Shown: piece after piece, positions 1 through 64,000 of the stretch
Position numbering within the stretch: position 1 is the first letter of the stretch
Layout of the letters: the number at the start of each line of letters is the position of its first letter
Virus record (IMG/VR): IMGVR_UViG_3300037484_001420
Span: 5,811-69,810 of that record
Length of the DNA: 64,000 nucleotides
Origin: a virus
Taxonomy: Duplodnaviria; Caudoviricetes
Strand: one strand, 5' to 3'
Program-made: the position numbers and the translations under genes
Notes under the pieces: generated by a model
Databases searched by the model: none
Seen by the model: only the letters and a program-made list of their open reading frames with translations
Told to the model about the DNA's origin: nothing

Positions 1-1
1 C

Positions 2-241
2 CTACCCCAAACGCACTGCCCCAAGTGCAAGCAGAAGTCCATCAACAGCGTTGAGCGCCGGTGCACCCAGTGCGGCGCTAGGCTTTTCCTGGCCGACGAT
101 GGCGTTCCGGACCACGAGCCCGAAGGCTGGTTCATGTGGATGCGCGGCCCGCGAGGGCTCGGCTGGTATCGTGATGGCTTCGTGAAGACCACGAGGAACT
201 GGCCCGTCGCCAAGTCGTTTGTGGTTGCGCTGCGCAAATGA
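2..241 (+). CDS. 5'-truncated Zn-ribbon protein
   Basis: Hand translation from position 2 gives ...HCPKCKQKSINSVERRCTQCGAR...ALRK*, with two CxxC pairs; the stop overlaps the next ATG (ATGA). The start lies outside the window. Confidence 0.7.
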   Translation, partial: LPQTHCPKCKQKSINSVERRCTQCGARLFLADDGVPDHEPEGWFMWMRGPRGLGWYRDGFVKTTRNWPVAKSFVVALRK

Positions 242-1020
242 GAAAGCTCGGTCTCCACCACTCCCAGAAGAAGAAGTTTGCTGAGACCTGCGCCCGAATC
301 ATTGAGGCAAAGGAGAAGATGGCAACCGCTATGGCTGATGACCCGATTAAGGTAGACGCGAATTACGTGTTCCAACTCTATGCCACGTTCTGCGGCGATG
401 TGGAGCGAACGGCTGCCGCGTGTGGGCTTCAGCCTATTGACGTCTTGCAGATGGCCCGCGACGATGATTGGCAATTGAAGCTTGCCTCGATTATTAAGCT
501 GAAGAAGAGCGGGCGCCCTGGCGATGTGGAGCGCGCAATTTCTCGGGCGATGAACTTCGTTCAGGCGCATCGCATGAGGCTTTTCCTTGACCGCGTTGTG
601 TCCAAGCTCACGGGCTTTAGCGAAGAAGAGTTGCTAAAGTATATGATGACTACGACTGTTAAGACGGCGAAGGACGGCACGGTCTCAGAGACCACGGCAT
701 TGAATGCTCGGCCGTTTGCCGACCTGACTGCAAGCCTAGAGAAGGTGCATCATATGCTTTACATGGCCCTGGCGGACTCGACGGCGGAGCGCGACCGCAA
801 GCGTGAGAGCGGCAACGAGGAGGCGAGCAGCGCCGAGATACACGCTGCAATTGCGGATGCTATGGCCAACGTAGGCAGACAGAGCCCCGTAGGCGCTGCC
901 ATCCTGAACGCTCAGACGGCTATGGCCGAGGAGCGCATCAATGAAGGTGTTATGGCTGGAGTGTTCGCCCCTAATGGGCAGCCGATAAATCTTCCCCCTC
1001 GGCCTGCCCCCGCCAGTTGA
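238..1020 (+). CDS. Probable terminase small subunit (HTH protein)
   Basis: 260 aa; HTH-like segment VERTAAACGLQPIDVLQMARDDDW followed by a helical region; lies upstream of the large terminase. Assignment rests on motif style and context only. Confidence 0.5.
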   Translation: MRKLGLHHSQKKKFAETCARIIEAKEKMATAMADDPIKVDANYVFQLYATFCGDVERTAAACGLQPIDVLQMARDDDWQLKLASIIKLKKSGRPGDVERAISRAMNFVQAHRMRLFLDRVVSKLTGFSEEELLKYMMTTTVKTAKDGTVSETTALNARPFADLTASLEKVHHMLYMALADSTAERDRKRESGNEEASSAEIHAAIADAMANVGRQSPVGAAILNAQTAMAEERINEGVMAGVFAPNGQPINLPPRPAPAS

Positions 1021-1085
1021 CAATGCCTTGTCACGGCGAGCTAGGGTAAGCGGCGAGCCCCATCCCCTGGCCCGGCCTGATGGTC

Positions 1086-1248
1086 CGTTAACGTTAACGC
1101 CAGCGGGTGAGCCGCTTTGGCACGTCCTATTTCTGGACACTTCGGGCACCCTTAGTGGCTCGCCGTTCTCCCATCTAAAGAACCGCGAACGCCTCTCGGG
1201 CTCCGCAGGCCGACCCGGAGGTCCCTGGGCTACTTTAACGTTAACGTT
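1086..1248. repeat. Pair of palindromic TTAACGTTAACG elements in a non-coding gap
   Basis: CGTTAACGTTAACG (1086-1099) and AACGTTAACGTT (1237-1248) are perfect palindromes; the 12-mer TTAACGTTAACG is repeated at 1088 and 1235. Confidence 0.85.
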
Positions 1249-1413
1249 GGCCGACCCCCACCCCCTACCCGTAGGGGTTTGCCCGTGGGGGGACTGCGCG
1301 CGGGAAGCCTCGCTTTCTAAATATATCCAGTGCAAAGACTTAGCTACCGCGGAAAAAATACTGTCCTGTTTAAACGCCAAATATTATCGTGGAGCGAATT
1401 TTTATTTCGCTAG

Positions 1414-1441
1414 TTGACGGCATAGCTGACGTGGTGACTGT
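1414..1441 (+). promoter_or_regulatory. Promoter TTGACG-N16-GACTGT
   Basis: Matches the genome-wide TTGACG..RACTRT family; the ATG at 1447 is 5 nt downstream. Confidence 0.6.
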
Positions 1442-1446
1442 TTGGC

Positions 1447-1779
1447 ATGCAAGACTTGCTTGTGCGGGAATTGGCGGGTTTAGTCGTGAGCGAGGCATTA
1501 CCTACGGAGCGACGGCTTTCTAAGGCGGAGAAGGCCAAGGTTTATCGGCAACGGCATGCGGCGCGGGCAGCGGCGTGGCGGGCAGAAAATATCGACAGCA
1601 TACGGGCCAAGGACCGGGCTCGCGCTAGGCGGCGCCCCTCCCGGGCGACCGGCGCAAAACGTGGGGCGCCGAGGCGCTATACGGACGAGGAGCGAAAACA
1701 ACGGGCGCGAGCGGCGGCACGCGCGTGGAGGGCGGCGCACCGGCCGGTAAAAAGCCAGACGGACGCGCCGGGCGCGTGA
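1447..1779 (+). CDS. Arg/Ala-rich basic helical protein
   Basis: 110 aa, highly basic; resembles the helical N-termini of phage HNH endonucleases but has no nuclease motif. Confidence 0.6.
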   Translation: MQDLLVRELAGLVVSEALPTERRLSKAEKAKVYRQRHAARAAAWRAENIDSIRAKDRARARRRPSRATGAKRGAPRRYTDEERKQRARAAARAWRAAHRPVKSQTDAPGA

Positions 1780-1791
1780 TATTCTCGGGGT

Positions 1792-2301
1792 ATGAGTGAA
1801 ATGAAAACGGCGTGCGGATGCTCCTCGGCAGAGGCGTGCGATTTATGCGCGGCTCCGGGGTTCAAGATGACGGAAGAGTTGCGCCGATGGCGGGTTGCGG
1901 CCACTCAGTTGGCTCTCGCGTGCGGCCCCGTCGAATCCCCGGACCTTTTCATCTCCTCGCAGATTGACCAGATTCTCCACTTGATTGAAAGCGCGAGGCA
2001 AGGGAAGAGCGACACTGCTGAAGCCCGGGACTTGGTTTGGCGGCTCATAAAGGAGCCCGGCGAGCCCAGACCGTCCTGGTCCGAGATTAGCACGCGCGCG
2101 CTGGCCGAGACCGGCTCCGGCCCCCGATGCGGCTACTGCAATAAACCTTTTCCTGATTCAGACACTCGGTCGAAGCTTTTCTCATCCGAGGAACCGGCGG
2201 GCTCTACTCAGGTGCACGCGGAGTGCCAGGACCAAGCGCAGCGGAAAGCGTTTCTGGCGCTCTCCCCCGAAGCGAGGGAGCAATACATCAGCCAGTTGTA
2301 A
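1792..2301 (+). CDS. Hypothetical protein with Zn-binding motifs
   Basis: 169 aa; CxC..CxxC at the N-terminus and CGYC...HAEC near the C-terminus. Confidence 0.65.
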   Translation: MSEMKTACGCSSAEACDLCAAPGFKMTEELRRWRVAATQLALACGPVESPDLFISSQIDQILHLIESARQGKSDTAEARDLVWRLIKEPGEPRPSWSEISTRALAETGSGPRCGYCNKPFPDSDTRSKLFSSEEPAGSTQVHAECQDQAQRKAFLALSPEAREQYISQL

Positions 2302-2540
2302 TGCCTATGCCTTTTTTGACCTACAAATTCTGCAAGGATTGCAAGCACAGTGACGGCCGCGTGTGTATGCACCCGACGTCACTTCAGGACCAGTGCCCGG
2401 TAACGGGAGAGCTTTATTTCGGGACTTGCCGCGAGGAGCGGAGCGAACCAGACGGCTGCGGCCCCGCCGGAGTTTTGTGGGCCCCGAAACCGCCGTCCTG
2501 GTTCCAGCGGCCCCTGAAAAAGTTTTTTCCCTACCTATGA
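2301..2540 (+). CDS. Small Cys-rich phage protein
   Basis: MPMPFLTYKFCKDCKHS..CMHP..C..CREER..CGPAGVLW; ATG coupled to the upstream stop. Confidence 0.7.
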   Translation: MPMPFLTYKFCKDCKHSDGRVCMHPTSLQDQCPVTGELYFGTCREERSEPDGCGPAGVLWAPKPPSWFQRPLKKFFPYL

Positions 2541-2797
2541 GCGCTAACGACATCTTGGAGCCGGTCGGCTGGACGGCGTTGCTGATTGTGGCCGTGGTTT
2601 GCTTTGGCGAAATTGCCAGCGCCCCAGGCCGGACCCCTCCAGCGCCACGTTTTGTTCCGCCCCTTGTTCCACCCCCGGAGTATGCCATCTGCGTTATCGA
2701 GGGCTGCGAGTATTTTCGGTTCAGACACTACCAGGGGTCCTATTCGCTGACGCACAAAGGCAACTGCACTAATTCGATTCATTCGCACAACCAATGA
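2537..2797 (+). CDS. Small membrane-anchored protein (GCEY...HKGNC motif)
   Basis: ATG overlaps the upstream TGA; N-terminal hydrophobic helix; C-terminal HKGNCTN motif seen in small phage proteins. Confidence 0.7.
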   Translation: MSANDILEPVGWTALLIVAVVCFGEIASAPGRTPPAPRFVPPLVPPPEYAICVIEGCEYFRFRHYQGSYSLTHKGNCTNSIHSHNQ

Positions 2798-2954
2798 TTG
2801 CGCGGCTCCGAGAAGTGCGGCGCCGGTGGAGGGAAAACGAAATCGCCACAAACGATTTCAATGCGCAGGAGGCGGAGATTTTTCAGCAGTTTAAACGTGA
2901 ACATCCGGAAACCTGGGAAACCGAGTGGCCGGAAATTCAAAGGAAGGCGAGAGA

Positions 2955-3188
2955 ATGATGCTATATCTTCTGTGTTCGGCGGTGCTTATATTGTCGGCAG
3001 TGGGGGTGTCAGGGTTGGTGGGTTGGGCACTCTGGGCCTTGGCGAGGGCGGCTTGGCAGAGAGACGGGGACGCGCGCATGCTTCTGGAGTTGCTGGCGTT
3101 TTTTGTGTTGCTATTCGCGGTGGCTTTCAGCCTAGCTTATGTAACCTCGCACCCCGCGCCTTGGACCGCGCTGGAGGTGGGCAAGTGA
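2955..3188 (+). CDS. Small two-TM membrane protein
   Basis: Two long hydrophobic stretches in 77 aa. Confidence 0.65.
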   Translation: MMLYLLCSAVLILSAVGVSGLVGWALWALARAAWQRDGDARMLLELLAFFVLLFAVAFSLAYVTSHPAPWTALEVGK

Positions 3189-3406
3189 ATATCACGGTAA
3201 CAGCGGAAGAGTTCAAAGAATTCTGTCAAGCGATGGACGCGTGGTATGCTGGCAGAGCAAGTCTCGTTATCTCGAATATAATCCGCGCTTATTCGGATTT
3301 TCCCGCAAGGTCGCCCGCAGACGTGTCGAAGCTCGTGCGCCTAGCGAGCGAGGACTGGGAGCAGAAAAATCCGAAACCGACCTGGACAAGTTTTTTCAAG
3401 ATATGA
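3185..3406 (+). CDS. Hypothetical protein
   Basis: GTG start overlaps the upstream stop; the stop overlaps the next ATG. Confidence 0.6.
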   Translation: MNITVTAEEFKEFCQAMDAWYAGRASLVISNIIRAYSDFPARSPADVSKLVRLASEDWEQKNPKPTWTSFFKI

Positions 3407-3885
3407 AATTAAGGCCATATTGGGCAGTAGCCATCATTGTGCTGCTGTGTAATTCACTCGCCTATCTTCCGTGCACCGGGCATACCTCGGCCTTGCCAGC
3501 ACTGCCAACGGCCCCGGACAGCAGCCTGCCGATGAGCGACTGCTTCAAGCAACGGCTTTACACAGCGCTTCAGAGCGGGGTGCCCGAGGCGGAGCTTGCG
3601 GCGATAGTCGCGCAGGAGATTGGCTGTGGTGATAATGAAGTGCTCACGGTGGAAAGAGTTGTGGACCCCTGCACACCGCTGGCCGATTTCGTGGAACTAT
3701 CGCCGGTCGCGCCACAGCACGCCGGATGCATCATCGTGATTATCATCGTGAGTGTGATTATCTGGGGAGTCGTCATCTACCTCGTGGTTAAGAAATGTAT
3801 CATCGACAATACGCCAGTGCCCGGTCCGGGTACGCCATATATGACCAGTCCCAACACTAATTTCCTGGCGGCATTGGCGGGATGA
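3403..3885 (+). CDS. Membrane/secreted protein
   Basis: Signal-like N-terminus MKLRPYWAVAIIVLLC and a second TM segment CIIVIIIVSVIIWGVVIYLVV. Confidence 0.7.
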   Translation: MKLRPYWAVAIIVLLCNSLAYLPCTGHTSALPALPTAPDSSLPMSDCFKQRLYTALQSGVPEAELAAIVAQEIGCGDNEVLTVERVVDPCTPLADFVELSPVAPQHAGCIIVIIIVSVIIWGVVIYLVVKKCIIDNTPVPGPGTPYMTSPNTNFLAALAG

Positions 3886-4163
3886 ACTACTGGGACGGAT
3901 GCGAAAAAATGACGGACACCGAAGTCGACGAGTGCCTCGCAAGGGCAGCCCTGGCGTTGGACCGGGGGTGGTTCTGGACGACGTCGCTCGCATCGGACGG
4001 TATTACGGAATGCAGGTCTCTCGTGCCTCCTGGACGCCTCTTCTTGCGGCTCTCAAAAGCGGAGGTTTCTTTGCCTATCTTTCAAGTCGCAGAACTGCCA
4101 GAGTTGCCAAACGTAGAAAGCCAGACAAACGGGGCCGGGCCTGTGGTAGACTTTGAAATATGA
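3882..4163 (+). CDS. Hypothetical protein
   Basis: 93 aa; ATGA coupling at both ends. Confidence 0.6.
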   Translation: MNYWDGCEKMTDTEVDECLARAALALDRGWFWTTSLASDGITECRSLVPPGRLFLRLSKAEVSLPIFQVAELPELPNVESQTNGAGPVVDFEI

Positions 4164-4453
4164 ACGTAGAGTTTAGAACGCATCAACTCGTGTTTGCCGG
4201 ACTTCAGGCGCAAATCCATCTCTTGGAACAGCGCTGTGTTGAACACCGGAAGACTATTGCAGCGAAGGACCAAGCCATCGAAACCGTGCGCGCGGTCCGA
4301 GAGTCCGACGCAAAGTATTTTCAGGCCACTGTCGCTGCCTACGAAAGCCGCTGCAATACCCTGGAAGCTGACATCGACGACTTAATCGCCCAACTGGACG
4401 AGGCAAAAAAGAATGCTCGCCGAAGACCACAAAAAGCTAATCGCCCGGCTTGA
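4160..4453 (+). CDS. Coiled-coil protein
   Basis: 97 aa with a heptad pattern; coupled start. Confidence 0.65.
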   Translation: MNVEFRTHQLVFAGLQAQIHLLEQRCVEHRKTIAAKDQAIETVRAVRESDAKYFQATVAAYESRCNTLEADIDDLIAQLDEAKKNARRRPQKANRPA

Positions 4454-4610
4454 GCGTGCGAAGGCGCGCATTGCGGCGGCGGAGCGATTCATCGCGGAGG
4501 CGCATTTCGTCCTCGCGATGGATGCCTTGTCAGACGCCCGCGTTGCCGTGTCACTCGCGGCGGGCGACCTGCTCGCCGAGACTGAAAGAGGAATGCTATG
4601 TGTGAAGTGA
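4413..4610 (+). CDS. Small helical protein
   Basis: 65 aa, Ala/Leu-rich helix; fills the gap in the operon. Confidence 0.5.
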   Translation: MLAEDHKKLIARLERAKARIAAAERFIAEAHFVLAMDALSDARVAVSLAAGDLLAETERGMLCVK

Positions 4611-4792
4611 CGGGTCCTGGATACACCCCTAACGCATCGCTTCCTCCTCTGGATGTGGGGACCCCTCGGCGTAAAATAATCATCACCATCGAGGTGTCGG
4701 CGGACTTCGAGTCGCGTCTGGATAATCAGTGGATGGTGGAGCGGGAGATTCACGCAGACCGGTGGGCTTGGAATTGGGCTCCCGAGAAATGA
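4598..4792 (+). CDS. Hypothetical protein
   Basis: 64 aa; the stop overlaps the next ATG. Confidence 0.55.
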   Translation: MCEVTGPGYTPNASLPPLDVGTPRRKIIITIEVSADFESRLDNQWMVEREIHADRWAWNWAPEK

Positions 4793-5115
4793 ATTTTCGC
4801 GCCCATATCCTGCGCCTCGCGAAGCAGCGCCGGGTGGGAATCCGGCTTGTGAACGAGGCCGCAGGTTGCTGGCCCAGGGCGCGGATAATCTGGATTTTCC
4901 CGGTGCTCACCCGCGAAGATTATGCAGTGGCGCTTCACGAGTTGGGCCATCTCTTCACGACCGAAATTCAGACGCGCTACCTGAAAGAACTGCGGGCCTG
5001 GGACTGGGCAAAACGGAACGCGCTGGTCTGGTCCTCCTCGATGGAGGGCAGGCGCAGGAACGCATTGTTCCTTTGGCAACAGCGTTTGAAGTCGACGGTG
5101 CACTGCGCCACTTGA
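4789..5115 (+). CDS. Small zincin-like metallopeptidase
   Basis: YAVALHELGH (HExxH) followed by ELRAWDWA, a candidate third ligand Glu. Confidence 0.7.
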   Translation: MNFRAHILRLAKQRRVGIRLVNEAAGCWPRARIIWIFPVLTREDYAVALHELGHLFTTEIQTRYLKELRAWDWAKRNALVWSSSMEGRRRNALFLWQQRLKSTVHCAT

Positions 5116-5164
5116 AGAATTTTTCGCGTTGTCTCTCCCCGGAGGCGGGGTAACTATTGAAGGT

Positions 5165-5653
5165 ATGGTATTTCCTTTGACCGCAGACGAGTCGACAGCC
5201 TTTGAGGCACTGATTAACGAAGTGGCGGCGGCTCCGCAGAACGACATCACCGCAACCGCAATTGAGCGAATGTCGGTTTGGGCAGTTTCCGCAGGCTGCT
5301 ATACGGACCGGGCCGCTTTTATTTCGCGTTTCGACGACGCGCCTTTTAGCGCGTTGTTGGAGTGGGGGTCTCTTGGCTTTTGGGGTCCTATATCGCTCTC
5401 CGTTGCTAATGCTGCGATTCTCGCGGACCTGATTGCGCTTTTAGACAAGGCGCCCAACACGCCATTGGACGCGAATGTGATTGACCGGCTTCTGCCGGTG
5501 TCGGATGACGTCAACTTTATCCGGAATGACACGAAGTCCAAGGACATGCTGAAGACGTATCCTTACGCGGCCTTGATGGCGTTTGCGTGGTGGATGAACG
5601 TTAGCGATTCAACGTTGCCGTTCCAGTGGCTTGACGCCGACCAAGCTTTGTGA
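5165..5653 (+). CDS. Hypothetical protein
   Basis: 162 aa from the ATG at 5165; followed by a terminator-like hairpin. Confidence 0.65.
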   Translation: MVFPLTADESTAFEALINEVAAAPQNDITATAIERMSVWAVSAGCYTDRAAFISRFDDAPFSALLEWGSLGFWGPISLSVANAAILADLIALLDKAPNTPLDANVIDRLLPVSDDVNFIRNDTKSKDMLKTYPYAALMAFAWWMNVSDSTLPFQWLDADQAL

Positions 5654-5710
5654 TTTCCAGCAGTGAGCGGTCTCCCGCTTCGCGGCCCGGCTCGTAATAC
5701 TCTGGATAAG

Positions 5711-5745
5711 GCAGCCTTCTACTTTACGTAGAGGGCTTGCTTTTT
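5711..5745 (+). terminator. Rho-independent terminator
   Basis: GCAGCCTTCTAC-TTTAC-GTAGAGGGCTTGC followed by TTTTT. Confidence 0.65.
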
Positions 5746-5764
5746 GGTTCGGGTCTGTTAGACT
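5737..5764 (+). promoter_or_regulatory. Promoter TTGCTT-N16-TAGACT
   Basis: Sigma70-like hexamers 9 nt upstream of the ATG at 5774. Confidence 0.45.
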
Positions 5765-5773
5765 GCTCTTGTG

Positions 5774-5944
5774 ATGAAGAAGAGCAAACGAGAATGGACG
5801 GTGATACTACCGAGCGGCCTGGAGCTTTGGCGCACCCCGCATCGGTTATACCAGCGGCACTCTGGCAGGACACACCACGAGTTGCGGTCTGTTCTCAGTG
5901 TGTGGGTTGATTTTCGGTGGGCAATGGGTTTGTCCCGCGTATGA
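5774..5944 (+). CDS. Small hypothetical protein (not in ORF track)
   Basis: Hand translation MKKSKREWTVILPSGLELWRTPH...GLSRV*, 56 aa; the stop overlaps ATG 5941. Confidence 0.55.
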   Translation: MKKSKREWTVILPSGLELWRTPHRLYQRHSGRTHHELRSVLSVWVDFRWAMGLSRV

Positions 5945-6225
5945 AACGAAAACTTCGCAACCAGATTTACCGGGCCGTGGGCAATCTTATCTCCGGCATT
6001 TTCCGCGATGATGCTTGGCAGCCGGTTAGTGCCGTCTGGGCCGCTATTGAGGCGACGGGCGCCAGCGTCACGCTGTTGAAGGCGAGTTATCGGGGCTTTG
6101 AGTCTAAGACCTGGGATGTCGAAGTCGAGAAGGACGGCGTTGTGCTGCGCGGCCAGATGGTGGCCAGCTTTTGCGGCAGCGTCAAGGAGCCCATGGCCGC
6201 TTACGATTTGGCTTTCATTATCTGA
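5941..6225 (+). CDS. Hypothetical phage protein
   Basis: MKRKLRNQ...FRDDAWQ...CGSVKEPMAAYD; coupled start. Confidence 0.65.
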   Translation: MKRKLRNQIYRAVGNLISGIFRDDAWQPVSAVWAAIEATGASVTLLKASYRGFESKTWDVEVEKDGVVLRGQMVASFCGSVKEPMAAYDLAFII

Positions 6226-6378
6226 AGTGATTTTGGGGAACACAAAGAGGATGAACCCCTGTGGGATACTAGCCGGTGCGTTTGAGCGCAAGTTCCGGAC
6301 GGTGGTCGCAATGCCCGCTTCCCCAGAGCAGGAACGTGCGGACGGCGAGCGGATTTAGAAAACCGCCGTTGCGTGCGA

Positions 6379-6414
6379 GGCGGAGTCAGCCGAAACCGCG
6401 AGGCTGGCTCCGCC
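6379..6414. other. 13-bp GC-rich hairpin
   Basis: GGCGGAGTCAGCC-GAAACCGCGA-GGCTGGCTCCGCC (one G-U pair), just upstream of the 6431 promoter. Confidence 0.7.
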
Positions 6415-6430
6415 ACGTTAAAAATAAATG

Positions 6431-6459
6431 TTGACTTTTGCGCGGCTCTCGTTTAAACT
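6431..6459 (+). promoter_or_regulatory. Sigma70-type promoter TTGACT-N17-TAAACT with A-rich UP element
   Basis: Near-consensus hexamers, preceded by AAAATAAATG; GTTTAAAC overlaps the -10. Confidence 0.8.
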
Positions 6460-6468
6460 GCAAATAAG

Positions 6469-6984
6469 ATGAATCAAGAACAAGTCAAAGCTCTTTTGGC
6501 GGGTAAAGAAAACACTCACGTCGTGGTCCTGCGCGGCCACGGCAATTATCGGCGTTCGCGCAATGGTGCCTGGATGGGCGCGGGCTACACGCAGGACGAG
6601 CCCCGCGTGGTGCCACAATCCGAGGCGTTGAACTGGGTTGGCCACGCGAACACCTCTTTCTATTTTGCGGACGGGCACTCCGAACACTGGGACCTCACGA
6701 ATACGCCCTGCCGCTTTTCGTCCAGCGCTGGCTTTGACGCGAAACCGCGAATCGGCTGCAAGGGTTACTATCGGCCGGTGTCGCATGATTTCTCTATACG
6801 TCTCTGGAGCGAGCATAGCGTGCGGGTCGAATATCAGAGCAGCGCGGCCATGTCCTGGTGGCTTGACCGCCGGGCGGCGCTGGCAAACGGCGCGGTGTAT
6901 GAGATTCTTACTCCGCAGCAGGCCCGGGAGCTGAAGCAGGAGCTTGAGCTTTACGGGTTCAGCGTGTCGGAGGCAAAGGCGTGA
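6469..6984 (+). CDS. Hypothetical protein
   Basis: 171 aa directly downstream of the promoter; coupled to the recombinase gene. Confidence 0.7.
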   Translation: MNQEQVKALLAGKENTHVVVLRGHGNYRRSRNGAWMGAGYTQDEPRVVPQSEALNWVGHANTSFYFADGHSEHWDLTNTPCRFSSSAGFDAKPRIGCKGYYRPVSHDFSIRLWSEHSVRVEYQSSAAMSWWLDRRAALANGAVYEILTPQQARELKQELELYGFSVSEAKA

Positions 6985-7655
6985 AACGAGTTTGCTACTA
7001 TATTCGGGTCTCCGGCGCCGGGCAAATCGACAAGGACGGACCGGAGCGCCAGCTCGATGCCATTCGCGCGTTTTCGGCCCAGCACAATCTTGCCACGACC
7101 GACAACCCGTTTTTCGAGAAGGGCGTTTCGGGAACAGTGGAAGGCATGGACCGGCCGGAGTTTTCCCGGATGCTCGAATCGAATCCCTCCGCGATTGTGG
7201 TGGAGCGGATGGACCGGCTTGCCCGTGACCTGATGGTGCAGGAATTCTTGCTCAAAGAATGCCGGGAGCGCGGGGTCCAGGTCTACGCGGCCGACCAGGG
7301 CGTTCTGGTGGACATGGCCAGCGATGGGGGAGACCCAACCCGGAAGCTAATTCGGCAGGTGCTCGGGGCGCTGGCAGAGTGGGAGAAATCCGCCCTGGTG
7401 TTGAAGTTAAAGAAGGCCCGGGACCGGAAGCGGGAAGCCACGGGGAGATGCGAAGGCCCCATCCCTTACGGCACGAAAGACTCCGAGAAGGCCGTGATTA
7501 GAACGATGCTGGAGCTTTCGAAGGTGTGCGACACCTACCAGGAGATTGCCGACCGGCTGAATGCGGCCGGGTTCCGGACAATGTTCGGCAACGAGTGGCG
7601 CCGTTCGAGCGTTTTCCAGATTCTCGCCAAGCAGGCAAAGCGGATGGGTTTATAA
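6981..7655 (+). CDS. Serine recombinase (resolvase domain plus short recombinase-type DNA-binding domain)
   Basis: YIRVS (catalytic Ser), ERQ, EKGVSG, DRP, VERMDRLAR, AEWE, GPIPYG, EIADRLN..GFRT motifs; 224 aa, no Zn ribbon. Confidence 0.92.
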   Translation: MKRVCYYIRVSGAGQIDKDGPERQLDAIRAFSAQHNLATTDNPFFEKGVSGTVEGMDRPEFSRMLESNPSAIVVERMDRLARDLMVQEFLLKECRERGVQVYAADQGVLVDMASDGGDPTRKLIRQVLGALAEWEKSALVLKLKKARDRKREATGRCEGPIPYGTKDSEKAVIRTMLELSKVCDTYQEIADRLNAAGFRTMFGNEWRRSSVFQILAKQAKRMGL

Positions 7656-7688
7656 GATAGTTGTCGCTCGCTTGGATTCGCGCAACTC

Positions 7689-8006
7689 TTGTGTGTGCGT
7701 CGCGCTGTTCAAGTGTTCTCTGTCTATGAGCCCCGATATGTCGGGCTCGTCGGCCCCTGGATGCGGTCCTGGGAGGCCCATGGATTTTCCCCCCGTCTCA
7801 TTCTTTCCAAGCCTGCCCGCCGGGCTGTAGAGCAGGCGGGCGGCGGTTTGCTTACCACGCTGCGCACTTTCAATTGCGCACTGGACCGAAAAACGGTTCA
7901 GATAGCAAAGCAAGCTTGTGTCCGGACAACGCAAAAACTGAAGGGACTGAAGGTATTTCCGGCTAACGTTACGCGGGAGGACGTCGCGCAGCATGGATTT
8001 ATCTAA
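7689..8006 (+). CDS. Hypothetical protein, possibly a glycosyltransferase-like fragment
   Basis: WMRSWEAHGFSPRLIL resembles N-terminal motifs of phage nucleotide-sugar transferases; start uncertain. Confidence 0.4.
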   Translation: MCVRRAVQVFSVYEPRYVGLVGPWMRSWEAHGFSPRLILSKPARRAVEQAGGGLLTTLRTFNCALDRKTVQIAKQACVRTTQKLKGLKVFPANVTREDVAQHGFI

Positions 8007-9942
8007 AGCCCAGGTTGCGACGTTAGCGGCGGAGGTTGCAGGCCTTCTTCACAAGGAACGGCACATAGAGGCGTCGCGCACTGTTGCGGCGGCGCTGCAA
8101 ATCCCGAAATTCAAAATCAACCCGGGGGACAATCCGAAGAAGTCTCACCCGGTGCTGCTCTCGTTCCTCCACCAGCTAATGGGGCTCGGGATGTTTTCCG
8201 AGGCGGCACAGATGCTTTGGACCCCAAACCAGTTCACGCCGAGTCCTGGAAGTGTTCAAGAGGTGTGGAAGCTGTTCGAGGAGACTGATACGGGGCTGAT
8301 TATGGGCGCCGCGCGCCTCGGAAAAAGCTTTTCGATGGGGGTGCGGCTGTTCCTGGAGTGGGTCCGAGACCCGAAGTGGACGGGCATTCGAGTGCTCGGC
8401 CCCAGCGAGAATCACCTGGAGCAAAACTTATTTTCGCATTTAGTTTCTCTTCACCAGCACGCGACCCTTCCGATGCCGGGCGAAATCGGCGATTTGTTCA
8501 TCGGAATGGACCGGCGCGACCAGCTTTCCTCGATTCGCGGCGTGGTTATTCCGAAGGGAAACACGAAGAAGGCGGGCCGGTTGCAAGGTGGCCATAGACG
8601 GCCGAGACCCCAGGTGCACCCCGTGTTCGGGGAGTTGTCCCGGATGTTCATTTTCATCGACGAAATCGAGAACGTTCCGGATGGCGTCTGGATGGACATT
8701 GACAACGTGCTCTCGGAACTGGACCAAATGCACCATGGCTTTAAGTTGTTTGGCGCTTACAACCCGAGCGACCCGGCGTCGAAGGTCGCGCAGCGAGCAG
8801 AGCCGATTTTCGGCTGGGAGAACCTGGACGAGGATAAACATTTTCGGTGGAAGTCTGTTCGTGGGTGGGACGTTTTGCGGCTGGACGGCGAGCGGTGCGA
8901 GAATGTGGTGCAGAAGCGCGTGATATACGCGGGGCTCCAGACGGTGGAAGGCCTAGAGAAAATTGCGATTAACGCAGGTGGTCGCCAAGCGCCAGGGTAT
9001 CGAACGATGGGGCGCGGGCTCTACCCATTGATTGGGCTGGAGGCTACGGTCATCGCGCCGGGAATGCTGGGGAAGGCGCGCGGGGAATTTGTTTGGTATA
9101 ACGACCCGCTCTCAGTGGGCGCGTGTGACTTGGCGCTGGAAGGTGGGGACGAATGTGTCTACACAATCGGCAAGTGGGGGCTCGCTTCCGGTATCAAATA
9201 TCCGCCCTCGATTGAGTATCCGAACGGCCGCACGGTGATGTTCAAGGACGGCTCCGGGGGTGTGGTTCCGCGTTATGGGCTCTTAGCAGAGCAGCAGTTT
9301 GTCCTCCCAAAGGGGGAGACAGTGGCGATGAAAAATATGGTCTTAGACACAAACCGGAAAGCCGGGGTGATGCCGCTGTATTTTTCCTGCGACCGAACCG
9401 GGCATGGTGCCGGGGTGGCCGACCTGATTCGCTACGAGTGGTCAAGTCTGATTCACGACGTGAATTATTCCGAGGGGGCCGGTGAGGACCGGCTGATGAT
9501 GGAGGACACCAAGACCTGCAAAGAGCAATACGAGCGGATGTATTCGGTGCTCTGGTTTGCGATGCGGACCTGGATGGAGTTTGGCTATCTGCTGATTCAC
9601 CCGCAGTTGGACATGGGCAAACTCTCGCAGCAGCTATGCCAGCGGCGCTTCCGGGTGATTTCCGGCAGGCACAAAGTGGAATCGAAGAAGGACTACAAGG
9701 CGCGCGGCTTCCAATCGCCCGGCGAGGCTGATTCCCTCTCGCTACTCGTGCACGCGGCCCGCAGAGGAAGCGGGGTAACTTTTTCCATGCGCGGGGCGCG
9801 GGTCGACATGCCTGGGACAGAAGAGGATGATTGGACGACCTGGATGTATCCGGGGGGCGTGCGGGTGGACGACACGAATCGAACGCAGCACTTAGACACC
9901 ACGATGTCGGCCATGGAACGGCTCGAACACTCTATCTTATGA
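7993..9942 (+). CDS. terL: Terminase large subunit
   Basis: Walker A-like GAARLGKS, Walker B FIFIDE, RNase H-type nuclease acidic motifs (CDLALEGGD, SCDRTGHG, SPGEADS); lies upstream of the portal. Confidence 0.88.
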   Translation: MDLSKAQVATLAAEVAGLLHKERHIEASRTVAAALQIPKFKINPGDNPKKSHPVLLSFLHQLMGLGMFSEAAQMLWTPNQFTPSPGSVQEVWKLFEETDTGLIMGAARLGKSFSMGVRLFLEWVRDPKWTGIRVLGPSENHLEQNLFSHLVSLHQHATLPMPGEIGDLFIGMDRRDQLSSIRGVVIPKGNTKKAGRLQGGHRRPRPQVHPVFGELSRMFIFIDEIENVPDGVWMDIDNVLSELDQMHHGFKLFGAYNPSDPASKVAQRAEPIFGWENLDEDKHFRWKSVRGWDVLRLDGERCENVVQKRVIYAGLQTVEGLEKIAINAGGRQAPGYRTMGRGLYPLIGLEATVIAPGMLGKARGEFVWYNDPLSVGACDLALEGGDECVYTIGKWGLASGIKYPPSIEYPNGRTVMFKDGSGGVVPRYGLLAEQQFVLPKGETVAMKNMVLDTNRKAGVMPLYFSCDRTGHGAGVADLIRYEWSSLIHDVNYSEGAGEDRLMMEDTKTCKEQYERMYSVLWFAMRTWMEFGYLLIHPQLDMGKLSQQLCQRRFRVISGRHKVESKKDYKARGFQSPGEADSLSLLVHAARRGSGVTFSMRGARVDMPGTEEDDWTTWMYPGGVRVDDTNRTQHLDTTMSAMERLEHSIL

Positions 9943-10508
9943 AGCTCATTAACAAGAATATCTACCCCTCTGGAGGGCACCGGTTCAAAGAATCTGATGG
10001 CGCTTGGGTGCACGGGAGTTCCTGGGCGGGCGTAATCGCTCGGGTGATTGGCTACCGGAAGCGGGCTGGCCTCCCTCCAGGAAATCCGGCGGAGGAGGTT
10101 ATTAACCAAGCGTGTCAGACAAACCCGACTCTCTGCCATGAGGTGGACAACACCACGCAGCGGGCGCGGGTGATTGCTTCCTTAAAAAGTCGGGTGCTTC
10201 GGTGGCTGGCGGAGATGAAGCAAATCGGCGCCGAACGGTTGATTTTCGTGACGAATGAAACTCGGCTGAGCCGGGTGAATGTGTGCGCGGCCTGCCCTCA
10301 AAATCATCCGCTCCCTGGCGGGTGCTCAGCATGTAAAGCGGCTGTCGCGGAGTTGCGAAAGACGATTCTGGGCAAGCGGCCCGTGGATGGGCGTTTAAAC
10401 GCGTGCGCGATTCTGGGGGAAGACTTGAGCTGCGCGGTGAGTTTTGAGCAGGCAGCCGTGGACAACCCGGGGCTGCCTCCGCAATGTTGGCGAAAGAAAA
10501 CGATATGA
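9939..10508 (+). CDS. Cys-rich protein
   Basis: 189 aa from ATG 9939; R..VCAAC..GGCSAC..C...C..CW pattern. Confidence 0.75.
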   Translation: MKLINKNIYPSGGHRFKESDGAWVHGSSWAGVIARVIGYRKRAGLPPGNPAEEVINQACQTNPTLCHEVDNTTQRARVIASLKSRVLRWLAEMKQIGAERLIFVTNETRLSRVNVCAACPQNHPLPGGCSACKAAVAELRKTILGKRPVDGRLNACAILGEDLSCAVSFEQAAVDNPGLPPQCWRKKTI

Positions 10509-10768
10509 TATTCCGATGCTTCAAGAATTTTGTGAAGTCGTTCCTGCGCGTGCAGCGCGCGCGGATGCGCGGCTATGAAGTCCTGGTCGACCCCATGACG
10601 GGCGGAGTTCGATGGCTGACTTGCCAGCACTGCCCTTTTTTTGATGGGGCGCAGTGTGAAGTCTGTTGCTGCATGGCGGAGGCCAAGACGATGATTGCCG
10701 TTGAGTCGTGCCCCAAGGGCTATTGGAAGGCCGTTTGGCGAAAGAAGGTTGACCGTCTGGAGGATTAG
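10505..10768 (+). CDS. Small Cys-rich protein (DUF6171-like)
   Basis: CQHC....CEVCCC...K.....CPKGYW pattern. Confidence 0.7.
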   Translation: MIFRCFKNFVKSFLRVQRARMRGYEVLVDPMTGGVRWLTCQHCPFFDGAQCEVCCCMAEAKTMIAVESCPKGYWKAVWRKKVDRLED

Positions 10769-10777
10769 CGCGACTCC
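10749..10777 (+). promoter_or_regulatory. Promoter TTGACC-N17-GACTCC
   Basis: Family member, 16 nt upstream of the portal ATG. Confidence 0.5.
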
Positions 10778-10793
10778 TGATTGTTGCAGAGAT

Positions 10794-12872
10794 ATGCCGA
10801 CCGATAACCTTAGTTTGCTTGGTTCCCGTGGTGATTCCCCGACGGGCCTTATTCAGAGCCCGCTGGTGAACGCGCAGGGGAAACCGACTCAGCGGTCGAT
10901 TAATAGCATCGAGCAGGCGCGCGAAGTTACCAAGACCATAACCGAGGCGAACCGGCGGCGGCAGACTATCAATTCGCGAATCCTTGCGAAGTATAATGCG
11001 GAGAGACCTTATGATTCTGTAAAGCTGGAGAACGAGGGGCTGGGGTGGCGCCAGAATTTCACGACCAAGCCCTTGCCCACGATGATTGAGAAGGTCGGCC
11101 CCCGGCTGGTCGCGGTGATTGACGGGCTGAAATATTTTACCAATTCTTCTTTGTCGAATAAGTGGGAGAACAGTCGACAGAAGACAGAGACGTTCCGCGA
11201 GAAAATCACGAAGCTGATTCGCGCGCGCAAGGGTTGGAAAACTTTACTGGAGGACATCTCATTTGAGAACGCGCTTTTTGGCCACTGCATTGTTGCTTGT
11301 CTGGATGAATTTACTTGGTTCCCCAAGGCGTTCAAGCAGGACGAGTCAGCGGTCTCTGACGGAACGAAGGCCGAGCCTCGTCTGGCACAAGCTGTCGTGC
11401 TCAAGGAAGTTTATCTCCCTCACGAACTTTACGCACAGATTAAAGATAGGTCAGCCGCCGAAGAGGCAGGCTATAACATCCCGAACACCATCGAGCTTAT
11501 CAACACTGCTTCGCCTTCACAGCTTCGCGACCAATTGAACCAGGGCGGCACGGTTGAGTCGTGGTATCAGAATGCTGAGCGCGAGTTGAATTTGGGCGCG
11601 AGCTACGCAAACGGGATTTCGGTCATCGCGGTTTATTCGCTGCTCGTCCAGGAAGTGACCGGCAAGGTTTCGCACTATCGGATGGGCGGACCTGGGATGC
11701 TTGAGGTGCAGTCGAAGGACGACCGCTTCCCGAACACCGAAAGCATGCTGGCATTTTTCACCTACCAGCGCGGGAACGGAACGCTTCACGGGTCGAAAGG
11801 AATCGGGCGGGACATCTACGAATTAGCGGGCATGATGGACCGGACGCGGAACGAGGTTGTAGACCGGCTCATCATGTCCGGCAAAACTTTAATCCAGGGC
11901 GACATCCGCCGGGTGCATACTTTCCGGATGGCGGTCGTGGGCACCAACGCAATCATCCCGAACGGCTGGCAAGTTTTGGAGCAGCGCATCGACGGCGACG
12001 TTGAGCCTTTTCTAAAGCTCGATATGTTTTTCGGTCAGCTTGTCAACGAGTTGATTGGCTCAGTTTCACCTCCGCGCGTGGACGTGGGCGAGGGTATGCG
12101 TTCACCGGCCGCTTGGAATTTGCTGGCGATGCGGGAAGAGGAAGGGAAGGACGTCAAAGTTGCTCGCTTCCTGGAGCAGTTCGCGCAGATGATTCAGATG
12201 ATGCAGATTCGGATTTGCGACCCGGAGACGGTTGAAAAAGATGCGAAGGAATTTCAACGCGAGATGCAGGAAACGATGACGCGCGAGGAGTTGGACGAAC
12301 TTGCGAGCGACCCCGTGGCCAGCACTGTGAGCGATTTAACGCCGCTGGAGCGACAGATGGTGGTTGCCCTCGCGCAGGAGAAGCGCGGCAACCCGCTTTA
12401 CAACCAGCGGCAGCTTGAGGTGGAAGACCTGAGCGCTCGCATGGATAGCGAATTTTCTCAGCGCGTGCTGTTGCCGGACTCTGACCCGACTGAAGAGGCG
12501 GAGCAGAACCGGATGCAGAATCTTGAAATCACTTTGCTGTCTCACGGGCAGCCGGTGCCGGTGAGCCCGCGCGACAATCATCTGATTCACCTTAGTGTGC
12601 TGATGCCTGTCGCTCAGCAGATGGCGGCGAACCTTGCGACCGGCCAGTTTGATACGGAGACTTTGGAAGCGATGCTTGCGCACTTGCAGGAGCATTACAA
12701 CATGGCGCTCAATCAAGGCGTGAAGCCGGAGACATTGGCGGAGGCCGGGCGACTGGTAAAACAGATTGGCCCCGCGATAGCGGAGCTGAAGCAGCTTGAC
12801 CAGCAGGCGGCGCAGATGCAGCAAATGGGCCAAGAGCAGCAGATGGGCCAAGAACAGGAAATGACAATGTAA
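10794..12872 (+). CDS. Portal protein
   Basis: 692 aa from ATG 10794; lies after terL and before the scaffold; helical, with a Q/M-rich C-terminal tail typical of podoviral portals. Confidence 0.78.
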   Translation: MPTDNLSLLGSRGDSPTGLIQSPLVNAQGKPTQRSINSIEQAREVTKTITEANRRRQTINSRILAKYNAERPYDSVKLENEGLGWRQNFTTKPLPTMIEKVGPRLVAVIDGLKYFTNSSLSNKWENSRQKTETFREKITKLIRARKGWKTLLEDISFENALFGHCIVACLDEFTWFPKAFKQDESAVSDGTKAEPRLAQAVVLKEVYLPHELYAQIKDRSAAEEAGYNIPNTIELINTASPSQLRDQLNQGGTVESWYQNAERELNLGASYANGISVIAVYSLLVQEVTGKVSHYRMGGPGMLEVQSKDDRFPNTESMLAFFTYQRGNGTLHGSKGIGRDIYELAGMMDRTRNEVVDRLIMSGKTLIQGDIRRVHTFRMAVVGTNAIIPNGWQVLEQRIDGDVEPFLKLDMFFGQLVNELIGSVSPPRVDVGEGMRSPAAWNLLAMREEEGKDVKVARFLEQFAQMIQMMQIRICDPETVEKDAKEFQREMQETMTREELDELASDPVASTVSDLTPLERQMVVALAQEKRGNPLYNQRQLEVEDLSARMDSEFSQRVLLPDSDPTEEAEQNRMQNLEITLLSHGQPVPVSPRDNHLIHLSVLMPVAQQMAANLATGQFDTETLEAMLAHLQEHYNMALNQGVKPETLAEAGRLVKQIGPAIAELKQLDQQAAQMQQMGQEQQMGQEQEMTM

Positions 12873-12901
12873 CGTGGTGGTGTTCCCCCACTAGACCCCG
12901 A

Positions 12902-13231
12902 ATGATTAATACAATCGTAAGTTCGCCGGACGAGTGGACGTCCATAGACGCCGAAAAACTGGCGTCGTTTTTAGGCTCAGAGACCGGCCGCAGGTTGCTG
13001 GTAAAACTGGCCGACCAGATTCCGCAATTGCACGAGGCGGGCCACGTCAATAAGATTTTGATTCGGTCCGGCGAGGTGCGCGGGCAGACGGCCCTTATCC
13101 AGTTTTTTCAATCGTTGGCGCATCCTTCTGTTCCGCTGGAGGCGCCAGTTGGAAATTATCCTCCGTTGGAATTGGATTCCGCGTGGGACGTGCCCGCAAC
13201 GGCGGAACCTAAATCAGCCCCGAAAGAATAG
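12902..13231 (+). CDS. Head-region hypothetical protein
   Basis: 109 aa between portal and scaffold. Confidence 0.7.
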   Translation: MINTIVSSPDEWTSIDAEKLASFLGSETGRRLLVKLADQIPQLHEAGHVNKILIRSGEVRGQTALIQFFQSLAHPSVPLEAPVGNYPPLELDSAWDVPATAEPKSAPKE

Positions 13232-13233
13232 TT

Positions 13234-14592
13234 ATGCCAGACAACATTAATCCATTGGTTGGAAAACAGCCCGGCGAGGGTGCCGCTGCTGCGCACAATG
13301 CCGAGGTTGCCGCGAAGTTGGCGGACCAGGACACTTCGAACCGGCCCTCTTCACCGGAGGACATTTCGAACACCTCGGCCGCGCTCGACGCGCTAGCCGC
13401 GAAGGTGGTGCCGAAGCCGGACCCGGAGCCGAAACCGGATGCTGCTAGAGTGGAGCCGAAACCGGATGCGGCCAGGACCGAGCCAAAGCCGGATTCTACG
13501 CCCGTTAAGGTGGAGCCGAAGCCGGACGCCAACACCCCGGACCCGGCGCAGAAGCGAGCAGAGGAGATTTTCAAAGACACTCCGGGGCTGCCTCCGGGTG
13601 CGAGCCCGAAATCTTCGGAAGCTTTTGCCACGGTGAAAATCAAGGCCGCGCAGGAGATTACCGCGAGGGACCAGGAGATTGAGAAGCTGAAGGCGCAGGT
13701 TGGCGAGTTGGAAAAAACGAAAGGCAAGCCGACCCCGGAGCAGCAACAGGCCGAGAAGGAACTGGCCGAGCTTCGCGAGTGGCGCGCAAAACTGGACGTC
13801 GACTACGACCCGAAGTTTAAGGAGCACGACAAGGGCATTACGGCCGCGCGGGATTTTGTCTACGCACAGTTGCAGAAGCACCCCGGGATTGTGACGCCGG
13901 AGGTAATCGCCGAAATCAAGAAATTCGGCGGGCCGGACAAGACCATCCTTACGAAGCTCTTCGAGGCAATCAATGACCCGGTGACGCAACGGTTGGTAGA
14001 GTCCAAGTTGGCGGACATCGAGATGATGAAGTATCAGAAGGACCAAGCGATTGCGCAGGCCAAGACCAACATCGGGGAGTGGACTAAATCCCGCCAAGAG
14101 GAGTGGCAGAAGGCGGCGACGGAGCACACCCGCACAACGCAGTCGAGTCTGGACCCGATGCTGGGAGCCCTGGAGTGGTTCAAGGACAAGACTCCTGCCG
14201 CTGACGCGGACGAGGCTGCGAAGAAGAATGTGGAAGAGCACAATAAATTTGTGGGCGAGCTTCGCGGTCAAATTGGGGATGTGATTAAGGACGACTCCCC
14301 GCAGATGCGCGCCATCCTCATCGCGGGCATGGCCCAGCTTTTCAATCTTCAGCGCGTGCACGCCAGCACGAAAGCGGAAGCGGAGACACTGAAAAAAGAC
14401 CTAACCGCAGTCACGGAAAAATACGACCGATTGAAGGGTGCGAGTGTTAGCCGCCTCCGTGAATCCGGCGCGCCTGCCTCGGGGAGCACTCCAGCAGCGA
14501 AGCCGACAACGTTGAATACGAACACGGGCGACGCTCTGGATTCTATCGCTCGTCAGGTAATGGAACAAAGGGCGGCTGCTGGTAAAGCATGA
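13234..14592 (+). CDS. Capsid scaffolding protein
   Basis: 452 aa; disordered N-terminus with EPKPD repeats, long coiled coil, short C-terminal helix; head-module position. Confidence 0.7.
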   Translation: MPDNINPLVGKQPGEGAAAAHNAEVAAKLADQDTSNRPSSPEDISNTSAALDALAAKVVPKPDPEPKPDAARVEPKPDAARTEPKPDSTPVKVEPKPDANTPDPAQKRAEEIFKDTPGLPPGASPKSSEAFATVKIKAAQEITARDQEIEKLKAQVGELEKTKGKPTPEQQQAEKELAELREWRAKLDVDYDPKFKEHDKGITAARDFVYAQLQKHPGIVTPEVIAEIKKFGGPDKTILTKLFEAINDPVTQRLVESKLADIEMMKYQKDQAIAQAKTNIGEWTKSRQEEWQKAATEHTRTTQSSLDPMLGALEWFKDKTPAADADEAAKKNVEEHNKFVGELRGQIGDVIKDDSPQMRAILIAGMAQLFNLQRVHASTKAEAETLKKDLTAVTEKYDRLKGASVSRLRESGAPASGSTPAAKPTTLNTNTGDALDSIARQVMEQRAAAGKA

Positions 14593-15479
14593 GCGAGGAC
14601 GGCCGAGTAGCTTCAGGACCGGAGGCGCCCATAGTGGTGCCCCGGTCGAATACTTTTCAGCCGCATGACGGCGGGAAGGTGCTGATAATGCTACCCTGGC
14701 AAAAGCAGGTCTCGCCGTTGACGTCGCTTTGCATCTCGCAGTTGATTGACCGTAGAAAGACCGCGACGGCGCTACACCATGGCGACGCGTTTGTGGTGCA
14801 CTCGCGCAACTCGTGCGCGGATTCGTTCCTGGCATCTAAATGCGAGTGGGCGCTAAGCGTGGACGACGACATGGTAATTCCGTTCGGCCACGAGGAGTGG
14901 TATCGCACGACCACGGGTTTCGATTTTCCCAGTCAGTTCATGGCGCTGAATGCACTGGACCGATTGCTGAGCCACAAGAAAACTTTGGTGGGCGGGTTGT
15001 ATTACGGACGGCAGCCCAAAGGCGTCCCCATGTATGGTGAGGGCAACCAGCCGCACGAAGCCGCCTATGCGCGAAGAGGGCCTTATGATTTGATTAAGCC
15101 TACGCGATGGGTGGCTACGGGCTGTTTGCTTGTGCATCGAACCGTTTACGAGGACATCGAGAAGCGCTTTCCGCAGTTGGCGCGAAGGAAGGACGGAAAG
15201 GGCGGGCAGTGGTTTACGTCGACTGAGGCGAGCCTATCGACGCAGGTGCAAGCGGTCGCCCAATTTTTGCGGGATGGCGGCGCGCCGATGAACGCGGCCG
15301 ACCGGCTCGATACAGCTTTGGCAGTCGCGAAATACGAGAACCCGCTTTCGACGGGGGAAGACGTAAGTTTTTGCTTGCGCGCGAAGGCAGCCGGGCATCA
15401 GCCGTATGTGGACCTGGGGCTGGTGTGTGGGCACATTGGGACCTGCGTTTATGGCCCGCGCAACACAGGACAACTATGA
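14589..15479 (+). CDS. Glycosyltransferase, GT-A (GT2-like)
   Basis: SRN..ADSFL, WALSVDDDM (DxD), VGGLY, ATGCLLVHR, GEDVSFC, CGHIG motifs. Confidence 0.85.
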   Translation: MSEDGRVASGPEAPIVVPRSNTFQPHDGGKVLIMLPWQKQVSPLTSLCISQLIDRRKTATALHHGDAFVVHSRNSCADSFLASKCEWALSVDDDMVIPFGHEEWYRTTTGFDFPSQFMALNALDRLLSHKKTLVGGLYYGRQPKGVPMYGEGNQPHEAAYARRGPYDLIKPTRWVATGCLLVHRTVYEDIEKRFPQLARRKDGKGGQWFTSTEASLSTQVQAVAQFLRDGGAPMNAADRLDTALAVAKYENPLSTGEDVSFCLRAKAAGHQPYVDLGLVCGHIGTCVYGPRNTGQL

Positions 15480-16306
15480 AAACTGGCCGGGCTTGGGAAG
15501 CGGTATTGGCGGAGCGGGCTTGTGCGAAAGGCCAGAAGCGCGCGGGATACACGCCGGGCTCGAATCGACTGCTTATCGCGTTGACCTACTGGAGCGGCGA
15601 CGCTGGCGCGGTGATGCGCCTAGCAAAGTTTCTTGCCGACCTGGAGCCGCAGCACACCGAGCGCGCGGATTTGCTATTTTCCCATCGGTTCGATTGCTCG
15701 CCTCCTCCGGGACCCGTGGTAAAATACGTTTCCCGCAAGTTTAACACCTTCATTCATAAATCTGACAAGTGCCCGGTTGGATGGCCGCAGGGGTGCAATG
15801 GGACTTGGGCGTCAACGATGCGCTGGGTAACTAAGAGCATCGAGTCCAAAGCATGTCCGGCGTATAAGGCGGTGTTTTGCTGTGAGGGTGACGGGGGGCC
15901 TTGTGTCCAAAATTGGGTTGAGGAAATGTCGACGGAATGGGACAAAGCGGACGCGAAGAAGCCGACCTATCAGGCCGGGCCTCTCGTGCAGCTTCCCGCG
16001 ACGCATATCAACGGCAACTGTTTGCTGTCGTGTGACCCGGCGTTCCTGGCGTGGGTGAATAACACCTCGGCTCGTTTGCATATGACCGGCGGGTGGGATT
16101 ACGTGCTTGCTCAGCAGTTCAGAAAGTGGGGCTGGGCGAACATCGACCGAATGCGGAGCTACTACAACTCGGCGCATTTCACCGTTGAACAATATATGCA
16201 GATGCGGACCGAGCGCCTTATCTGGCTGCACGGCGATAAAAGTGGATGTCTCGTTGACTACGGTCGCACCTGGATGCTGGAAGGACAAAGTGGACTTAAA
16301 TCGTAA
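15476..16306 (+). CDS. Putative glycosyltransferase-like protein
   Basis: 276 aa from ATG 15476; GWPQGCN, FCCEGDG (DxD-like), HINGNCL; context between a GT2 gene and fcl. Confidence 0.55.
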   Translation: MKTGRAWEAVLAERACAKGQKRAGYTPGSNRLLIALTYWSGDAGAVMRLAKFLADLEPQHTERADLLFSHRFDCSPPPGPVVKYVSRKFNTFIHKSDKCPVGWPQGCNGTWASTMRWVTKSIESKACPAYKAVFCCEGDGGPCVQNWVEEMSTEWDKADAKKPTYQAGPLVQLPATHINGNCLLSCDPAFLAWVNNTSARLHMTGGWDYVLAQQFRKWGWANIDRMRSYYNSAHFTVEQYMQMRTERLIWLHGDKSGCLVDYGRTWMLEGQSGLKS

Positions 16307-17219
16307 AATTTTAGTTACTGGAAGCGCGGGCTTGGTGGGCCGCGCGATTGTGCGGGAGCTTTACAGACGCGGCTTCGAGCAAATCGTGACGACGTCCAGC
16401 ACCGTGTATGACCTGCGGGACCAGTATCACACGGACCGGCTTTTTCGGGAGCACCGGCCGGATTACGTGTTTCACTGCGCCGCGAAGGTCGGCGGGATTG
16501 TGGGGCACCTGCATCAGGCGATTGATATGTTTCGGGATAATATCCTGATGGAGTTGAACGTCATCACGAACGCCCACAAGTGGGGGGTGGAAAAGCTGCT
16601 CTTTCTCGGCAGCGCGTGCGCGTATCCGAAGCACGCGGCGACTCCAGTGAAAGAAGAGTCTTTGCTGACGGGAGCGCTGGAGCCCTCGAACGAACTTTAC
16701 GCCCTCGCGAAGATTAGTGGCATCAAGTTATGCGATGCGTTTCGGACGGCGTTCAATTCAAATTTTATCTCGACGATGCCCACGAATATGTATGGGCCTG
16801 GGGACAACTACCATCCTCGGTTCTCGCACGTGATACCGGGCATGATTCGAAAGTTCCATGAGGCGTTTGTCGCGGGGGATGAGAGTGTAGTTTTATGGGG
16901 GACCGGCAAACCGATTCGGGACTTTCTCTACAGCGATGACGCCGCGAGCGCCTTTGTCACGCTGATGGAGCGCTGGAACCAGCCCGGCCCGGTGAACGTG
17001 TGTAGCGGTGCCCCCGTGGAACTGTGGCAACTCGCCGACGCGATTCGCGAGGTTACTTTTTTCAAGGGAGAGATTATTTGGGACTCCGCGTATCCGGACG
17101 GCACGCCGGACCGAACGATGGACGCGAGTAAGATTAAGGGGCTAGGGTGGGAACCCAAAGTTCCGCTTGCAACCGGCCTTGAAATCGCGTATGCGGATTT
17201 TCTTCGACGTTGCTTATGA
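16290..17219 (+). CDS. fcl: GDP-L-fucose synthase
   Basis: GTG start; [69 protein letters not shown]. Confidence 0.93.
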
Positions 17220-18175
17220 AAACAGCGCTAATCACAGGAATCACGGGGCAGGACGGTGCTTACTTAGCGCGGCTGCTTCTGGAGAAAGACTACCGAGTCT
17301 TCGGTGTGGTCCGAAGGGCGAGCACCCCGAACACGGAGCGTATTCAGGAGTTGGTCGACGGAGAAAAAATCCATCTTCGCTACGCGGATTTGACAGACGA
17401 GTCCTCGTTGATTCGGGTGTTGAACGAGGCGCTGCCGGATGAGGTTTACAACCTGGGCGCGCAGAGCCACGTTCGAATTAGCTTCGACATCCCGGTTTAC
17501 ACGGCGCAGGCGACGGGGATGTCGTCTCTGACGCTTCTGGAAGCTATTCGAAATTCTAATTGTCTGCCACGCTTCTATCAAGCAAGTTCGTCAGAAATGT
17601 TCGGAAGCGCGCCTCCGCCACAGAGCGAGAAAACTTTGTTCCAGCCGCGAAGCCCTTACGCGTGCGCGAAGGTGTTTGCCTACTACACGACAATAAACTA
17701 TCGCGAGGCTTACGGCATGCACGCCAGCAACGGCATACTCTACAACCATGAGTCGCCGATTCGCGGTTTGAACTTTGTGACGCGCAAAATAACGCTCGCG
17801 ATTGCGAACATTCTGAAGGGGCTTCAGAGTTGCGTGAGCCTTGGCAACCTGGAGGCGAAGCGGGACTGGGGCCACGCGCGCGATTACGTTGACGCGATGT
17901 GGCGGATGCTTCAGCAGGACAAGCCGGATGACTATGTGATTGCTACCGGCGAGATGCACTCCGTTCGGGAGTTTGCGGAGGAAGCTTTTTCTTGCGCTGG
18001 GCTTGATTGGAAGGATTTCGTGCGAATTGATTCAAGATTTTTCCGGCCTTCTGAGGTGGATGCGCTTCAGGGCGACGCTTCGAAGGCGGCGGAGAAGCTG
18101 GGGTGGAAACCGAAAACCACGTTTAAACAGCTAGTGAGGGAGATGGTCGACGCGGACATAGCGGGGGTCAAATGA
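17216..18175 (+). CDS. gmd: GDP-mannose 4,6-dehydratase
   Basis: [81 protein letters not shown]. Confidence 0.97.
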
Positions 18176-18879
18176 ATAATCGGAGGACGCTGGTTTCAGT
18201 TCACGGATACAATGGCGACGCGGGGCAGGTGAAAAATCTGCTTCCATACTACTTGCACCATGGGTGCCCGGTGGTGATTATGTCGCCGATTGATTCGCCG
18301 ATTACCTCGGCGGATTTGAACAACCACCAAGGGTTGATTTACCGATTCTCTGGGCAGCGGGCGTATATCGGGGACTTGTCGATGGAGCGCCAGAAGCAGC
18401 ACATGAAAGTGCTCCTGGAATTCAAATACGACTGGTATCTGATGAACGACTCCGATTCGTTCGTGCTTTCGCCGAAACTGCCGGAGTCTTGGTTTGAGCC
18501 CGACGTGTTTTGGTCGCATGAGGCTTCCGACACCTGTCACACTCGCCCGGCCGATTGGCCGTATTGGCGCCTCGCATTTCAGCCGCCTTATTTTTGTTCC
18601 CGTCGCACGCTGGAGCAGATGGTTGCCGCTACCGCGCTGGTGACTTACGAGTCCATCGACATGAAGTTTATCGACCACTATCTGATGCGGCTGGCCCACG
18701 CAGGGAAAATCGGTCATCGCACTTTCCCGCGTGGGTGTAGCTGTCCGACTAATCACGCGGAAGGAAAGATGCACATGACCGACCAGATTAATCACGGCGG
18801 CGTCACGCTGCATTCGATTAAGACGCAGGAAGCGATTGACCTTGCGTTGGACGCCTACCGAAAAAAGACGCGCGCATGA
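18172..18879 (+). CDS. Putative glycosyltransferase-like protein
   Basis: 235 aa; [11 protein letters not shown] DxD-like motif, C-terminal HSIK; coupled to gmd. Confidence 0.55.
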
Positions 18880-19132
18880 CCAAGATTTGTTCGAAGTGCA
18901 AGGTGGAAAAACCGCTCGATGCTTTTTATCTGCGTAAGGGAGCGGGTAAGGGGGCGGGTGGCGTGCTGAGCGAATGCAAAACATGCCGTTGCGCGGCTTT
19001 GCGCCAGACGACCAGAGGGCGTGTTTTCATTACATGAACCTTCAACCTTTGTGGGCGGCAGAAAATCTTTCAAAAAGCGCGAGGGTCCCATTGACGGGCT
19101 CCATTAGGGGCGTAACTATTGAGGGAGCCTAA
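18876..19132 (+). pseudogene. HNH endonuclease relic with internal deletion and frameshift
   Basis: Frame A: [17 protein letters not shown]...ECKTC (Zn finger) stops at 19037. Frame B from about 19005: DDQRACFHYMNLQPLWAAENLSKS, the classic HNH C-terminus. The central DH segment is missing. Confidence 0.8.
19091..19119 (+). promoter_or_regulatory. Capsid promoter TTGACG-N17-AACTAT
   Basis: Family consensus; upstream of the structured leader and the capsid gene. Confidence 0.75.
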
Positions 19133-19262
19133 CCCTCCGAAGCGGCTCGCCGGAGACGGCCTAACTTTTCTGCTCGCTGGCCAAGAGTGGAACCTGGAGT
19201 CTCGCAGTTTCTTGAGACGCCCGAAAGACGGGGTAAGATAGTCTTATAGTTAGGATAAGTTT
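19125..19262 (+). ncRNA. Structured 5' leader of the major capsid mRNA (candidate cis-regulatory RNA)
   Basis: GAGCC/GGCTC stem, GCCG-GAGA-CGGC GNRA hairpin, and a CCTAAC(19160-65)/GTTAGG(19249-54) closing stem around four hairpins, ending 8 nt before the ATG. Confidence 0.6.
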
Positions 19263-20540
19263 ATGGCTTTTTTCTGTGATGACCCTTCGGCAATTTCTGA
19301 TATTGCCTCCAAGGATACCTCGCGCCTCGTTGGAACCATTGCCAAAGCCTTGGCAGCCAACAGCCCCTACATGAACGTAATCGGCGGCGGGACCTTCCCG
19401 TCTGGCGTCTCTGATTCCATCCGCTCGGTTGTTCAGATGCAGGCAGCCCCCGGTGATTCGCTGGCGGTGCCCACATTCGTTTGCGACACCGACATCTGCG
19501 GCCAGCAGGGCGCGCAGGACTTGACCGACGTCGTTGAGTTTACGACCCGGCTGGAGAGCTTCCGGGGTCGCGGTCCGAACATCTGCGTCAAGAAAGGCTA
19601 TGCGGCCTTCAAGGGCAGCTACGTCATGGCTGAAGACTCCATCAAGAAATTGATGGTCCAATACATCAACGCGGACATCCGCGCCCAGTTGTATCTGCGC
19701 TCGGCGTCCAAGTTCACGGCGGCTGGCGGATACGACTTCAATTCGCTTTTCACCGGTGGCAGCGAGACCGACCTGGGCGTCCAGTTCGCTCCGATTCTGC
19801 CCACGGGTCCGATGACCTTCAAGGCTCTGCACTACATCGCTCGCTACATGCGCGAGGTGCTGTTTGCTGAGTGGTATTCCAGCGACAAGGGAATGCCTCA
19901 CTTCCGGTTCATTGGCGGCACCGACCAAGTTGAGTATTTTCGCTCGGAAGTCGGCGTGCAGAACATCATGGTCGCTCTGACCGAAGGGGGCTACAAGCTG
20001 GGTGAAACCAGTCTGACGGCCTACTCCTTCGAGACCAGCGCGGCCTACCGTGGCCTCGCATTCGGTGTTGACCAGCGGCCTCTGCGAGCTACCGGCTTCA
20101 ACGAAGACGGCACCCTGGCCCTTGTGGACCCGGTCACCATCGTGGCGAACGCCTCGAAGGGCACCGCTTACGCCAAGGTCAATCCGGCATGGTTGGATGC
20201 TGACTACGAAGTTGGTGTCCTGATTGCTGATGGCTCCTTTGAGAGGCTCACTCCGGAGAAGTATACCGGCGAAGGCACGTTCAAGTTTGCCCCGCAGTTG
20301 CACATGGGCGAATTGGAATGGCATTACATCATCGACAACGAGTGTAATACCTGGGGCGATTTCGGTTGGCACAAGTATCAGATTACTCGCGCCTATCGCC
20401 CGTTGCGCCCGCAGCACATTGTGCCGATTCTTTACAAGCGTTGTCCTGCTGACCTGGGCCTGATTGAGTGCCCGGCTCCTGCGGCGTCCAGCTACACCGG
20501 CGCGGACACCTACACGGACATCAATGTGTGTGAGGAGTAG
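19263..20540 (+). CDS. Major capsid protein
   Basis: 425 aa; own promoter and leader, strong C-ending codon bias (TTC/AAC/TAC), follows the scaffold block, followed by a hairpin; several Cys. Confidence 0.8.
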   Translation: MAFFCDDPSAISDIASKDTSRLVGTIAKALAANSPYMNVIGGGTFPSGVSDSIRSVVQMQAAPGDSLAVPTFVCDTDICGQQGAQDLTDVVEFTTRLESFRGRGPNICVKKGYAAFKGSYVMAEDSIKKLMVQYINADIRAQLYLRSASKFTAAGGYDFNSLFTGGSETDLGVQFAPILPTGPMTFKALHYIARYMREVLFAEWYSSDKGMPHFRFIGGTDQVEYFRSEVGVQNIMVALTEGGYKLGETSLTAYSFETSAAYRGLAFGVDQRPLRATGFNEDGTLALVDPVTIVANASKGTAYAKVNPAWLDADYEVGVLIADGSFERLTPEKYTGEGTFKFAPQLHMGELEWHYIIDNECNTWGDFGWHKYQITRAYRPLRPQHIVPILYKRCPADLGLIECPAPAASSYTGADTYTDINVCEE

Positions 20541-20566
20541 ACCTCGCACTTCGGGGTAGGGAACAC

Positions 20567-20601
20567 TGAGCGGCGGCGGCGACCATAACCGCCGCCGCTC
20601 A
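20567..20601 (+). terminator. Perfect 13-bp hairpin after the capsid gene (weak U-tract)
   Basis: TGAGCGGCGGCGG-N9-CCGCCGCCGCTCA followed by TTAAT. Confidence 0.65.
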
Positions 20602-20622
20602 TTAATCGAATCCGCGTCTTTT

Positions 20623-21903
20623 ATGCCTAACGATTTCGCCCCCGCTGATAAACTGTGGGATATATTCCGAAAACTCCTGGCGATTCATAATGAGTTTGTA
20701 TACCCCCCCTCATCTTCGGCGACGCAGTTTGCCCCCGGGGACACTCTTTGGACTCTTTCCCGCAAGCTACTGATTCGGCTCTCTGAAATCGTGCCCTCAA
20801 CGGGTGATACGCTTTTCCAAGCGGGTGACTCACAGTGGGCGCTATGGCGTAAAATCCTAGAGGTGTTGAACCGGAGCGAAGTCACCGTTCCCACAGATGC
20901 GATGTTGTTCCGGCCCGGCGACGGGCTGGAGGAAATTTCCCGCAAGATTTTGGACCGCGTTAATCAGCTAGCCCCGTTGCACACCGGCACTGATGTGATT
21001 TTTCGGCCGGGCGATTTTCTGCACGTCATTTGGCGAAAGATTTTGCGGCTTTTTTTCACGGCGGCTGCTGAAATAATCATTGCGGTGGTTGGGCTGGAAT
21101 GTATGGCGGACACCGATTTTATTGATGTAGCTGGGGCGGGCACCGCAGCGGCGAATGGTCGCTATCTTAAGTTTGATGTGGTGACCTACGTAAACGCAGC
21201 GTCTAACTATTTTATCACCGTGCTTAACGGGGCGGGCGGATTCGAGGCTGGGTTGTATAGGTTCGACGCGGTGCTGATGTATTCTATCCCGGCTGGTGGT
21301 GCTTTTCCGTGTGACGAGTGGGAAGTGAATGCCGGAGATGGCCCGCCTCCTATTGTAGTTTTTGGTGAGTGCGCTGATACTACCGAAGACTTAGTGCCCA
21401 CAATAGTTGTGCACTACGTTGGGGCCGTAGCGGTGACATTGGACGTTCTATTGCCGAAAGTGTGTTGTGTGCCCGGTAGCGTTGTGATTTACGAGAGTGA
21501 TAACGGCGATATGAGCGGGGCAACTGATGTAGATATTATCCCGGTAACCGGGCTTCCCGGTGAAGAGGGTTACTCTATATCGGGTATAGATGTGTCGGCC
21601 GCGACTAAGGCGTATTTGGCGGTAAAACAGCATTGCCTCGTTGGGGTGGTGAGTGATTATTCTAATGTGGTGAGCGCCGAGACCGTTGTTATTGGCTCGC
21701 CTGCCTATGATTCCATGGAGTTGTATACAGACGGGGCGTCTGTGGATGGGCTTAATGCTGGAATAAGGTGGGCCGGACCATACTTTGCGCGGGAGTCTTA
21801 TGTTAGAATTTATGCTCATGACAGCTTTGAGACATACACAAATGGGGCGGCGGTTGCAGGATTAAATGGCGGAATTGGCTGGAGCGGTGTTTACGCGACG
21901 TAG
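20623..21903 (+). CDS. Virion/receptor-binding protein with N-terminal repeats
   Basis: Five repeats of about 30 aa (FxPGDxLxxIxRKIL) and two C-terminal DSxExYTxGAxVxGLNxGIxWxG repeats. Confidence 0.75.
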   Translation: MPNDFAPADKLWDIFRKLLAIHNEFVYPPSSSATQFAPGDTLWTLSRKLLIRLSEIVPSTGDTLFQAGDSQWALWRKILEVLNRSEVTVPTDAMLFRPGDGLEEISRKILDRVNQLAPLHTGTDVIFRPGDFLHVIWRKILRLFFTAAAEIIIAVVGLECMADTDFIDVAGAGTAAANGRYLKFDVVTYVNAASNYFITVLNGAGGFEAGLYRFDAVLMYSIPAGGAFPCDEWEVNAGDGPPPIVVFGECADTTEDLVPTIVVHYVGAVAVTLDVLLPKVCCVPGSVVIYESDNGDMSGATDVDIIPVTGLPGEEGYSISGIDVSAATKAYLAVKQHCLVGVVSDYSNVVSAETVVIGSPAYDSMELYTDGASVDGLNAGIRWAGPYFARESYVRIYAHDSFETYTNGAAVAGLNGGIGWSGVYAT

Positions 21904-21905
21904 AT

Positions 21906-22595
21906 ATGAACCCAACTATTTTACTACGCACAATCAGTGGCAATCCAGAGAGGGCGATTGTTTTGTCTGGTGGCGCGTATGGTCGGCTGGTTAATCTACC
22001 CGTTGGTTGGACGAAGATACGTGTAGGGATTAGGTATCACTGCACTGATTCCGGACTAAATATGGCGTTGCCTCGTTTTGGCCTCGGTTTTGGGAGCGGG
22101 GTCGCAAATCAACTTGGAGATTATTCAGCGACTAACTTTATCGGGATTGTGACAAACGGAGCTTGGATAAGGTCGGCCACTGTTTATACTCTGGGGACAA
22201 TTGGATATTACGGAGCGAAAAAAGTTGGGTCTGTTTTGACCTTTACGGCAGCGGATGTCACCTCTAGCGGAAATCAAGTCGCGTCTGGGAATGGCGCTGC
22301 CCTTGGTGCGGCTGATTTGCAAGTGCTGTTTTGCGACATTACTAAAGGGTCGCCAAACTACACGATAAGTGGCATGGTCAACACCAGTGCTGTGGCGCAA
22401 AACATTTCTGCGGCTACGTTTTTGGCGCAAATGGTGGTGGACCCTCCGGTAATAGCTGGGCATGCGTATGGTAACACGCCGCAAACTCTCGCTTTTGACG
22501 AGGTGGGTGGTGTGTTGAGCAGTGCGCAGGTATGGTTTGACCGGTCCTCTATTCAAATTGAGATTGCGGATTTGGCGGTTGCAGTGCTTAGTTGA
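21906..22595 (+). CDS. Beta-rich putative receptor-binding protein, paralog A
   Basis: 229 aa; aligns along its length with 22603-23298 (GRLVNLP..W..IRVGIRYHCTDSG..PRFGLGFG); lower GC than flanks. Confidence 0.75.
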   Translation: MNPTILLRTISGNPERAIVLSGGAYGRLVNLPVGWTKIRVGIRYHCTDSGLNMALPRFGLGFGSGVANQLGDYSATNFIGIVTNGAWIRSATVYTLGTIGYYGAKKVGSVLTFTAADVTSSGNQVASGNGAALGAADLQVLFCDITKGSPNYTISGMVNTSAVAQNISAATFLAQMVVDPPVIAGHAYGNTPQTLAFDEVGGVLSSAQVWFDRSSIQIEIADLAVAVLS

Positions 22596-22602
22596 GAATT
22601 TT

Positions 22603-23298
22603 ATGGCTTCGACAATCATGCTGAGAAACATTGGAGGAGTGGATGAAAAAGCCCTTCAATTGAATAACTCGCAGTTCGGGAGACTGATTAATCTGCCGTC
22701 TACTTGGAGTGTTATACGAGTGGGTGTGCGTGTGCATTGCACGGATTCAGGCGGAAATTTGCTTGGGACTCCGCGATTTGCCTTGGGGTTTGGGGCGGGG
22801 GTGACCAATATGGTTGGAGTAAACACCTGCCAGCATTTCGTTGGCGTTGTTTCTGGGGCTCCGAGTTGGGTAAGAAACGCGACTTTTTATAGCATGGGCA
22901 CGGCAAGCTGGTTTGGGGCTAAGCGTGTGGGTGCTACTATCACTCAAACAGCGAGCGATATTGTAGCGTCAACAACGGTGGGACTCTGGAATCAGGCCGC
23001 AGGTGCGGGCACGGATAGGGCTTTGTTTATCGTTGAGATAACAAAAGGAAGCCCAAATTACAGTTTTAAGTGCCTTGTGAACATAGGCGCTGTTGCAACA
23101 GATTTTACTAGGGAGGCGTTCTTGAACCAGCTAGAAAATAATCCACCGTCTGCGACAAACCATCAGTGGACTGCTGCCCCCCAGACTTTAGCCGTGGATG
23201 AAGGTGCTAACGGAACGTTAAATGCGATTCAGTGCTGGTGGGACCAGGCAGACGTTTCGATAGAGCTTTGCGACATTGCCTGGGCCGTAATTTCTTAG
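22603..23298 (+). CDS. Beta-rich putative receptor-binding protein, paralog B
   Basis: 231 aa from ATG 22603; GRLINLP..W..IRVGVRVHCTDSG..PRFALGFG..ITKGSPNY..PQTLA.DE. Confidence 0.75.
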   Translation: MASTIMLRNIGGVDEKALQLNNSQFGRLINLPSTWSVIRVGVRVHCTDSGGNLLGTPRFALGFGAGVTNMVGVNTCQHFVGVVSGAPSWVRNATFYSMGTASWFGAKRVGATITQTASDIVASTTVGLWNQAAGAGTDRALFIVEITKGSPNYSFKCLVNIGAVATDFTREAFLNQLENNPPSATNHQWTAAPQTLAVDEGANGTLNAIQCWWDQADVSIELCDIAWAVIS

Positions 23299-23306
23299 GA
23301 TAGGCC

Positions 23307-23576
23307 ATGAAAGACCAGCCTTTACTTTATTTCGCCTGGGGCGGCACTCTTATGAGTGCAATCACAGCTAACTTGAGCCTCGCCATCAGCATCGCGGCGG
23401 GCCTCGCTGCTTTTGTTGCCTCGGTCTACTCTGTCTTAATCAACCGCGCGAAGTGGCGGAAGATTCGCGCGCACGAGACCGCTGTTTGCCGCGCGTGCAA
23501 GCTGAACCCCGGCTCGGTGGAGTGCCCCTTTCCGGAAGAGGACCGGCCCGCCGACTGCGCCCTGAGAATCCAATGA
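23307..23576 (+). CDS. Holin-like membrane protein
   Basis: 89 aa; hydrophobic N-terminal helices, basic segment, Cys-containing tail; precedes the lipoprotein gene. Confidence 0.5.
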   Translation: MKDQPLLYFAWGGTLMSAITANLSLAISIAAGLAAFVASVYSVLINRAKWRKIRAHETAVCRACKLNPGSVECPFPEEDRPADCALRIQ

Positions 23577-24307
23577 AAAAGCTATTTGCAATTCTACTTG
23601 CGTTTGGGTTGCTTTCGACCGGCTGCGGCCTTATCCCGAAGAAGGTGGAGTTTTTTCAGGATAAGGTGAAGAAATTTCCGGCCGAGAGTTCTCGGCTGAT
23701 TGAGCTTCAGAAGGAAGCCGCCTATGCGGCGAAGGTGGAGACGCAACAGACCGTGCGCGCGGCTGTCCTGGAGGACGCTTCTACGAATCTGGTGCAGCAC
23801 GCGGAGACGGCGGCAGTATTGACGGATGCCGTGTCTACGTCGCTGGGTCCGCCTTCGAAGCAGCCGAGCGAAACGGTCGCGGCCGATTTGCGGCGTGCGG
23901 TGGCAAAACTTGACGCGAAAATTGATGCGTTTAAACAGGAGAATGACGAAAATGCTGGAAAGAAAATTGAAGGCACTGGTGCGATTCAGGTGCCTTACTT
24001 TGCCTATCTGGGCGGGTTTGTGGTGCTGGTGTTTATGCTCTGGCATCTTGGCAAGCTTGCGCTTACTGCCGCCTCGGTCGCGAATCCTGGCGCGGCGGTT
24101 GGGCTTGGCGTGATGAACGTGGCGGGCAGCCTCGCGGGCAAGGGTTTCGTCCAACTCGTGCAGGGCGGGAAGAATTTTCTAAAGTGGGTGGACGATAACG
24201 TTCCAGACGACGCGATTCGCACAAAGCTGGTGGACGCGTTCACGGCCGCGCACAAGCAGGCCCAGGACGGAGACGTTCGGCCGGTAGTTGACAAACTGAG
24301 AAAGTAA
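23573..24307 (+). CDS. Lipoprotein with coiled coil and C-terminal TM (spanin-like)
   Basis: MKKLFAILLAFGLLSTG-C lipobox, helical region, TM segment YFAYLGGFVVLVFMLW. Confidence 0.6.
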   Translation: MKKLFAILLAFGLLSTGCGLIPKKVEFFQDKVKKFPAESSRLIELQKEAAYAAKVETQQTVRAAVLEDASTNLVQHAETAAVLTDAVSTSLGPPSKQPSETVAADLRRAVAKLDAKIDAFKQENDENAGKKIEGTGAIQVPYFAYLGGFVVLVFMLWHLGKLALTAASVANPGAAVGLGVMNVAGSLAGKGFVQLVQGGKNFLKWVDDNVPDDAIRTKLVDAFTAAHKQAQDGDVRPVVDKLRK

Positions 24308-24308
24308 T

Positions 24309-25325
24309 ATGAGTTGCCAAAATCCATGCGGTAGTCTGCCGGTCAATTCGGCGGCATCGGAGACGCTGCCGAGCCAGATTGAGAATTTCACGGCCCAGTT
24401 TTTCGGCACCGTTGTGAAGACGGAAGTCGACGGCGTTGTGTCGTGGTCTCTTCCATGCGGCCTGGACGTTGGTCTCCCTGCGAACCCGCGCGGCGTCGAC
24501 GAAGGTCTTGCGTGCTATTTTCTTCGTCTGTTCGAGGACGGTATAGTCGGGCTCACTGGTCCGAAAGGAAATACAGGGGCAGCGGGCACAAACGGAAATA
24601 ACGCCTACACGGTGACCCTCGCGTCTTTCACACAGCCGACGCTGGCTAATCCGAACGTCCAGGTGGTGACGCAATACAACCCCGCCATCCGGGACGACAT
24701 GTATATTTTCATCGACACGTCCGGCTGGTTTATCGTGGACGGAAACGATGGCAATGGGGTGCTTTTTCTCCGCCTCGTGTTCGAGCTTCCGACCCCCGCC
24801 TCCGGCACTATCCCGGCGGGCAAGGTGGTGATTCCGGCCGGGTATCCTGGCGCCTCAGTGACCGGGCCGACAGGCCCGCAGGGACCGCAGGGAGTGCAGG
24901 GAGTGCAGGGAGACACGACCACGGGCACCAACGGGTCTTACCTGGAGGACGCGGGCACCGATGACACTATCGGGCTCTCTTACGCGCAGGTTGATTTTGT
25001 CGCCTCAGAGGCGGAGGTGTTACTGCCCGTCGCCGGAAAGTATTTGGTAGTTGCGAATGTCGAATTCGAAGGCATCGGCGCGGTTGCAACTTCGGACGTG
25101 TTTTACGCGAAGCTGCGCAACACCTCGAACAACGGGGATGTAGCTGGGACCGAGACGCTGAACAACCACATAGCGCTCGGTGAGCAGCGAAAGATAACCG
25201 TAATCGGCATCGCCACAACGGACGGCGCGAATCAGACGGTTTCACTTTTCGCGCGCGGGAGCACGGCCAACGTTTTCAAAGCGCTGGCGGATTACACGAC
25301 TCTGTTTTATGTGCGATTGCAATAG
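24309..25325 (+). CDS. Collagen-like fibre protein
   Basis: Two Gly-X-Y runs (GLTGPKGNTGAAGTNGNN; GPTGPQGPQGVQGVQG) and a C-terminal beta-sandwich-like domain. Confidence 0.75.
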   Translation: MSCQNPCGSLPVNSAASETLPSQIENFTAQFFGTVVKTEVDGVVSWSLPCGLDVGLPANPRGVDEGLACYFLRLFEDGIVGLTGPKGNTGAAGTNGNNAYTVTLASFTQPTLANPNVQVVTQYNPAIRDDMYIFIDTSGWFIVDGNDGNGVLFLRLVFELPTPASGTIPAGKVVIPAGYPGASVTGPTGPQGPQGVQGVQGDTTTGTNGSYLEDAGTDDTIGLSYAQVDFVASEAEVLLPVAGKYLVVANVEFEGIGAVATSDVFYAKLRNTSNNGDVAGTETLNNHIALGEQRKITVIGIATTDGANQTVSLFARGSTANVFKALADYTTLFYVRLQ

Positions 25326-25476
25326 TTGTTGCGGCAGTTGTGCCTGTTCTGGAGTGGCGGAGTGCAGCGATATTCCGGTGGACCGGAATGTGGTAAACTT
25401 CGAGCCCGAAACTTCGGAAGGCGGGACCCGGACGGCAGGCGTGCCGACATATACGCTCGTGGTGACAAATCCTGAG

Positions 25477-25505
25477 TTGCCCGTCTAGGGTAGGTCAGCA
25501 ACTAT
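25477..25505 (+). promoter_or_regulatory. Promoter TTGCCC-N17-AACTAT
   Basis: Family member; ATG 25513 is 7 nt downstream. Confidence 0.6.
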
Positions 25506-25512
25506 TATTGGT

Positions 25513-25875
25513 ATGGAAATTAAGAATTTCGACCTGGGAGTCAAAGAGAGCGAGCGCTACGGGCTTAGTTCTCCCTGTTGCGTTAGCGCCGAGGACAAAG
25601 AGAAAGTCGTGTATCCGTCGTTCCGCTATGTCGGGCCGAAGAATTTGCACCTCTCTGACGAGGGCACCATGACGATTAAGTTCCGGAAGACGCGGAACGT
25701 GGAAGAGGAGAAGGACGGCAAATCCAGCTACGAGTGCGAGGTCGAAGTGCGCGAAATCGTCGACGCAACTCAGGCGACTGAGGAGAAAACAGACACCGGC
25801 AGCATCCTCGACGGGTTGATGAAAGCCGTGATGGAAAAGAAAAGCGGCAACTCCCACGAAGGCGAGGAGTATTAA
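25513..25875 (+). CDS. Acidic hypothetical protein
   Basis: 120 aa, E/K-rich; the stop overlaps the next ATG. Confidence 0.75.
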   Translation: MEIKNFDLGVKESERYGLSSPCCVSAEDKEKVVYPSFRYVGPKNLHLSDEGTMTIKFRKTRNVEEEKDGKSSYECEVEVREIVDATQATEEKTDTGSILDGLMKAVMEKKSGNSHEGEEY

Positions 25876-26873
25876 TGTTTCTTGTCGACGACATTTTTGA
25901 CGAGGCAAAAAAGATAATCGGCGTTTGCAGTGACGCCAAACTTTTTCGCTGGCTCGGCGACTCGGTCAGTCTGGTTGCGAACAAAGCGGACCTGGAGGGC
26001 TGGAAAGGCTTCCTTGACGTTTGCACCGCCGGATGTGCCTGCGATGGCTCTACGCCATGCACCAGCCAGTTCTGCGGTCGGCGCACTATCTCGCTCCCGC
26101 GCGAGGTTGACACGGTAATCGCGGTCAACATCGGCGGCAAACCGGCCCTCGGCCGGAGCATGCTTTTCAATTTTCACCTGAACGGTCCTGGCGATTGCAG
26201 ACAGTCGTGTGAGTGGACCTGGAACGACGGCGGCGGCTTTCACAGCACCTTTCGGGACATCACAGTCCCGACAAAATTAGTCGCCTACCTCGCGACGGCG
26301 GAGGACAACAACAAGAAGCTAATCGTTTACGGCTACGACAGCGAGGGAAAGGTGTTGCGGCGGCAAGAGGGCGGCGTGTGGGTTAACGGCTACCGAGTGC
26401 CCACAGTCTATGGGGCTGCCATCCCCGACGTTGACGCGCCCACAGTCGCGCGAATTAGTGGGGTGTTCAAAGAGGCTACCGTGGGCAACGTTCGGCTTTC
26501 CTCGATTGACGACTCCGGAGCGACGGGCGTTTTGCTGGGAGTGTATGAGCCCGACGAAACGACCCCGCAGTATCGGCGCATCACTTTGAACCGCTCGTGC
26601 AACTGGGCACGCATTGCCTACCTGAAAACGAACCCAACTTTTTCCAGCGTGTGGGACCACGTTCCTTTGCGCAGTCGGTTGGCTTGTTTACTCGCATTGC
26701 AGGCGCGCAAGCATTACGGCGCGTTGCAGTATGACCTCGCGCATTCTTGTGAAGCCGACGCGGCGCGAATCGAGCTTGAAGCGCAGACGAAAGCTGAGCC
26801 TCCAGTTTTTCATCCCTTGCAGGTCGTCGATATGAATTCGCTCCGGGATAATTCGGACTATCCAATCAGCTAA
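25875..26873 (+). CDS. Putative head-tail adaptor / tail tubular protein A
   Basis: 332 aa; position before the nozzle-like gene; Cys cluster CTAGCACDGSTPCTSQFC. Confidence 0.55.
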   Translation: MFLVDDIFDEAKKIIGVCSDAKLFRWLGDSVSLVANKADLEGWKGFLDVCTAGCACDGSTPCTSQFCGRRTISLPREVDTVIAVNIGGKPALGRSMLFNFHLNGPGDCRQSCEWTWNDGGGFHSTFRDITVPTKLVAYLATAEDNNKKLIVYGYDSEGKVLRRQEGGVWVNGYRVPTVYGAAIPDVDAPTVARISGVFKEATVGNVRLSSIDDSGATGVLLGVYEPDETTPQYRRITLNRSCNWARIAYLKTNPTFSSVWDHVPLRSRLACLLALQARKHYGALQYDLAHSCEADAARIELEAQTKAEPPVFHPLQVVDMNSLRDNSDYPIS

Positions 26874-28891
26874 TGCCGCAACTTGAAGCTAATCCGCAGC
26901 ATATTGCCGATTACGAGGGAAGTTTTTACCGGGGCGTAAAATCGGACGTGGACCCTTCGCAGTTGCCGCCGAATTATGTCTGGTCGGCGCTGAACATGCT
27001 GAACATTGGAGGCGTCCTAATGTGTCGTCCCGGCATGCGGTGCATTGTGACTTTCCCGGATGGCAATCTCCAGGGTGCGGCCTTGTTCCGCCCTCAGGTG
27101 GGGTTAGAGCAGCTTGTTGTAGCGGTAGACGGAATTATCTACGCGGCGGAGTGGCCCTTTACGGACTTTCGCATGCTGACGAACGTGCGGATGGCTCCGC
27201 AGGCGAAGCAAATGTATTGGGCGATGACGGTGCAGTCTGCTGAACGTCTCTCAACGGAGCTTACTGCGGGCATTCGAGCAATCGAGCCGCGCGCGGTCCT
27301 GTTCATCAATGATGGCGGCTTCACTGCTCCTGCGTGGTTTGACGGTTCCAACTCCGGGCACGTTCGAGACAATGCCTTTGAGACTCCTGCGGGTGGCCCG
27401 ATGTGCTGGGTTGGTGACCGGCTGTGGGTGGCCGTGCGCAATCAAGTTTTTGCGGGAGACATCGCGAATCCGTTTAGCTTTCGAGAGCAGATTTATCTCG
27501 GCGGCGTGTCTTCGTTCTTTTTCAACGGGGACGTCACAGCGCTGACTCCGACACCCAGCATCGAAGCGCCTCAGTTGATGGTGTTCACTGAGTCGAGCGG
27601 CTCAATCCTCCAAGCTAACAATCGCTTGCGGGACCAGTGGCCCTTCACTGCCGATTTTCAGCGCGAAATTGTCCAGGTTGGTTGCGGCTCGAACCGCTCT
27701 ATCGTGTCTCACTACGGAAAACTCGTGTGGTATTCTCCGGCGGGCGTCGCGTTTTTCGACGCGGCAGCCGCAGGGAAGCATACTACTCGGCTTCCAGTGC
27801 GCGACAACGAAATGATGCGGAGTAAGACCACAATCGGCGAAGACCAAAGCCTGATTGCGGCGGCAGTCTTCGGCCAATACACTCTTATGAGTGTTCCGGC
27901 TGAGGACAACTACAACAAGCATACTTGGGTGTTGAACAACGCCAGCCTGGAGACGCTCTCTGACGAGTCTGGCCCGTCCTGGTGCGGTCACTGGGTGGGC
28001 ACGCGGCCGGTAGAATGGGTCTACGGCATCATCGCGAACCACGAGCGGATTTATCATGTCTCGGTCGACGTCGACGGCAAAAATCGGCTGTGGGAAGCTT
28101 TCCTCCCCAACTGCCTGGATAACGAGTGCCCAATTACTTGGGCATTTGACACCCGAGGCTTTTTTGGAGTGAGTGCGCCGAGCGCGCAGAAGATGCCCGG
28201 GGCGCCGTGCCGTTTGAATTGGGCGGACATAGGGCTTGCTGGGATTCGCGAAGACCTTGACATCGCGGCGTTCTACGCGGGCAGCACTCGCGGCGCTTTC
28301 AAACGGATGATGGCGAAACGGGTAAATGTGCTGAGGGGCAGCCTTTCGCCGGACGCTGAAATCGACATCAACACGGAAATCTTCGCGTTTAAACCGCAAT
28401 CTCGAACGCTTCGAACTGAGGACGTAAGCCAGAAGGAAGTTGACGAAACTGGCTCGTGCGGCATCGAGAGGGACGACCTGGAGAGTATCGACGAATCTTT
28501 TCAACTGTTGGTCACCGGACACGGTCCGGCAACGGTGCGGTGGATTAGGGTGTTTGCGCAGACGGTGGGGGATGATTGGTCCGGGGACCCGGAGGCGTGC
28601 ACGAGTGAGACAAACAAAAATGCGCTGCGCTTCGATGGGCCGGGCGCTTCGGGTAGCTCTGAGGCCGAAGCACTGGCGGGCCTGATGGCGGCGCCGTCGC
28701 CTACGTTCACCTCCGCGCAGACGCGTGTGGTGGAGCAGGGCGGCATGTCCGCGATTGGTGTCGGCACCAGCGAGAGCTTGGTTTCGCAAGAGGCGGCTGA
28801 CCGAGTCGCCGGGATTGTGGCCCAAAAAATGGCGGAGAACGAGCTGCGGATGGTTCTTCCAAAAATAACGTCAGTGGGTGAGGGCCTATAA
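26873..28891 (+). CDS. Putative tail nozzle / tubular protein B
   Basis: 672 aa, beta-rich; N-terminal FYRGVKSDVDP..LP..NMLN..G.L..RPG pattern typical of podoviral stabilisation proteins. Confidence 0.65.
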   Translation: MPQLEANPQHIADYEGSFYRGVKSDVDPSQLPPNYVWSALNMLNIGGVLMCRPGMRCIVTFPDGNLQGAALFRPQVGLEQLVVAVDGIIYAAEWPFTDFRMLTNVRMAPQAKQMYWAMTVQSAERLSTELTAGIRAIEPRAVLFINDGGFTAPAWFDGSNSGHVRDNAFETPAGGPMCWVGDRLWVAVRNQVFAGDIANPFSFREQIYLGGVSSFFFNGDVTALTPTPSIEAPQLMVFTESSGSILQANNRLRDQWPFTADFQREIVQVGCGSNRSIVSHYGKLVWYSPAGVAFFDAAAAGKHTTRLPVRDNEMMRSKTTIGEDQSLIAAAVFGQYTLMSVPAEDNYNKHTWVLNNASLETLSDESGPSWCGHWVGTRPVEWVYGIIANHERIYHVSVDVDGKNRLWEAFLPNCLDNECPITWAFDTRGFFGVSAPSAQKMPGAPCRLNWADIGLAGIREDLDIAAFYAGSTRGAFKRMMAKRVNVLRGSLSPDAEIDINTEIFAFKPQSRTLRTEDVSQKEVDETGSCGIERDDLESIDESFQLLVTGHGPATVRWIRVFAQTVGDDWSGDPEACTSETNKNALRFDGPGASGSSEAEALAGLMAAPSPTFTSAQTRVVEQGGMSAIGVGTSESLVSQEAADRVAGIVAQKMAENELRMVLPKITSVGEGL

Positions 28892-30645
28892 TGAACGCTG
28901 TTCTTGACACTCTATATCTCCGTCGGCCGCGACTCGAATACGTGTCGCCCGCGATTTGCGAGGCGCTGTTTTCCAGTTCCTCGGAGCCGGTCATTGTGCT
29001 CTCGGAGATTAGCCGGTATCGTGGGCCAACTGGGTTGCGGCGCGGTGTCGGCGGGGGCGAAATCTTTTTCAATTGGGGCGTGATTCCTGGCGTGGTTTGC
29101 TACAACATTTACCACACTCCTAATCCGGACGACCCGAATGGGCTCTACACCCTCGTGAATGAGTGTATCCCTGCCGGGAGTATTTTTGTGTGTTCGGCTG
29201 GAACCTACTACGTTACGGTTATTACCTCGGATGGTGAGTCTGCTCCTACTCCGTCCTTTGTGTGCGATGGAGTTACTCCGGTTATTTTCCCATTGCCGCA
29301 ACTGGCGAACACGATTTGCTACAACCTATATAAGGACGCAGTGCTGCACTGGTCGTGCTTTGAGGGGATGGCCTACGAGGTGTGCGACGGGGGTTGCTAT
29401 AAGGTGTCTGGGATTTCTCCGGACGGTGAGACTGAGCTTAGCGAAGAGATTTGCTTTGACTGTATCACCGAAGAGGAGTGCTTGCCTACCCAGGTTTGGG
29501 ACTGGGAGACTTGCTCCTGCATTGTGTGCCCGGAACAGACTTGCCCCGAGGGGGAGACCTGGAATCCTTTAACGTGCGCGTGCGAGGGCGGCGGTCCGCC
29601 GGGGCCGTGCGACGCGTTTATCGACGTGTTCGGGACTTCCGTCGCGTCAGATGTCGCGAAGAATGGAACTGGGGTCCTGGCCAACTTCGACGATGCAGTG
29701 GTTTTCATTAGCCGGGTGCAAAACACCTGGACCACTGATGGCGGGAGCCCGCTTCTTGTGGATTCGGCCGGGGCCGTCTATGGAGAGGACTCCGGGGTGA
29801 ACCACCAAAAATTTCATCTATCTCAGGTTGGCACGTTGACTACTTTTGGGCCGGACATCGCGGTCGAGCCGTATACGCTGGTGGGGGTCTCTGAAACTGG
29901 ATTGCTAGCCTATAATCGTCTGGTGGGTCATGTAGTGTGGGCGATGGAATTGTGGTCACTTTCGGGGGGAGTAGTAGCTACCATCTCTGACGCGGACAAC
30001 GTTCGTAGTAATTTTAATTCTTTGAGTCCCACGGGAGACCTGTTGTTTTCGTATTTTAATGTCGGGTTGTCCCAGCAAGAATACTGGATTCGGCGGGCAA
30101 ACGGAAGTTTTGTCGACTTGGGATTGGCCTTTCAGTCCGGGGAACGCCAGTGTTTAAATATTTTTGGACAGGCAGCGATAACGGTGCGAAAAAACTCTCT
30201 CGTCGAACCGGCTCGATTATATTTTTGGAACGGGACCAGTTTGGCCGAGATTTACAACCCCGGGACGCCTGTGCTCTTAGGCGGCGCAAGCGGAGTGAGC
30301 GGGCTCAACACCTTTGGCACAATTGTGTTTACGGTGGCCGGGCTCCCATACAAGTGGACTTTCAGCGGCGGGGTGGTGCCGTTGGGGCTCCCTGGCGGAG
30401 CCGCTTCGGTGTCGCTAATCTTCGTCGACGACAACGAGTTAATCCAGGTGGTGGCCAACACCGGAGTATTCTATTATTGGAACGGAGTCTGGGGTCTGGC
30501 CTCGGACATCTATCCCATCACCGCGACCCCTTGGTCGGCCATCAACGGCATTCAAAAGGTGGCGAGAGACGGCCACGTAATCGGAAACGGAACCTATTCG
30601 GGAGGCTATCGGTCCTTCCTCGCGAAGTGTTGCCCGCCCACATAA
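28891..30645 (+). CDS. Cys-rich tail protein (FN3-like pair, C-x5-W-x4-CxC repeats, beta-propeller-like C-terminus)
   Basis: Two CYN[IL]Y...Y.V..I..DGE[ST] units; CLPTQVWDWETCSC and CPEGETWNPLTCAC; C-terminal GLN..G.IV repeats. Confidence 0.7.
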   Translation: MNAVLDTLYLRRPRLEYVSPAICEALFSSSSEPVIVLSEISRYRGPTGLRRGVGGGEIFFNWGVIPGVVCYNIYHTPNPDDPNGLYTLVNECIPAGSIFVCSAGTYYVTVITSDGESAPTPSFVCDGVTPVIFPLPQLANTICYNLYKDAVLHWSCFEGMAYEVCDGGCYKVSGISPDGETELSEEICFDCITEEECLPTQVWDWETCSCIVCPEQTCPEGETWNPLTCACEGGGPPGPCDAFIDVFGTSVASDVAKNGTGVLANFDDAVVFISRVQNTWTTDGGSPLLVDSAGAVYGEDSGVNHQKFHLSQVGTLTTFGPDIAVEPYTLVGVSETGLLAYNRLVGHVVWAMELWSLSGGVVATISDADNVRSNFNSLSPTGDLLFSYFNVGLSQQEYWIRRANGSFVDLGLAFQSGERQCLNIFGQAAITVRKNSLVEPARLYFWNGTSLAEIYNPGTPVLLGGASGVSGLNTFGTIVFTVAGLPYKWTFSGGVVPLGLPGGAASVSLIFVDDNELIQVVANTGVFYYWNGVWGLASDIYPITATPWSAINGIQKVARDGHVIGNGTYSGGYRSFLAKCCPPT

Positions 30646-30648
30646 AAT

Positions 30649-31473
30649 ATGAGCTTAAAACCAACTAGCCTGTATATTCAGGCCGCGCAGCTACCGCCGA
30701 CTTTCAGCGGCGGGCCTAACGACCTTTTCACCGCCATGATTCAGCGGATGAAGATTGTTTCGCCGAGCGGAACCAACTTTATTTTCATCGGAGACAACGA
30801 GCCGACTTCGAACGTAGGTCCGTGGCTAAAGGGCGGCACAAAGTGGTTTGTCTGGGACGAAACTACCAAGCGCTATGTGCCAGTCGATGTGTCGGAGTCG
30901 GTAGACATTCCGTTTCACATAGGAGCCACTACGCCCCTTACGAGCACGCCGCCGGTCTGGCTTCGCACCACGGCCGACGCGACCGACGTGAGTCCGTCGT
31001 ATGGGTCTCCTATTGGGTGGTATATGTTCGACGGTGCCGCCTGGACGCCTTATGTCGGCATAGTGTTGTCCGGCCCGACCGCAAGCCGCCCGGCGTCACC
31101 CGTGGAGTATCAGCAGTTTTACGACACCGAAATCACCTGTCTGCTTTGGTGGGAGCGTTCAAAATGGCGGACTGTCGCAGGAGTCCCGGGGGACGTGAAA
31201 GCGGTATCGTTCAACACCGCTGATGATGCCCTAACCCACAATCCTGGCTGGGATATTTTCGGCGCTGCAAACCAAGCTTTGCGGGGGCGTATAATTATGC
31301 AGGCCACGACCGACACTGGGGCGAGCCCGGCGACGGACTTGACTGTGGATACGGGGTTGGAGAAGCGGGTCGCGTTCGAGGTTTTCGGCGAGGACACCAA
31401 AATTCAGATAAACGCTGCGTCACCTTTGGAGTATCCGGGTCAATTAGCACTCTGGCACATTGTGAAATCTTAG
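30649..31473 (+). CDS. Tail-associated protein
   Basis: 274 aa; W-rich repeats (PWL..WFVWD, PVWL, WYMFDG..W) common in fibre/collar proteins. Confidence 0.65.
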   Translation: MSLKPTSLYIQAAQLPPTFSGGPNDLFTAMIQRMKIVSPSGTNFIFIGDNEPTSNVGPWLKGGTKWFVWDETTKRYVPVDVSESVDIPFHIGATTPLTSTPPVWLRTTADATDVSPSYGSPIGWYMFDGAAWTPYVGIVLSGPTASRPASPVEYQQFYDTEITCLLWWERSKWRTVAGVPGDVKAVSFNTADDALTHNPGWDIFGAANQALRGRIIMQATTDTGASPATDLTVDTGLEKRVAFEVFGEDTKIQINAASPLEYPGQLALWHIVKS

Positions 31474-31477
31474 GGAA

Positions 31478-31506
31478 TTGACGTCATCCCCAAACGGGGC
31501 GACTGT
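31478..31506 (+). promoter_or_regulatory. Promoter TTGACG-N17-GACTGT
   Basis: Exact family consensus upstream of the ejection-protein operon. Confidence 0.75.
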
Positions 31507-31518
31507 TGAAAGGTAATT

Positions 31519-32424
31519 ATGGATATGTTTGGCAGCCTTTTCGGCATGATTGGCAGCGTCGCAGGCGCGGCAATTTCGGCCGAGGCGATTAAGGAGGCGA
31601 CGGAACGGCAAGTAGCCGCGCTGGAGCGCCAGCGGGATTTTGTTTTTCAGAATCTTGACCCTTCGATAGTCGGCGCGAACGCGACGGCGGCGGACATTCA
31701 GAACGCCTACGCTCGGCTTGCCTTGCAGGCGCAGATTGACCCCGCGCTGGCCCGAATCCGGGGCACCTCGCAGGAGATGCTGGAGAAGCAGCTTGCGGAA
31801 TTGGGAATTGACACAGGCCGGGTAAGCTCGCAAGCAGTCACCGAAGCCCTCGCGGATAGAACGCCGCAGAATCAGGCGCAGGCCGCGATGGTGGACACCG
31901 CCTTGCAGGAGCTTCAGGCGGGCGCTACTCTGCCCTCCGACGTTCAGGCGGAGCTTGTCAAGGCCGGTCTGGAACAGTCCGGGATGACAACCGGCGCTGC
32001 ATCCGGAAAGGGTGTGGGCGGTCAGCTTCTACGAACTGTCTTGGGCACTGCCGGGCTGAACCTAAAACAGCAGAGACAGCAGCAAGCGGCAGCTCTGATG
32101 CAAGGGGCCAGCGACCTGGAGGCCCGGCGCCAGCAAGTATTGCAGACCCTTTTTCCGTCACTCACACAGGCACAGCTTGGCGTGATGGGCGGCACAACCG
32201 GCGCGCTAAGTGCTTCAGAAGCGCTAAAGCCAACGGCGGGACTCACAGGCTCGGATGTCGCGAATCTTTGGCTTGCACGCGTGGGTGCCACGAATCAAAT
32301 TGGGCAGAATATCGCCAATACAGAGGCAGCCGCAGGTCGGACAGTTGGCCAGATTTGGGGTGGTGCGGTGAGCAGCGGGCTCGGTGCTCTGGGCCGAGGT
32401 ATCGGCAATAGCGGATGGGTGTAA
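31519..32424 (+). CDS. Internal virion (ejection/pilot) protein
   Basis: 301 aa; Gly/Ala-rich hydrophobic termini and a Q/A-rich helical core. Confidence 0.7.
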   Translation: MDMFGSLFGMIGSVAGAAISAEAIKEATERQVAALERQRDFVFQNLDPSIVGANATAADIQNAYARLALQAQIDPALARIRGTSQEMLEKQLAELGIDTGRVSSQAVTEALADRTPQNQAQAAMVDTALQELQAGATLPSDVQAELVKAGLEQSGMTTGAASGKGVGGQLLRTVLGTAGLNLKQQRQQQAAALMQGASDLEARRQQVLQTLFPSLTQAQLGVMGGTTGALSASEALKPTAGLTGSDVANLWLARVGATNQIGQNIANTEAAAGRTVGQIWGGAVSSGLGALGRGIGNSGWV

Positions 32425-32428
32425 TTTT

Positions 32429-32983
32429 ATGTCAGCTTGGACTATCAATTCTTTGACGGCCCCGGTGACCCGGGGCTCTGCTCTTGGCTCGGACGCACCC
32501 AAACCGGCGGCACCGACTTCGACCGCTATCACACCCCCGGCACAGTCGGGCATGCTTAATTTGCTGGAGCAGATTTTAGGACCCAACTGGCAGAGTTTGC
32601 TGGGCACTCAAGACCGAAGCGGCCTTGTGGGTGGTGGGTCGCAAGGGCCAACAGCCGAGGACATCTATTCGCGGTCTGCTGCGAACCTGATGAACGCGAA
32701 GTCCTATGCAATCGGACAGGCTTACAATCCCTGGGTGTTGAACAAGATTCGCGAGGACCAGAATCGGCTTGTCAGCGGTGGTGCGGGAATGGGCTTAAGC
32801 TCTGGAGGTGCCAGTCAATACAATACGCTCCAGACTCAACTGGCGGACCAGATGGGCCTGATGAACCAATGGAACCGCACCGCGCAGGCGGCAGCGTCCT
32901 CGCCGATTTACACGTATTCTTTGCAGCCGAAGACTTCTGCCATCGCGCCCCCGACTGGCTGGGGTTTCGGCCAGCGGATGTAA
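32429..32983 (+). CDS. Internal virion protein
   Basis: 184 aa from ATG 32429; G/Q/S-rich. Confidence 0.65.
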   Translation: MSAWTINSLTAPVTRGSALGSDAPKPAAPTSTAITPPAQSGMLNLLEQILGPNWQSLLGTQDRSGLVGGGSQGPTAEDIYSRSAANLMNAKSYAIGQAYNPWVLNKIREDQNRLVSGGAGMGLSSGGASQYNTLQTQLADQMGLMNQWNRTAQAAASSPIYTYSLQPKTSAIAPPTGWGFGQRM

Positions 32984-32990
32984 TTAATTT

Positions 32991-34724
32991 ATGGCGTTCG
33001 AAATTCAGCTTGCAAGACAGTCGACTCCGATTAATGTGCCGGTCGGGCCGCTGGTGACTCCGGCCGAGCCCATCGTAGACTCGAACACTGCCGAGTCGGT
33101 GTTGCGGAGTATTAGCGAGGGGCTTTTCACTGGCGGGAAACTCGTCGACGAATTTGGGAAACTTGGGCAGGCCGAGCGTGCGGCGAAACTACAAGCGGCG
33201 AGAGAGGTTATCGACCCGAACGCTATTGCGGCCAGGGCAGAAGCCCTAAAGGCGGCACGGGCGAAGACTCTTTTGGAGGCGGGAATGGCCACGGAAGCGC
33301 TGCCAAATGTAGCACTCAGGGCGGCGACTGAGCGCGCGAAACTGGAGCGCGAAAAAGCGGATGTCTGGCGCGGGGACGCGTTGAAGTCCTACGAAGAGTC
33401 GGGCCGAGCCCCGGTGTATTTCCAGCAGGAGGACGGAACCGAGTCCGACGAGGTGGACGTAGAGCAAACGGCGGCTCTCGGGGCGCACATGAAATCGTCT
33501 AAGAGCCAGATGACCGAAGCGGCGCAGATGCTCAAAGGGGAGCAGCAAAAAGTTTGGGATTCCGGATTGCAGCAAGAGGTGGTGCGCTACGTTAACGTGA
33601 TGGGGCAGGACGTGTCTCCCGGGTCGGACGCTCATAAGTTTTGGACCAAGCAATTTCAGGACGGCTATAAGAAATACTACAATCCGCCGAAGGTGAAGCC
33701 TCGCGCGAAAGGTGGCAAAGTGGAGACTGCCAAGGAAGAGCGGAACGCGCAACTTGCGGCGGCTGAATCAGCGACGACTGCGGGCTTGGTTGCCCCCAAG
33801 GCTATCAGCGGCCCGACTTTTGCGCCCACGCCGGGCACTGAATACGCCGCAGCCGCACAGTCTTTGACTTTTCCTGGCGTGGCATCCGCACGTAGCGTGC
33901 TCACCGGTCCGGCGGGAGGTTTGTCCGAGGCGCAGGTCGCGCAAATGACGGACCAGCAAGTTGCCGATGCGTGGCGCGGATTGCAGGTAGCTGCGCCGGG
34001 CACTGTCGGCCGGGTGATGATTGCTCCTGCGTTGCCACAGCCGCAACCGTTAGTGACTCCGCAAGAGACGGCACCGGTCGCGCAGTTTCCTGGAGCTTTT
34101 CCAGCCGGACCGAAAGAGCCCTCGAAATATGTTGAGGCAGTAGCGAAGCAGCCCGGCTATACGGACTGGGCTGAGAAAATCGTGCCGATGCAGAATTTTG
34201 CGACGGCTGCGAAGCGGATTCAAGAGGGACCAACCACTGCCGCCGAGAAAGGCCCGCTTGGGCTGGCGAACATGCGGCAAAAGGATTTGGCGCTAATTCA
34301 ATCGCTCCGGCAGTTGTCGGTCCAGACGCAAGCGGCGACTGGGCGAGCGCTTCCCGAGATGCAGACGAAGGCGATTGAAGACCAGATGTCGCTATTTGAG
34401 AAGCTGGGGGACTGGAAACAGACGGTCACCGGCACCGGCACTCTTTCGCCGGGCACTCGTGAGCGGATGATAAAATTCGGAAACGACTTGATTCGCGCGC
34501 GCGAGCTAACGGTGTTGCCCGCGCTGCAATGGGCCGTCCAGGATTCTGGACTCGACGCTGACCAGATTTGGGGACCTAATAGTTTTCAGAAGAAACTCTT
34601 GGAAGGCGGCTCGATGGCCGTTCCCGAGGTGCCGATAGGCCATGGTGGTAGCGGTGTCGCTCACGAGGCCAACGGAGAAATGCGCTTGCCAAGCGGACGT
34701 CGAATCGTATATCCTGGAAGATAA
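32991..34724 (+). CDS. Internal virion (ejection) protein
   Basis: 577 aa, helical and Ala-rich; between the pilot and the giant gene. Confidence 0.65.
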   Translation: MAFEIQLARQSTPINVPVGPLVTPAEPIVDSNTAESVLRSISEGLFTGGKLVDEFGKLGQAERAAKLQAAREVIDPNAIAARAEALKAARAKTLLEAGMATEALPNVALRAATERAKLEREKADVWRGDALKSYEESGRAPVYFQQEDGTESDEVDVEQTAALGAHMKSSKSQMTEAAQMLKGEQQKVWDSGLQQEVVRYVNVMGQDVSPGSDAHKFWTKQFQDGYKKYYNPPKVKPRAKGGKVETAKEERNAQLAAAESATTAGLVAPKAISGPTFAPTPGTEYAAAAQSLTFPGVASARSVLTGPAGGLSEAQVAQMTDQQVADAWRGLQVAAPGTVGRVMIAPALPQPQPLVTPQETAPVAQFPGAFPAGPKEPSKYVEAVAKQPGYTDWAEKIVPMQNFATAAKRIQEGPTTAAEKGPLGLANMRQKDLALIQSLRQLSVQTQAATGRALPEMQTKAIEDQMSLFEKLGDWKQTVTGTGTLSPGTRERMIKFGNDLIRARELTVLPALQWAVQDSGLDADQIWGPNSFQKKLLEGGSMAVPEVPIGHGGSGVAHEANGEMRLPSGRRIVYPGR

Positions 34725-34731
34725 TAATTTC

Positions 34732-37700
34732 ATGTCTGATTTATTTGCGACGCCGGTAACTGAGGCGGCACCCCCGAAGTTTTACACTCCGGAGGGCGTT
34801 GAACTAACCTCCCCCGCTCCCGTTGCACCAGTAGAGGAGAAACCTCCCGGGCAACTAATGTTTGGCCCGGCCCCGAAGTTTTTCGACGCGGCGGGCAAAG
34901 AAGTCCCACACGACTCACAAGAAGCCGCCAGCATGCGCGAAGAGGCCGGGCTGATAGACCCGCTTTTTGATTTGCCGGTGGACGACCTTGCCGCTTTGGC
35001 GACGGAGACGAAGGGCACCTTCAATCTGAAGGAAATTTTCAATTCCCGGCCGGAGGTGCACGCAAACCCCGCCGTTGTGCAGAGAGTCGCCGACGCCTAC
35101 ACGAAGTATGCGGATTCGACGAAGCTGCTTTCACTTCCCTCCACAGTGGGGGAGTGGAAACAGGCCGCTGGCGGTCTTTGGGACATGGCCAAAGGCTATG
35201 CGAAGACCTTTGCGGTCGGTCTCCCGGCTGCCGTGGTGGCAAATGTGCCTGGAGTCCCTCGGGAATTGCAGATGGATGCCGAGAAACTGGAAGCCGAAAT
35301 TATATCCGGCAACCGGGCGGCGCTTCAGGGGCTCGGAAATCTCGCGCTTGGGGCCGGTGAGAAGCTCGCACGGGCTACCGGACTGGCGCCAAAGCTGAAT
35401 GAGCTAAACGCGCAGCAACGAGTTGAGTTTTTCCAGAAAGCTTTGGAAGAGCAGAGGCAGCTTCAGAAAATTTCCGAAGGCAAAGACGAGGGTTTTCTAT
35501 CGCTCGACAAGGGCGAGATGGCGAAACTCGCGGAAGCGGGCCGCACTTTAGAGCCGGAGCAGGTCGCGCAATACGCGGCAGGCTCCCCGTTGGCGTTTAA
35601 ACTGTTCGGCGCGGGATTCGGTGGTGCCGGGAAAGTGGTTGGCGCCGGTGCGCGTGCCGTTGCGCCGAATTTAACGGCTCGGATGGTGCCCGTGCTCTCC
35701 GACATTGCCGCCAAGACCGGCGGGCGAGTTGTGGAGCGAGGTGCGCAAGCGGCAGAGCTTTCCGTAGCAGGAACGCAAAAAGTCGCCCCCGTGGGGGGCG
35801 CAGTCGCGGGCGGATTGGGGCTAACGAGTGTGGTTCCGCATGCTGGTGGCGGCATCATCGGCGCGGGCCTGGGCTTAACGGCAGGCAAAGCGCTGGCCAA
35901 AGGGCTCCAGCCTGTGCGGGGCGCGCTCCAAACGGCTGCCCAGGTGGGCCGCGAAATCGCGGGCAAGGAAGCAATCGCGCTTCCCGTGGCCCAACTCGGC
36001 CGGGACGTTTTAGAAGCGGTTCCGATGGCGGGCGCGGAGATTGGCAAGGGCCTCGCCTTTGACGCGGCTCTGTCTGCCGCCGCTGAAACTCCCGAGGAGC
36101 AGCAAGGGGTCGGTATTGGCGCGCTCTTTGGCCTGGGTGGCGCCGCCTTGCGGAGTGGAATGCACGTAGTGAGCGGCCAGCTAATTGCGCCGCGCGCTTA
36201 CGGGGCTGCCGCAAGAATCAGCTCTAACAAATTTTTCCCACAACTCGATGCGGTGCATGATGCCGTCTTCAACGCGGCCAACGAAGGGGTTAAAACGCGT
36301 GTGAACGCGATTCGGGGCTTTGCTCGCCTCATAAACCCTGAGATGGAAGTTATTTTCGCCGGTCCGAGACCTGCGGAAGGACAGCCGGACCCATATTTCA
36401 ACGCGCTGATATCTCTCGGCATGCAGCAGGAGCAAGCAAAATTTTACGCAGACCAAGCGGGCTTTCACTCACCTCGGTTTCGCGACGCAAAGGGAGTAGA
36501 CCGGCAGTTAATCGTATTTCGTGATGTGGAGTCGGCTCCTCACGAGGTGAAGCACGCGATGGATGACGTGATGGGCGCCTCTGCTGCTCGCACTCGTTGG
36601 TTGAACATGCGGAGGTATTACACGCCGCAGGAGTGGGATGCACTCGGTCGCCAGTATGCCTCTAAGCTATTCTCTGGTGAGCGGAGGTGGGACCCAAGCG
36701 CAGAGTCTTGGCAGTCCTACGTTGCGGACGTCTCCGGATGGGGTCGCGCGGAGGCCGCAGAGCAGGTCGCACGGCAGGAGTTTTTGCAAGGTGGCGAAGC
36801 CGAGGGACCAATTTCGGCGGACCAAATGCGGACCGCTTTAGAGTCCGTGCAAGACAACTGGCGCGACGTGCTCGGCGACGAAGGCGTTCGGCGGGTTGGC
36901 GAGCTTTTCAACGGCGCAGAAATCTCCGCCGAAAGCTGGGATGCGTTGTTTAAACACGCTGGCCCCGCAATGGCGGAACCGACCGGCCCCATCGCGAAAT
37001 CTGCTCAGGTGTTGGGCACCGCCATGGAGCTTATCGGGATTGACCCACTCACGGGTCGCACCTCAGAGGGCGGAGTGCCCCTAAGACGCGGAGCCGTCGA
37101 AGCGGGGAGACGCGAGACCGCCGAATCAACGAAAGGCAAATCCGCAGCACCGACGGCACCCATAGTGACGCCTCGGGTTGCTCCTGGAGCATCAACGGTA
37201 GCGAAGACGCCAACTGAAAGGGACCGCGAGGCCGACCAGCGAATCGTGCAGAACGCGCCGGACACGACTTTAGAAGGTGCCGACCAGTCCGTTCGAGAGA
37301 TGACCGGCACCCTAGCAGAAGCGGCAGCGACGGGGCAAGGCGTGGTCATAGAGTATCGCTCCGCCCCTGGTGAGGGACCCGCTGCCGCAACCGAACTAGG
37401 CGGCATTACTCAATCAGTATCTCGACCGGTCCGGCGCCGGATTATCGAAGCCGCACGTAATTTGCCCGAAGAGGCGCGCAACATGATTTCGAAGGTGTTC
37501 GCACCTTTCAAACTCCGGCAGTCTCGGAAGGGGCTGCAAGCGGGGGGCTGGGCACCCCAGGTATTTGCGGCGAACGCGCAGAAGCTCGCCGAGTTTGTCG
37601 CAACCAGTTCCACGCCCTTTCGTGCCGACCTTTTCGGGGCGGAGGGGGTATACCCAGTTGACCGGTCCGCAAAAACTTTCACCGTCGACGGGTGGAGAAA

Positions 37701-40700
37701 GTTATTAGACGACGCGCAGACTTTTTCCAAGAACCAAGCCGCTGGTTTCACCGGCAGTGGGGAGCCTTTGGTAGTCCCCAAAGAGCCCGGCTATTATGCG
37801 CCGCCGACCCGTCCCGAACTATCTGTGAGCGGCTTAGACCAGCCCCGGGCCGACGTTACTAATTCGCTTTTCGGGCTGAAACGTCAATCAACCGGTATCG
37901 TTGCCAAGGAGACCCAGATTCCGCTGAACCTCATGGGCCAGCGAGTGTCAGAGGCCACAATCCCCGGCCGAGTGCGCGACGTAGAAGGTCCGATGTTTGG
38001 TGCGGCTGGTGCAAAATCGCTGGAGCGTGCGCAAAAGCTCGGCATCGAGGGGGAGCAGGTTCGGGAAACGAATCCGTTCCGCGATGAACTTGAAGCGCAG
38101 ATTAACCCGCCCTCTTTTATCGAGGTGTTCCAATGGCTGAACCTGGAGCACATGAAAAAAGTAGAGCTTGCTCCGGAGCAGCCGCAGATTACCGGAAACA
38201 CTTTGACGCTGACCGCTGGATTTTCCCCGGGCACGGAATGGAATTCCCGGCTTCGAACTGCAAAGGATGAGGAGGCGACGGCCAAGGGCGCGTTGTCCGA
38301 AGCGCTACAGAACCGTGCAGACGAAATGCGCGCCAGCCTGCGCCGTCGCGGCAAGGAAGACGATTATAATTACGAGCTTGCTAGCATGCCCGCCGTGCAG
38401 GGCCGCAGCCAGCTACCAAAAGATTTTCAAAAAGAAGAAACGTTCTCGCGTTTGACCGAGGACGAGCGCACCCTTTTGAGCGCATGGGAAACGGCGCACG
38501 AGGCGCGAAACCGGGTTGAGGCCGAACGGCCGGAAGGAGCCCTTACTGATTTCGAGGCGCGCCAAGCCGAGGAGAGATACCACGCAAGCCAAGAAGCCCG
38601 CATGCGGAATTTCGGAGCGCTGGGTGTCCAATATAAGCCGAGCCCGCATCCGGACGCCATCGAAAGCGCGGCTACTCGGGACGATAAGACCGGCAAAATC
38701 TACACCGGGGTGATGCACTTCGAGAGCAATTTGAAATATCTCGAAGACCATCCGGAACTGCGCAACGGCCGGTCAATGGACGACCCGGTGACGCCGTTGC
38801 AGGCGTGGAACAAACTGCCGGACACCACGGATGGCTTTGTCGACAAGAAGGGAAACTTCCTCACGCGAAAGGAAGCGGAGGCGCGGGCGCTGGAGATTAA
38901 CCAGATTAAAGAACCGCAAGTAGGGATGGGCGGACTTGAGTCGGACTATTTACGTTCGGCCGCTCAGTTCAAACCTGATGTTAGCTGGGTGGAGTCGACA
39001 ATTCAAGATTTAGCCGAGGGTGGAAAGACAAAACTAATCCGAGCCATAAGGCGACATCTGCCCGAGACGGTGACCCCGGAATTGCTTGCAGCAGTCCGCG
39101 ACGAGGTCAAACGCCTAGCGGAGGCTCCGGCGGCTCAAATCAAAGAGTATCGAGAAGCGTTAGACCTTCCCCCTACTCCAAAACGGGATTATAATGCGGA
39201 GTGGGCGACAGGAGTTGAGCAGGCGCTTGGCAAAGATACGCCGCCAAAAAACGCCGCAAAAGGAGTTAACTGGCTAAAAACAACGATTCAGGATTACATC
39301 GAAAATGCAAGCTACCGTGGCGGCAATGAAGAGGAGGTTGCTGACGCGGTAAAACGACATTTGCCTGAGCGCATGACGCCGGAATTTGTTGCCGCCTTGC
39401 GTGCCGAGGCCAAACGGTTATCAGAGGCGGGCGAGCCCGAACGCCAGGTAGAAACGCACTTAGACGCGACCAACGACGGCTATGGTTGGCACGATTATAA
39501 TAATCCAAATGCGGAGTGGCTGGCGGGAGTTGAACTCGCGCTGACGGGGGCTACCGAGCAAAAACCAGCGGCACCTCTGCGAGTGACCTTAGACGTAGAG
39601 CCAGATGAAAACACTTTCCGGGGTTTTGGTTGGATTAGCCCTTCCGGCGACATTGTTCCTGCAAAATCCGCTTACGACCATTTTCCTGCTTTAGCGGCCG
39701 TTTCAGAGAGTTTCTCCAAAGCGTTCCAACAGGCCAAAGAAGCCGGTAAAGAAGGCTGGCAATCCGATTTGGCAGAACAGCTATACGCACAAGGCTGGGT
39801 GCGCTTGGGGAAATCCGCAGATGGCACGGGGTTGGGGGCCGAGGGCAGGGCCAATAGCTTACAGTATTTGCGCGGTCCGATTGAGGACGCGAAAATAATC
39901 GCGGGCTTAACCGGTGCCCGCACTGACCTTTTTGTTCGTGGCAAAAAAATCGCCCCGGCTGCGCAGTTCAAGCCGCGCGAGGACGAACTACTGGACCGCG
40001 CCAAAGAGGTGTTGCGCACCGGCAAAGGAAACGCGGACGAGATTCGCACTCTAATGAACCGCGTTGAAGAGCGGCCGGAGGACTTGGCTCGCCAGGAAGC
40101 TCTCGGCAACGCAATTGCTCAGTTCAAGCCGGAAAAGACTCAAGAGCAGTTGGACAAGGAGTGGATGGACTCAGTCGACTTCTCGAAATATGAAGTCAAA
40201 CCAAAAACCGCACAAACGCCGGAGATGCTTTTCGAAGCGAAGCGGAAATCAGCCAAAATCAAGCAGGAAGCTCTGCCGGACTCCGCCGCCGGTGAGGAAA
40301 TCAATATCGTTCATCTGAGCGACACGCCCGGCCTGAGAGTAGTAGACCCGGCGAAGATGGGCGCTGGGAAAGCGACACCGCGCGATTTGCGTGGGATGAA
40401 CAAGTCGTTTTGGTTTGTGGGGGAAAGTCCACTCGGCCAAGACGTGAATATTTTCGGTGGAGAAGGCAAGCACGCCTACGGCACGACGATTCGAGGCGAG
40501 CGGATTTACGACCTGCGGGGCGACAAAGACGACGTGCTTGGGTATTTTTCGGAGCCCAATCGAGGGCTTGCGGACCAAAGTCTGATAAAGCAGGGATACG
40601 CGGGCGTAATGACCGATACGCCGGACGGTCGGCAAGTGGTGATGCTTTTCAAAGGCGCCAAGGTCGCGCCGATTGAGTTTGCTGGTGGCGAGAAAGCGCC

Positions 40701-43320
40701 GAAGGGGTTGCGCGCAGAGATGGTGCAATTCGCTCCGGCGGATGACCCGAACCCGCGCAAAATCAAGGCCGCGATTGTCTGGGACCCCAGGACTGGGAAA
40801 CGCTGGGAAGGCGCGATGCACTTTCTCGCGCTGCAAAAAGCGACCGCTGATGGTGTAAAGCCGATGGAACTTGGCCAGCTTACGCAAGGGTTCATCGACG
40901 TCGCTGGAAACAAGCTCACGCGCGAAGAGGCCTTCGTGCGAGCCCAGGAATTGGAGCAGCTCAAACCCGGGGAGGTGTCCAAAAGCACCGGAACTTTGGT
41001 TTCCGAGGAAACGCAATTCAAACCGCGAGACCTTGTAACTCCGGACATAGAGAAGCGGCTGTCAGAATCAATTGTGCGTTTTGAGGACGGAACTCTTAAA
41101 CCCGTTTTTCATGGAACCGCAAGCATTCCTTTTGCGGGCGAAACGTTGAGGACAGAGGGTTTCCAAGCACACTTCGGGGGTCCCGGTTCGGCAGCCCAGC
41201 GTGTGCTCGGGGTGGAGTCTAACCGGACGCCAAAAGCGCGGGAGGGAGTGGAGAATCTCAGGACCGTTCCCGTATTCCTAGATATAAAGAATCCTCTTCG
41301 AACCGAAGACGCGGGTAATTGGGCTGAGAATGCAACCGCCGTTGCCCGCGTGATTCGCGATGCACTACCGGTGGGCTCCGAAGCCCGTCGCTGGTTTCGG
41401 GAAGATGCTATTTCAGGAAAAGTAAATGATGCACTTGCTGACCTGGAAGCGAGGATGGGGGTTGATAAGGCTTGGACGGCTGCCAACCGTGAGGTATTAC
41501 GGGACATGCAGTATGACCTAATGAACGAGGGTTACGACGGCATCGTCTACAAAAACACATTCGAAGGTGAAGAGAAAGCGCGAATCGCCACGAATATCGA
41601 GGACCCCAACTGGACTACAGGGGGGCTGCACTACCCGGGGAAAGAGGACTACGCCGGAGATGACAGCTACATTGCGTTTGAACCGAGTCAGGTGTTCAAT
41701 GCCGTCACTAAAGAAAATATCGCCACTATCCAATTCAAACCCGCGAAGCTGGAAGATTTTTCCGACAAGAAAAAACTCTCAGAAGCGCTGAAGTCTGACG
41801 GCTGGGCAATCCTCACCTGGAACCAGGAAGCGCTTGGTGCCGCCACTGCGAAAGAAAATCTGGCGGCGAATGACCGGCTGGCGAAACGGTTGACGGACGC
41901 GGGCTATGAATTCCAGGAAATCAAGGGGTCCTACGAGGGCGTAGACCAGGGCAAGAATTTTCTGGTCACCGGCATCTCGCCGGAAGAAGCGCTAGCATTG
42001 GGCCAGGAGGGCAAGCAGGAGTCCGTGATTGTGCCGGACGGTTTACTTTACTCGGACCGAACGCTTTACCCGATTGACCCGTCGAAAAACACAGTTGGCA
42101 AGAACGCAAAAACACAGCCGGGATGGTCGCAAGTGCCCGGTGGCCCGGCGTTCAGCCTGGGGCTGGATTTTTCGGAGAAGATATCTTACGAGCCAAAAGC
42201 CGCCGGGCAAGCTCAGCCCGCGCTGTTCGAAGGCTTCAATGAGACCCCGGAGCGCAAAGTTTTGTCCACCTCGGAACTGGCAACCATGGGCGTGAAAGCT
42301 CTCCGGGATTATTACCCGGAAGCTACTATCCCGAATCGCGTTCGCAATCGGAAGGGGGAGCCAGTAGACCCCCAGATGCCGTCCGACCACAAGAATTCTC
42401 CGCTCTACAAGTCCGCGAAGGACGAAGCGGAAGCGGTGCAGCTTTTCGCGGACCAGCTAGTCCGGGAGCATGAGAAGTGGAAAGACAATCCGACTTACCA
42501 GTCCGGCCTGAAGTGGTATTCGGAGTTCACGCCGCTGCTGAAAAAGCATTTCGGCAAAGACGCGCCAATCATGGCGGAGCTACTTTCCGCGACCAGCCCG
42601 AACACAACGCCGGACATCAACTTCAAATTCGCTCTGGACGCAATCCTTGGCTACAAAGCCGGGCGCTATGACCGGCACGTCAAAGGCTTCTTGGACGGCT
42701 TGCAGAAGGTTGAGGATGGGTCCTGGAAAGATTACATGACGCAAGCCCGCGAAGCGGGAAAGACGGTTGCGCCTTCTGATACAGTCCCGGCGTTCCTGGA
42801 GCAGTGGATTGCCGATAATAATTTGCTGCCGCTTCAGAGCAACGGGAAGAAGTTCGGGATGCACTCGGTCCCCGTGCTGAAGGTGCTGGCGAGAAAATGG
42901 CTGGCGTTGAACACCGGCCCGAAGACGGCTAACTTCATTAAGAACCTCGTGGGCACTGGGGAAGAGGCCACGGTTGACGTTTGGGCGGACAGAACCCTCC
43001 GCCGGATTGGCTACCAAGAGCGCGGCCGCTGGAGAATCACCACGTTGAACTCGACGGGAATTCCGGACGCCGATTTCTATTTCGGCCAGAAGGTTTTTCG
43101 TGCCGCCGCCGACAAGCTCGGCATCAAACCGAGTGCTCTCCAGGGCGGGATGTGGTTCGCCGAGAAGCAGCTTTGGGCCGACCGAAAATGGGGCCGCCTG
43201 GACCTGGGAGATTTTCGCTCTGAAATCAAGAAACTGAAAGCAACGAAAGCAACGCTGGAGGCGCGTGCCAAAGAGGCGCAGCCGGAGTTGTTGCTTGCAC
43301 CCCGAAAGACCAATGACTGA
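34732..43320 (+). CDS. Giant polyvalent internal virion protein (2862 aa): ejection region, zincin motif, two ADP-ribosyltransferase-like modules, DUF3293-like and HhH-like domains
   Basis: HEVKH at 36541; VFHGT...VPVFLDIKNPL...GYDGIVY..YIAFEPSQV (ART-PolyVal-like); modules bounded by the Q[FY][KA]P motif. Confidence 0.85.
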   Translation: MSDLFATPVTEAAPPKFYTPEGVELTSPAPVAPVEEKPPGQLMFGPAPKFFDAAGKEVPHDSQEAASMREEAGLIDPLFDLPVDDLAALATETKGTFNLKEIFNSRPEVHANPAVVQRVADAYTKYADSTKLLSLPSTVGEWKQAAGGLWDMAKGYAKTFAVGLPAAVVANVPGVPRELQMDAEKLEAEIISGNRAALQGLGNLALGAGEKLARATGLAPKLNELNAQQRVEFFQKALEEQRQLQKISEGKDEGFLSLDKGEMAKLAEAGRTLEPEQVAQYAAGSPLAFKLFGAGFGGAGKVVGAGARAVAPNLTARMVPVLSDIAAKTGGRVVERGAQAAELSVAGTQKVAPVGGAVAGGLGLTSVVPHAGGGIIGAGLGLTAGKALAKGLQPVRGALQTAAQVGREIAGKEAIALPVAQLGRDVLEAVPMAGAEIGKGLAFDAALSAAAETPEEQQGVGIGALFGLGGAALRSGMHVVSGQLIAPRAYGAAARISSNKFFPQLDAVHDAVFNAANEGVKTRVNAIRGFARLINPEMEVIFAGPRPAEGQPDPYFNALISLGMQQEQAKFYADQAGFHSPRFRDAKGVDRQLIVFRDVESAPHEVKHAMDDVMGASAARTRWLNMRRYYTPQEWDALGRQYASKLFSGERRWDPSAESWQSYVADVSGWGRAEAAEQVARQEFLQGGEAEGPISADQMRTALESVQDNWRDVLGDEGVRRVGELFNGAEISAESWDALFKHAGPAMAEPTGPIAKSAQVLGTAMELIGIDPLTGRTSEGGVPLRRGAVEAGRRETAESTKGKSAAPTAPIVTPRVAPGASTVAKTPTERDREADQRIVQNAPDTTLEGADQSVREMTGTLAEAAATGQGVVIEYRSAPGEGPAAATELGGITQSVSRPVRRRIIEAARNLPEEARNMISKVFAPFKLRQSRKGLQAGGWAPQVFAANAQKLAEFVATSSTPFRADLFGAEGVYPVDRSAKTFTVDGWRKLLDDAQTFSKNQAAGFTGSGEPLVVPKEPGYYAPPTRPELSVSGLDQPRADVTNSLFGLKRQSTGIVAKETQIPLNLMGQRVSEATIPGRVRDVEGPMFGAAGAKSLERAQKLGIEGEQVRETNPFRDELEAQINPPSFIEVFQWLNLEHMKKVELAPEQPQITGNTLTLTAGFSPGTEWNSRLRTAKDEEATAKGALSEALQNRADEMRASLRRRGKEDDYNYELASMPAVQGRSQLPKDFQKEETFSRLTEDERTLLSAWETAHEARNRVEAERPEGALTDFEARQAEERYHASQEARMRNFGALGVQYKPSPHPDAIESAATRDDKTGKIYTGVMHFESNLKYLEDHPELRNGRSMDDPVTPLQAWNKLPDTTDGFVDKKGNFLTRKEAEARALEINQIKEPQVGMGGLESDYLRSAAQFKPDVSWVESTIQDLAEGGKTKLIRAIRRHLPETVTPELLAAVRDEVKRLAEAPAAQIKEYREALDLPPTPKRDYNAEWATGVEQALGKDTPPKNAAKGVNWLKTTIQDYIENASYRGGNEEEVADAVKRHLPERMTPEFVAALRAEAKRLSEAGEPERQVETHLDATNDGYGWHDYNNPNAEWLAGVELALTGATEQKPAAPLRVTLDVEPDENTFRGFGWISPSGDIVPAKSAYDHFPALAAVSESFSKAFQQAKEAGKEGWQSDLAEQLYAQGWVRLGKSADGTGLGAEGRANSLQYLRGPIEDAKIIAGLTGARTDLFVRGKKIAPAAQFKPREDELLDRAKEVLRTGKGNADEIRTLMNRVEERPEDLARQEALGNAIAQFKPEKTQEQLDKEWMDSVDFSKYEVKPKTAQTPEMLFEAKRKSAKIKQEALPDSAAGEEINIVHLSDTPGLRVVDPAKMGAGKATPRDLRGMNKSFWFVGESPLGQDVNIFGGEGKHAYGTTIRGERIYDLRGDKDDVLGYFSEPNRGLADQSLIKQGYAGVMTDTPDGRQVVMLFKGAKVAPIEFAGGEKAPKGLRAEMVQFAPADDPNPRKIKAAIVWDPRTGKRWEGAMHFLALQKATADGVKPMELGQLTQGFIDVAGNKLTREEAFVRAQELEQLKPGEVSKSTGTLVSEETQFKPRDLVTPDIEKRLSESIVRFEDGTLKPVFHGTASIPFAGETLRTEGFQAHFGGPGSAAQRVLGVESNRTPKAREGVENLRTVPVFLDIKNPLRTEDAGNWAENATAVARVIRDALPVGSEARRWFREDAISGKVNDALADLEARMGVDKAWTAANREVLRDMQYDLMNEGYDGIVYKNTFEGEEKARIATNIEDPNWTTGGLHYPGKEDYAGDDSYIAFEPSQVFNAVTKENIATIQFKPAKLEDFSDKKKLSEALKSDGWAILTWNQEALGAATAKENLAANDRLAKRLTDAGYEFQEIKGSYEGVDQGKNFLVTGISPEEALALGQEGKQESVIVPDGLLYSDRTLYPIDPSKNTVGKNAKTQPGWSQVPGGPAFSLGLDFSEKISYEPKAAGQAQPALFEGFNETPERKVLSTSELATMGVKALRDYYPEATIPNRVRNRKGEPVDPQMPSDHKNSPLYKSAKDEAEAVQLFADQLVREHEKWKDNPTYQSGLKWYSEFTPLLKKHFGKDAPIMAELLSATSPNTTPDINFKFALDAILGYKAGRYDRHVKGFLDGLQKVEDGSWKDYMTQAREAGKTVAPSDTVPAFLEQWIADNNLLPLQSNGKKFGMHSVPVLKVLARKWLALNTGPKTANFIKNLVGTGEEATVDVWADRTLRRIGYQERGRWRITTLNSTGIPDADFYFGQKVFRAAADKLGIKPSALQGGMWFAEKQLWADRKWGRLDLGDFRSEIKKLKATKATLEARAKEAQPELLLAPRKTND

Positions 43321-43492
43321 CAAAATCGCTGAAGTGTTCGACGTCTACTCGAACGTCCGGGACGAAGGCGCCCCAAACGTGGCGGCGCAAACCTCGGATG
43401 ACGTGTGGACAGAAATTGCCCGGCTGAGCCTACTCCGAGAAGAACGGAGCGAGGGAGCCAAGAAACTTGTCAGTAGACGCGCGGGCGAATAA
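43313..43492 (+). CDS. Small hypothetical protein
   Basis: 59 aa from ATG 43313, overlapping the end of the giant gene. Confidence 0.55.
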   Translation: MTDKIAEVFDVYSNVRDEGAPNVAAQTSDDVWTEIARLSLLREERSEGAKKLVSRRAGE

Positions 43493-43502
43493 CGGAGACT
43501 GT
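43474..43502 (+). promoter_or_regulatory. Promoter TAGACG-N17-GACTGT
   Basis: Family member; ATG 43510 is 7 nt downstream. Confidence 0.65.
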
Positions 43503-43509
43503 TTACTGT

Positions 43510-44166
43510 ATGCCAGGACTTGTAGAACCGATGGACCCCGCAGCGCCGCTACCCCCGCAACCGGCGGAAATTGTGGCACCCGCAAACCCCCAAGAGCAGC
43601 CGCAGCAACCGCAGGACGGGATTCCGGAAGAGGTGCTTCAGATTCCCGCGATGCAGGCCTTGATGGCTGGCGCTCCCCCAGCAGTGTCCGCTAAAATCTC
43701 CGACTACAACAACCGCCCCGAAGGCAAGCTAATTGCGGAGGCTAAAGAGCCCCTGATGAAGTCCGGCATTGGCTTCTACAAGTCGCTCTCAGGCGAATAC
43801 GGGGTGCTCTTCAATTCCCTACGGATTAACCCCCAGGACATCCAAGCGGCCGACAAAGCGGGCCAACTCCTGGAGATTGCCCCTCTGATGGACACCGTCG
43901 ACGCGGAAACGGCTAAATCGGGTCAGAACAACCCGGTGCTCGCCGCTGAGGCACCGTCCGGTGCGCCCATGGCACGTAGCGCAAGCGTTCCGCCCTCGGG
44001 ACCTGGGATGATAGCCCCGCCGGTGTCAGCCCCGCCAGCGCCCGCCAGCGCTCAGCGTGCCCTGTTAAATGCCCGGGTCAAGAACATGCAACCTGGGGCG
44101 CCCACTTCCGGTCCCAAACCCGGCCAAGGCAGGATTGCCAACCAGATTTTAAAGCCGGTTGTATAG
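43510..44166 (+). CDS. Pro/Ala-rich hypothetical protein
   Basis: 218 aa; last gene of the + arm. Confidence 0.75.
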   Translation: MPGLVEPMDPAAPLPPQPAEIVAPANPQEQPQQPQDGIPEEVLQIPAMQALMAGAPPAVSAKISDYNNRPEGKLIAEAKEPLMKSGIGFYKSLSGEYGVLFNSLRINPQDIQAADKAGQLLEIAPLMDTVDAETAKSGQNNPVLAAEAPSGAPMARSASVPPSGPGMIAPPVSAPPAPASAQRALLNARVKNMQPGAPTSGPKPGQGRIANQILKPVV

Positions 44167-44183
44167 TTTTTAGACAGAACACG

Positions 44184-44216
44184 AAAAAGGCCGTTTGCAG
44201 AGCGCACACGGCCTTT
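44184..44216. terminator. Bidirectional terminator at the arm convergence
   Basis: AAAGGCCGT-N13-ACGGCCTTT with A/T tracts on both sides. Confidence 0.75.
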
Positions 44217-44217
44217 C

Positions 44218-44358
44218 TTATTGCCTGCGCCGCATAAAGCGCCACCGGAACCACCTGGGAACCTCGAACGCCCAGGCCACAGCGCCCCCGACCACCAGGA
44301 AGCCGAGCCAGAACGAAAAGACCGCAAGGTCCAGGAAAAGCTTAAGAAGGGTTTTCAT
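44218..44358 (-). CDS. Small membrane protein (not in ORF track)
   Basis: Hand translation MKTLLKLFLDLAVFSFWLGFLVVGGAVAWAFEVPRWFRWRFMRRRQ*, 46 aa. Confidence 0.6.
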   Translation of the reverse strand: MKTLLKLFLDLAVFSFWLGFLVVGGAVAWAFEVPRWFRWRFMRRRQ

Positions 44359-45415
44359 TCAGCACCATTCTGCCCGCGAGGAGCTTCACATCCGACTTGA
44401 TGAACCGCTTGTAGAAGCCCCGGTTGAAGTAGCGGTTGAACTCGACGCGGAAGCGGGTTACGGAGCCGGACCCTGGGTCTATCTTGAATTCGAAGATGGC
44501 GCCGCCCACTTCGCAGCGAAGCATCTTTTTGCGTGAGAAGATGTCCTGGTCTTTAAAGCCCGGGAGCGAGACCACATGAATATTTCGGTCGTTCATGTAG
44601 TTTGAGAGGTGATAATGCCCTTGCAGTAGAATGTCCGGCTTCTCGCCGCCCTCGAACGATTCGACTTGCTTCTGGCCTTTGTAGCTTCGGGCATACGCGC
44701 TGCCGCCTCCAGGGTGCTGCACCTTGATAATAGTCGGCCGGGACGCGCCGGTGATTATGTCCACATCCGCCTCGACGTGCCCGATATAATGCAGGTCGGT
44801 TCGGCCCGCGCGTTCGGCGATGAACTGTATGTAAGCGCCAATATTGAAGCCCGGCGCAAACCACGATTCGTGGTCGTCCCCCGTGATGAAGTGCGTTGTG
44901 ATTCCGTCCCGGCCCGGGTAGTTGTCCGCGAAATACTGGCACTGCCCGTCAATGGTGCTCGTGAACACGCTCTCGCCGTTGATTCGCTGAATGTAGCCGT
45001 CAATCGGGTTGCCCGCATGAAAAACGTGCTCGATGCCCTCTGCCTTAAACAGGTCGTATTGCGTATGCAACTCCGCTAGGCGTTCCTCTTTGCACGCAAG
45101 GTGAGTGTCAGCGACGGCCCCGTATCGAATCCAGCCGCCGGTGTTGACCACCGAGAGCGGGAGATGCCCGAACTGCGGGCGAGGAAGCTCGATTGGCGGC
45201 TGCGTGACCGGGATGGCGGTGTCCGCGATGGACTCCACCTTCGGCACTTCGGCAGCCGGTGCCTCTCCCCCGTGCGTGAGGCCGAGAGCCAAAACTTTAC
45301 CCGTTATCTGCCGGTATTCCATCCCCAGCGTCGCCGCTATCTCTTTGTCCGTCCTCCCCGCCTGCTTCAGGTTCGTCAGTCGCTCCACTAATTCCGGTGT
45401 CCACACTTTGTTCAT
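44342..45415 (-). CDS. HTH-fused calcineurin-like metallophosphoesterase
   Basis: N-terminal WTPELVERL..G.T..EIA..LG HTH; ADTH, GNPIDG, GDDHE, QHP, GHYH motifs. Confidence 0.85.
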   Translation of the reverse strand: MNKVWTPELVERLTNLKQAGRTDKEIAATLGMEYRQITGKVLALGLTHGGEAPAAEVPKVESIADTAIPVTQPPIELPRPQFGHLPLSVVNTGGWIRYGAVADTHLACKEERLAELHTQYDLFKAEGIEHVFHAGNPIDGYIQRINGESVFTSTIDGQCQYFADNYPGRDGITTHFITGDDHESWFAPGFNIGAYIQFIAERAGRTDLHYIGHVEADVDIITGASRPTIIKVQHPGGGSAYARSYKGQKQVESFEGGEKPDILLQGHYHLSNYMNDRNIHVVSLPGFKDQDIFSRKKMLRCEVGGAIFEFKIDPGSGSVTRFRVEFNRYFNRGFYKRFIKSDVKLLAGRMVLNENPS

Positions 45416-46043
45416 AATTTATTTTTGGAAATGGGGCCGAAGGCAGCCCATCGTTGATACTTTGCTCTCGGTTTTCCAGCCACGAACTAACCGCAGGCGG
45501 AAAGTTTCCGGCAAACTTGTTGTCGAAATCGTCCAGGGCTGCCTGAGGGTGCTTGCCAACCCCTACAATTGCGTTTGCCAAATCTTCGGGGTCGCCCACA
45601 AAGGCAATCCAGTCCCCGTCTGTCGCCCGAGCAATCGAGGCACGATACCGAAAATGCGGCGTCGAAATCTCGGCCGCTGCGGCTCGCTGGGCAACGAAAA
45701 AGTCCATTTGCGCCTTGTGCGCGGTCTGCCGTTCCAGTTCGATGCGGTCCTGCTGTTCCATGGACCAGCGACTCTTGTCCTTCAGAATATCGTCCAGCGT
45801 CGCGCACGCGTTGATAAATGTCGTCTCCGCCGCGATGCGAGTTTCGCCCGTGAGCAACCGTTGCTGCTCCGGAGGCATGTCGCTGTCCTCCATGTCCAGG
45901 TTCATCCGCGTAGTCGTGTTCAACGCGCTCATGGTCATGCCGACAATGCCCAAAACAGTATTCACCTGTTGGGCAGTGGCAGCGTCCCGGATGGGAACTC
46001 GGATTGCTTCGGCGCTAATTTGATGTTGGGATGCTGGGTGCAT
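45297..46043 (-). CDS. Hypothetical protein
   Basis: 248 aa from ATG 46043; coiled coil then WIAFVGD..VGVGKHPQAALDDFD; its 3' end overlaps the next gene by 119 nt. Confidence 0.65.
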   Translation of the reverse strand: MHPASQHQISAEAIRVPIRDAATAQQVNTVLGIVGMTMSALNTTTRMNLDMEDSDMPPEQQRLLTGETRIAAETTFINACATLDDILKDKSRWSMEQQDRIELERQTAHKAQMDFFVAQRAAAAEISTPHFRYRASIARATDGDWIAFVGDPEDLANAIVGVGKHPQAALDDFDNKFAGNFPPAVSSWLENREQSINDGLPSAPFPKINYEQSVDTGISGATDEPEAGGEDGQRDSGDAGDGIPADNG

Positions 46044-46533
46044 GGTAGCGTGCAAGATGTTTCTTGGCCCAAAACCAAAGCCAAGCGGCATCGACTCCGT
46101 TGTCGTCAACAGCCTGTTTCTGGCGAAAAATCTCCGGGTGCTCCCGGCGCATGGCGGCTTCCATCATCGGCTTGGTCGCGCCACCGTGGCCGGTCGCGAA
46201 CTTTTTCAACGTGCTTACCGGCACACACTCCAGTAATGAGTGTTTAAACGTCAACCAGACTGCGGTCCGGAAGGACGACCACAATTGCGTCTGTTTGGTG
46301 TAAGTCTGAAATTCTACGTCCTCGAAAATCACAACATCCGGGTTGCCCAGGCCGGAGAGGAAATCAGCGAACCGCACGATGCGCGGGTCCTGGCGCCGGG
46401 TCAGCCGTTCCTGGCCCCAGCGCGTCACCTCTTTATCCGTCGCAAAAGTTTTCGTAAACACCGTTAGCTCATTCCCCGATAAGTTATGCGCCACGCCACA
46501 ATTTGTGCCCAAATCAAGCCCGAGAATTTTCAT
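46015..46533 (-). CDS. RuvC-like Holliday junction resolvase
   Basis: MKILGLDLGTNCG, VIFED, VSTLKKFATGHGGATK, DDNGVDA. Confidence 0.85.
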   Translation of the reverse strand: MKILGLDLGTNCGVAHNLSGNELTVFTKTFATDKEVTRWGQERLTRRQDPRIVRFADFLSGLGNPDVVIFEDVEFQTYTKQTQLWSSFRTAVWLTFKHSLLECVPVSTLKKFATGHGGATKPMMEAAMRREHPEIFRQKQAVDDNGVDAAWLWFWAKKHLARYHAPSIPTSN

Positions 46534-47158
46534 CAAACAAGAGTCGCTCGGTCTTCCGGCAATCGCTACGCACTTTCTGGAGTGCGCGCGCGTGCGACGC
46601 CTGAATCGCGGCTCTGCTGACCCCGAGCAATCGGGCAATCTCATGAAAGCCCAAACAGCCGTAATAAGCAAGCGCAAAAATAACCTGCTCCCGTTCGGTG
46701 CAACATCGGCGTATCGACCGCAGAACAAACTGCGCTTCGTCATTCTGGGCGACGGTCTCCGAGCAATCCGCCACGTCTTCGTGCCCGGCGCCGGTGCTGT
46801 CCGCCCAGTCCGGCAGGTGCACTCGCTTCGAGTTTTTCAGCGTATCGAGCTGGCGAAAATGCCGGTTAACGTCCCCCCGCACGCCGATTTTAGCGAAGGT
46901 GAAAAAAGCTAAGCGGCTGGATGGGTCGTAGCGCTTCGCCTGCCTCAGGAGAGCCCGGTAGCAGACACTAATCAGTTCCCCGTCTTCGAATATATCGTGA
47001 CAAACGCGCCGGGCGTAGAGCACGGCCTGCCGCATGTTGTTCAACACAAGCGCTTCGAGGGCGCTTTCGTCGCCCGTGGCGCGAAACTTGACGGCAAGGT
47101 CACGCTCAGCAGCAGTTGTGATGGTCGCTTTCGGGAGGGTGTCAAATGGGCTAATCAT
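46514..47158 (-). CDS. Sigma70-family sigma factor
   Basis: 214 aa from ATG 47158; region 1.2/2 (ERDLA...ALEALVLNNMR..YAR, KRYDP..FFTFA) and region 4 (TEREQVIF..Y..EIARLLGVSRAAI..HARAL). Confidence 0.85.
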   Translation of the reverse strand: MISPFDTLPKATITTAAERDLAVKFRATGDESALEALVLNNMRQAVLYARRVCHDIFEDGELISVCYRALLRQAKRYDPSSRLAFFTFAKIGVRGDVNRHFRQLDTLKNSKRVHLPDWADSTGAGHEDVADCSETVAQNDEAQFVLRSIRRCCTEREQVIFALAYYGCLGFHEIARLLGVSRAAIQASHARALQKVRSDCRKTERLLFDENSRA

Positions 47159-49398
47159 TTCACGAAGGGGTTGTAAGCGCCAGCGTCTTGCACGGGGGAC
47201 GCGATGACGGTCCCGGCCATAAGCTGTTTCGGTCGCTCGAACCGCCACAATCGAATGTTGTTGGCCCCTGTGCTGAAGGTGCTCACCAGGAATTTGTCGC
47301 GGTGGACCTGCTCCAGGTTCGCGTTTAACTGGGTCTCTCGCATGGACCGCAGCATACCAGTGCCGGTGTCCAGGGTCCTGAGAAGCTGGAACACGTCAAC
47401 CTGCGCGCCCTCGTAATAGGCTGCGTCGGGATTCTCGTGAAACCAGTTTGTCAGAGCACGAATCAAAATCTCTTTGAACGGTGCCACGCGGCTGCTCTGA
47501 TGCGTTTCCGCAAGCAAGGTCGGCTCGTGCCAGTGCAGAAAACCGAAGCGATTCTCGGGGTCTCGCTCCACAAAATCCGGCGCGACGTAGTCCAGCAAAT
47601 AGCGCGCAAAGTGCGGCCGTTCTCTCAACAGCATTCGCTCAATTTCGCCCCGGTCCGGATACTTCAGTTTTTCCATCTTCTCAACGCAGCGAAAAAGCAT
47701 CACCTTGTCCAGGACGGCGGAGTCGAAGCTGCCGACCAGCCGAGTCGACCGATAGTCCAGATTGACCGTGATTCCGAGCCGCCCGATATACTCGACCATG
47801 CAGGACGGGATGTATTTCGCGCTGTATTCAAAGGCCTGATTGCTCACCAGCTTTTTCACCAGCCCGGTCAGCTTCTGCTCAGTCTCATACGAACAGACCG
47901 CCGAATCGTCATCGAGCACGAGGTAGGGATTCTCCAGAAACAGCGAGGTGAAATTGCCGCCCCCGATTAGCCAACTCGCCGCGTCCGCAAAGCCGCCCAC
48001 CAGCTTGCCGAAAAACTCCCGGTTCACCAGGGTTTTGCCGGTGCTCTTTCCTCCGGCAGAAATAATCGTGTGGCCCGGGCGGGGGTCCCAGTGAAAGAAG
48101 GAACTGTAAAGGTGACTGCCCCAGGCGAGCAGGCGCGCGAGTTGGGTCGGCTCCGGCGAGTAAAGCTCTTCCAGAACCGCGCTCATAAAGGGGAAGTCCC
48201 CCTGCGGGCCGAATTTCTGCGCCCCCGTCGCTGGCTCGATGGGCTTGCAACTGTAGATATTCAGCATCTTTTTTGTGCCCTGAATAATCAGGCCCGGGCG
48301 CCGCCCCGCAAACGGTGCAACCCGGTCAACGCGCTGGTGTTCTTTAAGAAAAGAAAGCGCCTCGTCCACCTGACTCGCTGCTTCGCCCTTTTTCTTCTCA
48401 CCGCTCAGCCTGCACTCGGTCTTCATGTAAACGGTCACCGCGCGCGGGCTGTAAGGGGTGTAGGTGTCGGAGGCGGCGTCTTTTTTCCAACACACGTCGC
48501 TGTTGTCCATGAACATTCCCACGGTCGCTTTTGCGATTCGCGAGTCTTTGTTGTCGCGGACAAAATCGCGGCCGAGCAAGTCGGGGTCACCCCAGGGCGT
48601 GAAGTCCCGCAGCGCATGAGCGGCGAACGAAAACATTCCGCCGGGTTTTACGATGGCCGACTTCGGAGAGGTGCTGCCTTCCACCCAGAACGACGGCCCC
48701 ATGGACTCCACCTCGAAGGGTCCCGGCCACTCGAATTTTGGGAACTTGGCTTTGAGCGCTTCGTAAACCTCTTCGAGCGGAATATTCTCCTCTTCCGGCG
48801 TCGCAGCGAACCGACCATACTTTTTTGCGCAGCGCACGAGAAAGCCTTGGGACGCCTCGACGTCCACCTTGCCGTAGGGCAGCTTTTCCCACACTCCGCC
48901 GTTGCAGTAGAGCCGTGAAAAACTCTCGAAGGCCGCTTTGTCCCACTCCGGGAGGCAGTCCAGGTTTAGCCACTTCTCCGCCTGAAGCAAAACGAACTCG
49001 CAGAACTTTCCATCTCCCCCGAACAGAAACGGTGATTCCAGTTCCCAGACAAGCCGCCAGTTCGAACCTAGCGATTGCTCTAACCAAGTCGGCTTGACCT
49101 GGAGCCGGTCAATGGCGCGCATCACTTGGTCTTTCGACATCTTTAAGTTATCGTAATCCGCGACAAACGCGTGCAGGTAGAACGGCGGGTTGTTATCGCT
49201 CGGCCTGCGGGTGTTTGCGAGCGGCTCAATGCCGGTGTAAAAGTAGTGCTTCGTTTCCGGTGTGGTATACCACTTCTGCCGGGCGTCTTTGCTGGAGCGA
49301 ACCTCCTTAGGAATGTCCGCCGTGATTACGAATTCCCAGGGCTGGATACCAAGAAACAATTTTGAGGTAGCAAGATTTTCAACATGGAAGAAAGGCAT
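47155..49398 (-). CDS. Primase-helicase (PrimPol-like N-terminus, DUF5906/SF3-like P-loop)
   Basis: AFVADYD and NWRLVW primase-like motifs; GGKSTGKT Walker A; VLDDD Walker B; adjacent to the polymerase. Confidence 0.8.
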   Translation of the reverse strand: MPFFHVENLATSKLFLGIQPWEFVITADIPKEVRSSKDARQKWYTTPETKHYFYTGIEPLANTRRPSDNNPPFYLHAFVADYDNLKMSKDQVMRAIDRLQVKPTWLEQSLGSNWRLVWELESPFLFGGDGKFCEFVLLQAEKWLNLDCLPEWDKAAFESFSRLYCNGGVWEKLPYGKVDVEASQGFLVRCAKKYGRFAATPEEENIPLEEVYEALKAKFPKFEWPGPFEVESMGPSFWVEGSTSPKSAIVKPGGMFSFAAHALRDFTPWGDPDLLGRDFVRDNKDSRIAKATVGMFMDNSDVCWKKDAASDTYTPYSPRAVTVYMKTECRLSGEKKKGEAASQVDEALSFLKEHQRVDRVAPFAGRRPGLIIQGTKKMLNIYSCKPIEPATGAQKFGPQGDFPFMSAVLEELYSPEPTQLARLLAWGSHLYSSFFHWDPRPGHTIISAGGKSTGKTLVNREFFGKLVGGFADAASWLIGGGNFTSLFLENPYLVLDDDSAVCSYETEQKLTGLVKKLVSNQAFEYSAKYIPSCMVEYIGRLGITVNLDYRSTRLVGSFDSAVLDKVMLFRCVEKMEKLKYPDRGEIERMLLRERPHFARYLLDYVAPDFVERDPENRFGFLHWHEPTLLAETHQSSRVAPFKEILIRALTNWFHENPDAAYYEGAQVDVFQLLRTLDTGTGMLRSMRETQLNANLEQVHRDKFLVSTFSTGANNIRLWRFERPKQLMAGTVIASPVQDAGAYNPFVK

Positions 49399-49405
49399 AG
49401 GCGGA

Positions 49406-51388
49406 TTACTTCTGGTAGTGGGCTACCTCTTGAGCTTCGGCGGCAATCGGGCAGCCGGGCAGCCAGTCGGGGCATTGAGACATGTGCTGTTCAATGTCGC
49501 GCGCGGTTACCGAGGGGTCAACCTCCATGATGGCCTCGTCGTGAGAGGTGAAAAGGCATCTAAGACCCGCATCGGTCATCTGAACGAGGTGCATCCCGAA
49601 CACGTCGCGCGCGACCGCCTGAGTGATATTCTCAGTGAGTTTCCCGCCATAGGTGGCCACCCGGCGCCCGCCTACGTCCACCGTCACTTCCGTTTTATTC
49701 ACCGGCTTGCCGGTTTTCTTGTCCTTCACCACGCGCGAGGAGAGCCGCACGTCATTATATTTCATCACCCGCCCGCTCGGCAGTCGCATTTTGAAATCGC
49801 TGCCGACAGACCCTTTCAGCGAGTTGTCGAGCAGCTTCCACATGCCGGTTATGTGCGGATTGTTCTCGCGAAAAGCCTTTACGACTTGTTTGCTGTGCGC
49901 CCCGTAACCGGGAACCGTCCGGATGGCGGTAGAGACCGGGTCCGGCTCCTGGACAAACTCCGGGTCCTCCTTGGTGATGTCCAAACCGCCTTGGGTCTTC
50001 GCGATGGTGATGAATTTTTCCCAACCCGCGCCGTAGCCAAGCCCGAGCAAATTAATTTTCACCATCTTGTAGTAGTCCGTTCGCTTTGTCTCTTTGGAGA
50101 AGGGCGCGCCGTCATATTTCATCTGAGACCGGGCGAAGGCTTCGTAAATCCCCATCCCATCCGCAATCATCTTCAGCAGTTTGTGATTGCCGCCGAGCCA
50201 CGCGAGGACACGCGGTTCAATCTGCGCAAGGTCGCAGATAATCATTTTCTTGCCGGGCCGGGGAACCACAAGCGCGCGAAAGTCCAGCGCGTGCTGCACC
50301 CACTCCGGCCACTTGCCGCAATCGTCGTGATGGTCGATGGCCTTATCAATTTTGATGTCGTCCATTTCCATCAAACCGAATTCGTTGCAGAAAATCGGTT
50401 TCCTGCGCATGTTCTGGAAGTTCACTTTCGCGTCTCCCGACCAGCGGCCCGTGTGTCCCCCGAAATATTTCAGCGCAAAGGGCACCGTGCCATCGGGCCG
50501 CAACCGGCGCCGCAGGGTTTGCAGCGTCGCGTAAAATTTGTTGATGGACCGCCATGCGCTCACGGCGGAAATCCAGGGATTCGTCGGACCGAACTGCGCT
50601 TCCCACGCCTCGTAACCTTCTTCGTCGTCACTCTTCGTCGGCGGGCACGGGATTCGAGTCCGACGGCATTGCTCAGCGATACATTTCGTGCTCGTGGGCT
50701 TGGTATTAAAATCATCCCACTCTTCGTCGCCCGACCCCGCAATCCAGGGGATGGCCTGCTCTGTTGTGGCCCGCATCTCGTGCGCCTGCACGATATAGTC
50801 GGACAATCTCTCCTGGTCTACTGCGACCCCATACATGCCCTGGTCGATTGTGAGATTGCTCAGCTTGCGTTCCCACTCCGGCCACTGAGCAGAAAAATCG
50901 TTCCATAGGCGCCAACACCAATGCGCGTCGACCCGGCCCGACTCCATGACCTGCTCCCGCTCTTCCGGCGTGTAGTCGTTGGGCCAGCTTTTGTTGTCGG
51001 CCACGGTGCGGTAGTCCTTCGAGATGGAGACCCCTTTGTATAGGTGTTGAACAGCGTCCTTCAGCGCCCTCCGATTGCAGAGGTAGCTGGTAAGATTCGC
51101 GGTGCAGTGCCAGTCGGCGCGCTCGATTTTCGGGGCGAGATTCCGGCGGACCAGCTCATTGTAAACGGTGTTGTCGAAATACCGGTTATGGCTCAACCAG
51201 ACTTGCCCCGCTAAAGCGTTCCAATTCAGGTCACGCGGATGACCCGCCCAGACATTCTTCCCATCGCACACTGACACGAGGTAGCAATCAAAGCGCTCAT
51301 GCTGCACATACTCCTCAGCAATCATCTGCTTCAGGCCGTATTTCAGCTTGGTGCTAAAGAACGTTTCGAAATCTATTGAGACGGGCAT
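49406..51388 (-). CDS. polA: DNA polymerase family A
   Basis: True start MPVSIDFET (ExoI); motif A DLAQIEPR, motif B KINLLGLGYG, motif C SHDE. Confidence 0.93.
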   Translation of the reverse strand: MPVSIDFETFFSTKLKYGLKQMIAEEYVQHERFDCYLVSVCDGKNVWAGHPRDLNWNALAGQVWLSHNRYFDNTVYNELVRRNLAPKIERADWHCTANLTSYLCNRRALKDAVQHLYKGVSISKDYRTVADNKSWPNDYTPEEREQVMESGRVDAHWCWRLWNDFSAQWPEWERKLSNLTIDQGMYGVAVDQERLSDYIVQAHEMRATTEQAIPWIAGSGDEEWDDFNTKPTSTKCIAEQCRRTRIPCPPTKSDDEEGYEAWEAQFGPTNPWISAVSAWRSINKFYATLQTLRRRLRPDGTVPFALKYFGGHTGRWSGDAKVNFQNMRRKPIFCNEFGLMEMDDIKIDKAIDHHDDCGKWPEWVQHALDFRALVVPRPGKKMIICDLAQIEPRVLAWLGGNHKLLKMIADGMGIYEAFARSQMKYDGAPFSKETKRTDYYKMVKINLLGLGYGAGWEKFITIAKTQGGLDITKEDPEFVQEPDPVSTAIRTVPGYGAHSKQVVKAFRENNPHITGMWKLLDNSLKGSVGSDFKMRLPSGRVMKYNDVRLSSRVVKDKKTGKPVNKTEVTVDVGGRRVATYGGKLTENITQAVARDVFGMHLVQMTDAGLRCLFTSHDEAIMEVDPSVTARDIEQHMSQCPDWLPGCPIAAEAQEVAHYQK

Positions 51389-51543
51389 AAGTCTAATTGG
51401 GCTTGCAACTGCTGAATTTTTTCTTCCAGGACGGCAACTCGTCGGTCGCACTCCTCCTCTAGCTGACACATTGGACACCGAGCGTCCAAAGTAAAAAAAG
51501 TCAGCTTGTGCGTTTCACAGCACGTTGAAAACGATTCAGGCAC
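51373..51543 (-). CDS. Small Zn-binding coiled-coil protein (not in ORF track)
   Basis: GTG start; (M)PESFSTCCETHKLTFFTLDARCPMCQLEEECDRRVAVLEEKIQQLQAQLDLCPSQ*, 56 aa, overlapping the polA start. Confidence 0.65.
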   Translation of the reverse strand: MPESFSTCCETHKLTFFTLDARCPMCQLEEECDRRVAVLEEKIQQLQAQLDLCPSQ

Positions 51544-51573
51544 GCCGCTACTCTATCACACGGCGTGCCTGAA
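51535..51573. promoter_or_regulatory. Perfect 13-bp inverted repeat covering a start codon
   Basis: TTCAGGCACGCCG-N13-CGGCGTGCCTGAA; the GTG at 51543 lies in the stem. Confidence 0.7.
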
Positions 51574-51584
51574 CGTCTGGCCTT

Positions 51585-51920
51585 TTACCGAGTTGCCTTC
51601 GCGGTGCACCCGGTTGTCTGGCGCTGGATTTTATTTTGGATAACCCGGCCCACCATGAGGTTGAATTCGTGCTGGACTCGGTCCATCAAGTTGCCCGTGG
51701 TGAAAACGTGCGCACCTACGTCAACGGGCTCATGTAATGTGGTCCGGGATTGCGCCCGAATCGCGCGCACAATAGACTCAACGTCGGCGCGCACCTCGTC
51801 CACAAACTCCTGACTCACGCGCGTGAATTTTCCGTTCCGGCAGACCTGGGAGCACTTCAAAGCGTGCTCCCGGATTGCGGCCTCGTTCAGGACCCGGAGG
51901 CTCATTAAGTCCTCGCTCAC
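51585..51920 (-). CDS. Hypothetical protein
   Basis: 111 aa from GTG 51920, overlapping the upstream TGA. Confidence 0.65.
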   Translation of the reverse strand: MSEDLMSLRVLNEAAIREHALKCSQVCRNGKFTRVSQEFVDEVRADVESIVRAIRAQSRTTLHEPVDVGAHVFTTGNLMDRVQHEFNLMVGRVIQNKIQRQTTGCTAKATR

Positions 51921-52537
51921 GCGGCACCCTCCATCTTCTGCCCGCAGGGGCAAGTCGGCATTCCAACGTCAATCCACTTCTGGGTGACCCGGACCGTGTA
52001 TCCACACTCGGGGCATTCCGCTTTGAGCAGCCGAGTGCCTGCCTTTGAAGTTTTCCCCTCTTCCAGCCGGTTCAGCGCGAAAATCGAATTGTCATACTTG
52101 ACCTTGGCGAGAAAATCGCTGGCGCCCTTGTCCAGGTCGGTGAGGCCCCAGCCGTAGCGCTTGTCCCGCTTCTCTGCGCATTTCAGCCCCAGGCGCTCCG
52201 CCATGGTTTTGAAGTGCTTGTTGTGGGCCTTCCCGGAGCAATCCTTGATGCCAAGGGTGTTGTTCTCCGCGTGCGCTAGCTCGTGAATCAGCACCTCGCC
52301 GGGATGGCACTTTCTCAACGTCTCGGCCGAGAGATTGATTTCGTTTTTCCCGTTCGACCACCGGCCCGCCCAGAACCAGCCGAGCGCCTCCGCGCGGCCC
52401 TTGGTCTGGATGGTGACTACGATAGACTCCGGCTTCGTCTTAAGCTCGAAGTGCGCGATTGCCTCTCGCAAAATCCGCTCGCACTCTGCAATCACGGGCG
52501 CGAGGGATACCACTGATTTATTTACTTTTTGACTCAT
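51917..52537 (-). CDS. SprT-like metalloprotease with C-terminal Zn ribbon
   Basis: VLIHELAH, HNKHFK..AERLGL, CPECGY..R...CPCG. Confidence 0.85.
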   Translation of the reverse strand: MSQKVNKSVVSLAPVIAECERILREAIAHFELKTKPESIVVTIQTKGRAEALGWFWAGRWSNGKNEINLSAETLRKCHPGEVLIHELAHAENNTLGIKDCSGKAHNKHFKTMAERLGLKCAEKRDKRYGWGLTDLDKGASDFLAKVKYDNSIFALNRLEEGKTSKAGTRLLKAECPECGYTVRVTQKWIDVGMPTCPCGQKMEGAA

Positions 52538-52570
52538 AAATGAAGCATGACTTGATGTATTGGGAAAAAA

Positions 52571-52762
52571 CTAAACCGCCTCCATCTGCGCGCGCTCCGG
52601 GGTGTTGACAATCCAATTCTCCGCTACAACCGCGTCAAACTGAAGAGACCAATACTCCTGCGCCTCGGCTCGGTTGTTGGAGAGGGACCCATCGGCGCAC
52701 AAATACATGCGACCAAAAGGAGAGGGACGGTAGATGTAAACTCGACGCATATTTTCGTTCAT
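52571..52762 (-). CDS. Small hypothetical protein
   Basis: 63 aa, 6 nt downstream of a promoter -10. Confidence 0.65.
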   Translation of the reverse strand: MNENMRRVYIYRPSPFGRMYLCADGSLSNNRAEAQEYWSLQFDAVVAENWIVNTPERAQMEAV

Positions 52763-52768
52763 GCCGAC

Positions 52769-52797
52769 AAGATACGCGATGGCGGTTTAAACGTCAA
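52769..52797 (-). promoter_or_regulatory. Promoter TTGACG-N17-TATCTT
   Basis: Near-consensus; GTTTAAAC abuts the -35. Confidence 0.75.
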
Positions 52798-52825
52798 CAT
52801 CAAAAATCACTTTTTAGTTTCACTA

Positions 52826-52860
52826 ATAAAAAGGGGCGGTCAAGTTAATGACCGCCCCTT
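52826..52860 (-). terminator. Rho-independent terminator
   Basis: 12-bp stem AAGGGGCGGTCA/TGACCGCCCCTT running into a U-tract on the - strand. Confidence 0.85.
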
Positions 52861-52876
52861 GCACCATCTGTCCAGG

Positions 52877-53728
52877 TTAAGCCTCAGATTCCGGCTGCGT
52901 CTTCGCAGTCAGGACGTCCAGGCAAAATGCGTCCATCGCGGGCGTGTTCGCCTTCGCGGGCAGCAGGATGGGAATCCAGGCCTTATTGCCGTTCGGGTAG
53001 GTTTCCTCGCGGGTGCTCATGGCCCAAGACCAGTGAAACCAATCCTTCTTCAGGCAGCCGGTTTTGCGCGCCGGGAAAAGCACTCGCTTACCGGCCGCAG
53101 TGTAGGTGACGCCTCGAAGAGCCCAGAATGCCAGGGTGTAGCAATTCCCTTCCACCTCGTAAACGAAAGTGGGGTCTTCTCCGCCATCGGCGGGCTTGCA
53201 ACTCTCAGGGCGCTGAATCAACACCAGGGCATCCGCGAGAACCTCGAAGCGCTTCATACCGGAAGCTTTCTTCAGGTTCCACTCGGCCCACTCCAGGGTG
53301 CCGCCAGCAGCGCGGACTTCCTGCTCGGTCTTACAAATCAGACCGCGCGCGCCACCTGCCACCTTTTCGACGTAGCGGTTCTCTTTGAACCCGAGAATGG
53401 TGACAATTACCGGCGGAGTAGCCGGGCGTTCCACAATCCCAGTCTTAGCGTTTAACGACTGCGGGACGAAAAGCTCCACGCTCTGCGCGTAGACCAGTGA
53501 GCCCGGCTCATAGGAGTCCTTAAGGTCCCCGATGTTCTGCACGATATTCAGCCTCGGCAAAATGATGTCGCCAAAGCTCGGCAGGTAATCACCGACCAGC
53601 CGGTTCTGCGCTGGCGGTGCGTAAGTCTGCGCTACGGCAGGCACCTGGGACTCAGGGGTCGCAGGCGTGGCAGGTGCCGCCTCTGCGGCTACCGGCTGTT
53701 GGTTTGCTCCAAAAACTACTTCACTCAT
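52877..53728 (-). CDS. Putative ssDNA-binding/recombination protein
   Basis: 283 aa; DIILPRLNIVQ motif, disordered N-terminus, acidic tail; next to the Cas4-like nuclease; own terminator. Confidence 0.6.
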   Translation of the reverse strand: MSEVVFGANQQPVAAEAAPATPATPESQVPAVAQTYAPPAQNRLVGDYLPSFGDIILPRLNIVQNIGDLKDSYEPGSLVYAQSVELFVPQSLNAKTGIVERPATPPVIVTILGFKENRYVEKVAGGARGLICKTEQEVRAAGGTLEWAEWNLKKASGMKRFEVLADALVLIQRPESCKPADGGEDPTFVYEVEGNCYTLAFWALRGVTYTAAGKRVLFPARKTGCLKKDWFHWSWAMSTREETYPNGNKAWIPILLPAKANTPAMDAFCLDVLTAKTQPESEA

Positions 53729-53733
53729 ATGTA

Positions 53734-54951
53734 TTAACTGTTTTCTTGTTTCTTGTTAGTGATGGGCATTAAGAAGCTATAGCTTGGCTTCCTGGCAACC
53801 GCACCAGCGGCTTCCAGTGCTTCATCAAATTCTTTCACGCGGGCGGTCTTCTGGCCGCGCGGGGCACTCTCGGTTATCACGTCTTCGAGCGGGCCAAAAC
53901 TCGCGTTTAAACACGTCTGGTATTGCTCCGGCGTCATGTAGCGCAGCGCGACGTCTCGGAACTTCTGCTGGTCCGCGATTTCTCTTCGACCTTGCCGTGT
54001 CTCCAGCTTGTAGCCTTCGAGCATGTCCGCGTCGCCGCGCATAATCCGGTCGGTAATCCAGCGCTTGCTGCTATCGCACCAAATCTTCAACACCTGCGCC
54101 ATTCGCAGGAGAGCGCTCATGTTTTTGGGGTCCTGCACAAAGGCCGGGTCTGTGTCGCTCGGAAACTCCAGCGGCATGAATTTCGCGGACACCCGGCACG
54201 CCAGGGCACAGACCTTTTTGCAGCGGCCCAAGTCGCCGCAGAAATTGCACACGGGCACATACGGAGCCGCCATGCTCCAATCGTCTTTTTCCGCGCGCGT
54301 CCGACCTTCCCGGGCTTGGTTTACGATGACTTGAATTCGGAGATAAAGCGCGGGCACATCGGCACGAGCAAAAGTGTAGTCCGAGACGTGGTCAAGGTGC
54401 GGCTGCTTAAAGAAGAATCGGACTCGTTCAAGCTCAGGAAACCGTCGAAAGAGTCCAATGACATAGGCGATTCCCTGGACGTTGTTTTTGGCGGTCTCGA
54501 CAATCCACATTCCGAATTTCCAGTCGAAGAGTTCTGCATAAGTTTTGCTCCAGTTAATCAGCGCGTGGTCCGTGTATCCGGCAGTGGTGTGCTCCATCCC
54601 GTCCGGAAAAATCAGGTCGTCAACGGCAAGGTGGATTTCCTTTAGCTCAGTGACCTGGAACACGTCGTTGTGCCCGGCCTGCTTCGCGGCCTTTCGCGCC
54701 TCTTCTGCTTCGGCTTCCATAATCTGGCGCCTCTGGTCTACGAAGTCGACGCACTCCGCTGCCGCTATCGCGTCTTCGTCGGAGAGCAACGGGTCGTCTT
54801 CGCCCGTGTCAACCACATTGTGGCCCCGGGTGCCTGCCACCGTTCGGGCGTGCAGTTGTTTCGTGACACGCGGAGTGAAACAGGGGCAGGCCTCCCGGTA
54901 TTGCAGCGTCGACGGCGAAAACGGATGATGCGGTCTTTCTTCAGTGGTCAT
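53734..54951 (-). CDS. Cas4-like PD-(D/E)xK nuclease (DUF2800-like)
   Basis: FSPSTL..REACP, GTRGH, GYTD...FDWKFG, NNVQGIAY, CNFC....C. Confidence 0.82.
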   Translation of the reverse strand: MTTEERPHHPFSPSTLQYREACPCFTPRVTKQLHARTVAGTRGHNVVDTGEDDPLLSDEDAIAAAECVDFVDQRRQIMEAEAEEARKAAKQAGHNDVFQVTELKEIHLAVDDLIFPDGMEHTTAGYTDHALINWSKTYAELFDWKFGMWIVETAKNNVQGIAYVIGLFRRFPELERVRFFFKQPHLDHVSDYTFARADVPALYLRIQVIVNQAREGRTRAEKDDWSMAAPYVPVCNFCGDLGRCKKVCALACRVSAKFMPLEFPSDTDPAFVQDPKNMSALLRMAQVLKIWCDSSKRWITDRIMRGDADMLEGYKLETRQGRREIADQQKFRDVALRYMTPEQYQTCLNASFGPLEDVITESAPRGQKTARVKEFDEALEAAGAVARKPSYSFLMPITNKKQENS

Positions 54952-55177
54952 GCAATGTGTTTTTGTAAAGCCTCATGTGAGCGGCAACTTTTGCAAGGGC
55001 GCGGCATTCTGTTTCGTAAACTGTCTGCTTCGAGAGCCCCAGTTCCTCCGCGCATTCCGCCAGGGACACCAGCGGCGGACCTAAGGCACTGGCTAGCGCC
55101 CGGCCCGTTTCCATATCACGGCGAAAATCCTCGGTGTCCCGAGTCCGGACCTTATTGGCGACGCAAGGGCGGCTCAT
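54941..55177 (-). CDS. Stand-alone sigma region-4-like HTH protein
   Basis: SLAECAEELGLSKQTVYETECRALAKV; start uncertain. Confidence 0.65.
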   Translation of the reverse strand: MSRPCVANKVRTRDTEDFRRDMETGRALASALGPPLVSLAECAEELGLSKQTVYETECRALAKVAAHMRLYKNTLHDH

Positions 55178-55359
55178 ATCCGTGCCTTATGCGCTGCTTG
55201 AACGGCTGCCCAGGCGGTCCGAGCTTTCGACTCTTTCCGTCCTGCTCTGCGCTTCGCAACGCGAGAGAGGAACGGCGTCTGTATCTTCTCGCCAGTCTCC
55301 TGGTAAAACTGATTTGCTTCGTCTCTTTCTGACATCTTCGATTCTGATTTATACCACAT
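55174..55359 (-). CDS. Small basic hypothetical protein
   Basis: 61 aa; the stop overlaps the next start. Confidence 0.5.
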   Translation of the reverse strand: MWYKSESKMSERDEANQFYQETGEKIQTPFLSRVAKRRAGRKESKARTAWAAVQAAHKARI

Positions 55360-55388
55360 ATATTTTTCTTTTGTCTGGTTTTTTAAAT

Positions 55389-55468
55389 TGAAGTTCGCGG
55401 GAGGGAATCAAACCCTCGCTACGCGTTAACCCTGGTCATCCCAAGGCGCCGAACCATCGGCCGCGAAC
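55389..55468 (-). ncRNA. Non-canonical tRNA-like element
   Basis: GTTCGCGG/CCGCGAAC 8-bp acceptor stem, CCGA-TGGT-TCGG D-arm, CCTTGG-GATGA-CCAGGG arm, GAGGG-TTTGATT-CCCTC T-arm, 3' T-TCA; no canonical anticodon loop. Confidence 0.65.
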
Positions 55469-55469
55469 G

Positions 55470-55652
55470 TTAATAAGCGCCCATCACGCGCTTCGCGATT
55501 TTGTCGCGGGTCGGCTTGAAGCCGTGTTCCACCGCGTTAAGCAATCGCTTCTGCTTCGCCGCCTTCGCGGGAGTCGTCGCTTTCGCCTTCACTCCGCCGG
55601 GAGTAGAGACGCGCACCTTACCTTTTCCAACCGATTTGATTTTGACTGGCAT
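55470..55652 (-). CDS. Small highly basic protein
   Basis: 60 aa K/R-rich MPVKIK...QKRLLNAVEHGFKP; own promoter. Confidence 0.75.
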   Translation of the reverse strand: MPVKIKSVGKGKVRVSTPGGVKAKATTPAKAAKQKRLLNAVEHGFKPTRDKIAKRVMGAY

Positions 55653-55659
55653 ACCCTCA

Positions 55660-55688
55660 ATAGTCTCCCGCTCAGGCCATCAGAGCAA
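55660..55688 (-). promoter_or_regulatory. Promoter TTGCTC-N17-GACTAT
   Basis: Shares ACTATTGAGGG with the capsid promoter; ATG is 7 nt downstream. Confidence 0.7.
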
Positions 55689-55775
55689 TCGCGATTTCAG
55701 ACCACACAATCAGCCGCAAAATGAAACGGTCTGAGAGCGTCTGCAAAATCGTGCGGGATTGGCTGAAGGGAAGAG

Positions 55776-56423
55776 TCATGGACTTAACAGTGACTCGGCA
55801 ATCTCGGCGCTATCTGGCGTGTTCACTGGAAACACAATCGGATTCACCAGTGCGTTTCGGTCGCGATAGTCCTGGGGCACCCAATCGAATACACGGGCCG
55901 CAGAGACGTCCATGTTCTCACAGAGGGCACAAAGCATCCCCCAGGGCAACCCGTGCCGATTCAGTAGGAGCATCTCGCCCAGTTCATTGGTCTCCGCGTA
56001 GACAACCAGCTCAGGACCCCAGCGATACGGCTCGATGGTGAAAAAGGACGGGACTCCCGCTGCCCAGCACATCGCTTGAATTGTGGTCGCCCTGGTCATC
56101 GCCTCCCACTTCGCCTGCGGGAGAACGCCAAGCCGGATGCTCACCAGCACGCGCCGGGCGCCTGGGATGTAGGGCACCTGCGCCTCGTCAGCCGCTTTTC
56201 GCAACGCCGCCCGAAGCTCATGCCCGGTGAGAAACGCGATTACCTTGTTGTAGCGCGCCGCAACCGCCGGAAAAGCCCGCTCGGCTAGGCTCACGAAAAA
56301 CCCAGGCACCGCACCACCCCAGCAGGTCCGCAGAGCGGCATCGCGCGCTCGGGTCACGCGCATTAGGGTTGTGGGGTGCTTCAACTTCAGAAGTTGACCA
56401 AAGGTGAGGTTATTAATTCGCAT
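55776..56423 (-). CDS. Hypothetical protein
   Basis: 215 aa; start overlaps the upstream stop. Confidence 0.65.
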   Translation of the reverse strand: MRINNLTFGQLLKLKHPTTLMRVTRARDAALRTCWGGAVPGFFVSLAERAFPAVAARYNKVIAFLTGHELRAALRKAADEAQVPYIPGARRVLVSIRLGVLPQAKWEAMTRATTIQAMCWAAGVPSFFTIEPYRWGPELVVYAETNELGEMLLLNRHGLPWGMLCALCENMDVSAARVFDWVPQDYRDRNALVNPIVFPVNTPDSAEIAESLLSP

Positions 56424-56790
56424 AATTGCAAGCGTCTAGTGTGCCGTGATTGTCTTGTGCGTCGTTCAGCCAAAGGGTGCGAACGAAGGCCCGCCCGGCT
56501 TGGTCCGGCTGATTAAGGACCAGCACGAGGTCTCGGCTGGAGTCCAGTGCCTGCCGGACGACTACTTTCACCGCCACGCCGTTGTCGACTAAGGCCTCGA
56601 CTATCTCCGGATAGAGCACCTCGACTTCGTGCGGGGCCTGCCAAGCCCCCCGCGCGTTATAGCGGTCGGAGGCGGCAGCCATGCGAGCGTGGCGGCTATA
56701 ATTCAGGTAAAGAGAGCTGCCCAGAAAAGAGGCAACTGCGGCCCGGGGAACGCCCCCCGGCAGGTCTCGGTGATATAATCCGTTTTTCAT
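56413..56790 (-). CDS. DUF4258/BrnT-like putative RNase-fold protein
   Basis: 125 aa from ATG 56790; LNYSRHA..DRY..IVE..KVVVR..DLVLVL..VRTLWLN..DNHGTL. Confidence 0.5.
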   Translation of the reverse strand: MKNGLYHRDLPGGVPRAAVASFLGSSLYLNYSRHARMAAASDRYNARGAWQAPHEVEVLYPEIVEALVDNGVAVKVVVRQALDSSRDLVLVLNQPDQAGRAFVRTLWLNDAQDNHGTLDACNYAN

Positions 56791-56797
56791 TGCGTCG

Positions 56798-56826
56798 AAT
56801 TTAAGCGATTCCAGGTCCCGCGTCAA
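56798..56826 (-). promoter_or_regulatory. Promoter TTGACG-N17-TAAATT with AAAATAATTG UP element
   Basis: Same upstream AAAATAAWTG-TTGAC as the 6431 promoter; ATG is 7 nt downstream. Confidence 0.8.
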
Positions 56827-56835
56827 CAATTATTT

Positions 56836-57015
56836 TCAACAATCTCGCACCCGCCGGTAGAAGGGCAGCGCGAAGTGGTCAACTGCGTCGCGCACCGGCG
56901 GTTCCTCCTCGCACTCCGGGATGGTGCCACCATGGCGGTATCTACAGTCCGGACACTGGCCCGAACTGCTCGGCTTTCCGCAGGTATCGCAACGGCGTTC
57001 ATCGGTCGTGCTCAC
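56836..57015 (-). CDS. Small Zn-finger protein
   Basis: GTG start overlapping the upstream TGA; CDTCGK...CPDC. Confidence 0.6.
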   Translation of the reverse strand: MSTTDERRCDTCGKPSSSGQCPDCRYRHGGTIPECEEEPPVRDAVDHFALPFYRRVRDC

Positions 57016-57584
57016 AGGTAAAACAAGTTTTGACGGCGCGGCCGAGGCGGGTTGTCCTCCACAACCGCCCAAATGCGGTCGGGCTCCGGCTGCACGCCGA
57101 AATACTCCACAACTCGATGCAGGACAGTCTTAGGCGAGTGCATCAGGTCCAGGTAGTGCACCACGCACCGCTGGCATCCGTCAGGAAGCGCCTCAGGAAT
57201 GACCCACTTCTCCATGAAACCGGCGTAATACGGCAGATACGTGTGAAGCATGCTCCGGATATACGGAGAGGAATTCTCTCGGCCGGTCCACGAGTTCCAG
57301 GACTGGGTTGCGTCAAAAAAATCTCGCACCGAAATCAGATACTTTGACCCCGGCACAATCTCATCCGTCAAGTCAAAGTCGTGGCTCTTCAGAAAGTGCG
57401 GGCTGGCCGCGTGGGCACGGTCTTCCTCGAAGCGCAGCGCTGCCACAAGGCGCGGGTCTTCGTGGTCGTGCGGATAAACAGCGGAGTAGTGAAACTCCGG
57501 ACCGAAGTAGGCACGCAGCAACGCGGCGAGGTAGGTGTGCCCGCTCCGGGGATAGCTCATGGACCGCACAAGCGGCAGTGTCAT
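57012..57584 (-). CDS. Sulfotransferase (PAPS-dependent)
   Basis: 5'-PSB SYPRSGHT, KSHD, 3'-PB ISVRD..D...S, VHYLDL..SP...L..V.EYFG. Confidence 0.82.
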   Translation of the reverse strand: MTLPLVRSMSYPRSGHTYLAALLRAYFGPEFHYSAVYPHDHEDPRLVAALRFEEDRAHAASPHFLKSHDFDLTDEIVPGSKYLISVRDFFDATQSWNSWTGRENSSPYIRSMLHTYLPYYAGFMEKWVIPEALPDGCQRCVVHYLDLMHSPKTVLHRVVEYFGVQPEPDRIWAVVEDNPPRPRRQNLFYL

Positions 57585-57853
57585 CGCCGCACCCACTTTC
57601 CCCCGCGCCGGTGCATGCCGGGCATCCGGTGATTAACCCACTGTTCCCCGTCCCACCGCTTAATCTGGGTGCCGATAAACTTCAGGGCACCATTCTCAGG
57701 ACACACTTTCCGAGCGGGAACGGCTATCCCTTGGGCGAGGTTATTCGCCTCCCGAACGGAAATTTTCCGAACGAGGGGGTGCCACTCCTGATTAATAACC
57801 GGCTGCTTTTTAGCATCCGCCAACGATTGCATCAGACGTTTGTGTAGTTTCAT
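57581..57853 (-). CDS. Hypothetical basic protein
   Basis: 90 aa; coupled to the sulfotransferase gene. Confidence 0.6.
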   Translation of the reverse strand: MKLHKRLMQSLADAKKQPVINQEWHPLVRKISVREANNLAQGIAVPARKVCPENGALKFIGTQIKRWDGEQWVNHRMPGMHRRGGKWVRR

Positions 57854-58048
57854 AGTTCAAAAAATTCATTCGGACGGTGAAGCGAAAAAAGGCCCCGAAG
57901 ATGGCGCGCCTGCCAATGCCGCACGAGCATACATCCACTGGCCAGCCGGGCTATGGTCTCCCGATTTGTCGGCGGCACCTGCGGCTGTATCCGGCCGGGG
58001 AAGCTGGCAAAGCCATGGTGCCTCGGCGCGAGCAGCGGCGCCGGTGCG

Positions 58049-58294
58049 CTATTCAAAGTAGGATTCGACGATTTCATTGCGCTTGTCCTGGGAGTTGGTG
58101 CCATACCATTTCGCGAGGAACCGCTTCGACTGCGCGCCGGGCTGCAAAAAGCCCGTGTTTCTGCGAAGCGCGGAGTGGAGCACAATGCCCGTCTCCACGT
58201 CGCCGTTGAAGCTGCACGCGCGGGAGAAGTTGTCTTCCGGTTTCACCTGGGAAGCCCGCTCGTTGTCTTGAATAATCCAATTTAGGTCACGCAT
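58049..58294 (-). CDS. Hypothetical protein
   Basis: 81 aa. Confidence 0.55.
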   Translation of the reverse strand: MRDLNWIIQDNERASQVKPEDNFSRACSFNGDVETGIVLHSALRRNTGFLQPGAQSKRFLAKWYGTNSQDKRNEIVESYFE

Positions 58295-58295
58295 A

Positions 58296-58538
58296 TTATT
58301 TAGGACTGTAGTTGTAAATCGCGGCCAACCAGCTTACGGCAAACCCGCGCTGGCGGGCAAGGGGACGTCCGCAGTTCGCGCACTCTGCCCGGCGGATGGT
58401 CGGGCGCCCTCGGCCCTGGGTGCTGCGCCGCTTCATAATCGAGTAACCGTGCTCCCCACAAGGGCAGGCACCGCTCTTCGCCAGCGCCAAAGGCAGATTG
58501 TCCGCAGGCATCCAATCGGGTTGAAAATTGCTGTCCAT
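58296..58538 (-). CDS. Zn-ribbon protein
   Basis: 80 aa from ATG 58538; CPCG...CANCG. Confidence 0.6.
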   Translation of the reverse strand: MDSNFQPDWMPADNLPLALAKSGACPCGEHGYSIMKRRSTQGRGRPTIRRAECANCGRPLARQRGFAVSWLAAIYNYSPK

Positions 58539-58540
58539 AA

Positions 58541-58735
58541 TCAGTTCAGTTTCAGAAAATCCGCAATCTCGCCCATCAGACAGTCGCACTTCGAGGCCGA
58601 ATTCCAAATCGGATGGTTACTCGGGCAGCGCTTGTGCTGGCGGCTGAACCGGGCACTCGCACAGTCCGACTGATGGTCCAGCGCGTAATACGCTCGGAGG
58701 AGCAGGGCTTGCGCTTTTTCGTCTTTCTCGTTCAC
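58541..58735 (-). CDS. Small Cys/His-rich protein
   Basis: 64 aa, GTG start 6 nt after a promoter -10; HQSDC..C..H..CDC. Confidence 0.6.
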   Translation of the reverse strand: MNEKDEKAQALLLRAYYALDHQSDCASARFSRQHKRCPSNHPIWNSASKCDCLMGEIADFLKLN

Positions 58736-58741
58736 ATGGGC

Positions 58742-58770
58742 AGTCTCTCACAGGAAGCGCGCGACGTCAA
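58742..58770 (-). promoter_or_regulatory. Promoter TTGACG-N17-GAGACT
   Basis: Family member with AT-rich upstream sequence. Confidence 0.65.
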
Positions 58771-58799
58771 CACTTAAAATACGATTTCAGCTAGCCTAA

Positions 58800-60287
58800 T
58801 CAGAAGCATAAGTTCGACGGATTTACATCGGCATCGGTCAGCGCGTCAATGTTGTTCAGCTTCGGGCAAATCGCCCGGTGCATTTTTACCTCGACGGTCT
58901 TGTTCGCAAAAATGACCCGGTAAAAACAGCGGGATAAACCGCCGTCGCGGTGTAGTCGGCCGAAAATCTGCTGCATCACCACTGCCGAAAAAACTGGGGA
59001 CACAAGGCCAATTCGCGGATGGAGCCCGTCCAGGTCCTGGAGCGACATCGACTCTTTGCCCGCTTCTGCGTTGACAATCAGCTCCCGGCCCCGATTTGTC
59101 TGGAAGGTGTTTATCACCTCGTCCCGCTTTCCGGTTTGACCGTCGATGACCCCCGCTTTTGGAAAGCGTTTGAGAAGCTCGTCAATCGTCTGCCGGAAAT
59201 TGACAAACCAGACAACCGACAGACCTTTGTCTAAGTAGTCCTGGCCCAGCTCGGAAAAAATCGGCACCTTCAGCAACTCGACTTGCTGCCGGGCGCGGAG
59301 GATTTTCGTCAGCGGATGTTCGGCGGATTTGTCCCCGGCAGTGTGAAGCGCGAGTTGTTCCAAAGCTGCCGCCATTTCCTGGTAGCAGGAATCCACTGCC
59401 GCCGGGTCGTCCAGGTCGTAAAGCTCCGCCTGAATGTCGCGCTGCGGGAACCCCGGGATGTCGTCGTAATCAAGTCTAATTCCCCTTTCAGGGATGATGC
59501 GCGCGCGAATTTGCAGCATGATTTCGCGCTGCCGAGTCTGGCCAGCGAACCACTTCAAGCCCCGAAAGTCCGGGTCCCGTCGAACGCCATACTGCGAAGC
59601 CCAGCGATAGAATTTTTGGCGCAACAATCGCTTTCGCGGGTCTATCAGGTCGTGGTCCAGATTGTGCAGGTCCAATGCGAAGCCAATGCCCCGCATTCCA
59701 ATCGGGCTCGATGCCGGGGTCGCAGAAAGCATGGTAAGCTTCGCACCGGACCGCTTCGCCGAAATCAGCATGTCCGCGTTTAAGGAATCCACGGCTCCGC
59801 ACCGATGCACCTCGTCGAAAACTATATTCCGAATTCCCTGATGAAAATGGAATTTTCCATAACGGGCGGTCTTCTTCTTGGCCTCCAGGCAATGAATCCC
59901 GGCCGGGTGCGCGTAGCACGGCCTGAACTTTTCCAGGTCTACGATTTGTTGGCAGCTTGTGCATTGAAAATATTTTGTTGGTTTCGGGTCTGGGTTGTCC
60001 CACCAGCCAAACGGTGCCCGGCCGGTTCGCAACATTTCGTAGCCGACCACTGAAACTTTATCACCGAAGTGGGCGGCAGCTCGGTGCCAATTTGACACCG
60101 CGATTTTGGGGCATACCACCAAAGTGGGCAGCCGAGAGGAGGCGGCGACGGCAGCACTAATGTAGGTTTTGCCGGACCCGCAAACCGACATATCCAGCGC
60201 AGAGTCGAAAGCCTGCAACACGCTTTCGAGGTGTGTTGCAGGCTTGCGTTGCCAAGGGCGAAGCCGCTCTAGGATTTCCGGCGTCAT
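58800..60287 (-). CDS. SF2 (SNF2-like) helicase with Zn-ribbon insertion
   Basis: CGSGKT, VFDEVH, SATP, QIFGRLHR; insertion CTSC...HPAGIHC. Confidence 0.88.
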   Translation of the reverse strand: MTPEILERLRPWQRKPATHLESVLQAFDSALDMSVCGSGKTYISAAVAASSRLPTLVVCPKIAVSNWHRAAAHFGDKVSVVGYEMLRTGRAPFGWWDNPDPKPTKYFQCTSCQQIVDLEKFRPCYAHPAGIHCLEAKKKTARYGKFHFHQGIRNIVFDEVHRCGAVDSLNADMLISAKRSGAKLTMLSATPASSPIGMRGIGFALDLHNLDHDLIDPRKRLLRQKFYRWASQYGVRRDPDFRGLKWFAGQTRQREIMLQIRARIIPERGIRLDYDDIPGFPQRDIQAELYDLDDPAAVDSCYQEMAAALEQLALHTAGDKSAEHPLTKILRARQQVELLKVPIFSELGQDYLDKGLSVVWFVNFRQTIDELLKRFPKAGVIDGQTGKRDEVINTFQTNRGRELIVNAEAGKESMSLQDLDGLHPRIGLVSPVFSAVVMQQIFGRLHRDGGLSRCFYRVIFANKTVEVKMHRAICPKLNNIDALTDADVNPSNLCF

Positions 60288-60565
60288 CCGCCGCGCGTGA
60301 CGTTATCGGCAAGCATCATGCAGAAGTTTGCCACGTCGGCGCACTCGTTCGCGACGTCATCAGCGGGTATTCCCATCCCCTCGCACTGGCTCACCTCCTC
60401 GACTTCCTCGTCGATACAGTCCATCAAGGCCCAGAAGTCCATGCTCGACCAGCCCTCGCGGTCGCCTTTGTGCCGGTTCAGGCTAAGCTTGTATTCCATC
60501 CGCTTCGCAAAGGCGAGCACAAACGGCCACGTCGGTGATTTTAGGTCAGGCTCCGGTATCTTCAC
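60284..60565 (-). CDS. MazG-like (all-alpha) NTP pyrophosphohydrolase
   Basis: EEVEEV...ECADVANFCMML motif. Confidence 0.75.
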   Translation of the reverse strand: MKIPEPDLKSPTWPFVLAFAKRMEYKLSLNRHKGDREGWSSMDFWALMDCIDEEVEEVSQCEGMGIPADDVANECADVANFCMMLADNVTRGG

Positions 60566-61938
60566 TTCAAACCCCCGTTCTCGACCACGAACACGCCAAC
60601 CTCAGCCGGTGCGGTCGCTGGTTTCTCCCCCACTATCGTGGCCAGAATTGTTTTCTCTTCTCGCTTCGCTTTCTCCACGAACGAGAAAATGGATTTGCCC
60701 AGACTTTCAGCGCGGTCAATCAAATCCAACCCGAAGCCCTCGGGATACAGTGCCGACAGCGCAGAGGAAAGCTGCATTACTTGCGCAGTGGATAGCATGC
60801 CCGCGTGCGTCCCCTCGTAAGTCAGATTGCCCGCCTCATCAAAACACAGGCCGGGAATCTTGTTGTTTAAACTGGAGAGGAACGCAATCCGCTCTCGGCG
60901 ATACGAATTGATATTTTGCAGCACCGCGTGCAACTGCGCCTCGTCATTCCTCCGCATGTCTTCACGCGCAAGTTCTTTGACGTGGTGCTCGTAACGCGCG
61001 TTGTTCGCGTATGCCTCCCGAAGCGATTGCTCCAGGGCTGCCACGTCGGGCTGCACAGCGGCAAGTTGCGCCTCCAGGCTGAGAATTTCACCCGGGTCGG
61101 ACACCAGAGCCGCAGGTGGCTCCAGACGTGGATTAGCTTCGAGCCAAGCGTTGATGGATTTATTGGTGTCCTCCAGCGCCGCTATCTGGGAACGCAAACT
61201 CTCGATGCGCTTGCAATTCACCTCAAGGTCCCCCCGCGCCCGGTCTCGTTCAAGCCGCCGGGTGTCGGCTGCCGTTTGCAGTGCTGCGAACCCGGCTCGG
61301 GACGCTTCTTGTTTGTCACGCACCTCATTTATTATGTGGCGGAGCGCTGCCCGGGTATCTTCGGCTAAATCCACGCGCGTTTTAATGGTCGCTTTAATGG
61401 CGCCCACGTCCACGAACATAACCGGCGTTAGGTCAATCTCCCCATAGCCGGAAAGCTTCGCCCGCAACGTGGACGCTACTTGCTCCATCGCGGCGAGGCG
61501 GTTGTCAATCTCCGAGGTGTCGGCGCCAAGGACTGAGACGAAGTAGCGCTTCCGCTCCGGCTCGGTCATGTCCCGCAAATAATCCTGGTTGAGCAGAAAC
61601 GGATTAAGAAATGACTTCAGTTCTTTCACCGGGTTACTCACTGGCCGTCCATCCCGCTCGAACACAATCTCGCGGGCCTTCGTGGTGCCGTCCTTGCCAA
61701 CATAGAATTCACGCCGGACCGAGCCATTCTCAAAATCCAGTTGAATCGACGCGTCGGCTTTGCCGTGCTGGATGATGTCGGAGGGAAAAGCGCCCCCCAT
61801 GACCCACCGCACGCAGTTCAGGATGGTAGTTTTGCCCTGGCGGATTTCACCGTAGAAAAGCATCAGGGGTTTGTTCAGCTCAATCGCCATGTCCGCGATT
61901 GGCCCAATATTTTGAATCGTTAGTTTTGTGACTTTCAT
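60562..61938 (-). CDS. Rad50/SMC-like ATPase
   Basis: GEIRQGKTT, long coiled coil, LSTAQ signature, LIDRAESL; start at ATG 61938. Confidence 0.82.
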   Translation of the reverse strand: MKVTKLTIQNIGPIADMAIELNKPLMLFYGEIRQGKTTILNCVRWVMGGAFPSDIIQHGKADASIQLDFENGSVRREFYVGKDGTTKAREIVFERDGRPVSNPVKELKSFLNPFLLNQDYLRDMTEPERKRYFVSVLGADTSEIDNRLAAMEQVASTLRAKLSGYGEIDLTPVMFVDVGAIKATIKTRVDLAEDTRAALRHIINEVRDKQEASRAGFAALQTAADTRRLERDRARGDLEVNCKRIESLRSQIAALEDTNKSINAWLEANPRLEPPAALVSDPGEILSLEAQLAAVQPDVAALEQSLREAYANNARYEHHVKELAREDMRRNDEAQLHAVLQNINSYRRERIAFLSSLNNKIPGLCFDEAGNLTYEGTHAGMLSTAQVMQLSSALSALYPEGFGLDLIDRAESLGKSIFSFVEKAKREEKTILATIVGEKPATAPAEVGVFVVENGGLK

Positions 61939-61966
61939 TGTCTGAAATTTATATACGTTTTTCTGA

Positions 61967-62359
61967 CTAAAGCCCGGCTGGCCCGTCGTCAACCTCGCCA
62001 GCGGCGGTCTCGCCAGCGGCGGTCTCGGCTTCCAGTTCCTTTTGCAGCAACGCGAGGGCTCTCCAGGCCATCTTTGCCGAGTGCCGAATCCCGTCAGTGT
62101 CCAGGGTGCCGCGCTGCAAAAAGTGGCGAATCATTGTGTCCGCTTCATCGCCGGATTTCGAGCGGTCCCAGTGCAGCGGCTTGCCCGCGTTGTGCTGCTC
62201 GTTGCCCCGGTAAGACACGTTAGCGATTACGGCCAGCGCGTCGGGAAAATAGTCCAGGACCCCGCTCGTGACCGGGAACTTTTTCCGCTCTGCGGCAGTC
62301 TCCGGTAACAGGGACGCACGAAGCGGCGCCCCACCAATTCCAATCATTGTTTTTTCCAT
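61967..62359 (-). CDS. dATP/dGTP diphosphohydrolase domain protein (DUF5664-like)
   Basis: RKKFP..GVLDYFPDAL..IA.VS..GNEQH..W......RH..D.DG..HSAK.AWR.L..L. Confidence 0.8.
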   Translation of the reverse strand: MEKTMIGIGGAPLRASLLPETAAERKKFPVTSGVLDYFPDALAVIANVSYRGNEQHNAGKPLHWDRSKSGDEADTMIRHFLQRGTLDTDGIRHSAKMAWRALALLQKELEAETAAGETAAGEVDDGPAGL

Positions 62360-62361
62360 AA

Positions 62362-62862
62362 TCAAGAACGTTTCGGAGTTTCAATCGAGAGGCGCCCGCC
62401 GACAAGGTCGTCGGGATAGTCAGTAAAACGAAATTTCATCTCCTCGACATCCACAACTTCGTGCTCGCCTCCAAAAGCTGCTTTTCCCGGGCGGCGCTCA
62501 AAAGTCGGGCGCGTCATGTAGTGAATTGGAATGCTCAGACCGACCGCGATGTCGTGCTCCGCTTTTACTCCCGTCGATTGGCGCCACCCTGGGATGGTCA
62601 GAATTACCAACCGAACCGAGGCGTGGAGATACTCGGTGTCAATTTGCTTCCAAAAAGACCAATCACCGTCCAGGCCAATTTCGTGCAGCGGGTGCGAGTG
62701 CGTTATCGGTGAAAAAACATTCCACCGAAAATAACGAATCAGCGCAACCGTCGCCTCGCTGGCTGCCAAGGCGCGGTCCGCTTGGACCTTTGCTCGGACT
62801 TTTGGGTCCGGGTCCGGATACGTGTAGGGACACGCGAGATACGTGAGGAAAGGCTTAATCAT
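62362..62862 (-). CDS. DUF1937 / nucleoside deoxyribosyltransferase-like protein
   Basis: YLACPYT...VFSPITHSH..W..W...D..L.....L.IPGW.QS.GV.AE. Confidence 0.8.
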   Translation of the reverse strand: MIKPFLTYLACPYTYPDPDPKVRAKVQADRALAASEATVALIRYFRWNVFSPITHSHPLHEIGLDGDWSFWKQIDTEYLHASVRLVILTIPGWRQSTGVKAEHDIAVGLSIPIHYMTRPTFERRPGKAAFGGEHEVVDVEEMKFRFTDYPDDLVGGRLSIETPKRS

Positions 62863-63488
62863 GACACTTGGTTTAAAAATGCGGTTGTGTTCTGCATCCC
62901 GGCGAACGGCTGAGGCGCAGTGTCATTCCAGATGACCTTTAATTTTCGGCCGGGAGGAAGCTTACTCAACTTGTTTGTGGCATCCATCTCCAGCGTCGCT
63001 ATAAGCTGGCTGGCCGCGCGCTGGGCTGCCGCTGGAGAGCGCCGCCGGGCTCGGGTGGCCTCCGACGCCATGACGTGCCAGAACTCTGCCCCAGCGGCTC
63101 GCAGGGCTCTGAAATCGGCTGCGTCAGAGATGCCCGTGACTACGTTCCGGGTGCCCAAAAGCTGGTGCTGGAGCCAACTCTTGCCGGTGCCCGCCCGGCC
63201 CGTGATGACCAGTAAGGGTCTATTTCCGGGGCCGACTACCCGGGCGATGGCGGCTTCCTGGTCGGGGGTAGGAGTCGCCGGAGGCGGAGGTGGTGATGGC
63301 TTGGGAGCCACAGGGGTAGGGGTTGGCGCCAGAACCATGTTCTTCTCTTCCGGAGGCACCTCCGCCCCGGTAATCGCGGGATTGTTCATCAGCTTAATCA
63401 GGTCATTCAGGGACGCCAACTCCGAGCTTGTCGACTTCGGAGCGGGCGGCACCTTTATGTTTTTAGGAATCAATACGTCGTCTGCCAT
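62859..63488 (-). CDS. P-loop (NMP kinase-like) protein with Pro-rich N-terminus
   Basis: 209 aa from ATG 63488; LLVITGRAGTGKS. Confidence 0.6.
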   Translation of the reverse strand: MADDVLIPKNIKVPPAPKSTSSELASLNDLIKLMNNPAITGAEVPPEEKNMVLAPTPTPVAPKPSPPPPPATPTPDQEAAIARVVGPGNRPLLVITGRAGTGKSWLQHQLLGTRNVVTGISDAADFRALRAAGAEFWHVMASEATRARRRSPAAAQRAASQLIATLEMDATNKLSKLPPGRKLKVIWNDTAPQPFAGMQNTTAFLNQVS

Positions 63489-63496
63489 AAAAAGAG

Positions 63497-63526
63497 AATG
63501 TAGCACGGACCCCGCGCCAGCGTCTG
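63497..63526 (-). promoter_or_regulatory. Promoter CAGACG-N18-TACATT
   Basis: ATG 63488 is 8 nt downstream; similar to CAGACG..TATTCT upstream of 1792. Confidence 0.5.
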
Positions 63527-63590
63527 GTTTTATACCCGCGAAAAAGCCTCCTCCACCATCTCGAAAAGCCAAGTGCGATACTTCTCTCTC

Positions 63591-63727
63591 GCCGCCTCCG
63601 ACCACGCCGCCTCCGCCGCCGCCACCGCCGCCGCCTCCGCCGCCGCCACCGCCGCCGCCGCCGCCGCCTGCGCGTCCGCTTCCGCCTCCGGTACCCGCCG
63701 CGGTCAAACCCAAGCCGCCGCTGCCGC
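63591..63727. repeat. (CCG)n-rich low-complexity tract
   Basis: Imperfect CCGCCG repeats; reads as poly-Ala on one - strand frame. Confidence 0.85.
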
Positions 63728-63754
63728 CGAAAAAGCCGAAGGTCTAGGGCTCTC

Positions 63755-63988
63755 TTACATCACTCGAAACCGCAACAAATCCATCGTCCTGAGCCCGCCG
63801 TTTTTCTCGTACACGTCGTCGACGAGCACCTCGAGCCGCGTCGTCCCGTTGACGAGCAGCTCGATCACGTAACTCGTCTTCTTCTTCTCCTCGCGCAGCA
63901 CCTCGCACGATGCCGCCGCGAGTTTGTCCCGAGCCATCTCGAGCAGCTTGCGCGTTTCGTCACGGTGCATCGCGACGAGCGGCCGCAC
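63755..63988 (-). CDS. Hypothetical protein, possibly 5'-truncated
   Basis: 77 aa; codon and motif usage differ from the rest of the window. Confidence 0.45.
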   Translation of the reverse strand: MRPLVAMHRDETRKLLEMARDKLAAASCEVLREEKKKTSYVIELLVNGTTRLEVLVDDVYEKNGGLRTMDLLRFRVM

Positions 63989-64000
63989 GTCGGGGTCCTC

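Follow-up and report, generated by a model that had tools for sequence, protein, structure and literature searches.

What does a short peptide do when it recurs at the joints of a giant phage protein, between domains that are unrelated to one another? The question is raised by one gene in the window, the 64,000-nucleotide stretch of DNA that was analyzed here (34732..43320; this gene and all features below lie on the plus strand and are given in window coordinates). The gene was delimited by the open reading frame list, its translation, and synteny in 33 IMG/VR loci, and it encodes 2862 aa counted from the ATG at 34732 (MSDLF...). Among the large genes of the structural block, which runs rightward, it comes last, with conserved genes of 672, 584, 274, 301, and 577 aa upstream and a conserved 218-aa gene downstream. 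A search at E≤1e-3 returned 187 representative relatives of the giant protein, and the motif architecture of the window protein recurs in no fewer than 106 giant proteins encoded by uncultured phages. Below the 50% clustering level, the family probably has more than 1000 members. When the whole protein was compared by tblastn with 50,697 phage records, the match was the DUF3293 module alone, in two cyanophages, and no cultured relative was found. The family has a common layout, in which an N-terminal core of about 1150 residues is followed by a near-universal [A/S]-G-F-x-P, a mosaic middle part, and a DUF7178 end. Pfam, fold, and atlas matches bear out an earlier interpretation of the protein, made from its sequence only, as a polyvalent-type chain of effector-like modules, and the best reading is that it belongs to a large family of giant 'polyvalent' proteins from uncultured phages whose genomes measure about 70 kb.

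The conserved core opens with a Gly/Ala-rich N-terminal region (aa 1-470; 34732..36141) that is conserved in the family consensus and in which a hydropathy scan found a single weakly hydrophobic, glycine-zipper-like stretch (aa 350-369). It is followed by a zincin-like domain (aa ~494-805; 36211..37146), for which the AF2 model has pLDDT mostly above 90. This domain carries the HExxH motif HEVKH (aa 604-608; 36541..36555; H604, E605, and H608) and, about 126 residues further downstream, a helix with E730-x-x-A-E734 ('AEISAE'; 36919..36933) that may provide the third zinc ligand, as suggested by its conservation in the family. H604 and H608 are present in 106/106 family members and E605 in 102/106, the remaining 4 having Asp; in the helix, whose consensus is ARExxAENFDA, E730 is kept in 105/106, A733 in 101/106, and E734 in 95/106. 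Structural comparison with VIA, using a 716-residue model, matched the domain to PPEP-2 (6fpc_A, Z 6.4, rmsd 3.8, 150 aligned), the lethal factor-like domain of Certhrax (Z 6.3), the catalytic domain of anthrax lethal factor (1yqy_A, Z 5.7, 161 aligned), and PPEP-3 (Z 5.6), scores of 5.6-6.4 that lie under the tool's caution line of 8. Among the structural matches, the protease-like ones are exclusively M34 zincins, at these modest Z values. Foldseek gave no significant match in the PDB for the N-terminal model, Pfam gave no peptidase model in the window protein or in 17 relatives, and PDB-sequence profile searches with the core and the zincin region returned designed helical proteins, ClpX, and RelA at E>0.04 and no peptidase. 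The earlier assignment of HEVKH and EISAE to a zincin pattern is therefore upheld as far as the conservation and the M34-only matches go, but not by the Z values, which are modest, or by any sequence match to a peptidase family. We regard aa ~494-805 as a putative zincin that weakly resembles anthrax lethal factor and the Pro-Pro endopeptidases. The second conserved domain of the core (aa ~825-1164; 37204..38223) contains a WYL/Sm-like beta-barrel according to VIA, with matches to PafBC (6sj9_B, Z 11.0, 92 aligned) and to the WYL domains of CapW and BrxR (Z ~10, 83 aligned).

The core is closed by AGFSP (aa 1162-1166; 38215..38229), the local form of the family-wide [AS]GFxP, with GFSP itself at aa 1163 (nt 38218). 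A1162, G1163, F1164, and P1166 are invariant in the core alignment, and [AS]GFxP is found in 106/118 long family members. In the AF2 model the pLDDT drops under 50 at aa 1165, and all N-terminal HSPs stop at aa 1166-1185. GFSP had been taken for a degenerate motif copy; it is instead the most conserved site of the family. QYKP, the five QFKP copies, QFAP, GFSP, SYEP, and HEVKH were all located where the sequence-only reading had placed them.

Beyond this junction, the motif copies alternate with cargo modules. Module 1 (aa 1167-1299; 38230..38628) is a charged, probably helical segment for which searches gave no homologue, and it is bounded by QYKP (aa 1300; 38629..38640), around which HSP starts cluster at aa 1294-1308. 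Module 2 (38641..38964) is a T4 Y16D-like domain (PF26092 / phrog_839 type) identified by precomputed Pfam PF26092, with an atlas lead of 0.88 to T4_Y16D clusters; it is present in 63 family members, frequently in multiple copies and with end-to-end matches, and 18 HSPs end exactly at P1415 of the following QFKP (aa 1412; 38965..38976). Module 3 (aa 1416-1744; 38977..39963) contains a helical segment that is duplicated internally, together with an unknown domain. Its partial homologues are the relatives P0047 (module residues 210-319, to aa 1734) and P0072 (210-330), the HSP of the latter ending at aa 1745, where the next QFKP begins (39964..39975). Module 4 is a 48-aa helical piece (aa 1749-1796; 39976..40119) with no homologue found, and from aa 1796, next to the QFKP at aa 1797 (40120..40131), homology with the relative P0003 is collinear. 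Module 5 (aa 1801-1998; 40132..40725) recurs in 12 family members and has no Pfam match. The following QFAP (aa 1999; 40726..40737) coincides with HSP starts at aa 1999-2000 and forms coil at the N-terminal edge of module 6 in the AF2 model.

Module 6 (40738..41013) is a second Y16D-like domain (phrog_839, E 3.8e-9; pLDDT 85-95) carried by 52 family members, and its paralogy to module 2 is seen as cross-hits via P0003. The QFKP behind it (aa 2095; 41014..41025) lies within a stretch of pLDDT <50 (aa 2080-2103), with module 6 HSPs ending at aa 2098 and those of the next module starting at aa 2099. That module 7 (41026..41730) is an ART-PolyVal-like ADP-ribosyltransferase (Pfam PF18760, E 5.8e-5) whose score of 24.3 bits is under the cut-off of 31.2; ART-PolyVal was found in 4/17 relatives scanned, with a best E of 2.5e-11. 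The ART and Y16D modules were folded from a shallow alignment, and the ART module is poorly modelled. QFKP at aa 2334 (41731..41742) stands at the end of another pLDDT <50 stretch (aa 2328-2335), and DUF3293 HSPs start at aa 2336-2337. Module 8, the DUF3293 domain (41743..42183; Pfam PF11697, E 5.3e-5), has a phage SAM-lyase-like fold in its model, with a VIA match to a SAM hydrolase/lyase (7ock_L, Z 10.8, rmsd 2.9, 121/152 aligned) and a Foldseek match to T3 SAM lyase (8bb1_E, probability 1.00, E 0.016), and this predicted fold suggests an anti-restriction role. SYEP (aa 2485; 42184..42195), with HSP ends and starts at aa 2480-2492 and a disordered linker adjoining its C-terminal side (aa 2490-2506, AF2), is a doubtful degenerate site: the DUF3293/DUF7178 joint carries QFKP in the relative P0004, but many relatives have no motif there. 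The chain ends with the conserved C-terminal domain DUF7178 (42196..43317; Pfam PF23802, E 6.3e-9), found in 17/17 members scanned, which has an HhH-GPD DNA-glycosylase-like fold according to VIA matches to Tm1821 Ogg (3n0u_A, Z 9.4, 185 aligned) and to ROS1, EndoIII, OGG1, AlkA, and MutY (Z 6-7.7). Relatives carry extra modules of other kinds, namely GNAT, radical SAM, histidine phosphatase (His_Phos_1), and methyltransferase.

In total, the window protein holds five QFKP, one QYKP, and one QFAP, and QFKP is its sole 4-mer with more than 3 copies. Q[FY]KP has no copy in other frames or genes across all six frames of the 64-kb window, and the other window ORFs (14,476 aa) contain the relaxed pattern 6 times, never as QFKP. 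Across the family, the consensus at the joints is a small residue followed by [Q/K/R]-F-x-P-[K/R] and then acidic residues. The density of [QKR]F[^G]P in 106 long members is 2.79 per 1000 aa past the junction vs 0.22 before it, and hence 12.7 times higher in the variable part. In these C-terminal parts F.P is 2.2-fold above expectation, and the reversed pattern P.F is 1.04-fold. In an all-against-all BLAST of the C-terminal parts, the motif coincided with 13.8% of the distinct starts of HSPs and with 11.2% of their ends, an enrichment of about five times over randomly placed sites, which coincide with 2.8% ± 0.3% of HSP boundaries. Moreover, modules of the window protein are found whole elsewhere, from motif to motif, at differing positions in other members. 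The expectation that the motif would track module boundaries while module content varies among relatives is thus confirmed by the homologue comparison. Where the model is good, the sites are in or beside low-confidence linkers, the AlphaFold-resolved ones within disordered linkers or at linker edges, and QFKP-2334 and SYEP are at domain edges. In the DUF3293 modules of relatives, the distance from motif to module ranges from 0 to 14 residues with no fixed register, and DUF3293 modules of non-family proteins are without the motif; it is therefore not part of the module fold.

The x position of the motif varies within the family (Q, S, A, K, E, M, L, and T), and it does so in concert along the chain. 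The x of the junction equals that of a downstream site in 55.6% of cases, whereas 5000 permutations gave 26.7% ± 3.2% and never more than 37.4%. Where the junction x is other than Q, the agreement is 39.7% vs 11.4% permuted. Such co-variation in sequence is consistent with a single shared reader in each lineage, although it could also arise if modules were exchanged mostly among close relatives with a common linker dialect. When the columns of 106 aligned N-terminal cores were compared with x class by mutual information, no clear specificity determinant emerged, the scoring columns being only the junction residue itself and high-entropy columns.

We tentatively propose, with a probability that we place a little short of even, that the joint motifs are protease cut sites that free the modules, and that the enzyme is most likely the zincin of the chain itself. 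In the family, a fixed core made of the Gly/Ala region, the putative lethal-factor/PPEP-like zincin, and the WYL/Sm-like barrel precedes the [AS]-G-F-x-P junction, behind which a variable string of autonomous cargo modules and then the fixed DUF7178 domain follow. The cargo in the window protein consists of two T4-Y16D-like domains, an ART-PolyVal-like ADP-ribosyltransferase, the SAM-lyase-like DUF3293, and the unknown modules. The short flexible linkers bearing the motif would serve as candidate recognition and cleavage sites in the manner of viral polyproteins, the conserved zincin being the most likely cutter. By analogy with M34 zincins, the scissile bond may lie between Q and F, a placement proposed because of the hydrophobic P1' of lethal factor and the Pro at P3' of the PPEPs, whose clefts read P3-P3' with a common preference for Pro at P3' (PMC12828418). 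A complex prediction of the zincin (aa 484-814) with a linker (aa 1730-1765) scored 0.00 against a mark of 0.32 and gives no answer either way. From precedents and from the place of the gene, which closes the structural block in an arrangement kept in 33 loci, we infer that the protein may be packaged in the virion and released in the host. Zincin processing of polyvalent proteins had been proposed by Iyer et al. in 2017, with no sites named (PMC5512222).

The motif may also act uncut, either as a docking or handling signal for packing, bound by a common partner (for example the capsid interior, portal, or a chaperone, or the protein's own WYL/SH3-like barrel), or as a stiff proline hinge for threading through the tail; we consider this unlikely. 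Linkers, where the motif sits, would suit such a signal, the core does contain an Sm/SH3-like barrel, and the x co-variation is compatible with any shared reader. A precedent is the N4 virion RNA polymerase, reported to be ejected uncut; this enzyme, ArdC, and TraC1 have zincin domains yet travel unprocessed, as cited in PMC5512222, which also speaks against the cleavage reading. However, the variable module spacing and the strict Q/K-F-x-P after small residues resemble protease subsites and not a hinge, and no partner is known for a signal. In addition, the kinds of module in the window also occur as free-standing proteins, namely SAM lyases known from solved structures and Y16D-like proteins of 82-95 aa that form clusters, which fits release.

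A further reading, which we judge about equally unlikely, accepts that the sites are cut and assigns the cutting to another protease, of the phage (for example an unrecognised head-maturation enzyme) or of the host, with the zincin being an effector or a tool for cell-wall passage or ejection. Short family members that lack cargo keep the HExxH intact with the junction site as their sole motif, so the zincin may have another main job; a peptidoglycan role was indeed proposed by the phi24B authors for the gp47 metallopeptidase. The absence of a specificity determinant from the zincin scan points the same way, as does the fact that, among known phages, proteins packaged in the head are mostly processed by the prohead protease (T4 gp21, phiKZ, and SPN3US types; PMC10052503). 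A conserved host enzyme is hard to reconcile with the lineage-specific x. For a second phage protease, PHROGs and Pfam scans of ~30 of the ~40 larger window ORFs, among them ORFs from terminase to capsid, recognised no other peptidase. A 452-aa gene that stands between portal and capsid looks more like a scaffold than a protease, with a weak scaffold lead in the atlas look-up. Given how divergent the genome is, this absence carries little weight.

A recombination joint at the DNA level, one of the alternatives in the sequence-only reading, or gene conversion that leaves the motif behind as modules are swapped in frame, is very improbable. Homology blocks do break at the motif, and module order varies among relatives. 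Yet at 49 sites in 31 genes, Q, F, and P are encoded with the codon preferences of the gene at large, and codon identity between sites within one gene is 0.498 vs 0.472 expected. The window sites likewise mix their codons (CAG/CAA, AAA/AAG, and CCG/CCT/CCC) within unrelated flanks, leaving ~8 nt in common. Because the codons at the sites match the gene background, a DNA-level joint is rejected and selection is seen to act on the protein. Chance or composition, which has the short length of the motif and nothing else in its favor and retains next to no probability, is refuted by the repetition of the pattern in more than 100 relatives and by the shuffles, in line with the excess claimed earlier: 5 QFKP were observed vs 0.018 expected from composition, and none of 20,000 shuffles had more than 2, with exactly 2 in 3 of them.

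Self-processing by the zincin, the reading that we prefer, can be extended to a programmable, lineage-specific code. The zincin would then cut between Q and F in Q-F-x-P only after ejection, its S2' pocket would co-evolve with x, and the freed effectors would start with Phe and be cleared via the N-end rule as a timer. N-terminal Phe is a primary ClpS/ClpAP N-degron in bacteria. We hold the code to be a long shot; if true, one injected chain would deliver an anti-defence enzyme cocktail that is activated by cleavage and later cleared by the host.

The cutting of polyvalent proteins by zincins has been on the table since 2017, and no defined site has been given since, for proteins that are widespread in phages and plasmids. 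No published description of the present motif was found in the searchable literature, where QFQP, QFKP, QFSP, and QFAP gave nothing relevant, in agreement with the sequence-only reading, which had taken the motif for undescribed. The family supplies exact candidate sites at the joints, a natural series of x variants, and, in the same chain, a conserved candidate enzyme, so that a single recombinant construct together with a few peptides would suffice to test the cleavage idea. If it is confirmed, module boundaries and cargo inventories could be read directly from sequence, and the family would offer a compact protease-and-site pair for multi-enzyme delivery chains in phage engineering. Fold-level leads are also provided for two DUFs, DUF3293 as SAM-lyase-like and DUF7178 as HhH-GPD glycosylase-like.

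Among known systems, the polyvalent proteins that occur in phages and conjugative elements (Iyer, Burroughs, Anand, de Souza, and Aravind 2017; PMC5512222) share with this family a giant phage chain, unrelated effector domains including ART-PolyVal (ART-PolyVal-like in the window protein), and a zincin-like metallopeptidase, putative here, as the proposed processor. The window protein does carry several unrelated effector-type domains on one polypeptide, and its BFVD structural neighbours include proteins named ART-PolyVal-like or LPD-containing (E 2e-4 to 1e-2). In the window protein, no LPD or MPTase-PolyVal model was matched, and ART-PolyVal stayed below its cut-off. The family differs in having a defined, lineage-variable junction peptide at its joints, no such motif being named in PMC5512222, and the Pfam polyvalent-protein peptidase models do not match its zincin, its WYL-like core, or its DUF7178 end. 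N4 virion RNA polymerase gp50 and phi24B gp47, a 2811-aa virion polyvalent protein, are packaged in the head and ejected into the host. The window protein resembles them as a ~3000-aa protein of a ~60-70 kb phage genome with a metallopeptidase domain (putative here), but there is no sequence similarity, a repeated junction motif is described for neither, and the N4 enzyme is reported to travel unprocessed, unlike what we propose.

As may apply in outline to the window protein, T4 internal proteins, Alt, and the head proteins of jumbo phages are loaded into the capsid, trimmed by the prohead protease at LxE / AxE, and injected with the DNA. In contrast, the motif here is another one, no prohead protease was recognised, and the sites divide many modules where those of T4 internal proteins and Alt serve the removal of a targeting peptide. 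The M34 zincins (lethal factor and PPEP-1/2/3) have an HExxH with a downstream Glu and gave the top fold matches for aa ~494-805, and the PPEP reading of P3-P3' with Pro at P3' fits a cut between Q and F in Q-F-x-P. Points of difference are that the Glu helix lies about 126 residues behind the HExxH and that the P1' residue would be Phe and not Pro, and the likeness is one of Z 5.6-6.4 with no sequence-level relation. Viral polyproteins are cut by their own proteases at short consensus sites, as by picornavirus 3C between Q and G, potyvirus NIa, and coronavirus Mpro. Those of RNA viruses have a short consensus at domain joints, accessible linkers, lineage variation, and the protease in the same chain, and the window protein likewise shows a recurrent short consensus at the joints of autonomous domains, in accessible linkers, with a candidate protease in the chain. 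The RNA-virus polyproteins serve replication and use cysteine or serine proteases, whereas here a cargo protein of a dsDNA phage would be cut by a putative zincin.

The window, bases 5811-69810 of a 69,810-bp IMG/VR record rated 96% complete, carries the giant-protein ORF at 34642-43320 (+), for which the likeliest start, the ATG at 34732, gives a protein of 2862 aa. Five copies of QFKP (aa 1412, 1745, 1797, 2095, and 2334), one QYKP (aa 1300), and one QFAP (aa 1999) were located in this frame, all at the nucleotide positions listed in a sequence-only reading of this DNA, and the HEVKH lies at aa 604-608. The excess of QFKP over chance claimed in that reading was also confirmed, as 0.018 copies are expected from composition and none of 20,000 shuffles contained more than two. 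Q[FY]KP is absent from all other frames of the window, and the relaxed motif pattern has six matches in the other window ORFs (14,476 aa), none of them QFKP.

Using the first 1166 residues of the window protein as query and a cut-off of E<=1e-3, 187 cluster representatives were identified, mostly 2000-3400 aa in length. None of the cultured phages in GenBank has the whole protein; the sole match there is the DUF3293 module, in two cyanophages. The gene position is constant in 33 IMG/VR loci, many on 60-75 kb contigs: the giant gene closes a rightward block whose first gene is the terminase, preceded by conserved genes of 672, 584, 274, 301, and 577 aa and followed by a conserved 218-aa gene. 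Elsewhere in the window, two nucleotide-sugar epimerase/dehydratase-type genes (16107-18175; phrog_540, E 1e-68 and 2e-82) lie within the head-gene block, with a scaffold-like gene on one side and the capsid gene on the other.

The long members share an N-terminal core of ~1150 aa followed by a mosaic middle. The junction between the two, [AS]-G-F-x-P, is present in 106 of the 118 long family members, and A-G-F-x-P is invariant in the family alignment A4. The Pfam content of the mosaic middle varies by member (DUF3293, GNAT, ART-PolyVal, histidine phosphatase, radical SAM, NAS/methyltransferase, and LRV), and the C-terminal DUF7178 was found in all 17 members scanned with Pfam. In a subgroup of complete, shorter proteins, mostly about 1200-1400 aa and up to about 1550 aa (family members P0027, P0036, P0063, P0075, P0082, P0131, and P0138), the core and junction lead into a brief, dissimilar tail ending with a conserved ...G(T)GSAG...DPNYKPPFP... 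motif. These cargo-less proteins keep HExxH intact and lack DUF7178, with few or no further joint sites: none past the junction, save two QFSP in P0036.

The motif is a family-wide marker of module joints. Downstream of the junction, 777 copies of F.P were counted where 350 are expected (329 against 269 in the cores), and the reversed control P.F stays at expectation. The stricter pattern [QKR]F[^G]P rises from 0.22 per 1000 aa upstream of the junction to 2.79 per 1000 aa downstream of it, with a median distance between sites of 156 aa, a typical domain size. The most frequent forms are QFQP (110), QFSP (55), QFAP (32), KFQP (29), and QFKP (19), flanked by a small residue before Q, Lys/Arg after P, and acidic residues next. 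The idea that the motif tracks module boundaries while the content changes was borne out by all-against-all BLAST of the variable parts, in which the motif coincides with 13.8% of the distinct HSP starts and with 11.2% of the ends, compared with 2.8% +/- 0.3% for randomly placed sites. Each site of the window protein meets a homology breakpoint (aa 1166-1185, 1294-1308, 1413-1415, 1796, 1999-2000, 2098/2099, 2336-2337, and 2480-2492), and the window modules reappear whole in other members, from motif to next motif, at quite different positions. Within the family, the motif lies 0-14 residues upstream of the first conserved residue of DUF3293, and DUF3293 modules of non-family proteins lack it; this variable distance and this absence indicate that the motif is part of the chain and not of the module fold.

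The model of aa 1985-2862 (mean pLDDT 72) places the sites that it resolves in linkers or at domain edges. QFKP-2095 is within a stretch of pLDDT<50 (aa 2080-2103), QFKP-2334 ends another such stretch immediately ahead of the DUF3293 domain, and SYEP lies at the C-edge of that domain, ahead of a disordered linker (aa 2490-2506). QFAP-1999 falls in coil bordering the N-terminal side of a Y16D-like module, the small repeated module of T4 Y16D type (PF26092). DUF3293 (PF11697; 41743-42183) has a phage SAM lyase/hydrolase-like fold in the model (7ock_L, Z 10.8, rmsd 2.9, 121 aligned), which also matches T3 SAM lyase (Foldseek, probability 1.0), and may be a SAM-degrading anti-restriction module. 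DUF7178 (PF23802; 42196-43317) is HhH-GPD DNA-glycosylase-like, with Tm1821 Ogg (Z 9.4, 185 aligned) followed by EndoIII, OGG1, AlkA, and MutY, a likeness at the fold level. The module at 40132-40725 recurs in 12 family members and has no match in a Pfam scan, and the ART module was modelled poorly because its alignment was shallow.

The AF2 model of aa 470-1185 (40-sequence alignment, mean pLDDT 86.7) contains two domains, and its confidence drops immediately past the A-G-F of the junction. HExxH falls in the first domain (aa ~494-805), whose protease-like fold matches are exclusively M34 zincins: PPEP-2 (Z 6.4, 150 aligned), the Certhrax LF-like domain (Z 6.3), the lethal factor catalytic domain (Z 5.7, 161 aligned), and PPEP-3 (Z 5.6), all modest values for a 716-residue query and under the caution line of the tool. 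Foldseek and sequence profiles gave no matches for this region. Both histidines, H604 and H608, occur in all 106 members compared, E605 is found in 102 of them (Asp in the other four) and E730 in 105, within the consensus APHExxH ... ARExxAENFDA. The HExxH and downstream Glu noted from sequence are conserved across the family, and the zincin fold match is weak (Z 5.6-6.4). HDxxH replaces HExxH in four family members (P0004, P0016, P0088, and P0162), which retain 1-5 junction sites. The second domain (aa ~840-1157) has, within 37204-38223, a WYL/Sm-like barrel that matches PafBC, CapW, and BrxR at Z 10-11; in these proteins this barrel is a sensor of nucleic-acid ligands.

The variable residue x of the junction equals that of the downstream sites at 55.6% of sites, compared with 26.7% +/- 3.2% when junctions are permuted among proteins (highest of 5000 permutations, 37.4%); for members with non-Q junctions, the agreement is 39.7% against 11.4% +/- 3.7%. 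Likewise, 52% of same-protein site pairs have equal x, with 22% expected. This agreement is suggestive of one reader per lineage; the permutation does not correct for modules being exchanged between closely related members.

Taken together, the joint consensus, the flexible linkers, the lineage-specific x agreeing within each protein, and the protease signature in the same chain point to polyprotein-type cleavage sites, and [Q/K]-F-x-P reads as a putative cleavage signal. We propose the cleavage, its enzyme and bond, and the packaging and ejection of the protein. The chain would be cut at the [Q/K]-F-x-P joints by its own zincin, the leading candidate because it is the sole recognisable peptidase in the window ORFs scanned, its catalytic residues are strictly conserved, and Iyer et al. 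proposed this very processing role for polyvalent-protein zincins (PMC5512222). Points against self-processing are the weak fold match, the lack of a specificity determinant found in the zincin, the cargo-less members that retain it, and several zincin-bearing transferred proteins known to remain whole (PMC5512222). If the zincin is the enzyme, the scissile bond may be Q|F, judging from the proteins nearest to it in structure. In lethal factor substrates the P1' residue is hydrophobic, which agrees with this bond. So does the preference of PPEPs, which read P3-P3' and have a liking for Pro at P3' in common (PMC12828418). From the gene position and the precedents of N4 vRNAP and phi24B gp47, a 2811-aa polyvalent virion protein, the protein would be packaged in the virion and ejected from it.

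The alternative that the motif is a DNA recombination joint is removed by codon usage, since the Q, F, and P codons at 49 QFxP sites (31 genes) follow gene-wide usage and codon identity between same-gene sites is 0.498 against 0.472 expected, which places the constraint on the peptide.

As Iyer et al. use the term, the window protein is polyvalent, and its family is one that the Pfam polyvalent peptidase and LPD models do not cover. As the sequence-only reading had supposed, no published description of this or any junction motif in polyvalent-type proteins was found in the literature searched, and the joint motif makes the processing hypothesis for polyvalent proteins directly testable. P0013, a metagenome protein of 3604 aa from outside the window, is an unrelated polyvalent protein having only the DUF3293 module in common with the window protein. 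It has its own delimiter, L-ESRA (five copies against 0.14 expected), and the copies at aa 1894 and 2068 exactly bracket its DUF3293 module. Junction peptides thus seem to differ from one lineage to another.
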